From NCBI GenBank assembly GCA_028279745.1, contig JANQNC010000001.1, forward strand, positions 990,001 through 1,022,000: 32,000 nt of DNA. Reading direction: 5' to 3'. Of this stretch, positions 1-32,000 are shown one piece after another. The translations under genes were made by a program, and so were the position numbers. This stretch comes from Candidatus Nanoarchaeia archaeon. GTDB lineage: Archaea > Nanobdellota > Nanobdellia > Woesearchaeales > JANQNC01. The stretch's first letter is position 1. Every line of letters begins with the position of its first letter. The notes under the pieces were generated by a model. The model ran no database searches and was not told the DNA's origin. It saw nothing but the letters and a program-made list of their open reading frames with translations.

Positions 1-138
<138 letters not shown>

Positions 139-164
139 AAGGAGAAAAACAGTAAGTTGGTGTA

Positions 165-512
165 ATGGCTGCTCGTAAACTCGCAGTCTTCAAAAAAAGA
201 GGCAAAAGGATGAAAGGGATAAACGGACTGATACTATTTATTGTCGGAGCAGGGATAACCGTTGCAGCACGTGTTGTAGATCAAGCAAACTTAATCTTAT
301 TCTTCTATGCAGGAATTGTAATGGCAACATATGGCCTAGGAAAATATGTAATACAAAAAGCGCTATTTGGTGGAACAAAAAAAGAACAAAAACAAACAGA
401 ACAGATGCTAAAACCAGAAGCAGCAAAACAGATCATAAAATACTGTCCAAAATGCGGCAAAGCTCACGGAGCAAGCGCGAACTTTTGTATAAGCTGTGGG
501 AACAAGTTATGA
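165..512 (+). CDS. small membrane protein with C-terminal zinc-ribbon
   Basis: 115-aa ORF with two hydrophobic segments (GLILFIVGAGITVAA, LILFFYAGIVMATYGLG) and a C-terminal CPKCG...CISCG double CxxC. Confidence 0.6.
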   Translation: MAARKLAVFKKRGKRMKGINGLILFIVGAGITVAARVVDQANLILFFYAGIVMATYGLGKYVIQKALFGGTKKEQKQTEQMLKPEAAKQIIKYCPKCGKAHGASANFCISCGNKL

Positions 513-2432
513 CTGATCTTCTCCAATAAACACTCTAATCACACTATTGATCTTCATAATTCTTCTGATCAAGTCTTTCAAGTGTTCAAGGTTAACAAGT
601 TCAACCTCAAAAGAACATTCAGCAAGCTGTTTACCTAAGAACTTAACATTTGCACCTTTTATATTTGTGCCAGTATGAGCGATAGTGTTAACCATATCCA
701 GAAGCAATCCCACTCTATCATTACACAAAACTGCAAGCTTCAGATCACCATTAAAGTCATCTCTCCAAGTAACCATCTTTTTTATCACTGGACCGCTTTC
801 AAGCTTAGGAACTTTGTTACAAGTGGATTTATGGATGGAAACAACACCTGACTTAATCACATAACCCTTGATGTTATCGCCAGGTAAAGGGTTGCAACAA
901 CGAGGCAGTCTATACTCTGCATTTGGCAAACCTTTCACAACAACAATGCTCTCTCTTTGTCTTTCTTTCAAAGCTCTCTTCTTGATAATCTGCTTAGCAG
1001 GAATATTGGCAGAGTCCTTAATAGACTTCTTTATCTTAGTCAAAGCTCTTGCAGTTTTAGCAATACCCAACCAGGTTCTACTTGGCTTCTGATTCTTTTT
1101 AGTGATGATCTCAACAACATCACCATTTGTTAACTCATGGTTTAAAGGAACAAACGCTTTGTTAACCTTTGCACCACTACAATGCATTCCAACTTCTGAA
1201 TGTACTGCAAAAGCAAAATCAATCACTGTAGCATCTTCAGGAAGTTCAATAATATCATTCTTAGGAGTAAAACAGAAAATCTCTTCTTTAAAGAAATCTA
1301 ATTTTAAATTATCAATAAACTCACCGGCCTCTTTTGATTCTTTTTTCCAATCCAAAATTTGCCTCATCCATGATAATTTTCTATCAAACTTAACACTACC
1401 CTTCATATCTTTATAACGCCAGTGAGCAGCAATACCTTCTTCAGCAATCTTATTCATGTCTTTAGTCCTTATCTGGATCTCAATAGGATATCCATCATCA
1501 CCAATCACCGTAGTGTGTAGGGACTGATACATGTTAGCCTTAGGAGACGCAATATAATCTTTAAACCTTTCAGGCATAGGCTTCCACAAATAATGAATAA
1601 TTCCTAAAACACCATAACAAGTTTCAACATCTTTAACAACAATACGATAAGCCATGACATCATAAATCTCATCAAAAGTTTTCTCAAACTTCTTCATCTT
1701 AGAAAGAATACTGAACAAGTGTTTAGGTCTTCCTTTAACCTCTGCAACTATACTGTGCCTCTTAAGCTCACGTTTGATAATTCTGATGTTACTATCAATA
1801 ACTTGTCTTCTATCTGCAAGCCTTCTAGGAATCTTAGTCCTTAACTCATTAAACTCTTCAGGGTACAAGAACTTCATAGACAAGTCTTCTAACTCACCTC
1901 TAATACCTGCCAGCCCAAGCCTGTAAGCAAGAGGGGCATAAATCTCTAAAGCATCTTTAGCAGTCATCCTCTGTTTTTCAGGAGGCATGTGCTGAAGCGT
2001 ACGCATATTGTGTAATTTATCAGCAAGCTTGATGAAAACAACACGTATATCTTTAGTCATCGCAAGAAGCATCTTCCTGACAGCTTCAGCGTTCCTAACC
2101 CTTTTTTCAACCTTAGTCAACAGGTTAATCTTAGTAACACCTTCAACAAGATTTGCAATGTCTTCATTAAACTCATTCTTTATTGTATTAGTATCAACAT
2201 CTGTGTCTTCAACAACATCATGAAGTAAACACGCAGCAATTGTGTTATCGTCAAAACCATACCCTGCAAGAATCAAAGCAGCACTGGAAGGATGAATAAA
2301 ATAGTCTTCACCAGACATTCTTTTCTGACCTTTATGGGCCTCTTTAGCAAACTTAAACGCTTTCTTAATAAGCTCAATATTAGCGTTCTTATCATGCTTT
2401 AAGATCTCATCAATAATGGTTTTTACATTCAT
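507..2432 (-). CDS. rel: bifunctional (p)ppGpp synthetase/hydrolase, long RelA/SpoT homologue
   Basis: 641-aa ORF with the complete long-RSH layout: HD hydrolase motif HDVVEDT; synthetase motif RFKDYIASPKANMYQSLHTTV; TGS-like segment FCFTPKNDIIELPEDATVIDFAFAVHSEVG; Cys-rich RCCNPLPGD..H..TC segment; C-terminal ACT/RRM-like tail. Confidence 0.9.
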   Translation of the reverse strand: MNVKTIIDEILKHDKNANIELIKKAFKFAKEAHKGQKRMSGEDYFIHPSSAALILAGYGFDDNTIAACLLHDVVEDTDVDTNTIKNEFNEDIANLVEGVTKINLLTKVEKRVRNAEAVRKMLLAMTKDIRVVFIKLADKLHNMRTLQHMPPEKQRMTAKDALEIYAPLAYRLGLAGIRGELEDLSMKFLYPEEFNELRTKIPRRLADRRQVIDSNIRIIKRELKRHSIVAEVKGRPKHLFSILSKMKKFEKTFDEIYDVMAYRIVVKDVETCYGVLGIIHYLWKPMPERFKDYIASPKANMYQSLHTTVIGDDGYPIEIQIRTKDMNKIAEEGIAAHWRYKDMKGSVKFDRKLSWMRQILDWKKESKEAGEFIDNLKLDFFKEEIFCFTPKNDIIELPEDATVIDFAFAVHSEVGMHCSGAKVNKAFVPLNHELTNGDVVEIITKKNQKPSRTWLGIAKTARALTKIKKSIKDSANIPAKQIIKKRALKERQRESIVVVKGLPNAEYRLPRCCNPLPGDNIKGYVIKSGVVSIHKSTCNKVPKLESGPVIKKMVTWRDDFNGDLKLAVLCNDRVGLLLDMVNTIAHTGTNIKGANVKFLGKQLAECSFEVELVNLEHLKDLIRRIMKINSVIRVFIGEDQS

Positions 2433-2543
2433 ATATCTTATTTATAAAGAACTTTTTTATATACCTTTCCACCAAAAACCCAAAAAATGGCTTTTTAGGC
2501 AAGCGAAACCTTTAAATACCACTAAAAAAGAGTATAACTCAAA

Positions 2544-2804
2544 ATGTATGAAGAAGAAGAGATGCAGGAAGCAGACGTATATGAAGCAGAAGGCAGAGAA
2601 AGCTTAGTTGAAGATGACGAAATGTCAGCAGAAGAAGAAGGCTTTCTAAAAGGCGCAGAAGGTTTTGGGCAGGATGCTAAATGCAGAAAATGCGGAAAAG
2701 TATTAATGGAAGCAAATGAAGTATTCGAGAAAGAGATCGAAGGAGAAATAATGCGATTCTGCTCAGAAGAATGCGAAGAAGAGTTCGAAAAGGAACACTC
2801 TTAA
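2544..2804 (+). CDS. acidic protein with TRASH-type zinc finger
   Basis: 86-aa ORF. It has an acidic N-terminal half, then C-RK-C-(22 aa)-C-SEE-C, which matches the TRASH pattern C-X2-C-X19-22-C-X3-C. A TATA-like cctttaaatac lies about 30 nt upstream. Confidence 0.65.
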   Translation: MYEEEEMQEADVYEAEGRESLVEDDEMSAEEEGFLKGAEGFGQDAKCRKCGKVLMEANEVFEKEIEGEIMRFCSEECEEEFEKEHS

Positions 2805-2843
2805 ACACATAATTCTTTAGTTTAGATACATACAAGACTCACA

Positions 2844-2855
2844 AAATTTAAATAC
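2844..2855 (+). promoter_or_regulatory. TATA-box-like element upstream of cdc6
   Basis: aaatttaaatac is centred about 29 nt before the ATG at 2879, and there is no SD close to the start (leaderless-type spacing). Confidence 0.45.
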
Positions 2856-2878
2856 GAGGTAGGAATCTTGATCATTAT

Positions 2879-3949
2879 ATGTCATTATTCAAAAACATGT
2901 TAGGGTCTGAGGAATCGTTGTTCATGAATGCGATCGCATTAGATTATGATTTCATGCCAAAGCTGATCCCTTATAGGGAAACAGAACAAAAACACATTGC
3001 AACTTGTGTAAGACCCTTATTCCAACAAAGAAATGGTCGTAATCTGATAATAACTGGAACGCCGGGAGTCGGGAAGACAGTCGCAACAAGAAATGTTCTA
3101 CAAGAACTTGAAGAGGAGACAGACGAAGTAACTCCAATCTACATCAATTGTTGGCAGAAAAATACTTCTTACAAAATTGTATTGCACTTATGTGAAGAAT
3201 TAGGGTATAAGTTTACTCAGAATAAAAAAACAACAGAGCTATTTGATGAAATCAAAAGAATGCTGAACAAAACATCTGCAGTGATCGTATTTGATGAGAT
3301 AGACAAAGCAGAAGAGTATGATTTCTTGTATATGCTTTTAGAGGAGATATATCGGAAAACGATAGTTCTGATCACCAATTACAAAGATTGGATAAACGGA
3401 TTAGATGAAAGGATCAAATCAAGATTAATGGCAGAGATGATGGAATTCAGATCTTACAACAAACAAGAGACTGAAGGGATTTTACGTGAGAGGATGGAGT
3501 ATGCATTCGTAAAAGGAGTGATGAAAGACGATGCATTCAACCAGATAGTCGATAAAACTTATGAGTTAAAAGATATCCGAACGGGATTATACTTGATGAG
3601 AGAATCAGGCAATAGTGCTGAAGATAGATCATCAAAAGAAATTACGCTGGAAGATGCTCAAACTGCTCTTGAAAAGTTAAAAGAATTTTCAGAAAAAGAT
3701 AAAAGCACACTTGAAGAGGATGAGAAGTTGATTCTTGACATTATTAAAGAAACCCCTGGGATTAAGATTGGTGATTTGTATAAGAAATATGAGTCATTAG
3801 GGGGCAAAGGAGTCTATAAAACATTACAGAGAAGGATTGCTAAATTAGACAAAGACAGATTCATTAAAACAAAACAAGTTCAAAGTAAAGATGGAAATAC
3901 AACACTTATCTCTATGAATGAAGTAGAGAAGAAATTGGATGAGTTCTAA
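2879..3949 (+). CDS. cdc6: Orc1/Cdc6 replication initiator
   Basis: 356-aa ORF with AAA+ Walker A GTPGVGKT, Walker B VIVFDEID and a C-terminal winged-helix-like region. Confidence 0.9.
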   Translation: MSLFKNMLGSEESLFMNAIALDYDFMPKLIPYRETEQKHIATCVRPLFQQRNGRNLIITGTPGVGKTVATRNVLQELEEETDEVTPIYINCWQKNTSYKIVLHLCEELGYKFTQNKKTTELFDEIKRMLNKTSAVIVFDEIDKAEEYDFLYMLLEEIYRKTIVLITNYKDWINGLDERIKSRLMAEMMEFRSYNKQETEGILRERMEYAFVKGVMKDDAFNQIVDKTYELKDIRTGLYLMRESGNSAEDRSSKEITLEDAQTALEKLKEFSEKDKSTLEEDEKLILDIIKETPGIKIGDLYKKYESLGGKGVYKTLQRRIAKLDKDRFIKTKQVQSKDGNTTLISMNEVEKKLDEF

Positions 3950-3951
3950 AA

Positions 3952-4404
3952 ATGAAAATAGTGAGTGCATGCTTATGCGGGGTTAAATGCAGATATGATG
4001 GGAAAGGTAAAGCGAATGATAAAATTATTGAAATGGTTAAAAAAGGAGAAGCAATACCTGTCTGCCCAGAACAAATAGGAGGGTTAACAACACCAAGAGT
4101 TCCCGCAGAAGAAAAAGACACTCAGAAATCAGAGATTTCTGGTGCTACTGGAAGTGGTGGAAAAATAATTACAACTGAAGGAAAAGACGTAACTGAAAAC
4201 TTTGAAAGAGGTGCAGAAGAAGCACTAAAGATAGCTTTACTTTCTGGGTGCGATGAAGCAATCCTAAAAGAAAAATCACCTTCATGCGGAGTTAAGCAAG
4301 TTTATGATGGGTCATTTACTGGCACACTCAAGGCGGGAGACGGCATATTCACAAGACTTCTAAAAAAGAATGGAATTAAAGTAAAAAGTGAAGAAGATAT
4401 TTAG
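3952..4404 (+). CDS. DUF523 / TudS-like Fe-S protein
   Basis: 150-aa ORF with SACLCGVKCRYDG and PVCPEQIGGLTTPR motifs typical of DUF523. The start is 3 nt after the cdc6 stop. Confidence 0.75.
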   Translation: MKIVSACLCGVKCRYDGKGKANDKIIEMVKKGEAIPVCPEQIGGLTTPRVPAEEKDTQKSEISGATGSGGKIITTEGKDVTENFERGAEEALKIALLSGCDEAILKEKSPSCGVKQVYDGSFTGTLKAGDGIFTRLLKKNGIKVKSEEDI

Positions 4405-4757
4405 AAACCAGGCCCTTCACCTGATAAAACAGGGGTTTCTTTACCTGTGCCTTTGGAGTTCTCAGTGATAGAAAACTGTTTCACTATGTTTTCAATCTTT
4501 TTTGGATCTATATCTGACCCTTCCTTAACAATAACTTTACCTTTAACTGAGTTTGGCCCTTCAGGATTGATTACGGGAGATACATATACCTCAACCTCTT
4601 TACCATAAATGATAAATTCAGAGTCTTCGTTTTTGGAAGTGTACTGTTCAGCAGGGATCCCCTCTTGTCTAAGTTTTGATACCAAGCCAGGCAAGTTACT
4701 TCTTGACAGACTTAGACTGTATCCTTTAGACACATCAAAATTGTAATTTGTTTCCAT
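4401..4757 (-). CDS. hypothetical protein (118 aa)
   Basis: Long ORF with a TATA-like element about 30 nt upstream. No recognisable motifs. Confidence 0.55.
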   Translation of the reverse strand: METNYNFDVSKGYSLSLSRSNLPGLVSKLRQEGIPAEQYTSKNEDSEFIIYGKEVEVYVSPVINPEGPNSVKGKVIVKEGSDIDPKKIENIVKQFSITENSKGTGKETPVLSGEGPGF

Positions 4758-4783
4758 TTTAGCGTAGGGGTTGTGCAGGTTTC

Positions 4784-4794
4784 TTTTAAACTTT
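4784..4794 (-). promoter_or_regulatory. TATA-box-like element for the 118-aa gene
   Basis: The minus strand reads aaaagtttaaaag about 30 nt before the ATG at 4757. Confidence 0.4.
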
Positions 4795-4833
4795 TGCTTT
4801 AGCCACTAGACAAGCAAAAATCATAGATTTTTG
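4792..4833. other. two overlapping, mutually exclusive hairpins between divergent promoters
   Basis: Hairpin X pairs 4792-4799 (ttttgctt) with 4812-4819 (aagcaaaa) around a 12-nt loop. The second hairpin pairs 4815-4822 (caaaaatc) with 4826-4833 (gatttttg) around loop ata. Both need 4815-4819. Confidence 0.4.
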
Positions 4834-4840
4834 GGTCCAT

Positions 4841-4857
4841 TGCTCACTGTGTTCGCA
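4841..4857 (+). repeat. 17-mer matching intron 2 of tRNA-Ile
   Basis: tgctcactgtgttcgca here versus tgctcaccgtgttcgca on the minus strand at 30980-30996 (16/17 identical). Confidence 0.7.
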
Positions 4858-4884
4858 CTGGACACTGGACATTCTACGAAACGG

Positions 4885-4895
4885 CCTATATAAAC
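4885..4895 (+). promoter_or_regulatory. TATA-box-like element for the micro-ORF operon
   Basis: cctatataaac lies upstream of the plus-strand small ORFs that begin at 4936/5025. Confidence 0.4.
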
Positions 4896-4973
4896 TAGTT
4901 CTGACATAATAGCTATAGAAGCAGGGAAATATAATATGCTTCTAAAAGAGGCAGGTAGCCTCAAAAGAGGCAA

Positions 4974-5015
4974 CAGAAATCAAAGATTTCTGGGCCTCCA
5001 AGCAAAGCTTAGAGG
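4974..5015 (+). promoter_or_regulatory. twin AAA-triloop hairpins; the second occludes the SD of the 5025 ORF
   Basis: First hairpin: cagaaatc-aaa-gatttctg (4974-4992). Second hairpin: cctccaagc-aaa-gcttagagg (4995-5015, one mismatch). The 3' arm agagg is part of the SD gaggtga, 6 nt before the ATG at 5025. Confidence 0.35.
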
Positions 5016-5024
5016 TGAGAAAAA

Positions 5025-5141
5025 ATGGATTGGGACACAATGAACACAAGAAAACAGATCTTTGGAGTGGAAGAATTCTCAGAGGAGTACATGAAAGATG
5101 TGAGCAACACTTTCTTTAACTTAACAAAACAAGAGAGGTAG
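5025..5141 (+). CDS. micro-ORF, 38 aa
   Basis: MDWDTMNTRKQIFGVEEFSEEYMKDVSNTFFNLTKQER. SD gaggtga lies 6 nt upstream, and the stop TAG sits inside the SD-like gagaggtag of the next ORF. Confidence 0.45.
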   Translation: MDWDTMNTRKQIFGVEEFSEEYMKDVSNTFFNLTKQER

Positions 5142-5146
5142 ATAAT

Positions 5147-5275
5147 ATGGAGCTAAATTGGGAGGAATATGAAGAAGACATATACACAAAAGAAGGAATG
5201 GAAGAACTAGTAGAAGATGACGAGATGACATCAGCAGAAGAAGGATTTATGAGAGGCTATAGGAGTGCGATGTAG
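5147..5275 (+). CDS. micro-ORF, 42 aa; paralogue of the N-terminal acidic module of the TRASH protein
   Basis: MELNWEEYEEDIYTKEGMEELVEDDEMTSAEEGFMRGYRSAM. It aligns without gaps to residues 11-37 of the 2544-2804 product (17 of 27 identical, including LVEDDEM and EEGF). Confidence 0.6.
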   Translation: MELNWEEYEEDIYTKEGMEELVEDDEMTSAEEGFMRGYRSAM

Positions 5276-5284
5276 GTGAAGATT

Positions 5285-5395
5285 ATGAATTTGAACAGAT
5301 TCATTGAAAAAAAGTTCCTGGAATGGAAGTTTGAAGATGAAAACTGGAAGAAGTCTGTGCAAGAAGAAGCAGAACTCAATCTTGAGACCTTATAG
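5285..5395 (+). CDS. micro-ORF, 36 aa
   Basis: MNLNRFIEKKFLEWKFEDENWKKSVQEEAELNLETL. SD taggtga is upstream, and the stop TAG (5393-5395) is fused to the GGAGGT that follows. Confidence 0.45.
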   Translation: MNLNRFIEKKFLEWKFEDENWKKSVQEEAELNLETL

Positions 5396-5414
5396 GAGGT
5401 AAAAAAATGGCACC
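5395..5414 (+). repeat. direct repeat, left copy (SD + ATG + GCACC)
   Basis: GGAGGTAAAAAAATGGCACC. The right copy GGAGGTAAAAATGGCACC is at 5545-5562 and differs only by two A. Confidence 0.85.
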
Positions 5415-5544
5415 AGTGCAGCTGGTTACGCTCAGCTGGCACGCAAAAGGAGGCACGCGCAAAAAAACCAAAGGTTTTTTGGCGCACACAAAAACTTCGT
5501 TTTTGTCGTGTGCGCTCACTAACGTTCGCTTAGCCACCTGGCCT
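5415..5544 (+). other. GC-rich, hairpin-dense insert (candidate miniature mobile element or structured RNA)
   Basis: Clearly more GC-rich than its flanks. It contains a CAGCTG-N8-CAGCTGGCAC hairpin (5419-5442) and a direct GGCACGC repeat. It also has twin hairpins gcgcaaaaaaacc-aaa-ggttttttggcgc (5457-5485) and a stem of about 12 pairs around the cttcg turn (about 5483-5513), then GCTCACTAACGTTCGCTTAGCCAC. Confidence 0.4.
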
Positions 5545-5562
5545 GGAGGTAAAAATGGCACC
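5545..5562 (+). repeat. direct repeat, right copy (functional SD + start of the 73-aa gene)
   Basis: GGAGGTAAAAATGGCACC, with the ATG at 5555. Confidence 0.85.
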
Positions 5563-5776
5563 GGAAAAAACATTCAAAGCAGGACAGTTATCTGCAACAA
5601 TCTGGAAAAACCAACAAGACAAATTTGAAACATTCAACGTACAATTACAGAAAAACTACAAAGACAAGATGGGAAACTGGAAAACAACAAATAACCTAAG
5701 CTTAAATGATATTCCTAAAGCAGAGATCATACTAAAGAAAGCATACGAGTTTTTAGTACTGAAAGACAACGCATGA
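5555..5776 (+). CDS. small protein, 73 aa; possibly PC4/YdbC-like nucleic-acid-binding fold
   Basis: It has a strong SD GGAGGT and is followed by a hairpin plus T-rich terminator. The segment GNWKTTNNLSLNDIPKAEIILKKAYEFL loosely resembles the G..ISL....-helix end of PC4-like proteins. The fold call is weak. Confidence 0.65.
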   Translation: MAPEKTFKAGQLSATIWKNQQDKFETFNVQLQKNYKDKMGNWKTTNNLSLNDIPKAEIILKKAYEFLVLKDNA

Positions 5777-5813
5777 TCACCTTCTGAAAGAGATTAAACA
5801 CCCCGAAACCATC

Positions 5814-5851
5814 CCCCTGCTAAACGCAGGGGAACTCTTTCTTTTCTCTTT
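5814..5851 (+). terminator. GC hairpin followed by T-rich tract
   Basis: cccctgc-taaac-gcagggg (7-bp stem, 5814-5832) followed by aactctttcttttctctttc, 38 nt after the stop at 5776. Confidence 0.6.
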
Positions 5852-5903
5852 CATTTAAAACAAAATAATAAACTTTAAAAACGAATTAAAACCACTTTTA
5901 GTT

Positions 5904-6464
5904 ATGGTAATGGTACTAAGAACAGAAGTAGAAGAAAAAGAAGATTTCTACATACACGAGATAATGAAAGGCAAGCTAATAATATATCCAACAGACACAA
6001 TATATGGGATTGGGTGTGATGCAACAAATGAAGAAGCAGTAAAAAAAATAAGACTGATCAAAGAGAGAAATGATTTACCTTTTACAGTAATACCTCCAAG
6101 CTTAGAATGGGTAAAAGAAAACTGTGAGATTACTGAAGAAGCAAAAGAGCTAATAAAAAAGTTTCCAGGTTCAACCTTAATACTAAAACTGAAAAACAAA
6201 GAAGCAGTAGCAAAACAAGTAAACCTGGGAATAGATACGATAGGTGTAAGAATCCCTGTACACTGGTTTACTGAAATATTACAAAAAACAAACAAGCCAA
6301 TAATAACAACCTCTGTAAACAAAAAAGGAGAGCCAAACATGACTTCTATGGATGATCTGGATCCAGACATACAAGTTGACTACGTTTTCTTTGAAGGAGA
6401 GAAAAAAGGAAGTTCTTCAAAAATATTTGATCTAACGGGAAAAGAAGTAGTAATCAAAAGATAA
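5904..6464 (+). CDS. tsaC: threonylcarbamoyl-AMP synthase, YrdC/TsaC-type (t6A pathway)
   Basis: 186-aa ORF with YPTDTIYGIGCDA and IKERNDLPFTVI motifs of the YrdC/Sua5 family. It is too short to carry the Sua5 C-terminal domain. Confidence 0.8.
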   Translation: MVMVLRTEVEEKEDFYIHEIMKGKLIIYPTDTIYGIGCDATNEEAVKKIRLIKERNDLPFTVIPPSLEWVKENCEITEEAKELIKKFPGSTLILKLKNKEAVAKQVNLGIDTIGVRIPVHWFTEILQKTNKPIITTSVNKKGEPNMTSMDDLDPDIQVDYVFFEGEKKGSSSKIFDLTGKEVVIKR

Positions 6465-6465
6465 A

Positions 6466-6564
6466 TTATTTTAGCATATCATTGTATTTCTTATTGCCCC
6501 AAATAACCCAATAAATAACTAAAATGTTGGTAATCATCAAAACTATAAGCAGTGGGACATCCAT
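6466..6564 (-). CDS. possible 32-aa membrane peptide
   Basis: MDVPLLIVLMITNILVIYWVIWGNKKYNDMLK lies 34 nt downstream of the 126-aa gene on the same strand. The only support is the hydrophobic core and its position. Confidence 0.25.
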   Translation of the reverse strand: MDVPLLIVLMITNILVIYWVIWGNKKYNDMLK

Positions 6565-6598
6565 TTTAAACTAACAAACATAGAACAATATAAAAGCT

Positions 6599-6979
6599 TT
6601 ACCTAGCAGAACCGAAAGCAGTCAAAGGAACAAAGAACACGCTGTCTTTTTCTTCATACTCTTTACGACTATCACCATTGCATCTAAGCAAACCATTCTT
6701 TAGATTGTTAATCCAGTTAAGAACTCGCCTAATGTTAGTTGCATCAACATTCTCTCTTTCTTCAACAATCCTAATAGAATCTAACCTATTAGATAGTTTA
6801 TCTAGGAATTTTAAGAAATCTGGAAGTTCATCGATAGGAACTGCATCATGTTCAACTAACTTTTCAATCTCTCTTAAACTTTCAACCTCAAATCTTTCAA
6901 TCTTATAACGCTTATTTGGGAGTCTTCTGACTAGTTCTTCAAAAGGTAATTCTTGATCCACCCCCAAATATTCTGTCAT
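6599..6979 (-). CDS. hypothetical protein (126 aa)
   Basis: Long ORF with SD gggggtg about 9 nt upstream and a TATA-like cctatatttaac further upstream. No recognisable motifs. Confidence 0.6.
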   Translation of the reverse strand: MTEYLGVDQELPFEELVRRLPNKRYKIERFEVESLREIEKLVEHDAVPIDELPDFLKFLDKLSNRLDSIRIVEERENVDATNIRRVLNWINNLKNGLLRCNGDSRKEYEEKDSVFFVPLTAFGSAR

Positions 6980-7238
6980 TTTTTGATAGCACCCCCTACT
7001 TTGATGTTAAATATAGGGGTAATAATTTATTTAATTCTTGTCCATATAAGACATATACCGTATATGGGGGATTTTTTGTCCTAATCTTGGCTAAAAAAGG
7101 TAAAAAATCGTTATTTTCTGTTATTTTTTCATTAAAAAATTTGTTATGTGCTGAAAGGGGTTTAAAAAGTGCTTAATTGACCGATAGTTACGTATGGCAC
7201 TGAAATGTTTATAAACATCAGAACCTAAAATTGCCATT

Positions 7239-7364
7239 ATGCCAAAAAGAACAGTAGTTTGCACTAGATGTGGAAAAAGATTTGAAGTAGATGAAGAGGA
7301 TTTAAGAGACAGTTATGTGTGTCCAGAATGTGAATTAAAAACATTTGAAGGTGTAAAGAAATGA
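7239..7364 (+). CDS. zinc-ribbon protein, 41 aa
   Basis: MPKRTVVCTRCGKRFEVDEEDLRDSYVCPECELKTFEGVKK has two CxxC pairs. TATA-like gtttataaac lies about 28 nt upstream. Confidence 0.55.
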   Translation: MPKRTVVCTRCGKRFEVDEEDLRDSYVCPECELKTFEGVKK

Positions 7365-7489
7365 GCCCTATGATGAAAATAATATGGCTTTGGATAATAA
7401 TGATAATCCTTTTTGTAGTAATATTGAGTTTGTTAAGAGGCTCTTTTACGGGAGGCGAGTTTTTACCTCCGCCAACAAACTACACTTAA
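7361..7489 (+). CDS. possible 42-aa membrane peptide
   Basis: An ATGA start/stop overlap links it to the zinc-ribbon ORF. The hydrophobic core is IIWLWIIMIILFVVILSLL. Its 3' end overlaps the kae1 stop and a GGAGG/CCTCC hairpin, so it may be non-coding. Confidence 0.3.
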   Translation: MSPMMKIIWLWIIMIILFVVILSLLRGSFTGGEFLPPPTNYT

Positions 7490-8454
7490 CACCAACAAAC
7501 TTCAATATCATCAGTTCTTTCATAAGGTTTGATAGAAGTATCTTTGGTTCTTACACCTGCTTCATACTCTAAGAGACCTAACCAAGCAATCATTGCACCA
7601 TTGTCAACTAAAACATCATTTGGTGGAACAAAAGACTTAGCATTTCTTCCTTCGCACATCTTATCTGCCATCTCTTGAAGACGTTTATTACAAGCAACAC
7701 CTCCTCCAAGAACTAACTCTTTTTTGTCGCAGTGTGCCATAGCTCTCTCACTAACTTCGATTAACATTGCAAAAACAGTCTCTTGTAAAGAGAAAGAAAG
7801 ATCTTCTTTTGAAACGCCTTTGTCGTATTGCTGTTTTAAGAAAGTCAAGATTCCCCCGAAGCTAACGTCCATCCCTTTAACACAATAAGGTATCTCAACA
7901 AACTTACCTTTTTTTGCTAGTTCGTAAATTTTTGGACCTCCTGGAAAACCTAAACCCATATACCTTGCAAAACTATCTAACAAATTACCTACGCCTTGAT
8001 CTAAAGTTTCACCAAAAATTCTATACTTGCCACCTTCATAAGCGATTATCTGTGTGTTCGCTCCAGAAGCATATAATAGAACTGGGTCCTTTGCGCCTGT
8101 TAGAAGTTTGCCAATCTCGAGATGAGCGATGCAGTGATTAATGCCTATTAGTGGGATATTGTTTATTTTAGATAATGATCTTGCCACAACCGCACCAACT
8201 CTCAAACAGTGACCTAAACCAGGCGATTGCGAGAATGAAATCAAATCTACATCTTTCATCGTGATCTTTGCTTCTTCCAAAGCTTGTTTGATCACATCTT
8301 TACAACAGTCAACATGGTGGTCCATAGCATCAACAGGTTTCATGCCGCCAGTTTCAGTAACAAACATATCTTTAGAATTAGCAATGATCTGTTTGTCTTT
8401 TACAATACCGACTCCAAAAGTGTGGGCTGTTGATTCTATTCCTAGGCATATCAT
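7486..8454 (-). CDS. kae1: Kae1, tRNA N6-adenosine threonylcarbamoyltransferase
   Basis: 322-aa ORF with GIESTAHTFGVG N-terminus, HCIAHLE metal-binding His pair and C-terminal GGGVACN. There is no Bud32 fusion. Confidence 0.92.
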   Translation of the reverse strand: MICLGIESTAHTFGVGIVKDKQIIANSKDMFVTETGGMKPVDAMDHHVDCCKDVIKQALEEAKITMKDVDLISFSQSPGLGHCLRVGAVVARSLSKINNIPLIGINHCIAHLEIGKLLTGAKDPVLLYASGANTQIIAYEGGKYRIFGETLDQGVGNLLDSFARYMGLGFPGGPKIYELAKKGKFVEIPYCVKGMDVSFGGILTFLKQQYDKGVSKEDLSFSLQETVFAMLIEVSERAMAHCDKKELVLGGGVACNKRLQEMADKMCEGRNAKSFVPPNDVLVDNGAMIAWLGLLEYEAGVRTKDTSIKPYERTDDIEVCWC

Positions 8455-8566
8455 GTCAGTGAGAGATTAAAGGTAGTATTTAAGAATTAACTGGAATGTG
8501 TGCTACTTCATAGTAATAAAATTAGAAAGTTTTATAAAGGGCAACAGAATCTTTTTTCTTAGAAAA

Positions 8567-9172
8567 ATGAAAATCTTAGCAGCTGGCGACATACACGGTG
8601 ATACAGGTCTAGCTTCAAAACTGGCTGAAAAAGCAGAAAAAGAAAAAGTTGACATGGTTGTATTATGTGGGGACTTGACACAATCAGAAGAGTCAACTGA
8701 GAACTTAATCGGACCGTTTGTAAATAAGAACCAAAAAGTTGTATTGATACCTGGAAATCATGAAACTGTAGCAACAACAGAATTCTTAGCAGAGCTTTAT
8801 GGTGTAGAAAATCTACATGGTTATTCAATCAAAGCAGGAAAGGTCGGATTATTTGGTTGTGGCGGAGCAAACATAGGGCTGTTCCAACTATCAGAAAATG
8901 AAACATTTGATTTACTTAAACAAGGATTTGAAAAGATAAAAGAGTTAGAGACAAAAATAATGGTGACGCATGTACATCCAGAAGGAAGCAAGATGGGAAA
9001 GATGACTTCTTTTTTCCCAGGGAGCACAGGGATTTCTAAAGCGATAGATAAATTCAAACCAGACCTTTTACTTTGCAGCCATGTACATGAAGCAGAAGGG
9101 ATGGAAGAGAAAATTGGCAAAACAAAAGTGATCAATGTAGGGAAAGAAGGAAAAATTATCGAAATTGACTAA
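8567..9172 (+). CDS. calcineurin-like metallophosphoesterase
   Basis: Motif series GDIHGD, GDL, GNHE, and the THVHP and SHVHE motifs. ATG 8567 (MKILAAGDIHGD) is preferred over the tracked start at 8498. Confidence 0.85.
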   Translation: MKILAAGDIHGDTGLASKLAEKAEKEKVDMVVLCGDLTQSEESTENLIGPFVNKNQKVVLIPGNHETVATTEFLAELYGVENLHGYSIKAGKVGLFGCGGANIGLFQLSENETFDLLKQGFEKIKELETKIMVTHVHPEGSKMGKMTSFFPGSTGISKAIDKFKPDLLLCSHVHEAEGMEEKIGKTKVINVGKEGKIIEID

Positions 9173-9239
9173 AGCATAGCTTTAAATATAACTTCTAAAA
9201 AAATTTCTTTAAAATTTGACATTTGGAGGAATGAAAAAA

Positions 9240-9440
9240 ATGGAAACAATGTACGCAGAAACAGAAATTGCAAGGACTGATCAAGGTACGGGTAGACATG
9301 GAAAGAAAAAATTGTTGCCTTATGAGACTAGAAAGGCAAATGAGACCTACTTAAATAATGTTTGTGGCAGAAGAGACTCTGATATTGGTATAATATCTAT
9401 CAAGAGTATTGTAAGATATGCAATGTGTTTCAGGAATTAA
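9240..9440 (+). CDS. hypothetical 66-aa ORF
   Basis: GGAGG lies 10 nt before ATG 9240. There are no motifs, and the composition is not clearly coding. Confidence 0.25.
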   Translation: METMYAETEIARTDQGTGRHGKKKLLPYETRKANETYLNNVCGRRDSDIGIISIKSIVRYAMCFRN

Positions 9441-9658
9441 TATTCTTCAACCTTTGGAACTTCTTCCTTTTCTTCTTCAACAACAGGTTCAGAGTTCATC
9501 ATATTTGCAAAACCTGCTAAAGCACTATCTGCAGGTTCGGGCTCGTCTTTCTTCTGATCCATGTAAGCTTTTTCAGTTGCAACATATCGTTCCAATAAAG
9601 CTATTGCATGCATGATGTCTTCCTTAGAATCTTCTTTTGTGTTGATTGTTAACTTCAT
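9437..9658 (-). CDS. acidic small protein (73 aa), last gene of the pilin-like operon
   Basis: SD gaggtgg lies 4 nt before the ATG. The C-terminal half is very acidic (EPVVEEEKEEVPKVEEY). Confidence 0.5.
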   Translation of the reverse strand: MKLTINTKEDSKEDIMHAIALLERYVATEKAYMDQKKDEPEPADSALAGFANMMNSEPVVEEEKEEVPKVEEY

Positions 9659-9667
9659 ATAACCACC

Positions 9668-9835
9668 TCATAAAAATATACTTACGATCTTGTAAAACAT
9701 GAAAAATAAGACAGCAGCAACTAAGGAACCTAAAACAGTATCAGTAAAACTTGCATTAAGCCAGTAACCATAGCTTAGAAATAATGCAAGAACTAAGATG
9801 AACATAACTTTTCCAATTGCGCCTTTACTTTTCAT
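9668..9835 (-). CDS. 55-aa two-TM membrane peptide
   Basis: MKSKGAIGKVMFILVLALFLSYGYWLNASFTDTVLGSLVAAVLFFMFYKIVSIFL. Its stop TGA is part of the SD of the next gene. It is below the ORF-track length cutoff. Confidence 0.4.
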   Translation of the reverse strand: MKSKGAIGKVMFILVLALFLSYGYWLNASFTDTVLGSLVAAVLFFMFYKIVSIFL

Positions 9836-9871
9836 TAGTTAGTTTATGGTGAAGTGTGTTTAAAAAACTTT

Positions 9872-10258
9872 CTAATCAACCCAGTAAAACAGCTTAACAA
9901 CGGCAGGAGAATAATTTTCTATGTTACCCGATAGTATTAATGAATCGGTGTGAATCCTTTTTTCAGGAAGATCTGTGGGGATGAAATTAACATCCTCATC
10001 AACTGCAACGATAAATGAACCCCTGTAAAGAGCAGGTAAGGAGTTGTTTATGAAAGACGTGGTGCAAGATTCATTGTTTTGTAATACGCAACCCCTAAAC
10101 TCTGAGTTAAACTCGAGATTAGAAAGAACATTTGGTTGAGGGATATCTTCCTGCGTGGCTAGTTGAGGTCTTGAAAATACAAAAACCAAGACACTTATTG
10201 TTAGAAGTATAGCAAAAGAAACTTCTAAAGTTCTCAAATAACCTTTTTTGTCTACCAT
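9872..10258 (-). CDS. archaeal type IV pilin-like protein (class III signal peptide)
   Basis: N-terminus MVDKKG/YLRTLEVSFAILLTISVLVFVF: a short basic leader, Gly, a Glu-containing start and a hydrophobic helix. It overlaps the upstream gene by 7 nt. Confidence 0.55.
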   Translation of the reverse strand: MVDKKGYLRTLEVSFAILLTISVLVFVFSRPQLATQEDIPQPNVLSNLEFNSEFRGCVLQNNESCTTSFINNSLPALYRGSFIVAVDEDVNFIPTDLPEKRIHTDSLILSGNIENYSPAVVKLFYWVD

Positions 10259-11481
10259 GTTCTGACAACCACCTCAACAGGGTGTAATATATTGAACTTA
10301 TCTAAAATAAAATCATTAAAAGTTGTGGCGTAAACATTAGCCAGATCATGCGGGGCTGATTGATTGTATGTATATATGGTGTTCTTCACAGTTGTATTTG
10401 TTATGGTGTTGTATGTTAAGTTTATTACATCAAAACTGAAATCATTTTCGTTAGGCAAGTTCCAGTTAGCCTTGATAGTTTCATAATCGGTTGTAGTTAG
10501 GTTGTTTAGTTTATCTAAAGAGAGCCCTTTATTTTCTATGGTGATGCCGAAATCATATCTGTTGGTGTAAGTTTCAATATCTTCATTTTCATGGGCAAAT
10601 ATTGAGTATGAGAAGTCAGAAACATCATTGAAAGAGAGTTCAACATCTAAAGAACTATTATCATAACAGAACGCAACATCTGCATTGGGGTTTAAGACTA
10701 GTGCAATATCATCATTTCCATCAAAATTAATGAAAGAAATATTATTTTTGGTTTCACAACCATCAACAAAAACAATATTTTCAGTTAAAGTGTTCCAGCT
10801 GTTAAAGTCTGAAGTAAGTTCCAGAGTAAATGAAAAATTAATGCTTTCAACATTTGTCTTGTCTGAGTTAACGTAACAGTACGTCCTTGAAAAATCATCA
10901 ACTAAGAAGCAAGAGTGATTAATTATGGAACTACTTGCCTTAAAGTTAGCCAATAAGCTGTCTTCGTAAAATGAAAATTCATTTGCGCCAAAATCATCAA
11001 AGCTGAAATCAGTTATTAATTGGTTGTTTTCATATTCTAAATCGTCTGGCATGAAGTTGTTGAATCCAACATCAAGTTTGGAGTTTGTGAAAGAGTTATT
11101 ATCTGCAGTGAAATCTTTTGTTAGGAAAGGTTTAGAGTAGTTCTTGCTTGAGTAGATTAAGTTTATGTAAGAAGAGTTTTCATTAATGAAAAATATTTTG
11201 TTATCTAAATATGAATGATACTTGGCTGTATAAAAATCAGAATAGTTGAATGGCAAGTTTGCAATAATTAAACTGTCATTGGTGTTAATAAACAAAGGGG
11301 CATTGTATACACTCCAACTTGCATCTTCAACAACGCCTTCTGCGACAAGAGCAGGAAATGAATCAGTGTGGGTTACTGGTTCAAGTCTTGGTCTCAAAAA
11401 CATAAAGAAAATCATCAGATAAACTAGAAAGATAGCTAGACTAATAACCCAATCTACTTGTGTACCTCCTTTTTTATTCAT
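10252..11481 (-). CDS. large Asn-rich surface protein with pilin-like N-terminus
   Basis: 409-aa ORF. The N-terminus MNKKGG/TQVDWVISLAIFLVYLMIFFMF is pilin-like; the rest is rich in N/S/T/D/F with many N-x-S/T sequons. Confidence 0.6.
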   Translation of the reverse strand: MNKKGGTQVDWVISLAIFLVYLMIFFMFLRPRLEPVTHTDSFPALVAEGVVEDASWSVYNAPLFINTNDSLIIANLPFNYSDFYTAKYHSYLDNKIFFINENSSYINLIYSSKNYSKPFLTKDFTADNNSFTNSKLDVGFNNFMPDDLEYENNQLITDFSFDDFGANEFSFYEDSLLANFKASSSIINHSCFLVDDFSRTYCYVNSDKTNVESINFSFTLELTSDFNSWNTLTENIVFVDGCETKNNISFINFDGNDDIALVLNPNADVAFCYDNSSLDVELSFNDVSDFSYSIFAHENEDIETYTNRYDFGITIENKGLSLDKLNNLTTTDYETIKANWNLPNENDFSFDVINLTYNTITNTTVKNTIYTYNQSAPHDLANVYATTFNDFILDKFNILHPVEVVVRTW

Positions 11482-11538
11482 GGTTTAGAAATAGTTTATA
11501 CAATTTTTAAAGGTTTGGTAATGGAAAAGAAATTGGCT

Positions 11539-11823
11539 TTATTCCTTAAAGCCTTTAGACTTTGCCCATTTCAATAGCTTTTTCCAGATCTTTTGTTCTT
11601 TTTCAAACTCTTTTGAATCTTGCTTGTATTTTTTCATCTGTAAATCGTAGTTTTTCATTCCTTTTTCCCATTCTTTGTATCCTTTTTGATACTTTTTCTT
11701 GTTTTCTCTGTAGTGGGTAATTAAGTCATTTACAAGCATATCAAAAGTCTTGCCTTTTTCAGCTATGTCTAATGATTCAAGTCTTTTCTTAGTTTCTTCT
11801 GCCAGTTTTATTGTTGTTGCCAT
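11539..11823 (-). CDS. ribbon-helix-helix (CopG/Arc-like) DNA-binding protein with Lys-rich tail
   Basis: MATTIKLAEETKKRLESLDIAEKGKTFDMLVNDLITHY fits a beta-strand/helix/helix RHH pattern. The C-terminal 55 aa are K/E/W-rich. Confidence 0.6.
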   Translation of the reverse strand: MATTIKLAEETKKRLESLDIAEKGKTFDMLVNDLITHYRENKKKYQKGYKEWEKGMKNYDLQMKKYKQDSKEFEKEQKIWKKLLKWAKSKGFKE

Positions 11824-11848
11824 AGTATACTGGGTATACTCAGTATAT
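11824..11848. promoter_or_regulatory. palindromic operator candidate abutting the RHH start codon
   Basis: AGTATAC-tgg-GTATACT is a perfect 7-bp inverted repeat (11824-11840). A third half-site AGTATAT follows at 11842-11848, and it is flanked by tatatataaac (TATA on the minus strand). Confidence 0.4.
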
Positions 11849-11916
11849 ATATAAACTTTTCGGTACTGGAGACTATATTAGATAAAAAATAGAAATTAAT
11901 CAAAAAAGGAAAATTA

Positions 11917-13113
11917 TTACTTCCTTACAGCTTTAGACTCAACAGCCGCTTTCTTAACTGCAGCAGATATCTTCTTAGTTACAATCTTATCCAAAACTGT
12001 AGGGATGACCCTGTTTCTGGTTGGCTTCTTGATGTAGTCAGCTAAAGCTTTAGCAGCAGCCAGCTTCATCTCCAAGTTAATTTCAGAAGCGTTAGCATCT
12101 AAAGCACCCTTAAACAAGCCAGGGAAAGCCAAAACATCTGAAATCTGGTTAGGGTAATCAGAACTGCTTGTAGCAATAACTGATGCGCCAGCAGACTTAG
12201 CAGATTCAGGACTGATTGCTAAGTCAGGTATAGACAAAGTAAAGATGATTGGTTTATCAGCCATAGATTTTATCATCAAAGGACTAATTACATTACCTGA
12301 CGACACGCCAATAAACGCATCAGCGCCAATCATCGCAGCTGCAACACCGCCCATCAACTTTTTAGGATTAGTGATTTCCGCAATTGCAGTCTTAAACTCA
12401 CCCATATCCGCTCTACCCTCATACAATAAACCTTTTTTATCAAGAACCAAGATTTCTTTGATGGGTTTAAGTTTTTTATTCATCTTGTGATAGTTAGCTA
12501 AGAAATAAGCCATGCCTAATCCCGCACTTCCTCCACCATTGATTACAACTCGCATATCCTCTAACTTTTTACCTATTGACTTGGCAGAGTTTATCATTGC
12601 AGCAACAACCACAATTGATGTGCCAGTACTTTTACCATGAACTATTGGGATACCAAGATCTTGAAGATTCTTTTCTAAAATGAAACTTTTTGGAGGTTCA
12701 ACACCCTCTAAGCAAATTCCGCCAAATATTGGAGCAACACTTTTTATGTGTTCTATCAATTTTTCAGTATCTTGAGAATCAATAGCTAAAGGAAAGGCAT
12801 TAACATCAGCCATTTCCTTAAATAACATACACTTACCTTCTAAAAAAGGTATGGCTGCAGCAGCGCCAACATTACCTAAACCAAAAACTGAACTGCCGTC
12901 ACCAATAACAGCAACAGTGTTTTGCTTTAATGTATAATCAAAAACTTTTTTCTTATGCTTAGAAATATCTTTACAAACAGTAGCAACTCCTAAACCATAA
13001 ACATCACTTAAATCAGAAGCATTCCTAACCCTAATCTTAGGCCTAACTTCCAGTTTCCCTTTCGCCTTTGAATGGGTTTTTGCGGCTCGTTTAAAAAGGT
13101 CCATCAAATCCAC
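11917..13113 (-). CDS. NAD(P)-dependent malic enzyme
   Basis: 398-aa ORF with GDGSSVFGLGNVGAAAAIPFLEGKCMLFK and the Rossmann-type VVINGGGSAG, typical of short malic enzymes. Confidence 0.9.
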   Translation of the reverse strand: MDLMDLFKRAAKTHSKAKGKLEVRPKIRVRNASDLSDVYGLGVATVCKDISKHKKKVFDYTLKQNTVAVIGDGSSVFGLGNVGAAAAIPFLEGKCMLFKEMADVNAFPLAIDSQDTEKLIEHIKSVAPIFGGICLEGVEPPKSFILEKNLQDLGIPIVHGKSTGTSIVVVAAMINSAKSIGKKLEDMRVVINGGGSAGLGMAYFLANYHKMNKKLKPIKEILVLDKKGLLYEGRADMGEFKTAIAEITNPKKLMGGVAAAMIGADAFIGVSSGNVISPLMIKSMADKPIIFTLSIPDLAISPESAKSAGASVIATSSSDYPNQISDVLAFPGLFKGALDANASEINLEMKLAAAKALADYIKKPTRNRVIPTVLDKIVTKKISAAVKKAAVESKAVRK

Positions 13114-13207
13114 CCCCTGAATTTTTAAAAAAGTAGCTCATAGGAAGTATTTAAATGTTATCAAAAACATTAGGTTTATATAGTATAAAATATCATGAAG
13201 TATAAAC

Positions 13208-13306
13208 ATATTTATGAGGTGATATTATATGAAGAAAATAGCTTTGATGACAACAGCATTAGCAACAGTTAGTATTGCATCAGCACAGTACGGCGGAATT
13301 CCTGAA
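13208..13306 (+). repeat. tandem duplication, copy 1 (99 bp; partner 13525-13623, 1 mismatch)
   Basis: The repeat runs from atatttatgaggtgatattatATG to ggaattcctgaa and covers SD, start, signal peptide, QYGG and IPE. The copies are offset by 317 bp. Confidence 0.9.
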
Positions 13307-13387
13307 ATAGGAAGTAGTGTTTTACCAGTTATAGGGTTGGTGGCAGTTGTTGCGGTGGCAGGATTTTTCTTAATGAAGAAAAAGTAA
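13229..13387 (+). CDS. mini-precursor: signal peptide + QYGG + IPE/TM/KKK tail (52 aa)
   Basis: MKKIALMTTALATVSIASA/QYGGIPEIGSSVLPVIGLVAVVAVAGFFLMKKK. SD gaggtga is upstream and an oligo-T tract follows the stop. Confidence 0.6.
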   Translation: MKKIALMTTALATVSIASAQYGGIPEIGSSVLPVIGLVAVVAVAGFFLMKKK

Positions 13388-13545
13388 TAGTATAATTTTT
13401 TTATATGCTTTTTTTTTATTTATTTTAGTATAGTTGTTACTTTGGTAATATAACTAGAAGTAACTTTCTCTAGTAACAAAAATCAAAACCTTTATATATG
13501 ATTATGCATCAAAAATGTATAATAATATTTATGAGGTGATATTAT

Positions 13546-13704
13546 ATGAAGAAAATAGCTTTGATGACAACAGCATTGGCAACAGTTAGTATTGCATCAG
13601 CACAGTACGGCGGAATTCCTGAAGTTGGCGGTAAAGTACTTCCAATCGTAGGTCTTGTAGCAGTTGTTGCTGTGGCAGGATTTTTCTTAATGAAAAAGAA
13701 CTAA
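13546..13704 (+). CDS. mini-precursor, second copy (52 aa)
   Basis: MKKIALMTTALATVSIASA/QYGGIPEVGGKVLPIVGLVAVVAVAGFFLMKKN has the same SD and an oligo-T tract after the stop. Confidence 0.6.
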   Translation: MKKIALMTTALATVSIASAQYGGIPEVGGKVLPIVGLVAVVAVAGFFLMKKN

Positions 13705-13758
13705 GGGTTTAATTTTTTTATTTCCCAACTTTTTTTATTCTCTAATCTTTTTTTTAGT

Positions 13759-14331
13759 TTATCTGCTTTTTAGCTTCAGGAACAGCCCTTTGAACACATT
13801 AAATCTAGAAGTCTTTTTCTTGTAATCTGAATATTTTTTACCGAAACGTATAGTAAGCTCTTTCTCTTCAGAGAAGGTTAAGATTATGAATAGTATAGAG
13901 ATAATTCCCGCTTCAACTATTGCAAAAAAAGACCAGAAACATATGGCTAAACCAACAAGGATGAAAGAAGTGCCAACATATATAGGATGTCGTACGTAGC
14001 TGTATATTTTGGTGTTAACTACCTTTTCCAATGGGACTAATATGCCTGTCTTTATCACAAACAGTGCATCTAGCATAATAAATACGCCTATGAAGAAAAC
14101 AACTAAGCCCCCTGCAACTATTAAGAGATCTGTTTTAATCATATCTCTTGAAGCCAGCCATAAGAAGAAAACATAACAAGTCATAACCAATAATGTTTGG
14201 AACCAAGCTATTAGCATCTGGATAATGCTTGAAGATCTTGGTTTAAACCAGTATATTATGGGGAAAATGATTCCTAAAACTATAAGAAAGTAAATTGATA
14301 CTACAACTAGATATCCTGGGTTTGCAATCAT
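13759..14331 (-). CDS. ICMT/PEMT-family membrane methyltransferase
   Basis: 190-aa polytopic ORF. YSYVRHPIYVG...EEKELTIRFGKKYSDYKKKT matches the RHPxY..G / EE..L...FG..Y..Y signature of isoprenylcysteine carboxyl methyltransferase-like proteins. Confidence 0.75.
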   Translation of the reverse strand: MIANPGYLVVVSIYFLIVLGIIFPIIYWFKPRSSSIIQMLIAWFQTLLVMTCYVFFLWLASRDMIKTDLLIVAGGLVVFFIGVFIMLDALFVIKTGILVPLEKVVNTKIYSYVRHPIYVGTSFILVGLAICFWSFFAIVEAGIISILFIILTFSEEKELTIRFGKKYSDYKKKTSRFNVFKGLFLKLKSR

Positions 14332-14346
14332 ATATTAACCTCTTTT

Positions 14347-15018
14347 TTAGTAAATAACTGTACCTATAAATGGTTTACTTATTAAACATTTCCTTAAATT
14401 AGCTAATCTCTTGCCATTTATTATACTAACCTGAATATTATTTTTTTCACAAACTTTAGCAGCTTCAAGATCTAAAACAAAATGTTGGCCTGCTTTATGA
14501 CCTATCTGCTTCATTATTTTTAGGAAGTCTTTAAGAGAGATTTGGGGTATTAATTTAGCACCTTTTAGCTTGGGATCTTTATCATACAGCCCATCTACGT
14601 TTGTTAAGTTAATGAGCATATTTGCTTTTATAATTTTAGCAATATCTGCAGCATCACCATCAGAGGTCATATTTGGCTTAAAGCCACCGCAAACTACAAT
14701 CTTATGTTTTTTTGTTAGTGATCTTATTTCAGATAGTTTGTTTGGCACAGGGCAGTTTGTTTTTAGATACTTTGAAACTAGGTATGCATTGAGTTTAGTA
14801 ACTCTAATGCCTGCCCAGCTTTTATCAGTCTCATTACTTTTTATCTTGTCTAAAGCGTTAATGTAATTCCTAGCAACATCTCCTCCACCCGTAACTATTA
14901 TGAACCTATTGTTTCTAGATAAAGGTTTAATTATATCTGCAAACTTCTTAATGTAAGATGCATCAATAGTGTTATGAGCAAATAATGAGCCTCCTAGAGA
15001 TATAACAAAAGTTTTCAT
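14347..15018 (-). CDS. pyrH: UMP kinase, archaeal type
   Basis: 223-aa ORF with ISLGGSLF, VTGGGDVARNYI and LTNVDGLYDKDPK motifs that align with archaeal PyrH. Confidence 0.85.
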   Translation of the reverse strand: MKTFVISLGGSLFAHNTIDASYIKKFADIIKPLSRNNRFIIVTGGGDVARNYINALDKIKSNETDKSWAGIRVTKLNAYLVSKYLKTNCPVPNKLSEIRSLTKKHKIVVCGGFKPNMTSDGDAADIAKIIKANMLINLTNVDGLYDKDPKLKGAKLIPQISLKDFLKIMKQIGHKAGQHFVLDLEAAKVCEKNNIQVSIINGKRLANLRKCLISKPFIGTVIY

Positions 15019-15058
15019 AATGCTAATCTTATTATTTCAGTTTAAATAAGTTTTGATA

Positions 15059-15820
15059 TTATTCAAACAAACGTTTGTAATTCAGAATTATGTTGTTTTC
15101 TACTTCATCAACCTCAAAGCCTTTTATTTCAGCAATTTTCTTAACAGATTCAACTACAAATGCAGGCTCGTTCTGTTTATCTTTGAAAGGAGAAAGGTAA
15201 GGTGTGTCTGTTTCAGTCAATAGTTGGTTAATATTGACCATTTTTACTAGTTCTTGAAAGTTCTGAGCTCTAACAACATTTGTAGGCACCGAGAAAAAAT
15301 AACCAAGCTCAGCACCTTTTTTGATTAAACTTTTTTTACCGCAGAAACAATGAATCAAAACTTTTTTCATTTCGTGTTTTTCTAATATTTCAAGAACTTC
15401 AGCTTCAGCTTTTCTTGAGTGGATAATGACTGGGAGGTCAAGTTTCTTTGCTAGTTCTAATTGTTTCTTAAAAACTTCAATCTGTTGTTCTTTATTGCTG
15501 CCAGTTGCGTAATCCAAACCAATCTCGCCAATTGAAACAATGTTATTTTTATTTTCTTCGATGAATTTAAGTTCTTCATCTGTGTCGTAGTTGTTTTTTG
15601 TGTTTGTTTCTGTTTCAAAAGCATCAGGAGGATAAATTCCGATAGATGCTTTAACTATGTCATACTTTTTGCTTATTTCTAAGACTTTTCTGTTAGAATT
15701 TGGATCAATACCTGAAGCGATTATGGTGGAAATGTTATTGTCTATAGCATTTTTGATAACTTTATCTAGTTCTTCTTCACTAAACCTATCTAAGTGTGCA
15801 TGAACATCTATGAATGACAT
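15059..15820 (-). CDS. tatD: TatD-family metal-dependent hydrolase
   Basis: 253-aa ORF with IDVHAHLD, IGEIGLDY, IIHSR, HCF and ETDTPYL motifs. Confidence 0.9.
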   Translation of the reverse strand: MSFIDVHAHLDRFSEEELDKVIKNAIDNNISTIIASGIDPNSNRKVLEISKKYDIVKASIGIYPPDAFETETNTKNNYDTDEELKFIEENKNNIVSIGEIGLDYATGSNKEQQIEVFKKQLELAKKLDLPVIIHSRKAEAEVLEILEKHEMKKVLIHCFCGKKSLIKKGAELGYFFSVPTNVVRAQNFQELVKMVNINQLLTETDTPYLSPFKDKQNEPAFVVESVKKIAEIKGFEVDEVENNIILNYKRLFE

Positions 15821-15855
15821 AAGTTGGAACTATTTTTGTTTGTTAATAAATGTAT

Positions 15856-17550
15856 CTACTTTGTAGCAGGGCAGTAAAGAACATTTTTTAGGTTATCTCT
15901 AGGAAAATATCTTTTTATCTTTTCATCTGTATCTTCAAATATTATGCAATTATTTTTTAACATGACTCGTTTTGTTCTATCTGCAGAATGATCATATATT
16001 TCTGCATAACCTTCATCGGTGGTTATTGGAAGTTTTGGGATTGGTTGTATCAATCCATTGTTAGTTGTGTATACTGTTGTTCCGTCAACTTCAACATCTC
16101 CATTCTTTTTGAAATGAATGTTGTTGTAAAGTTTCCCTCTTTTTAGCTCCATCTGTTCAGAGCCATCGACGTTTATTGCAAATAATCTATCTTGGGCTGC
16201 ATTTGAGAAAATGATCCTTCCTTTTGAAAGGTAAAGATTTTCTTCAGCTATGTCTTTTGTGTTTGTAAGTCTTTTTAGCAAAGAACCATTGGCTCTCATT
16301 GAGTAAATTTCCCTTTTGGCAGGATTTTGATTTGTGAAGAAGATCATTCCTTTGTCGCTTGTTATAACTTCCCTTACATTTATGTCTTTGTTTATTTTTA
16401 TGGCTTTCTTTCCTTCCAAATCCATGGAATATAGATCTCTTTTTTGTTGATAAACAATTTTTTCAGATAAAGGTAAGTGGTCTTTAGCATAATGGCCTGC
16501 GAGCAGTGCAAGAGGAACAGCAATTAATGTTATGAGTGACCTTTTTTTCATACGCGGTTTACTTCTTACTCTGTATAATAGATCATCTCGAACATGTTCT
16601 ATGCAGGAATATCTTGATTTGGGGTCTTTGTTCAAGCACTTTGTGATTATGTAATCAAGTGCACGGCTAATATTGGGATTTATCTTTCTTGGAGAAACAA
16701 TCTCTTTCTTGAAATTAGTCACAATCTTTCTTAAATCTTCTCTTTGATGATCTCTTTTTTTGAAATGTGAATAAAAAGGATATTGGGTTGTGAAGCATCT
16801 GTACATCAATATGCCAAACGCCCAGACAGCAGAGCTTTCAGTAAAAGTGTTATCGATGAATTCTTCAGGGGGCCTGAATAGCAATGAAGATCTGTTGCTT
16901 TGGAAACTAATTGAATGTGTGGAGGAGAAATCAAGAATCTTGACACCTGTACTCTCACTTTCTTCATAAAGAATTATATTTCCTGGGTTTGGATCGTTGT
17001 GGCGAACTTTGGATTTCGCGGCGATAGTTAAGCCGTTTGCAATTTTAGTTACTATGTCTAGCATACCCCTAATTTTTATGTTTTCTGATTGTTTTTTGAT
17101 CATCTTTCTTAGAGCGTTGTCTTTAACTATCTCCCTGGGATCAAATAAATATCTTGCTCTCAAATGTTCTTCAAGAAGTTTTTTTAGGGTAAGTCTGCTG
17201 TCTACATACTCGCTGGAGAAATAGTGGTGATCTGTCTCTTTATCTTGGCCTTTGTCATAAACTTGAAAGAAGTACTTTAGATTTTCTGGGTGGAGTCTGT
17301 TATCTTCCATAATCCTTGCAATGATGTTTGGCTCTTGAAGAAAGAGTTCTAAAGGGGATTCAGAAGATTGTGATCTCATAGAATCATCTGTTTCTTGTTT
17401 TAGGATATTTAATGCGACTTCTCTATTAAGTTCTTGGTCTAAAGCAAGGAAAACTTTTTTCCATGCGCCTTCCCCAAGTTTCTCTTTAAGCACGTATCTA
17501 TTGTCGAAAACTTGATTTGTTTTAAACGCTAAATCTTCAACTACCATCAC
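15856..17550 (-). CDS. receptor-like Ser/Thr protein kinase: kinase domain, one TM, beta-propeller-like ectodomain
   Basis: 564-aa ORF. Gly-loop LGEGAWKKV, catalytic loop HNDPNPGN, DFS for DFG, and CLNKDPKSRYS. TM segment LITLIAVPLALLAGHY. The C-terminus has repeated DLYSMDLEGKK / EIYSMRANGS / RLFAINVDGSE, resembling TolB/PD40 blades. Confidence 0.8.
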   Translation of the reverse strand: MMVVEDLAFKTNQVFDNRYVLKEKLGEGAWKKVFLALDQELNREVALNILKQETDDSMRSQSSESPLELFLQEPNIIARIMEDNRLHPENLKYFFQVYDKGQDKETDHHYFSSEYVDSRLTLKKLLEEHLRARYLFDPREIVKDNALRKMIKKQSENIKIRGMLDIVTKIANGLTIAAKSKVRHNDPNPGNIILYEESESTGVKILDFSSTHSISFQSNRSSLLFRPPEEFIDNTFTESSAVWAFGILMYRCFTTQYPFYSHFKKRDHQREDLRKIVTNFKKEIVSPRKINPNISRALDYIITKCLNKDPKSRYSCIEHVRDDLLYRVRSKPRMKKRSLITLIAVPLALLAGHYAKDHLPLSEKIVYQQKRDLYSMDLEGKKAIKINKDINVREVITSDKGMIFFTNQNPAKREIYSMRANGSLLKRLTNTKDIAEENLYLSKGRIIFSNAAQDRLFAINVDGSEQMELKRGKLYNNIHFKKNGDVEVDGTTVYTTNNGLIQPIPKLPITTDEGYAEIYDHSADRTKRVMLKNNCIIFEDTDEKIKRYFPRDNLKNVLYCPATK

Positions 17551-17597
17551 TTGAGGAAACTAAAAATAATATATAAAAGTTTGCTATCTTGTAGTGG

Positions 17598-18485
17598 TTA
17601 CTTGGAGAAAGGGGCTTGCATCCCTAGGAGGGTGATTATTCTTGTGTTTAAAGAAGAGAGTAATGAATGGATTAAGGGGTTGAAGCTTTTTTCTTTAGCT
17701 AAGATATCATTTATTTTTTCATAGCTTTCAGAAGCAGATAAAGCAATTGTTTCATCAAGTTTGAAAGTAAACTCATACATGTTTCTTGAAAGGTTGATGA
17801 GTTCAGATAAAGTTTCAGTTTCATTTTTACTTATTTTGTTATCTTTTGCTAGCTTTAGAATTTCTTTAAAATGATCACTAATCTCTTCAAGAGTGTGGCA
17901 CATAACAATGTAAGTTGTTGTGAGTTCAGGATTATCTGCTCCAACTTTGTTAAGGTATCTTACACAAAGATTTCCGAACTTGTTCACGTCTTTATCTCGG
18001 AGAATTAGGTTTTCGATAGAGGTTATGTCTTTTTTGTGTATTGCTTCTAAGCCTTCATCGAATATTTCGCAAATTATCCTGAAGAACCTTCTGAATATTG
18101 GATTGAATTCTTTTTCGGTTATTCCTGTTAGCTCTTTTAATATGCATTTACTATTTGTCTGGTTTATGATTTCAAATCCGATAAGTTCTTGGGTTGTCTC
18201 TTGGACCTTTTTGAATATTGCGGGATCTGTAAACCTTATCTCGATCTCATCATAACCTAACGTGTATGCACCAACTATAGTTCGGGGAGTCATTACTTTC
18301 TTAGTAGAAGCATCGAATACGTATTTTTGGCCAGTTTTGGCGTTATCTGTATTGATTACAATTGTATTGTATTCTTCGATGAGGTCTATCTCATCGCCTG
18401 ATTGAAGCTTATTCTTTTTTATCCAGCTACTAGGCAATGAGATAGTCATCGTGGCAGCTCCTTGTTTTACTATCTTACGTTTCAT
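17598..18485 (-). CDS. AbrB/SpoVT-domain plus PhoU-like regulator
   Basis: N-terminal KIVKQGAATMTISLPSSWIKKNKLQSGDEIDL (swapped-hairpin AbrB type) is followed by about 200 aa of helical PhoU-like sequence. This is a common archaeal architecture. Confidence 0.8.
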   Translation of the reverse strand: MKRKIVKQGAATMTISLPSSWIKKNKLQSGDEIDLIEEYNTIVINTDNAKTGQKYVFDASTKKVMTPRTIVGAYTLGYDEIEIRFTDPAIFKKVQETTQELIGFEIINQTNSKCILKELTGITEKEFNPIFRRFFRIICEIFDEGLEAIHKKDITSIENLILRDKDVNKFGNLCVRYLNKVGADNPELTTTYIVMCHTLEEISDHFKEILKLAKDNKISKNETETLSELINLSRNMYEFTFKLDETIALSASESYEKINDILAKEKSFNPLIHSLLSSLNTRIITLLGMQAPFSK

Positions 18486-18681
18486 TTCTTTGTTGTTTAA
18501 TTTTAATATATAAAAACCTTTCGAATTAGTATATACTTATTGAATAGAATATAGAGAATAATAAAAATGAATATATATCTGGTTGAACTATATACTACTT
18601 GGAAAATGAGGCCAATAATCCAGAAAAATTTGTTGATTGCGGGGTCTATTTTCAAAATAATCGTTTTGGGGGTGGTTTCAG

Positions 18682-18816
18682 ATGAAACTAAGGCAAATAA
18701 TGAAAAAAATTGTGGAGAGACACAGAGCGTTTGGTGAATATATGAAAGATGACAGCAGATACAGGGGAACTGTACAGATAAAACTTAGACAATTTCAAAG
18801 AGGTGAGTTCGAATGA
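18682..18816 (+). CDS. 44-aa basic ORF translationally coupled to lrp
   Basis: MKLRQIMKKIVERHRAFGEYMKDDSRYRGTVQIKLRQFQRGEFE. SD gggggtgg lies 6 nt upstream, and its stop overlaps the lrp start (ATGA). Confidence 0.4.
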   Translation: MKLRQIMKKIVERHRAFGEYMKDDSRYRGTVQIKLRQFQRGEFE

Positions 18817-19277
18817 TGAAAAAATCAGACTGGGAAATGATTGCATGTTTGAGAAAAAATGGGAGAGAGACACTGACAAAGATATCAAAGAAAACAAAAG
18901 TGCCAATATCAACACTTTATGACAAACTGAGATCGCAAAAGATGAGCATAATAACAAAACATACTTGTCTTTTGGATTTTGCAAGAATAGGTTTTAACAC
19001 AAGAGCAAAAATATCTATGAAAGTAGATAAAGATTGCAGAGATGATATCAAAGCGTTCTTGATGGCAGACCAGAATGTGAATTCGTTGTACAAAATCAAT
19101 AACGGATATGACTACATGATAGAAGTTGTGTTCAGGAACCTAAAAGATTTGGAAGAATTTATCGATAGGCTTGAAGAGCGATTCAGAATCTTGGAATACA
19201 AAGTGTACTACATAATTGATGACTTGAAACGAGAGTCGTTCATGAGCAGTGCAGAACACATAAAGCTAGTTGTTTAA
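18813..19277 (+). CDS. Lrp/AsnC-family transcriptional regulator
   Basis: 154-aa ORF with N-terminal HTH (RETLTKISKKTKVPISTLYDKLR) and a C-terminal RAM-like domain. Confidence 0.85.
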   Translation: MMKKSDWEMIACLRKNGRETLTKISKKTKVPISTLYDKLRSQKMSIITKHTCLLDFARIGFNTRAKISMKVDKDCRDDIKAFLMADQNVNSLYKINNGYDYMIEVVFRNLKDLEEFIDRLEERFRILEYKVYYIIDDLKRESFMSSAEHIKLVV

Positions 19278-19297
19278 AACTATTGGGGGTGGTTATT

Positions 19298-20002
19298 ATG
19301 AACATAAAGAAAGGATTAGTTGGATTAGTTTTAGGGATGAGTACAATGTTAATGCCTTTGAAAGCAGATATGCCGAACAAAACAGTGACAAGATATGTTG
19401 CACACATACAAAATTACATCGAAGACAAAGGCTATAAAGTTAGTGTGGAAGGAACAGATGGAAAAAAAGATTACACAATAGCAATAGATGACACTTTAAG
19501 AAACGAAAACTGTGAGCTGGAACCAAAAATAAGTCTTTACCCAACATCAGAGGGTGTTCCAATGAAAAGATGGATATTGTTTTATGATAAAGAGAACAAA
19601 GAAGATTTTGATTTTATTGAGGGAGTTAGCAAATTAAATTATGAAATGCTTGGAGTGGAGAGTGATATTGTAAAAACACTGGATAAATATTTTGATAAGA
19701 GTGTTGGATGTGAGACTGGCGTTAAGGAGAGAGATCTTAGTCTGAATGTGAATCCCAATCCGTTTAACTCAGAAGTGCAAGTTAACTATAAGTTAGATAG
19801 GGAGACAGATGTCAAAGTGAATGTTTATGACATCAAAGGGAACTTAGTTAGAAGGCTGACTAGGGGCAGGAAAGAGAAAGGAAAGCACTCCTTGAGATGG
19901 AACGCAACTGTAAATGGAACTGGTTTAGCATCTGGAAAATACTTTGTGGAAATGGTTGCAGATGGAAAAAGATTTGTGAGGGGGATAAATTATTTGAGAT
20001 GA
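19298..20002 (+). CDS. secreted protein with FlgD-Ig-like / T9SS-type C-terminal beta-sandwich domain
   Basis: Signal peptide MNIKKGLVGLVLGMSTMLMPLKA. The C-terminus NPNPFNSEVQVNYKL...VNVYDIKGNLVRRL...GKHSLRWNA..NGTGLASGKYFVEM matches the FlgD_ig / Por C-terminal pattern. ATG 19298 is preferred over the TTG at 19283. Confidence 0.7.
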   Translation: MNIKKGLVGLVLGMSTMLMPLKADMPNKTVTRYVAHIQNYIEDKGYKVSVEGTDGKKDYTIAIDDTLRNENCELEPKISLYPTSEGVPMKRWILFYDKENKEDFDFIEGVSKLNYEMLGVESDIVKTLDKYFDKSVGCETGVKERDLSLNVNPNPFNSEVQVNYKLDRETDVKVNVYDIKGNLVRRLTRGRKEKGKHSLRWNATVNGTGLASGKYFVEMVADGKRFVRGINYLR

Positions 20003-20009
20003 GAACAAA

Positions 20010-20080
20010 TGCGCCAACGGGGAATCGAACCCCGGCCACAACGTTGGCAACGTCGTATTGTACCACTCAACCATTGGCGC
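20010..20080 (-). tRNA. tRNA-Gly (GCC)
   Basis: Full cloverleaf by hand: GCGCCAA/TTGGCGC acceptor, GTTG/CAAT D-stem, CGACG-TTGCCAA-CGTTG anticodon arm, CGGGG-TTCGATT-CCCCG T-arm, discriminator A. No CCA is encoded. Confidence 0.9.
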
Positions 20081-20119
20081 CTGTAAAATTCTCAACAGAT
20101 AATTTCATTGAGAAATCAT

Positions 20120-20172
20120 GAAAATTTACAAGTAAATTTTCAGGACGTAGAAAATCCCTTGTAAGGATTTTC
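20120..20172. terminator. twin GAAAAT/ATTTTC hairpins between tRNA-Val and tRNA-Gly
   Basis: First: gaaaatttac-aa-gtaaattttc (20120-20141). Second: gaaaatcc-cttgtaa-ggattttc (20150-20172). Both stems present T-runs on either strand. Confidence 0.35.
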
Positions 20173-20184
20173 TTCGTAAGGGAA

Positions 20185-20299
20185 TGGGCCCACCCGGACT
20201 CGAACCGGGGACCTTCTCCTCTCTCAGCAACAAGTTGCTGGATACCCAAGCAAGCTTGTGCATGTAAGGGAGACATTATAGCCACTAAACTATGGGCCC
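20185..20299 (-). tRNA. tRNA-Val (UAC) with a 42-nt canonical intron
   Basis: GGGCCCA/TGGGCCC acceptor, anticodon arm TCTCC-CTTACA|intron|A-GGAGA, T-arm CCCGG-TTCGAGT-CCGGG. The intron is 20221-20262 (37/38 position). The BHB has a 4-bp helix CTTA/TGAG flanked by 3-nt bulges CAT and AGA. Confidence 0.85.
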
Positions 20300-20355
20300 T
20301 TGACTCAAAGGAAAAATAACTGTTTTAAAAAGATTTCTATTTGAGCTAACGACAA

Positions 20356-20365
20356 CTTTATATAA
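20356..20365 (+). promoter_or_regulatory. TATA-box-like element upstream of scpA
   Basis: ctttatataa is centred about 26 nt before ATG 20387, with no SD. Confidence 0.45.
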
Positions 20366-20386
20366 TAAAACCCTCGTAATTTAAGC

Positions 20387-21154
20387 ATGCAAGATAAAAT
20401 CTTTGAGCTATTAGTCAATAATGATGATATACAGTGGCAAACAATACTATATGACCTAGTTAAAACAGACCAGATGAACCCTTGGGATGTGGAAATAGGG
20501 GAGTTAACTGCAAGATATATCAGCACAGTAAGAAAACTAAAAGAAGCAAACCTAAGACTTTCTGGAAAAGTTTTACTTGCATCAGCAATACTTCTGAAAA
20601 TGAAATCAAACCAGTTCATGAGTGTGGATATAGCTGCGTTGGATCAGTTAATGCAAGAACCTGAAGAAATATATGATGAATATGAAGACTTAGGAGAGGT
20701 AGGGATATATGATGTGGAAGCAGCAAGAAGAAGAATTGCCTCTGGCGAGTATAAGTTAATTCCTAAAACACCGCAGCCCAGAAGAAGAAAAGTTTCTATT
20801 TATGATTTAGTCAATGCTTTAGAGAAAGCGATGGAAGTCAGGAAGAGAAGAGTTTTGCGTACTATCCCAAACTTTGAAAGAAAGTTAGAGTTGCCAAAAA
20901 AAGGATTAGATATAAGCAAAGCAATCAAAGATATTTATGCAAGAATTGGAGCATTCTTCAAACAAAACAAAGGGCAAAGTCTAACGTTTAATATGCTATC
21001 AGAGAATAGCACTGATAGGAAACAAAAGATACATACATTCATGCCCTTACTTTATTTAACAAACCAAAGAAGAATAGACATGGAACAAGAGAAAGCATTT
21101 GGTGAAATCAAAATAAAACTTCTGAATAAGAAAGTGCAGAAAGCAGAGGCTTGA
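20387..21154 (+). CDS. scpA: segregation and condensation protein A (kleisin)
   Basis: 255-aa ORF. N-terminal LYDLVKTDQMNPWDVEIGELTARYI and LSGKVLLASAILLKMKS match the ScpA N-domain, and there is a C-terminal winged-helix-like end. Confidence 0.85.
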   Translation: MQDKIFELLVNNDDIQWQTILYDLVKTDQMNPWDVEIGELTARYISTVRKLKEANLRLSGKVLLASAILLKMKSNQFMSVDIAALDQLMQEPEEIYDEYEDLGEVGIYDVEAARRRIASGEYKLIPKTPQPRRRKVSIYDLVNALEKAMEVRKRRVLRTIPNFERKLELPKKGLDISKAIKDIYARIGAFFKQNKGQSLTFNMLSENSTDRKQKIHTFMPLLYLTNQRRIDMEQEKAFGEIKIKLLNKKVQKAEA

Positions 21155-21195
21155 GAAAAGGTAGTTTTTTATATTTCTTAAAAACAAGTAAAGAT

Positions 21196-21789
21196 ATGAA
21201 ACTTATTTTAGTCAGACATGGAGAAACTTATGCAAATCTTGAGAATCTTTCACAAGGGCATCTGAATTCACAGCTTACAGCTGAAGGAATCGAACAAGCA
21301 GAGAAAGTTTCGGAAAGGTTAAGATACGAAAAAATTGATGTTGCGTTCTCCAGTGATTTAGACAGAGCGTTAGATACTTGCGCTAAAATACTAAATTTTC
21401 ATAAAGATGTAACTTTGATTAAAACTCCCATTCTAAGGGAGCAAGCTAAAGGTATTTTTGAGGGTAAGCCTAAAGATCAACGAGCTAAATTGTTGAAAAA
21501 AGACACAGTTCCATATCATGAGTGGCATCCTGAAGGGGGAGAACGATTGATAGATGTGTGGGATAAACTGATCCCTTTTTTTGAAAAAATAAAAAGTGAT
21601 TATGCTGATAAACATGTGTTGATTGTAAGTCATGGGTGTCCGATCGCATGTATTCTTTCCTATCTGCACGGTAAAAAAGTTGAAGACTTTAATGATTACT
21701 TACCCAGAAAGAATACAGCGGTCTCAATTGTTGAGTTTGATAATAATAAACCTATATTTAGAGAACTTAATTGTGCTAAGCATATCTAA
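21196..21789 (+). CDS. histidine phosphatase (phosphoglycerate mutase-like) family protein
   Basis: KLILVRHGET (RHG motif) and VSHG. ATG 21196 is preferred over the tracked 21151. Confidence 0.85.
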   Translation: MKLILVRHGETYANLENLSQGHLNSQLTAEGIEQAEKVSERLRYEKIDVAFSSDLDRALDTCAKILNFHKDVTLIKTPILREQAKGIFEGKPKDQRAKLLKKDTVPYHEWHPEGGERLIDVWDKLIPFFEKIKSDYADKHVLIVSHGCPIACILSYLHGKKVEDFNDYLPRKNTAVSIVEFDNNKPIFRELNCAKHI

Positions 21790-21795
21790 ACCTTA

Positions 21796-22380
21796 TCAGT
21801 TTAAACCAATCTGGTCAGCGATTTCTTTCATAGCATCAATAGCTAATTGAAAAAACTCATCTAGTTCTAGACCTGTTTTTTCTATCTCTTTCACCAGTTC
21901 TCTATTGCAGTTTGCAGCAAAGCTTTTTTCTTTGAATCTTTTTTTAAGACCCTTAACTTTCATATCAGAAATTTTTTTGCCACGTATCAGTGCATACGCA
22001 TAAATGATCCCTGTCAAAGTTTCAGAAGCAATCAAAGCGTGTTCTATCTTTTTTAATCTTTGTTTATCTTTAAATGCAGAAATTTCATCATAGCCGTATC
22101 CGTGTGATTGTACTATTTGAATAAATTCATCATCAAACCCTTTCTCTTTCAGAAGTTTTTCAGCTTTGAGGGTGTGCTCAGACCAATCATCTTTTGTTAA
22201 AGACCAGTCAACATCATGTAATAATCCAATCATGCCCCAGTACTCTTCATCTTCTTCAAAATGTCTTGCTAAAGCTTTCATTATCGCTTCAGTCTCTAAA
22301 TAATGATTCATATCACTCTCTTCCTGAGGCATCGATTTAAGAAATTCAACAGCTTTATCTCTAGTTATTGGGAGATTCAT
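21796..22380 (-). CDS. HD-domain hydrolase
   Basis: GLLHDVDW HD motif in a helical protein of about 190 aa. ATG 22380 (MNLPITRDK) is chosen so it does not overlap ileS. Confidence 0.8.
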   Translation of the reverse strand: MNLPITRDKAVEFLKSMPQEESDMNHYLETEAIMKALARHFEEDEEYWGMIGLLHDVDWSLTKDDWSEHTLKAEKLLKEKGFDDEFIQIVQSHGYGYDEISAFKDKQRLKKIEHALIASETLTGIIYAYALIRGKKISDMKVKGLKKRFKEKSFAANCNRELVKEIEKTGLELDEFFQLAIDAMKEIADQIGLN

Positions 22381-22381
22381 T

Positions 22382-25300
22382 TTAAACCTTATCAAAACTA
22401 ACCTCAAAAGTTATGCTCTTAACTTTTTCAACAGATTCAGTTTCGTGTTTTTTTGCAGCAGGTCGATCATTGACTATAAGATCATTAGCACCAACCTTTT
22501 CTTTAATGCTGTCATGCCACTTAGCTAAAATTTCAATACCTGAAGCATCAGTTGTAATATGAATATTGATTGAGTCAGTTTTTTGCAACCCAGCTTTCTT
22601 TCTCATGTTCTGGATTCTTCTCATTAGTTCTCTAGCAAAACCTTCATTCTCCAGTTCTTCACTTCTTTCAGAGTTGATGTAAATATTTCCTTTCCTAAAC
22701 TCCCCACCAGAATAAGGTGGTTTAACATCTTCATCCACATTGATATGTTCCTCTTTAATATCTACTTCTTGGGATTCAACCTTTAGCTTAAACTTGCCTT
22801 CTTTCTTTATGTGTGAAAGAACCGTGTCGGGAGATTGGGTTGCAAGATTGGCAATAATTTTTGGAGCTAACTCACCAAACTCAGGACCAAGCTTAGCAAA
22901 TTCAGGTTTAATGGTGTAAGTTACAAAAGGGAAGGTTTCCTGAACACTCAAAGATTTAACATTTGTTTGATTCAAAATTAATTCCTTAAGGACTTCAACT
23001 GCTTCAACAGTCTCAGCATCAGTTGTAACAACAATTGCTTCCTTCAAAGGCCATCTAACTCCCAAATTGATCTTTTCTCTTGAAGATAAGATTGATTGAA
23101 TAACTGACTTAACAGATTCAAACTGAGACTCAAGCTTTTTATCAATCATAGATTCATCTGGAGTTGGCCAGTCAGCCAAGTGAATACTTTCGCCAGGCAG
23201 ATTGAATGCTTCCTTCAAGTTTTGGAACATTTTCTCAGTAATGAATGGAGTGATTATAGAGAATATCTTAAGAGTTTCAAATAAAGTATGATAAATCGTA
23301 TAGAACACAATCTCTTTATCTTCCTCACTTCCAACAGCAGCTTTATCCCTAACAAGCTGGATGTAAGTTCTACTCAACTCAAGATACAAGTTTTCAATAA
23401 GAGGGAAAACTTTGTCAATTTGGTAGTTGTTAAGTAATTCAGTAACTTCCTTGATTGTTGAGTTAAGCTTTGAAAGTATGTATTTTTCTTCAACACCTAA
23501 CAGTTCTTTAGCAAGATTGAAATCAACAACTTTAACATTAAGTTGTTTAGATAAATCAATAACAAACTTATGAACATTCCATAAAATCATCAAATACTTT
23601 TGTTTCAAAGCAGCTTCATCCCATGAAAAACTGATATCTTCACCAGCATTAGTTCCACAGATATAATATCTCATAGCATCAGTACCATGTTTGTCAATTA
23701 ACTCATAAGGGCTGATAACATTACCTAACGATTTAGACATCTTAACACCGTCAACATCAGTGATCATACCGTGCATGTAACAACTCTTGAAACAAGGCTT
23801 ATCCATAGCGATCATAGAAGCAACCATCAAAAGATTAAACCAACCTCTAACTTGCTCTTTAGCTTCACAGATAAACTCTGCAGGGAATAACTTATCAAAA
23901 AATTCAGTCTTGTGAGGATATTCTAGGCAAGCCCAAGAAGCACAACCTGCATCAATCCAAACATCTAATACGTCAGGAAGTCTGGTCATCTTACTTCCAC
24001 AATCACAGTCAAGCTTGACTTCATCAATCCAAGGTTTGTGTAGCGATTCAGGAGGTTGACCTCCGTTATTTTTGATATCTTCTCTTGAATCTATAACTTT
24101 GTATTTATCACAAGAATCACACTTCCATATCGGAACTGGTGTTCCCCAGAACCTTTGTTTTGTAATCGAGTTATCTCTAAGGTTTTGAAGCCAAGATTTG
24201 TAAGCTTGATAACCTGAGTCAGGAACCCAGTTAATGTTTTCATTATGTTCAACCATCTGATCCTTCATATCTTCAACCTTGAAGAACCACTGTTTTGTTG
24301 CTCTAAACACAACAGGATTTCTACATCTTTCACAATGAGCGTAATCGTGCTCAACAGGAGTAGAGGCTATAAGAACATTATCATCCTCTAACGCTTCAAT
24401 AAACTTTTTGTCATCTGTTTTTGCTTTTAATCCAGAGAATCTGCCCATCGTGTCTGGGAAAATACCACTATGATCAATATTATTGAAAGGAGGAATGCCA
24501 TTTCTGTGTCCAACTTCATAATCTTCAGGACCACAACCTGGAGCTGAGTGAACTAAACCAGAACCTGCACTGGTGTCAACATATTCTGAGGACATTAATA
24601 CTGTATGGACTTTAGGATGTTTTTCTTTTAACTCTTTAAAATCAGGAATATCATTCTCCCAAGGGTGAGTGTACTCTGTTCCTTCTAAAGTTTCACCTTT
24701 GAACTCTTCAACTATCTCTAATTTTTTATCTGCAACAGCTTGAATAACTGGAGCAGCTAAAGCTTTTGATACTATCCAGTACTCGTTGTCTACTTTGCAT
24801 TTTACATAGTCTAACTCTGGATTAACCATTATCCCTAAGTTAAATGCAATAGTCCAAGGAGTTGTAGTCCAGATGATAAAGTAGTCGTTATCTGTATTTT
24901 TTATTTTGAATTTTACAAAAATGGAGTTGTCTGTAACTTCTTTATACTCTTGTTCGTGCTTAGCTAAAGCAGTAGCGCATTCAGCACACCAACTTAAAGT
25001 TCTCAGTCCTTCATATAGTCTACCTTTCTCTTCAGCTTTCTTGATCAAGAACCAAACACTCTCAATATACTCATTAGTTATAGGTCTGTAAGCATTCTCA
25101 TAATCAAACCAAAGACCAAGCTTTGGCATCTCTTCATTCCATTGGTCTGCAATCGTTGAAGAGAATTCCATACATTCTTTGATGAACTTGTCCATGCCAT
25201 GATTAATTATGTCTTCTTTCGATTTTAGATTTAATTTAGCTTGAACTTTATGTGCTGTTGGCAATCCGTGCATATCATAACCTGCTCTATCCCATACGTT

Positions 25301-25522
25301 GAATCCTTGCATACGCTTGAATCTCATAATGATGTCCTTTAGTGAGTTATTCCAAGCATGACCCATATGCATCTTCCCAGAAGTGTAAGGCGGACCTTGT
25401 AAGAAGTAAAATGGTTTACCATCTTTATTTTTCATACAAGCCTTCTGATAAATTTCATGTTTTTTCCAAAAGTTAAGTATTTCCTGATCAACTTCTTTTG
25501 GGTTAAATGTGCCTATAGTCAT
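22382..25522 (-). CDS. ileS: isoleucyl-tRNA synthetase
   Basis: 1046-aa ORF with HMGHAWN (HIGH), KMSKS, a CP1 editing insertion and Cys clusters (CAEC, CERC, CDSC). Confidence 0.95.
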   Translation of the reverse strand: MTIGTFNPKEVDQEILNFWKKHEIYQKACMKNKDGKPFYFLQGPPYTSGKMHMGHAWNNSLKDIIMRFKRMQGFNVWDRAGYDMHGLPTAHKVQAKLNLKSKEDIINHGMDKFIKECMEFSSTIADQWNEEMPKLGLWFDYENAYRPITNEYIESVWFLIKKAEEKGRLYEGLRTLSWCAECATALAKHEQEYKEVTDNSIFVKFKIKNTDNDYFIIWTTTPWTIAFNLGIMVNPELDYVKCKVDNEYWIVSKALAAPVIQAVADKKLEIVEEFKGETLEGTEYTHPWENDIPDFKELKEKHPKVHTVLMSSEYVDTSAGSGLVHSAPGCGPEDYEVGHRNGIPPFNNIDHSGIFPDTMGRFSGLKAKTDDKKFIEALEDDNVLIASTPVEHDYAHCERCRNPVVFRATKQWFFKVEDMKDQMVEHNENINWVPDSGYQAYKSWLQNLRDNSITKQRFWGTPVPIWKCDSCDKYKVIDSREDIKNNGGQPPESLHKPWIDEVKLDCDCGSKMTRLPDVLDVWIDAGCASWACLEYPHKTEFFDKLFPAEFICEAKEQVRGWFNLLMVASMIAMDKPCFKSCYMHGMITDVDGVKMSKSLGNVISPYELIDKHGTDAMRYYICGTNAGEDISFSWDEAALKQKYLMILWNVHKFVIDLSKQLNVKVVDFNLAKELLGVEEKYILSKLNSTIKEVTELLNNYQIDKVFPLIENLYLELSRTYIQLVRDKAAVGSEEDKEIVFYTIYHTLFETLKIFSIITPFITEKMFQNLKEAFNLPGESIHLADWPTPDESMIDKKLESQFESVKSVIQSILSSREKINLGVRWPLKEAIVVTTDAETVEAVEVLKELILNQTNVKSLSVQETFPFVTYTIKPEFAKLGPEFGELAPKIIANLATQSPDTVLSHIKKEGKFKLKVESQEVDIKEEHINVDEDVKPPYSGGEFRKGNIYINSERSEELENEGFARELMRRIQNMRKKAGLQKTDSINIHITTDASGIEILAKWHDSIKEKVGANDLIVNDRPAAKKHETESVEKVKSITFEVSFDKV

Positions 25523-25543
25523 GGTTGAGATTGTTGTAGGGGT

Positions 25544-25553
25544 GTTTAAAAAC
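25544..25553 (-). promoter_or_regulatory. TATA-box-like element for ileS
   Basis: The minus strand reads gtttttaaac, centred about 26 nt before ATG 25522. No SD is present. Confidence 0.4.
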
Positions 25554-25637
25554 CTTTCTGCACAGCTGCAATATCAGCTGGCACTATAAGCGGGCAACCT
25601 TCGGTCGCCCACTGGTTAAGGTGTTAAACGCAGAAAG
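25554..25637. ncRNA. 84-nt GC-rich multi-hairpin element (candidate structured RNA or palindromic element)
   Basis: An 8-bp closing stem CTTTCTGC/GCAGAAAG encloses two hairpins. These are CAGCTG-caatat-CAGCTG (25563-25580) and GGGCAACC-ttc-GGTCGCCC (25592-25610, one A.C mismatch). It shares the 10-mer CAGCTGGCAC with 5433-5442. Confidence 0.3.
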
Positions 25638-25647
25638 CTTTATATAG
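25638..25647 (+). promoter_or_regulatory. TATA-box-like element for the 593-aa surface protein gene
   Basis: ctttatatag lies about 40 nt before the ATG, with SD gaggtga in between. Confidence 0.4.
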
Positions 25648-25684
25648 AGAAAAATGCAGGAGTATATTATTACTGAGGTGATGT

Positions 25685-27466
25685 ATGATGAAGATATTTT
25701 TGATATTGGTTGCTTTGTTTGCTATAAGCTTTGCTTGTGCTCAAACAACTTATTATGTTGATGATGATGGAGTTTGTGGAGGAAATATTCCTTGTTCTAC
25801 AACAATAGCAGGAGGGTTGGCTTCAGCAGTATCAGGTGATACTGTTTATGTTTATGATGGCAGTTATACTGAAAATCCAACTGTAAATGCAGGAATTAAT
25901 CTGTCTGGTGAAAGTAACACTGGAACTGTTGTAAGCGGGACAATTACTATTTATGCTAATACTGTTGTAAACAATTTGAAAATTACAGGAAGTGGAAAAG
26001 GTATAAACGTTCCTGCAGGAAATTATGATAATCAAGTAATATCTAATAATCTATTAGTTCAAAACATTGGTAATGCGATAGAAACAGGCTCAGATAGTGG
26101 AACAAACATGCGTGTTTCAAATAATTTAATATCAGACAATGCGGGGTCGGGGTTTCGTGCTAGTTTTGATCCTGGAACAATTTATTTTGAACATAACACT
26201 ATTGTAAATAATAGCGATGGTGTTGTGATAGGAAGAAGGAGTAACTTTTGGCTTACTGATAACATTATAGCTTTTAATAGGAATTATGCTTTTGCTAATT
26301 CAGGGGGTCATAATCAAGTTTGTAATTTTTATAATAATCATAGTTTGATTTATGCTAACAGAGAGGGTTTGTTACGGCCAAATTCTTCTACTCGTTATTC
26401 TGTTTTTTATGATGTCGAAGGCGGTGTTTACTCCCAGCCTCGGTTTGTAGATTCTTATAATGGGGATTATAGAATAGATTGTGGAAGTCCTGCTGCAAGT
26501 GCTGCAACTGATGGCACAAATATTGGTGTTTATCAAGGATGTGTTAACACAGGAAATTATTATGGGCCTTTCTATGTTGCAAAAACGGGAGATGATTCAA
26601 CAGGGGATGGTTCACCCTCAACTCCTTACTTGACAATCCAGAGAGGTATTGACCAAGCTCTTTATTTTGATGAAGTCATTGTAAAACCAGGAACTTATAC
26701 GGAGAATCCTGTTGTTGATCAGACAGTGGCTTTGACTGGAGCAGGTAATAGTGATTCAATCGTGAGCGGAACGATCACCATGTCTCATGATACAAATCTG
26801 ACTGGTTTTAAGGTTACAGGTAATGGTCAAGGTCTTTACTTTACTGGAGATCGACAATTCGTTGAAGATTGTAGGATTGAGAGTAATACGGGTGCAGGAA
26901 TTGCAACTGCTTCTGACGCAGGAACTCATGCGGTAATCTCAAGAACGCTGATAGCAAATAATGGGGGTCATGCTGTAGATTTTAGTTTTGATGTGTCAGA
27001 TGATATCTACTTTACTCATGTAACTATTGTGGGCAACTCAGGAAATGTGTTTGACATTATACGTAGAATAAGCATAAAATTAACTGATAGCATAGTCGCA
27101 AATAATGGAGGTTATCTAATTGGCGGAAGTTTAGATTACAGGCCGCCTGGCGCGTTACCTTTTGAAATAATAGTTAACAATAGCTTGATTTATGAGGATC
27201 CTATTAAGGCGGATAGTAGAATAGAGTATATTGAAGTTGAAGGAGTCATAAATGATTCAGATCCTCTATTCTTAGTTGGTTCAGTAGATTATGAACTTCA
27301 AGCAAGTTCACCGGCACAACAAGCAGCTTCAGACGGAACAGACATGGGTTGGATAGAAAGTTTAAGTGATCAAGGTGGAGATGATATACCTGAAATGTCA
27401 CAAACTATAGTGTTAATCATTGCACTTGTTGTAATAATGTCAATGGCATTCATGAAAAAACGCTAG
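25685..27466 (+). CDS. secreted right-handed beta-helix (PbH1/NosD-like) protein with IPE-type C-terminal anchor signal
   Basis: Signal peptide MMKIFLILVALFAISFACA. Two homologous halves carry N.I..N / G..I repeats. The C-terminus is GGDDIPEMSQTIVLIIALVVIMSMAFMKKR. Confidence 0.8.
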   Translation: MMKIFLILVALFAISFACAQTTYYVDDDGVCGGNIPCSTTIAGGLASAVSGDTVYVYDGSYTENPTVNAGINLSGESNTGTVVSGTITIYANTVVNNLKITGSGKGINVPAGNYDNQVISNNLLVQNIGNAIETGSDSGTNMRVSNNLISDNAGSGFRASFDPGTIYFEHNTIVNNSDGVVIGRRSNFWLTDNIIAFNRNYAFANSGGHNQVCNFYNNHSLIYANREGLLRPNSSTRYSVFYDVEGGVYSQPRFVDSYNGDYRIDCGSPAASAATDGTNIGVYQGCVNTGNYYGPFYVAKTGDDSTGDGSPSTPYLTIQRGIDQALYFDEVIVKPGTYTENPVVDQTVALTGAGNSDSIVSGTITMSHDTNLTGFKVTGNGQGLYFTGDRQFVEDCRIESNTGAGIATASDAGTHAVISRTLIANNGGHAVDFSFDVSDDIYFTHVTIVGNSGNVFDIIRRISIKLTDSIVANNGGYLIGGSLDYRPPGALPFEIIVNNSLIYEDPIKADSRIEYIEVEGVINDSDPLFLVGSVDYELQASSPAQQAASDGTDMGWIESLSDQGGDDIPEMSQTIVLIIALVVIMSMAFMKKR

Positions 27467-27515
27467 AAAAGCAAAGCTTTTCTGCGCACAAGAAATTCAT
27501 AAGAATTTCTTTGTG
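27465..27515. terminator. twin hairpins directly after the stop codon
   Basis: First: agaaaagc-aaa-gcttttct (27465-27483). A gcgcaca linker follows. Second: cacaagaaattc-ataa-gaatttctttgtg (27487-27515). Confidence 0.45.
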
Positions 27516-27530
27516 AAATGAGGTGTTGAA

Positions 27531-28394
27531 ATGAAAAAAATAATATTTTTTTTAATGGTTTTATTTGCAGTTGGAGTAGTTAGCGCAGCAAACTATCCAG
27601 CATGTAATAATCCAATAGATAATGCGCCATGTGTTATAATGGGGGAGTCTAATGTGGTCTATACTCTTGAGGATCAGGTAGTTGTTGACGCAGGAGACTA
27701 TGATGGATCAAAACAAGATCCTGATACAGTCATATTTATTTCAGGTTCAAACAATATAGAACTAGACTGTAAAGGTTATTCCATCTCAACAACAACAGAC
27801 AGTTTTAGAATAGGGGTTCACGTTTTTGATTCACATGCGATTAACGTTACAAACTGTGAGATATACGATTTTTTATCAGCCCCCCCTTCTGCAGGGTTAG
27901 GTTTGTCTGTATTTAATAACCAAGAACATTTTATCACTGGAAACTTCATTCATGACAACAGGGTAGGTGTTGGAGGGCTTTTTAGTGCTGGGCCTTTTGC
28001 AAAGTTCGAAGAAAATATAATAGAAAATAATGAGGTTGGAATGGGGCCTGCTCATCCAGCATCTGACTTATATTTTGATGAGATGAATACACAAAACAAC
28101 TGTTTCGCAAATGAAATTAATGTAGACCCGTCTGGTTGTTATCCTCCAAGTTATCAATCAAACCCATCATGGGATGGAAACTATTGGCATGACTTATTCA
28201 GTCCAACATATCCTGTTTGTGGTGTTGATGGGTTTTCAAGAACAGATAACACACCTTCAAATTATCCCTGTCCTTTAACATTTGAAGGACCAGTTCTTCA
28301 ACCTGAAGGAGAGATTCCAGAGATAAACACATCAGCAGTGATTTTAATTATCGCTGTAGTTGCAATCGGTGCTGTGTTTGTTAAAAGGAAATAA
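27531..28394 (+). CDS. secreted beta-helix (NosD-like) protein with IPE-type C-terminal anchor signal
   Basis: Signal peptide MKKIIFFLMVLFAVGVVSA and SD gaggtg. Repeats such as NVTNCEIYD and GNFIHDNRVGVG are present. The C-terminus is PEGEIPEINTSAVILIIAVVAIGAVFVKRK. Confidence 0.8.
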   Translation: MKKIIFFLMVLFAVGVVSAANYPACNNPIDNAPCVIMGESNVVYTLEDQVVVDAGDYDGSKQDPDTVIFISGSNNIELDCKGYSISTTTDSFRIGVHVFDSHAINVTNCEIYDFLSAPPSAGLGLSVFNNQEHFITGNFIHDNRVGVGGLFSAGPFAKFEENIIENNEVGMGPAHPASDLYFDEMNTQNNCFANEINVDPSGCYPPSYQSNPSWDGNYWHDLFSPTYPVCGVDGFSRTDNTPSNYPCPLTFEGPVLQPEGEIPEINTSAVILIIAVVAIGAVFVKRK

Positions 28395-28467
28395 TTTTTT
28401 TTATTTTCTTTTTCCCACAGAAAACTTTCAGTTTTCTGGGGCCCAGAAAATCAAAGATTTTCTTGGG
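28395..28467. terminator. oligo-T tract plus twin hairpins between convergent genes
   Basis: aattttttttattttctttttc is followed by cagaaaac-tttca-gttttctg (28418-28438) and cccagaaaatc-aaa-gattttct(t)ggg (28442-28467). Confidence 0.5.
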
Positions 28468-28472
28468 TTTTC

Positions 28473-30893
28473 TTAAAAGAACTTACTTAGTTTATCCTGA
28501 GAGCCTTTATCCAATAGCTCTTCTTTCTTATGGCCGAATATTTCAAGAATTCTCTCAACAACAGGAATGACTTGGTTATTGATATAATATTCAGAATCGT
28601 AGTCTTCATCAGAACACTCTTCAGGAAGTTTAGCTTTGTCTCTAATAACTCCCTTACCTTTACAGACAACATAAGAGATAACCATTCCAGGACCGACAGG
28701 AATACCTTTTTTATGCATCTTTTCTGCAATAGCTACATGCGGTCCAACTGATTCATAAGCGCCAAGCTCCTTGCTTAACTGAGTCTTAATGATAACTTTT
28801 TCTTTAGGGATTGTATGATCATCTAACTCTTTGATAATATTCTTTGCATAATTTAGTGCTTTATCATCGCCTTCGCCAGACAATAGTATTTTAAGAACTT
28901 TTTCTTGTGTTTCCTTAGCAATAATGCTTGTATTTCTTCTTACAGTCTCAAAACCTTTAATGTTAATCTTACCTTTATCATCAAGTAAAGCATATCTTTT
29001 CTTAGCTCCCGCACCAGAAGCCTTTGTAGGGACGAATAAAGCAGCAGGATAAAACCCTTCATACTCTAACTCCATTAAACCAGGCAAGTCCTGGTTTTGT
29101 TTATCTACAAACTTAATTGCTTCATCTTTGGTTTTTTTGTCTAACTCTAAGAATATAGAATCTGTATCAGAGTAGATAACTTTGAAATTTTCTTTATTTG
29201 CATCCTCAATAACTTTCTTAATATGATGTCTGCTGTAAGCAGTTATTGCTTGAGCACAATCAAAGCTGTAGTACCTAGCACCAAAAAACCCTAGATAACC
29301 ATAGAACGAATTTGCTAACAGCTTAAGACTCATCTGTCTAGCATAAAGGAAAGGACTTTCACCCTTTTGTTTAATTATCTCTTTAACTCTCATCCTTCTT
29401 TCGATCAAGTCTTCCATAACGCTAGGAATAAAACCTTTCTTTCTCTTACAGAACCTAATATTTTCTAAGCCAGGCGTTGGTTCAGCATCCTCGCAACAAT
29501 CACAATTCAAAGTACCCACACTTATGTTGTGAGATGCAACAATAGTAGGATACAAACTTCTGAAGTCAAAGATTACAACGTTAAAATAAATTCCAGGCGT
29601 TGGTTCAAAAACAAAGCCTCCGGTATAGGTTTGAGATCTTCTCTCAGTTATAGTGTCTCGTTTAGGTCTGTTAGGTGCAATCTCATTAAAATCTGGAGCT
29701 TGTTTTAACAAGAACCATTCTACTAATTGAGAAAGACCCATACGATGAGTGTCTGATAAAGTTAAGCCAATCATCTTAACCAACTCATTCATGTTTGGGA
29801 AAAGCTTTACTGCAAGATCATAGGTAAGTTTAGAGTCTTGTAGGTTATATTGTGCATACATTTCTAGATTGGTGTCATTATCCCAATCAGTGGCTAAGTT
29901 ATTAACATCAACGTCTTCTTTTTGCGCTCCCAGTAGTTCTTTAGAAACGCTATCTAAAGAGAAACTGCCCCCCTTAATTGCAGTCCTTAAAACACTCCTG
30001 ATAAACCTATAAACATCAAGATGGCATATGCCTGCAATAGTGCAGGAAGTTGAAGCACCTCTGCCTGTTTTGAGTTCAGAATAATCTAATCCCAGATCAA
30101 GTTTTATCCTGTACTTGTCAGCTCTGGCCTTGATGTACGGAAAGTCAAACTCATCACTAAAATAACCACAAAGAATATCTGGCTTTTTATCTGCAACAAT
30201 TTTTTTGAATTTTTCAATCAGTTCAGCTTCAGAATCAACAATCTCCGCATCTTCATGATCATTTTTCTTCCAGGTAATTATTTTTTTGTAATCTTTCCCG
30301 TATAGTGCAATCATTAAGATTGCATTTTCTTTTGGGTCGATCAGTGCAGTAGGATTGTAAGTTTCAATATCAAAAGCAATAATGTCTGGTTCAAAGTTGC
30401 TATCTGAGTCAGTTGTTTTAATTTCTTTTACTTCGAAACATTCTACTTTTCCTTTCTCCACAGTTTTTTCAGCTTCAATATTGTAAAGATTAAATGGAAT
30501 TATGTTTTTGTCTATAAGATAACGTCTAGTGAATAAGATATCGTATTCAAAACAATCTTTAACCAGGTCCCAATACTTAATTTCATTTCTCACTTTTGGG
30601 ACGGACTTTGGAAGATCTGTGAACACTTTTAGGAACTCGTGTTCGACTTCAAGATGTTTTTTCTTTTCAGTTTCAACTTTGACAACTTTGAACTCATCAG
30701 TCTGTAACTTTTCCAATTTAGCTTTAAGCTCATCAGGATTTTCTTTAGGCAAAACCCAAAAGTAAGGCTGGAAATCTTTTTCAACTAAACAAATCTGTTC
30801 ACCTTTATCGGTTCGGCCATACAAATAAAGAAATGCTTTGTTATCAACCACTTTTTGGTTGATGTCGACAGGATAAAAGTTGAAGTTAACCAT
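28473..30893 (-). CDS. polB: family-B DNA polymerase
   Basis: Exo I FDIETY, Pol A DFRSLYPTI and Pol C YSDTDS motifs, with no intein. The start is set at ATG 30893 (MVNFNFYPVD), 28 codons inside the tracked ORF, because the extension runs into a tRNA gene. Confidence 0.93.
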   Translation of the reverse strand: MVNFNFYPVDINQKVVDNKAFLYLYGRTDKGEQICLVEKDFQPYFWVLPKENPDELKAKLEKLQTDEFKVVKVETEKKKHLEVEHEFLKVFTDLPKSVPKVRNEIKYWDLVKDCFEYDILFTRRYLIDKNIIPFNLYNIEAEKTVEKGKVECFEVKEIKTTDSDSNFEPDIIAFDIETYNPTALIDPKENAILMIALYGKDYKKIITWKKNDHEDAEIVDSEAELIEKFKKIVADKKPDILCGYFSDEFDFPYIKARADKYRIKLDLGLDYSELKTGRGASTSCTIAGICHLDVYRFIRSVLRTAIKGGSFSLDSVSKELLGAQKEDVDVNNLATDWDNDTNLEMYAQYNLQDSKLTYDLAVKLFPNMNELVKMIGLTLSDTHRMGLSQLVEWFLLKQAPDFNEIAPNRPKRDTITERRSQTYTGGFVFEPTPGIYFNVVIFDFRSLYPTIVASHNISVGTLNCDCCEDAEPTPGLENIRFCKRKKGFIPSVMEDLIERRMRVKEIIKQKGESPFLYARQMSLKLLANSFYGYLGFFGARYYSFDCAQAITAYSRHHIKKVIEDANKENFKVIYSDTDSIFLELDKKTKDEAIKFVDKQNQDLPGLMELEYEGFYPAALFVPTKASGAGAKKRYALLDDKGKINIKGFETVRRNTSIIAKETQEKVLKILLSGEGDDKALNYAKNIIKELDDHTIPKEKVIIKTQLSKELGAYESVGPHVAIAEKMHKKGIPVGPGMVISYVVCKGKGVIRDKAKLPEECSDEDYDSEYYINNQVIPVVERILEIFGHKKEELLDKGSQDKLSKFF

Positions 30894-30914
30894 GGTGCTA
30901 TCGAGGGATAGTTT

Positions 30915-30925
30915 GTATATAAAGG
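30915..30925 (-). promoter_or_regulatory. TATA-box-like element for polB
   Basis: The minus strand reads cctttatatac, centred about 27 nt before ATG 30893. Confidence 0.45.
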
Positions 30926-30941
30926 TTGTGTAGGAGTAGAA

Positions 30942-31089
30942 TGAGCTGGAGGGGACTTTCAACGCACCGCGTTGCAAGCTGCGAACACGGTGAGCATGTT
31001 TGAACCCCCGACCACTGGCTCACTTAGGAGCCGTTGTTTGAAACGGGGCCATATAAGACCAGCGCTCCACCAGACTAAGCTACCAGCTC
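30942..31089 (-). tRNA. tRNA-Ile (UAU) with two introns (37/38 and 59/60)
   Basis: The exons give a 74-nt cloverleaf: GAGCTGG/CCAGCTC acceptor, GCTT/GAGC D-stem, CTGGT-CTTATAA-GCCAG anticodon arm, GGGGG-TTCAAAT-CCCCT T-arm, discriminator A. Intron 1 is 31021-31051 (31 nt); intron 2 is 30956-30998 (43 nt). Both junctions fold as 3-nt bulge / 4-bp helix / 3-nt bulge (CTTA/TAAG and TTCA/TGAA). Confidence 0.85.
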
Positions 31090-31121
31090 ATAACTTAGCC
31101 TAGTTAATGCGTTTCAAACGG

Positions 31122-31132
31122 TTATTTAAAAG
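31122..31132 (-). promoter_or_regulatory. TATA-box-like element upstream of tRNA-Ile
   Basis: The minus strand reads cttttaaataa, about 35-40 nt before tRNA position 1, which implies a short 5' leader. Confidence 0.35.
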
Positions 31133-31155
31133 TTTTTGCCTTAAGATGCCTTAGA

Positions 31156-31347
31156 TTAAATGACCATTTCATCATCGTGTTCAGCGTCATGTTCTTCATC
31201 ATCATAATCTTCTTTTTCATCAAGAAAGGAATCGCAACTAGAACAGCAAGTAAAGAAACTATGATCACGCTGATTATTGCATATAATGCTGCTGACATAA
31301 TCTGATCTAGAGTATATCAGTTTAAACAAGTTATGAAAAGACTGCAT
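31156..31347 (-). CDS. hypothetical 63-aa ORF (Cys-rich middle, acidic tail)
   Basis: The only support is ORF length. No SD or TATA was seen by eye. Confidence 0.25.
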   Translation of the reverse strand: MQSFHNLFKLIYSRSDYVSSIICNNQRDHSFFTCCSSCDSFLDEKEDYDDEEHDAEHDDEMVI

Positions 31348-31527
31348 GTTGTTAATATGAGCAGGTCAGTTATTCTCTATGGGGGGAGAAAATTAAAACC
31401 TTTAATTTAGTAACAAAAAATGCTTATATGTCAAGTTGTGTAATATTAGGTGAGATAAGAAAGTGCAACTTAGAATTGTTTATTCCTATCTAAAGTTGGG
31501 TATGATCATAAAAAGGAGGTGTCGGTT

Positions 31528-32000
31528 ATGAAAACAAAAGAATTCTTTATTGTATCTGTAGTCTTACTTTCAGTATGGGTATTGTCTGGCTGTGTTTTGC
31601 AAGAAGGGGGGGTGAATATTTCTGAAGAACAGAATAGGCCTATAAGTCCTTATGAAGGCAAGAGAATACTGTATATTGATTCTTACCATGAAGGTTATGA
31701 ATGGAGCGATGGTATAACGGAAGGAGTGATAAAAACTTTGGAAGGTACAGGTGTCGAGCTTAAGATCCACAGGATGGATACAAAAAGAAATCCTGACGAG
31801 GAGTTCAAGAAGAAAGCCGCATTGGATGCGAAGAAGGTGATTGAAGGATTTGATCCTGATGTCGTGATAACCTCAGATGACAACGCATTCAAGTATCTTA
31901 TAATGCCTTATTACAAGGATGCAGACCTTCCTGTTGTGTTCAACGGCCTTAATTGGGATGCTTCTGTATATGGCGCACCTTATTCAAATACTGCAGGCAT
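31528..32000 (+). CDS. lipoprotein, periplasmic-binding-protein-like (ABC substrate-binding type), 3' end outside window
   Basis: SD aggaggtg and a signal peptide with lipobox LSGC. ILYIDSYHEGYEWSDGI resembles the N-terminal strand/loop of ABC_sub_bind-type binding proteins. The frame stays open to the window edge and is absent from the ORF track because it has no stop. Confidence 0.6.
   Translation, partial: MKTKEFFIVSVVLLSVWVLSGCVLQEGGVNISEEQNRPISPYEGKRILYIDSYHEGYEWSDGITEGVIKTLEGTGVELKIHRMDTKRNPDEEFKKKAALDAKKVIEGFDPDVVITSDDNAFKYLIMPYYKDADLPVVFNGLNWDASVYGAPYSNTAG

Follow-up and report, generated by a model that had tools for sequence, protein, structure and literature searches.

The 32-kb window analysed here is part of a 1.3-Mb contig (window GC 35.3%) and contains a GC-rich cassette directly in front of the gene for a 73-residue protein. 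A core of 130 nt lies between two direct repeats, and the duplicated sequence of 18-20 bp carries a ribosome-binding site (SD), a start codon and the following five bases. With moderate confidence, we interpret this as a recent insertion, either of a mosaic hairpin element of the REP/BIME or MITE type or of a templated patch, which duplicated its 18-20-bp target. The cassette looks like a small repeat-element insertion, not like a gene or an intron. The core would have been added between the last of three small upstream ORFs (ORF3) and the gene for the 73-residue protein, and the stretch with SD, start codon and next five bases would have been duplicated in this event. Three parts are proposed: a CAGCTG hairpin on the left (hp0), a twin hairpin belonging to a repeat family (hp1 and hp2) and a diverged promoter-upstream copy. 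That the core combines hairpin repeats of this genome with a diverged copy of the segment upstream of the operon's promoter, in a mosaic that does not look foreign, had escaped the earlier note on this DNA. Given this mosaic make-up, the cassette behaves as a MITE or a bacterial REP/BIME doublet would; these hairpin repeats are non-autonomous and spread, or are copied, to junctions between genes. Coordinates are listed in Table 1.

Table 1. Features of the cassette, its host operon and related hairpins (window coordinates)
Feature	Position	Strand	Remark
Operon promoter region	4799-4894	+	
Distal CCACTAGACA	4802-4811	+	
Promoter-upstream hairpin	4815-4833	+	
GCTCACTGTGTTCGC	4842-4856	+	
Tandem CACTGGA-CACTGGA-CA	4856-4871	+	
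TATA box	4887-4894	+	
Leader hairpin GAGGC-AA-CAGAAATC / AAA / GATTTCTG-G-GCCTC	4967-4998	+	model R2, 21.2 bits
Three small upstream ORFs (38, 42, 39 aa)	5025-5395	+	each stops in or next to the following SD
ORF3 stop TAG	5393-5395	+	
Left direct repeat DR-L, GGAGGTAAAAAAATGGCACC	5395-5414	+	overlaps ORF3 stop; decoy SD and decoy ATG
Decoy SD GGAGG in DR-L	5395-5399	+	
Decoy ATG in DR-L	5407-5409	+	
Decoy ORF (73 codons) opened by DR-L	5407-5628	+	out of frame with the 73-aa gene; 74-nt overlap
Cassette core, 130 nt	5415-5544	+	non-coding, GC-rich
hp0: GTGCAGCTG / GTTACGCT / CAGCTGGCAC	5416-5442	+	N8 loop
Direct repeat GGCACGC	5438 and 5452	+	
hp1: GCGC-A-AAAAAACC / AAA / GGTTTTTT-G-GCGC	5457-5485	+	T6 at 5475-5480
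hp2: outer stem GCGCAC/GTGCGC; inner ACAAAAAC / TTC / GTTTTTGT	5482-5515	+	T5 at 5500-5504
Segment collinear with 4815-4856	5489-5529	+	hairpin, 8-nt spacer, GCTCAC-N-GTTCGC
GCTCACTAACGTTCGC	5514-5529	+	
TTAGCCAC	5530-5537	+	
TTAGCCAC CTGG CCTGGA	5530-5547	+	
Right direct repeat DR-R, GGAGGTAAAAATGGCACC	5545-5562	+	functional SD and start of the 73-aa gene
Real SD GGAGG in DR-R	5545-5549	+	
Real ATG of the 73-aa gene	5555-5557	+	
73-aa gene	5555-5776	+	product probably PC4-like single-strand nucleic-acid binding protein
Second twin hairpin	27458-27514	+	overlaps stop codon of 593-aa beta-helix gene; fold z-score -5.5
Third twin hairpin	28411-28470	.	between two convergent genes
R2 hairpin copies	4116, 4815, 4967, 5455, 27458, 28411		no minus mark
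R2 hairpin copies	5479, 27465, 28436	minus	
Expected empty-allele junction, CCTTATAGGAGGTAAAAA(AA)TGGCACCGGAAAA			

The earlier note had described direct repeats of SD and ATG around a GC-rich core, and every one of these features was recovered in its place. The core stands out from a genome of 35% GC: only about six sites of the window have 60-nt stretches with 55% GC or more; two of these are tRNA genes and one is the cassette. The two repeats differ solely in the length of an A run, which suggests a recent event. Repeat finding returned them as two exact blocks (GGAGGTAAAAA with a spacing of 150 and AAAAATGGCACC with a spacing of 148). Their ungapped score of 12 is reached by 2% of random sites of the same geometry; the gapped match (18/20) is much rarer at random sites. 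In the centre of the cassette, the two A/T-stem hairpins of the twin hairpin are arranged in inverted orientation around a GCGC at 5482-5485. This tetranucleotide is common to hp1 and hp2, which had been proposed to compete for it. As proposed, the left repeat opens a decoy frame of 73 codons; the real gene is read in another frame.

The core is non-coding DNA and not a foreign gene-like element. Its six-frame translation had no match among 5.8 billion proteins. The decoy ORF has no Pfam match and no homologues; the sole match in a full HMMER search was marginal and of low complexity. No match to the cassette was found among viral contigs (three patterns) or, by blastn, among plasmids and phages. 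ARAGORN reported nothing at the cassette, and Rfam assigned no family, neither at gathering nor at permissive thresholds. The best Rfam match over the cassette is the Avashort thermometer, whose 19.5 bits (E 0.7; threshold 88) are at chance level. We consider it very unlikely that the cassette encodes a small RNA or an antisense RNA, for which the minus strand would be the most likely template. In AT-rich genomes, GC-rich islands frequently turn out to be RNA genes, and the minus strand of 5395-5562 folds better than shuffled sequences (z -3.2), whereas the plus strand does not (z -0.65). The minus strand also has a terminator-like site, a hairpin followed by T7, at 5426-5400. However, the strand difference is largely a matter of G-U pairing, a TATA-like promoter was seen on neither side, and relatives have no conserved homologue. 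The core alone folds better than shuffles on both strands (z -2.2 plus, -2.7 minus).

The gene downstream of the cassette probably encodes a PC4-like single-strand nucleic-acid binding protein. The AlphaFold model (pLDDT 71) has four to five strands and a helix, and the best PDB fold matches are PC4, PC4 homologs and Pur-alpha, with an E of only about 0.1. In relatives, genes for RadA and RPA are neighbours of its homologues. The start codon at 5555 agrees with the N-terminus of the closest homologue (P0002), which begins with MKPEQTFKAG. The three small ORFs upstream share the junction type that the earlier note had pointed out, with the stop inside or beside the next SD. No homologues were found for them, even by tblastn; the second one (ORF2) is a truncated paralog (repeat family D3) of an 86-aa protein encoded at 2544-2804, 2.6 kb upstream. 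The promoter of the gene family, with its tandem heptamer and TATA box, is conserved in 60 of 71 loci, and in these loci the ground plan has a single promoter, which immediately precedes the gene. The analysis thereby revealed that promoter and leader of this gene family are strongly conserved. The heptamer CACTGGA is a promoter-proximal element of the family; its interpretation as a replication-origin (ORB) element was dropped.

Cassette-like sequence is absent from all of the about 80 loci (83) that encode relatives of the 73-aa protein. In the closest relative, which has the same N-terminus and a protein 73% identical, the gene starts 13 nt past the preceding small ORF. If one repeat and the core were taken out of the window, 11 nt would be left between ORF3 and the gene. 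The segment thus behaves as an insertion or indel, in line with the earlier note, and the empty site that it had suggested looking for in related genomes is represented by this compact junction, known from gene coordinates rather than from DNA. A point that it had missed is that the relative's empty site is compatible both with an insertion in this genome and with a precise deletion between the repeats in the relative. The exact empty-junction pattern has no match in 185,579 species genomes, and a look-up of four window proteins by exact protein gave no record of strain variants. The interval between promoter and start codon is an insertion hot spot in this gene family: a LAGLIDADG gene occupies it in loci L001-L003 and L028, a 52-nt hairpin insert distinguishes L033 from L071, and L106 has an upstream small ORF there.

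Improbable, in our view, is the reverse history, that the cassette is an old intergenic spacer which relatives lost by precise deletion. It would mark a former boundary of transcription units, where a twin hairpin served as terminator and the region upstream of the next promoter has since decayed. Terminator-like hairpins and a promoter-upstream copy do follow each other in this order, direct repeats promote precise deletion, and there is one known close relative, known by its gene coordinates. Yet the core has neither a TATA box nor the conserved leader block, DR-L would have stayed identical without obvious constraint, and the single promoter directly upstream of the gene in 60 of the 71 loci does not fit a former boundary.

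The right part of the core resembles sequences of the same operon. The segment at 5489-5529 shares four words of at least 6 nt on one diagonal with 4815-4856, and the resulting chain score of 25 is reached by 1% of shuffles. The exact 8-mer TTAGCCAC occurs at 4799 and again at 5530. The segment at 5530-5547 may be a decayed copy of the promoter-proximal repeats CCACTAGACA and CACTGGACACTGGA (4799-4811 and 4856-4871). The part at 5443-5485 resembles the leader at 4961-4998, and the changes in the stem are compensatory. Two further likenesses were at noise level when Smith-Waterman scores were compared to shuffles. One concerned hp0, whose CAGCTG..CAGCTGGCAC motif recurs at 25563-25584, and the other GCTCAC..GTTCGC and the tRNA-Ile intron at 30981-30996.

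These likenesses bear on the origin as a templated patch (FoSTeS/MMBIR-type) in place of a mobile element, which we consider, on its own, unlikely. A replication fork or repair synthesis would have stalled in the A run between SD and ATG, switched once or several times to nearby hairpin templates, and returned 18-20 nt upstream, leaving a mosaic insert within a duplication. Neither a dedicated enzyme nor family-wide mobility would be needed. The core pieces indeed resemble sequences 450-700 bp upstream, in permuted order, and ORF2 in the neighbourhood is a partial gene copy too, with its source 2.6 kb upstream. Transposases are not known to make duplications of this length, and no second whole copy of the core was found (see below). 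However, the core is only about 60-65% similar to 4815-4856 and 4961-4998, while the flanking repeats are perfect. This is an ill fit with a recent local copy, so that the donor, if there is one, is unseen. The identity of the twin hairpin with family members from other loci and genomes (78-89%) also exceeds its likeness to local sequence.

The twin hairpin leads beyond the operon. The earlier note had seen the same architecture and linker after the gene for a 593-aa protein, and this observation now extends to a DPANN repeat family. The cassette twin hairpin and 27461-27515 are identical at 28 of 36 positions and both have the GCGCACA linker. This is the best match of the core in the window; 3% of dinucleotide shuffles score equally well. 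The copy at 27458-27514 is in turn 89% identical over 56 nt to locus L094 (3500-3553). A pattern derived from the two window copies gave 21 matches in 596 Gb, three of them DPANN contigs, and a second hairpin follows GCGCACA in all three. Family copies occur in contigs from Nanoarchaeia, Pacearchaeota and Woesearchaeota; one further copy was found in L029. Aligned across the family, hp1 has 11 base pairs, of which four show compensatory changes; its bulge is conserved. The covariance model R2 scores 45.4 bits on hp1 of the cassette. The model also matches hp2, at 5479-5513 on the minus strand (29.4 bits), so that hp1 and hp2 form an inverted doublet. Second hairpins match it in reverse in L094 (3528-3562) and L029 (569-606) as well. 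In the window, R2 detects nine copies of the hairpin, distributed over four loci, and one copy is inside a CDS; perfect 8-bp stems are also present. In 313 kb of related metagenome loci, it detects only a handful. Every twin hairpin found is located just 3' of a gene end; most gene ends in the window lack such a hairpin. Relative to their flanking genes, the members face either way, which argues for a role at the DNA level or one that is independent of orientation. Elsewhere in the family, there are only hints of flanking duplications: of six twin hairpins, two pass the 5% level against random sites, L094 (11/11, p about 0.04) and L101 (14/17), and the other four are at chance level. As for additional copies of the whole 130-nt core, which the earlier note would have had searched for, none was found in the window, in related loci or anywhere else in the sequences searched (a genome collection without the source genome).

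In the Pacearchaeota contig L094, the close relative of the twin hairpin caps an attC-like hairpin of 138 nt (GCCTAAC ... GTTAGGC) at 3457-3594, and a tyrosine recombinase gene lies next to it. Integron attC sites have been reported in Archaea, including Nanoarchaeota (PMC9668308). The cassette might be seen as a remnant of an attC site, or as an assembly artefact in which the A-run difference is a homopolymer sequencing error. We regard both as extremely unlikely. As an attC site, the cassette was rejected. We used RYYYAAC ... GTTRRRY boxes, complementary R and L arms (gapped arm test) and a length of 57-141 bp to define such sites; this test detects L094 3457-3594 and finds no R and L boxes with complementary arms in the cassette, which is flanked by a long direct repeat that attC recombination does not make. 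Against an artefact, the core is unique, and repeats of 18 nt should be shorter than usual assembly k-mers.

The consequences for the operon can be predicted. Read-through transcripts from the conserved promoter (4856-4894) would meet two hairpins with T6 and T5 in their 3' arms, oligo-T being an archaeal intrinsic termination signal. The same transcripts would meet the decoy SD and ATG, and the out-of-frame ORF of 73 codons would cross the real SD and start. Oligo-T hairpins and decoy ORF together should lower and uncouple the expression of the 73-aa gene, which keeps an intact SD and start codon in DR-R. Attenuation of transcription or translation is thus a plausible effect, predicted from oligo-T hairpins and decoy start. 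We judge it quite improbable that the cassette, whatever its origin, is maintained for this effect, as a selected cis-regulatory attenuator or mRNA-stability element that sets the ratio of small ORFs to PC4-like protein in the manner of bacterial intercistronic REPs. The sense-strand T6 and T5, the decoy start, the compensatory changes in hp1 across the family and the folding of the core beyond shuffles would fit such a role, but the cassette is absent from all relatives examined and the family occurs in both orientations relative to flanking genes.

Removal at the RNA level is another proposal on which we place hardly any weight. A bulge-helix-bulge (BHB) intron would be excised, or ribosomes that start at the decoy ATG would skip the sequence between GCA 5410 and GCA 5558, as happens at mitochondrial 'byp' elements or in gene 60 of phage T4. 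Taking out 148-150 nt at any matching offset does restore a single junction, and the genome has non-canonical BHB introns, e.g. the T-loop intron in tRNA-Ile. Our BHB scanner recovers three of three real tRNA introns (tRNA-Val 20264/20222; tRNA-Ile 31053/31022 and 31000/30957), but it found at the cassette no motif (two 3-nt bulges, 4-bp helix) that excises 148-150 nt. The best candidate removes 144 nt, and its flanking helices have only 3 and 1 bp. With no signal of a group I or group II intron in Rfam either, the spliced element that the earlier note had considered is not upheld. As to bypassing, mitochondrial GC clusters ('byp') and the T4 gene 60 gap are also short, GC-rich hairpin insertions with matching bounds, and the AT-rich genome is a common trait. 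However, those elements sit inside coding sequence and are bypassed by the ribosome, while the cassette lies upstream of an intact start codon. The intact SD and ATG of the real gene make a bypass unnecessary, and with 148 nt the gap would be about threefold longer than the one known to be bypassed.

For a recent insertion, which remains our preferred reading, two routes can be envisaged. Either a transposition-like insertion occurred at cuts staggered by 18-20 bp, or replication switched template, took up a copy of a hairpin module and resumed 18-20 nt upstream of where it had left. No transposase or other mobilising enzyme was found among the larger window ORFs scanned against Pfam (part of the ORFs). 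We tentatively add a distinctly unlikely option, that the family represents an undescribed class of small mobile hairpin elements of DPANN archaea which insert at gene boundaries, within or beside A runs, and produce unusually long, variable duplications of about 11-20 bp. Targets would be a ribosome-binding site with start codon or a stop codon, and the twin hairpin would be the recognition module. Such long and variable duplications would point to an integration unlike classical DDE chemistry, via widely staggered cuts, Cas1-like integration or target-primed copying.

DPANN genomes are tiny and streamlined, and, to our knowledge, their small repeats, terminators and regulatory DNA are poorly characterised. 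Here, a hairpin repeat family is common to different DPANN orders, and a seemingly fresh insertion rewires a conserved operon by placing a terminator-like module and a decoy start before a PC4-like gene, with a target duplication far longer than usual. Should the family prove mobile, REP/REPIN elements or MITEs would have an archaeal counterpart that integrates by a different chemistry. If it is a terminator module, it would provide a sequence handle on transcription termination in DPANN archaea.

Among known systems, long target duplications and the repeated use of one target site are reminiscent of Cas1-type integrases. Casposons make target duplications of 14-15 bp, and CRISPR spacer integration duplicates a whole repeat. 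We know of no Cas1 or casposon genes in the window, and the cassette is far smaller than a casposon.

Archaeal intrinsic terminators are oligo-T tracts, with a hairpin in front of some of them. The cassette resembles them in that T6 and T5 form 3' arms of hairpins and that all family members lie just past gene ends. The T6 and T5 runs (at least 5 T, sense strand, downstream of a gene) are located 80-110 nt after the ORF3 stop. The A runs are T runs on the other strand, so that the module could act bidirectionally. Unlike the twin-hairpin family, ordinary terminators are not 78-89% identical between orders and lack flanking duplications.

Woesearchaeal genomes are reported to be dense in MITEs (PMC11602168). 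The cassette is MITE-like in being small (130 nt), non-coding, structured, flanked by a target duplication and absent from orthologous sites. As the earlier note had argued, however, a duplication of 18-20 bp is too long for a classical MITE, for which 2-10 bp are published (PMC11602168). There is also no second full copy in the 32-kb window and no known parent transposon. MITEs end in inverted repeats of at least 10-15 bp. The termini of the cassette (AGTGCAGCTGGTTACGC and the reverse complement of the 3' end, AGGCCAGGTGGCTAAGC) agree at 12 of 17 positions by eye, a weak terminal inverted repeat that is absent from the inverted-repeat listing and from the predicted minimum-energy folds.

REP, BIME and REPIN elements consist of short imperfect palindromes, each about 20-35 nt in length, which are scattered over intergenic DNA, pair up in inverted orientation and form mosaics with other short motifs. 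Many lie between cistrons or just past a stop codon, and there they influence termination and the stability of the mRNA. In bacteria, they are mobilised by RAYT (IS200/IS605-like) transposases; no RAYT-like gene was seen in Pfam scans of the larger window ORFs (part of the ORFs). The cassette differs in being archaeal (DPANN), in having A/T-rich stems with a GC clamp where REP stems are GC-rich, and in its duplication, as REPs do not have target duplications of 18-20 bp. What it has in common with them are extragenic imperfect palindromes that are repeated and inverted doublets set in a mosaic.

The cassette consists of a 130-nt core between two direct repeats that differ only in the length of an A-run. 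A repeat finder returns these as two exact blocks (GGAGGTAAAAA, spacing 150; AAAAATGGCACC, spacing 148), at the positions reported in the earlier note. The left copy overlaps the TAG stop (5393-5395) of the 39-aa ORF, the last of three tiny upstream ORFs, and supplies GGAGG and an ATG at 5407. The right copy supplies GGAGG (5545-5549) and the ATG (5555) of the 73-aa ORF. An ungapped flanking repeat scoring 12 occurs at 2% of random sites of equal geometry, and the full 18/20 match is far rarer. The description of the core as GC-rich in AT-rich surroundings is correct: the window has 35.3% GC, and about six places contain a 60-nt stretch reaching 55% GC, the core being one of them and tRNA genes two others. 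The sub-features described for the core (a CAGCTG hairpin, a GGCACGC repeat, GCTCACT..GTTCGC and TTAGCCAC) were all found, as were two A/T-stem hairpins (hp1 and hp2, together the twin hairpin) with a common GCGC at 5482-5485. The observation of the cassette holds, and the feature is real and moderately unusual.

Coordinates of the cassette and of associated features (window positions unless a locus is named)
Feature	Location	Sequence or remark
Left direct repeat	5395-5414	GGAGGTAAAAAAATGGCACC
Right direct repeat	5545-5562	GGAGGTAAAAATGGCACC
hp1	core centre	GCGC-A-AAAAAACC / AAA / GGTTTTTT-G-GCGC
hp2	core centre	outer stem GCGCAC/GTGCGC around ACAAAAAC / TTC / GTTTTTGT
Conserved promoter/leader	4799-4894; loci L004-L083 (metagenome contigs), ~120-260 nt upstream of gene	
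attC-like sites and recombinase region of L094 (Pacearchaeota MAG JAWCMS010000003.1)	2850-2975, 3457-3594, 4485-4511, 4561-5391	
tRNA-Ile(UAU)-like gene with two bulge-helix-bulge introns	30940-31089	minus strand

The gene behind the cassette, whose protein is on record from a 1.3-Mb contig, is real. Its closest homolog (73% identity) has an identical starting point (MKPEQTFKAG), and metagenomes contain 293 relatives. In the AlphaFold model (pLDDT 71), a helix comes after four to five strands. Among PDB structures, the model is closest to PC4, to PC4 homologs from bacteria and phages and to Pur-alpha, although the E-value is only ~0.1; RadA and RPA adjoin the gene in relatives. We assign the protein, with moderate confidence, as a probable PC4-like single-strand-binding protein. 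The window is archaeal in content (Cdc6/Orc1, Kae1, Sua5, family-B polymerase, intron-bearing tRNAs), and the upstream plan of the gene family is strikingly conserved across DPANN metagenome contigs. A tandem CACTGGA-CACTGGA-CA is located a few bases 5' of a TATA box, often with a distal CACTGGA copy 55-75 nt upstream of the tandem. A leader of ~100 nt follows, with a conserved block that ends in the SD; the family leader terminates in TGAAAYAARAYSCGAAAGSAAGGAGGT. Among 71 family loci, the heptamer is present in 60, the perfect tandem in 24 and the leader block in 50. The region resembles a binding site for a transcription factor combined with a leader motif, in which a GNRA-type mini hairpin adjoins the SD. 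The window copy of the promoter (4856-4894) drives the three tiny ORFs (5025-5395), which precede the 73-aa gene.

Several readings of the core were rejected. As coding sequence, it has no Pfam match, and its six frames have nothing in common with any of 5.8 billion proteins. The decoy ORF, which opens at the ATG of the left repeat, gave one marginal low-complexity match in a full HMMER scan. Neither a described RNA family nor a tRNA was found at the cassette, and viral contigs, phages and plasmids contain no match to the core. A spliced element had been offered as an alternative, which is not borne out: a bulge-helix-bulge scanner that detects all three genuine introns in the window, one of them a non-canonical T-loop intron, finds no motif removing 148-150 nt. 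A test that detects an attC-like site in a relative finds none at the cassette.

Outside the cassette, the tRNA-Ile(UAU)-like gene has a canonical intron of 31 nt (31053/31022) and a T-loop intron of 43 nt (31000/30957). It is missed by ARAGORN (default settings) and by Rfam (gathering threshold), and a mechanical ORF list lengthens the polymerase B ORF so that it overlaps this gene (TTG at 30977). An intergenic/short-ORF region contains two copies of a 244-nt sequence (13200-13443 and 13517-13760; 82% identical, 317 nt apart). A GC-rich structured island (25556-25634; fold z-scores -3.3 on the plus and -4.5 on the minus strand) is located in the divergent promoter region between the genes for isoleucyl-tRNA synthetase and a 593-aa beta-helix protein. 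A small RNA gene and an operator are both candidate identities, and CAGCTG-N-CAGCTGGCAC is common to the island and the left hairpin of the cassette.

The twin hairpin belongs to a repeat family. As had been noticed from sequence, it resembles the twin hairpin after the 593-aa gene: in the rest of the window, the core has its closest counterpart at 27461-27495 (28/36 identical, GCGCACA linker in both; equalled by 3% of shuffles). A pattern of only the positions common to these two copies was scanned against 596 Gb of species-representative genomes. It gave 21 matches, 18 being bacterial (mostly in apparently coding contexts) and three from DPANN (Nanoarchaeia L088, Pacearchaeota L094 and Woesearchaeota L101). 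In each of these DPANN loci, a second A/T-stem hairpin comes after GCGCACA. L094 is 89% identical to 27453-27508 over 56 nt, with unrelated flanking genes. Further twin hairpins occur in the related locus L029 and at 28411-28470. Seven copies of hp1 have 11 pairs in common and a bulged base in one fixed position, with compensatory changes in four pairs. On the opposite strand, the covariance model of hp1 (R2) matches the second hairpins, which makes the unit an inverted doublet. With R2, four loci of the 32-kb window (2.5% of the source genome, to which these counts apply) have nine hairpin copies in total, compared with a few in the related metagenome loci (313 kb). A family copy at 4116-4150 (CAGAAATC AGA GATTTCTG; 22.7 bits with R2) is located within the coding sequence for a 2-thiouracil desulfurase homolog, perhaps as an in-frame insertion (residues ..TQKSEISG..).

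The remainder of the core also appears to be home-grown. The stretch 5489-5529 (hairpin, 8-nt spacer, GCTCAC-N-GTTCGC) is collinear with 4815-4856, directly upstream of the operon promoter, with four words of at least 6 nt on one diagonal (chain score 25, matched by 1% of shuffles, each searched against the whole window). The stretch 5443-5485 is similar to the leader hairpin region 4961-4998, three stem positions being compensated. By reading, without a statistic, the 3' end of the core (TTAGCCAC CTGG CCTGGA) resembles the promoter-proximal heptamers in a decayed form.

None of 83 loci encoding relatives of the 73-aa protein contains cassette-like sequence. On the contig of the closest relative, gene coordinates give three small ORFs, a 13-nt gap and then the gene, compared to 11 nt for the window junction minus the cassette. 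Homology between these small ORFs and those of the window was looked for, and none was demonstrated. The compact junction fits an insertion in the window. A precise deletion between the repeats in the relative would also yield it. The left repeat is perfectly identical without an evident reason for conservation beyond TAG/GGAGG, which favours a recent gain of the cassette.

The interval between promoter and start in this gene family is a recurrent landing place. In the related loci L001-L003 and L028, it contains a gene for a LAGLIDADG endonuclease, free-standing and inserted between the CACTGGA/TATA promoter and the leader end (L001 3101-3942, L028 1997-2927); this homing-endonuclease gene apparently borrows the promoter of the PC4-like gene. 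In L033, compared with L071, a hairpin-rich insert of ~52 nt (about 1960-2012; CAAGC-AAA-GCTTG, GGAAACGTTCC, CCAAGG-TTA-CCTTGG; flanks GCGAA/GCGTA) splits the leader block directly before the SD, and in L106 a small ORF lies upstream. The three-ORF block of the window is itself situated between look-alike start contexts (AGAGGTGAGAAAAAATGG, 5012-5029; GGAGGTAAAAAAATGG, 5395-5410), an SD being present at only ~7 of 33 gene starts. ORF2 (42 aa, 5147-5275) is paralogous, in truncated form, to the N-terminal half of a TRASH/zinc-ribbon-like 86-aa protein encoded 2.6 kb upstream of it (2544-2804) and upstream of cdc6 (62% protein identity, E 1e-8; 74% DNA identity over 87 nt).

Anatomy, duplication, absence from relatives and hairpin-family membership are direct observations on the cassette. 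It may have arrived in one of two ways. It could be a non-autonomous REP/BIME- or MITE-like insertion at cuts staggered by 18-20 bp, for which it speaks that the twin hairpin is more similar to distant copies than to local sequence. It could also be a templated patch, left when replication switched template and came back upstream of the point at which it had departed; this agrees with the mosaic composition of the core and with the unusual length of the duplication. As to duplications around other family copies, the flanks in L094 (11/11 repeat, p ~0.04) and L101 (14/17) are no more than suggestive, and those of the other twin hairpins are at chance level. Around the twin hairpin after the 593-aa gene, ATGAAAAAA occurs on both sides (27452-27460 and 27531-27539). 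The last residues (MKK) of the upstream gene are encoded by the left copy, and the next gene starts with the right one. This 9-nt repeat is at chance level in the control and echoes the start-codon duplication of the cassette.

All twin hairpins seen adjoin a gene end on its downstream side, in either orientation, which is consistent with a bidirectional terminator-like module acting either as DNA or as RNA. Since archaeal transcription terminates at oligo-T tracts, transcripts from the conserved promoter are predicted to meet terminators when running into T6 (5475-5480) and T5 (5500-5504), each a hairpin 3' arm. Ribosomes could use the decoy ATG and would then read through the true SD and ATG in another frame, up to 5628. 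The T runs and the decoy start are predicted to lower expression of the PC4-like gene and to uncouple it; the gene retains its own intact start.

The cassette resembles MITEs in being small and structured with a flanking duplication, but this duplication is too long for a MITE and terminal inverted repeats are weak. Casposons and CRISPR integration also produce long duplications. In L094, a relative of the twin hairpin is the tip of an attC-like hairpin adjoining a tyrosine recombinase gene; the cassette itself has no attC boxes. The attC-like sites of L094 (GCCTAAC ... CTCTTAATCGCTGTTAGGC, 138 nt, fold z -4.4) each follow a minus-strand ORF, with a divergently oriented recombinase gene (276 aa), an arrangement that appears integron-like. 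REP/BIME/REPIN elements are the closest known system, functionally and architecturally. They differ in that the host of the cassette is archaeal, its stems are A/T-rich and no RAYT is known, and REPs produce no long duplications, whereas the cassette is flanked by 18-20 bp. Common to both are short palindromes, inverted doublets, mosaics and sites between cistrons. The cassette is best placed among the small hairpin repeat elements.

Follow-up and report, generated by a model that had tools for sequence, protein, structure and literature searches.

Two 52-codon genes that stand in tandem in this DNA, which we designate as mini-genes 1 and 2, are best read as functional substrates, devoid of cargo, of a sorting pathway that would recognize the motif IPE, which processing and function we infer from the sequence. 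In our estimate the chances are about even (a probability of roughly 0.5) that the pair represents real and putatively expressed cargo-less members of a lineage-specific, PEF-CTERM-like family of IPE surface proteins in the Woesearchaeota. Each of the two mini-proteins consists, in this order, of a 19-residue Sec-type signal peptide ending in A-S-A, the residues QYGG, and a 29-residue sorting unit; which unit comprises IPE, a short polar spacer, a transmembrane (TM) helix of about 19 hydrophobic residues, and KKK or KKN at the stop. The features that bear on this reading, in coordinates of the window (the whole 32-kb stretch of DNA that was analysed), are:

13175..13182, + strand: TTTATATA, an archaeal TATA-box-like element 54 nt before the ATG of mini-gene 1 (read from the sequence)
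13208..13306, + strand: homogenised 99-bp block, copy 1, containing the Shine–Dalgarno (SD) leader, start codon, signal peptide, QYGG and IPE; one mismatch with copy 2
13216..13223, + strand: Shine–Dalgarno GAGGTGAT of mini-gene 1, 5 nt 5' of the ATG (upstream survey)
13229..13387, + strand: mini-gene 1, 52 aa, MKKIALMTTALATVSIASA / QYGG / IPE IGSS VLPVIGLVAVVAVAGFFLM KKK (read from the sequence; tail-profile match of 70 bits)
13396..13418, + strand: runs of seven and nine T residues 3' of mini-gene 1, read as a putative oligo-T terminator
13491..13498, + strand: TTTATATA, TATA-box-like element 55 nt before the ATG of mini-gene 2 (read from the sequence)
13525..13623, + strand: homogenised 99-bp block, copy 2 (from the comparison with 13208..13306)
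13533..13540, + strand: Shine–Dalgarno GAGGTGAT of mini-gene 2, 5 nt 5' of the ATG (upstream survey)
13546..13704, + strand: mini-gene 2, 52 aa, MKKIALMTTALATVSIASA / QYGG / IPE VGGK VLPIVGLVAVVAVAGFFLM KKN (read from the sequence; tail-profile match of 65 bits)
13712..13754, + strand: T-runs 3' of mini-gene 2, within the 54-nt gap to the convergent ICMT-like gene (read from the sequence)
13759-14331, − strand: convergent gene for a membrane protein of the PEMT/ICMT superfamily (Pfam PEMT, 31.8 bits; ICMT, 21.4 bits)
25685..27466, + strand: 593-aa secreted beta-helix protein with the tail ...GGDDIPEMSQTIVLIIALVVIMSMAFMKKR (PEF-CTERM, 21.8 bits for the isolated tail; tail-profile match)
27531..28394, + strand: 287-aa secreted beta-helix protein with the tail ...PEGEIPEINTSAVILIIAVVAIGAVFVKRK (PEF-CTERM, 25.3 bits for the isolated tail and 19.6 bits for the full protein)

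The DNA of the window is archaeal and AT-rich (35% G+C), and contains genes for an archaeal-type UMP kinase, Cdc6, a family B DNA polymerase and Kae1, along with an intron-containing tRNA; the Kae1 leads to the Woesearchaeota (DPANN), the closest species representative being 68% identical. The mini-gene pair is bordered on one side by a malic-enzyme gene on the − strand and on the other by the convergent PEMT/ICMT-superfamily gene. The sizes of the two ORFs, the 317 bp from ATG to ATG, and the shared 99-bp block with its one mismatch all agree with what the first-pass annotation had described. That block takes in the final 21 nt of the leader, GAGGTGAT among them, and continues through IPE, and the lone mismatch, at position 13261, is synonymous (TTA/TTG); the entire duplicated unit measures about 244 nt, at 82% identity. 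No ORF of at least 30 aa overlaps either mini-gene in the other frames, and an Rfam scan of the region returned neither a family nor an RNA element. The mini-gene neighbourhood was also recovered in an independent Logan assembly (run SRR20820740) with a break inside copy 2, as is expected at a tandem repeat; the 3' part of mini-gene 2 is present in the Logan contig L001, and both this contig and L082 terminate inside the window.

The tail of the mini-proteins recurs on three larger secreted proteins: the 593-aa and 287-aa beta-helix proteins listed above, and a 196-aa protein, P0004, whose gene shares a 1,301,350-bp contig with the window, so that at least five carriers of the IPE tail exist in one genome. 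P0004, the only true relative of the mini-protein (E = 2.9e-12) when 1.84 billion representative proteins were searched exhaustively by profile, is composed of a 19-aa signal peptide, MKKTILMVFVLFAVGIASA (...GIASA), a domain of about 140 aa that is rich in Cys, and the IPE tail, its C terminus being ...GGNGGAYGGIPEIGNNILSIIGLIVVIAVAGFFIMKKK (also given as ...AYGGIPEIGNNILSIIGLIVVIAVAGFFIMKKK and as ...AYGGIPEIG..AVAGFFIMKKK). Two further proteins from that search, P0003 (3420 aa) and P0005 (527 aa), were discarded as relatives, their scores being weak matches summed over many internal repeats. By passenger, then, the carriers comprise two beta-helix proteins, one Cys-rich protein, and the two mini-proteins, with none. 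In all of them I-P-E is followed by a spacer of 4–5 residues, a TM helix, and a cluster of K/R. Across the five tails the invariant positions are I-P-E, a single Phe close to where the TM helix ends, and the first Lys in the basic cluster, the spacer and most of the TM residues being variable. The position after IPE is occupied by I, V or M, and the next by G in three of the five tails and by S or N in the two beta-helix proteins. The signal peptides of all five carriers are, by inspection, 19 residues long, with n, h and c regions and an [AS]-x-A end (ASA/Q, ACA/Q, VSA/A, ASA/N), and the hydrophobic core of the mini-protein signal peptide scores too weakly for a TM helix. Among the ORFs of the window and the Logan contigs, only these five bear an IPE tail, and the four within the window all carry IPE. 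That the tail sits on three larger secreted proteins with I-P-E invariant bears out the tripartite C-terminal signal proposed at the first reading of the mini-genes, and supports the interpretation of the tail as a genuine recurrent sorting-type signal rather than a chance TM segment.

The comparison with P0004 also modifies what may be said of QYGG, which in the first-pass annotation was all, or most, of what would remain after processing. A stretch of 20 nt spanning YGGIPE, TACGGCGGAATTCCTGAAAT, is identical in both mini-genes and in the P0004 gene, and P0004 reads AYGGIPEIG where the product of mini-gene 1 reads QYGGIPEIG. Because the YGG thus occurs at the same place in a protein with a domain of its own, the position ascribed to QYGG is retained, but those residues are probably part of a linker or tail module and not a separate cargo; and the mini-proteins, by virtue of that shared module, amount to a P0004-type signal peptide plus the tail module, with nothing in between.

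Among the curated families the nearest to the IPE tail is PEF-CTERM (TIGR03024; NCBIfam cutoff, 23 bits), with the proviso for every score that follows that short tripartite tails cross-match one another's models. The tail of the 287-aa protein in isolation aligns over the full model (positions 1–25) with 25.3 bits, but in the context of the full-length protein the score, at 19.6 bits, lies below the cutoff; the 593-aa protein gives 21.8 bits for the tail and 14.4 for the full length, and the mini-proteins and P0004 give no match at E <= 10. When IPE was changed to AAA in the 287-aa tail, the PEF-CTERM score fell from 25.3 to 18.5 bits (a loss of 6.8) and the alignment started only at model position 6, which loss of bits and of model positions 1–5 indicates that IPE occupies the place of the PEF signature. 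The single I-to-F change in the mini-protein tail (IPEI to IPEF) yielded a PEF-CTERM score of 14.4 bits. P-E is invariant in the five tails, and the position of the Phe of PEF is I, V or M here. We would therefore not file the mini-proteins as PEF-CTERM members, since they fail the formal HMM test; the IPE signal is best described as a putative lineage-specific variant whose nearest described relative is PEF-CTERM. Of the likeness to PGF- and PEF-CTERM signals suggested earlier, then, the nearness to PEF-CTERM is supported, in the 287-aa tail in an IPE-dependent manner, but the mini-proteins themselves remain below threshold.

PEF-CTERM, which is paired with archaeosortase C (ArtC) according to Haft, Payne and Selengut (2012) as that work is cited in PMC5244752 and PMC6098224, resembles the present system in being archaeal, in the N-terminal signal peptide, in a tripartite unit of about 25–29 residues, and in the presence of several paralogous carriers per genome. 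In both, the unit starts with a hydrophobic residue, P-E, and another hydrophobic residue, and continues with a TM helix and a basic cluster. The differences are that here the motif is IPE plus I, V or M instead of PEF, that the host is a DPANN Woesearchaeon whereas the system was described in methanogens, and that two of the present carriers are without any passenger domain.

With these elements we propose the following course of events. The 52-residue precursor, with its MKK and KKK ends in the cytoplasm, would insert as a helical hairpin like the M13 procoat. The latter likewise combines a signal peptide that is cleaved off, a very short loop on the outside, one TM helix, and a basic C terminus, and precursors of this kind, not long enough to be targeted during translation, are expected to enter the membrane as a helical hairpin ahead of the action of signal peptidase; the procoat, however, matures into a coat protein and is without a sorting motif, so that the likeness is limited to membrane entry. 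Cleavage by signal peptidase after ASA would leave a 33-residue peptide with its N terminus outside and its C terminus inside, in which about 11 residues would lie outside the cell and IPE at the membrane surface, and in which the Gln thus placed at the N terminus could form pyroglutamate by cyclisation. Whatever enzyme recognizes IPE on the larger proteins would then act on the mini-peptide as well, the cut being made at or next to IPE, most likely by an archaeosortase-type intramembrane transpeptidase. Two products would result: one of 4–7 residues, probably pyroGlu-Tyr-Gly-Gly with or without Ile-Pro-Glu, transferred to a lipid or released; and a TM remnant of 26–29 residues.

This two-product scheme is drawn by analogy with the archaeosortase A (ArtA) of Haloferax, which enzyme removes the C-terminal helix of its substrates and is required for lipid attachment (PMC6098224; bioRxiv 10.1101/2023.06.07.544157). 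The PGF-CTERM/archaeosortase A system of Haloferax volcanii is the only archaeosortase system to have been studied experimentally (PMC6098224; bioRxiv 10.1101/2023.06.07.544157), and provides a model of the mechanism: a Sec substrate with a temporary C-terminal TM helix that is replaced by a covalent lipid. It differs in its motif, PGF, and in its substrates, which are large glycoproteins such as the S-layer protein; and the literature covered on that system (PMC6098224; bioRxiv 10.1101/2023.06.07.544157) contains no cargo-less PGF-CTERM substrate. Whether archaeosortases effect transpeptidation in one step is not yet settled (bioRxiv 10.1101/2023.06.07.544157), and our search of the open literature returned no paper joining archaeosortase with the Woesearchaeota.

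The enzyme that would process IPE is, for its part, hypothetical, since neither the window nor the Logan contigs yielded a candidate. Searches with Pfam and NCBIfam of the ORFs of at least 100 aa in the 32-kb window gave no archaeosortase, exosortase, sortase (PF04203), rhomboid or CPBP protease; none of these was encoded on the P0004 contig L083 either, and no archaeosortase-family candidate was present on the Logan contigs L001 and L082. For PolB, RelA, the zinc-ribbon protein and the 150-aa protein, through which the window might have been extended, there was no record among the Logan contigs. A count of TM segments over all the ORFs of the window left the ICMT-like protein as the sole polytopic one. 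We also considered 39 polytopic proteins from the loci used for comparison as archaeosortase seeds, and set them aside because by inspection they were transporters and the like.

It is possible, if somewhat unlikely, that the mini-genes encode plain small membrane peptides, from which the signal peptide is either removed or kept (then giving a two-helix hairpin), in which the C-terminal helix is a permanent anchor and IPE is merely inherited; the peptide itself may then be functional, for example as a subunit or modulator of a membrane complex. That no sorting enzyme appeared in the window is in keeping with such a peptide, as is a topology that obeys the positive-inside rule (MKK... and ...KKK), and the TM core, IGL..V.AVAGFF.MKK, is well conserved in both copies and in P0004. 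Recent common ancestry or conversion would, however, account for the latter similarity, there being 20 identical nt across YGGIPE; and the same tail is attached to three unrelated secreted domains with only IPE, the hydrophobicity and the basic cluster conserved, which restricted conservation among unrelated carriers argues for a recognition signal rather than for a specific interaction of the TM helix. On the side of the plain peptide there is also the seemingly meagre functional content of the processed product, whose 4–7 residues are without an obvious role, which counts against the mini-proteins as sorting substrates.

A role for precisely that product is postulated if the mini-genes were dedicated precursors of a ribosomal lipo-oligopeptide, pyroGlu-Tyr-Gly-Gly(-Ile-Pro-Glu), displayed at the surface in covalent linkage to a membrane lipid once the signal peptide has been removed and an archaeosortase-type transpeptidation has taken place, a proposal that we regard as unlikely. 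Were it true, the peptide would be either an encoded decoration of lipid head groups or a releasable signal peptide on a host-dependent DPANN cell, with the TM remnant as the second product; and the mini-proteins would be the smallest natural substrates of any sortase-like system, opening a new route to surface lipopeptides.

Independently of that proposal, tags such as LPXTG, PEP-CTERM, PGF-CTERM and PEF-CTERM are known as means of bringing large surface proteins to an anchor, and what sets the present case apart is, first, a tripartite sorting-type tag in a DPANN archaeon and, second, two maintained genes consisting of an export signal and a tag alone. If the tag is processed, the mini-proteins would be natural minimal substrates, a 33-residue peptide holding everything that a sorting enzyme needs, with which one could define the cleavage site and test one-step transpeptidation by archaeosortases, itself an open question; it would then be conceivable that short lipid-linked peptides are end products of such pathways. 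Without processing of the tag, the pair would amount to two small anchor peptides that descend from the gene for a surface protein, and would be of interest mainly as an example of the turnover of modules, and of gene conversion, in the surface-protein genes of DPANN archaea.

The history of the pair was approached by comparing the two copies codon by codon (pS and pN) and by assessing the heterogeneity among blocks with the Fisher test. In codons 1–26 the values were pS 0.05 and pN 0; in codons 27–38, pS 0.79, which is saturated, and pN 0.31; and in codons 39–49, pS 0.12 and pN 0. Relative to the middle segment, the first block differed with p = 8e-9 and the 3' block with p = 6e-4. The copies do, then, diverge just past IPE and converge again toward the end of the TM helix, as had been noticed: codons 27–38 hold 16 of the 21 coding differences, and codons 39–49 only one. 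To judge from the saturation of synonymous sites in the unconverted codons 27–38, the mini-genes are old tandem duplicates; and, with pN below that saturated pS and the substitutions in those codons conservative (I/V, V/I, S/G, S/K), the amino-acid sequence has been kept, both reading frames being intact. The distribution of synonymous differences along the codons supports a homogenisation of the flanking segments, whose simplest cause would be gene conversion between the copies, one of the two causes suggested for the patchy identity at the outset, over a tract that begins near the start predicted for the transcript and ends at the final base of the codon for the Glu in IPE. In the history that we propose, an old tandem duplication would have produced the pair, and gene conversion would keep the leader, the signal peptide and the motif region identical; which conversion masks any signal of selection on the signal peptide, QYGG and IPE.

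Searches for the mini-gene in other genomes, which had been advised at the outset, furnished a paralogue in the same genome, P0004, but no orthologue in the collections searched, and consequently the evolutionary evidence comes from the paralogues of one genome only. A word-indexed search of 5.8 billion proteins with the mini-protein returned the second copy only; exact look-ups in an assembly index, a scan of the GTDB species genomes with the back-translated pattern, and pattern scans of JGI metagenomes (with the whole mini-protein and with the tail of the three closest carriers) returned nothing. The search with the 287-aa carrier retrieved only that protein itself, and that with the five-tail profile only the mini-protein; against roughly 1 Mb of DNA from other archaea, with some 30 Woesearchaeota loci among it, the same profile gave no match. 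In 80 loci around Kae1 homologues (about 30 of them from Woesearchaeota, with a best identity of 68%) we found neither a shared gene order nor IPE tails.

This singularity is also what would be expected of evolutionary debris, namely, a P0004-like gene that lost its passenger by deletion and whose stub was duplicated in tandem, to remain functionless though perhaps transcribed. The architecture of the mini-genes is indeed that of P0004 minus the mature domain, no orthologues emerged from the collections searched, and DPANN surface-protein genes turn over fast, the 287-aa and 593-aa proteins being singletons as well. Nevertheless, frames, starts, SD sequences, TATA elements and terminators are intact in both copies despite a pS of 0.79 and a pN of 0.31 in the diverged segment, and the fact that conversion apparently still acts on an intact 5' module, in a genome as streamlined as this one of 1.3 Mb, is also at variance with debris, which explanation we accordingly hold to be quite unlikely.

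More improbable by far is that the motif (IPEIG or IPEVG) is an LPXTG-like signal through which a bacterial-type sortase would effect attachment to the wall or to a surface polymer. The thought arises because the tails of the mini-proteins and P0004 reach 16–23 bits against the TIGR01167 (LPXTG_anchor) cutoff of 15.9 bits: 19.3 bits for full-length mini-protein 1 and 21.3–21.5 for its tail, 14.3 and 16.3 bits, respectively, for mini-protein 2, and 23.0 bits for the P0004 tail. The LPXTG signals that sortase A recognizes in Gram-positive bacteria share, moreover, the tripartite layout and the short polar spacer between motif and TM helix, which spacing is typical of them (bioRxiv 10.1101/2023.06.07.544157), and three of the five tails have G at position 5. 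All of those matches, however, cover only the post-motif model positions 7–32, and the motif controls contradict an LPXTG assignment: with IPE changed to AAA the mini-protein tail dropped from 21.3 to merely 19.7 bits (a loss of 1.6), whereas the same tail, given a true LPETG, rose to 27.2 bits and aligned from model position 2 onward, which outcomes indicate that the match is generic to a TM helix followed by a basic tail. A Thr at position 4 is close to invariant in sortase motifs; here T is absent from that position, which holds I, V or M, and in the two beta-helix proteins S or N replaces the G that would follow. The host, besides, is archaeal, and the window contains no sortase domain.

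The least probable explanation, to which we accord hardly any weight, would make the pair toxin- or bacteriocin-like—either an analogue of type I toxins under the control of an antisense RNA that spans the conserved 5' block or a double-glycine leader (...QYGG) that frees a cationic 29-residue peptide—since, for all that the 5' 99 bp are conserved at the nucleotide level and a GG directly precedes IPE and a small, hydrophobic, cationic downstream part, the N-terminal part has the classical form of a Sec signal peptide, AXA site included, and not that of a hydrophilic double-glycine leader, the IPE-TM-K/R unit (GG-IPE in P0004) ends three ordinary secreted proteins, the antisense promoter-like matches at the mini-genes are at background (6 found versus 3.8 expected in a bacterial-type scan) with no Rfam element, and neither a transporter nor an immunity gene lies nearby in the window.

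The convergent neighbour of mini-gene 2, the ICMT-like membrane protein, was likewise considered as a functional partner and rejected, because the tail is without Cys and because the other three carriers are not adjacent to such a gene, which arrangement concurs with the absence of a link already remarked upon in the first-pass annotation.

As to expression, the TATA-like TTTATATA is kept in both copies despite the divergence of the surrounding upstream DNA, and the archaeal RNA polymerase terminates at oligo-T, of the kind that follows the mini-genes. The 8-mer GAGGTGAT also precedes the 593-aa IPE-tail gene and that of P0004, so that a leadered layout with a strong SD is common to the mini-genes and those two carriers; in the 287-aa gene the SD is the shorter GAGGTG, and the survey gave no TATA match for it. 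In six genes of the window a TATA-like match lies some 30 nt ahead of the start codon, a spacing that suggests that those genes are leaderless.

Twenty nucleotides, TACGGCGGAATTCCTGAAAT, are identical across mini-genes 1 and 2 (the 52-aa ORFs composed of a signal peptide, QYGG, and the IPE tail, the latter being the C-terminal unit of I-P-E, spacer, TM helix, and K/R cluster) and P0004, a 196-aa secreted IPE-tail protein encoded elsewhere in the same genome; and those nucleotides include C-ending codons, which are atypical of this AT-rich genome. The conversion tract—the near-identical 5' block of the two mini-genes, read as homogenised by gene conversion—stops with the third base of the Glu codon, a position 5 nt 3' of a palindrome, GGAATTCC, formed by the G-I-P codons and containing an EcoRI site.

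Window 13294–13301 and 13611–13618; contig L083, about 2630–2637: palindrome GGAATTCC
Contig L083, 2132–2722, beyond the window: P0004 gene

The passenger of P0004, a domain some 140 residues long that contains 10 or more Cys, had no match in Pfam or NCBIfam, and the neighbours of the gene on L083 are ribosomal and RNA-modification genes (Nop10, eIF2-alpha, S27e, Cbf5).

In a window-wide survey, six genes (example starts at 2879, 5904, 11481 (-), 17550 (-), 18485 (-), and 20387) had a TATA-like match 27–32 nt upstream of the start codon together with a weak or absent SD, which combination suggests that they are leaderless. The IPE-tail genes, in contrast, have the TATA at -46 to -55, plus GAGGTGAT, so that the window would appear to hold two distinct translation-initiation classes.

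The window also encodes the following features:

507–2432 (-): full-length RelA/SpoT-type protein, 641 aa, with HD_4, RelA_SpoT, TGS, and ACT domains
9668–9835: 55-aa ORF with two TM segments, directly downstream of the next pair
9872–11481 (-): overlapping gene pair whose products, of 409 aa and 128 aa, have pilin-like N termini
15856–17550 (-): eukaryote-like Ser/Thr protein kinase with a single TM segment, its C-terminal part beta-propeller-like
19283–20002 (+): 239-aa secreted protein with a C-terminal FlgD Ig-like/T9SS Por_Secre_tail domain (Pfam, TIGR04183)
20185–20299 (-): 115-nt tRNA (Rfam match, 55 bits)

With domain matches of 46 and 37 bits in Pfam and of 28.7 bits for TIGR04183 (cutoff 23), the archaeal 239-aa protein, which has no IPE tail, carries the sorting domain of bacterial type IX secretion. 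The propeller-like region of the kinase matches DUF5050/Tricorn_N. The N termini of the 409-aa and 128-aa proteins (MNKKGGTQVDWVISLAIFLVYL... and MVDKKGYLRTLEVSFAILLTISVL...) resemble type IV pilin/class III signal peptides, and neither protein had a match in Pfam or NCBIfam. Since long RSH enzymes are, to our knowledge, uncommon among archaea, the RelA/SpoT-type gene of this DPANN archaeon may be a bacterial acquisition. The 115-nt tRNA, which adjoins a tRNA-Gly(GCC) at 20010–20080, was not called by ARAGORN, presumably on account of an intron.
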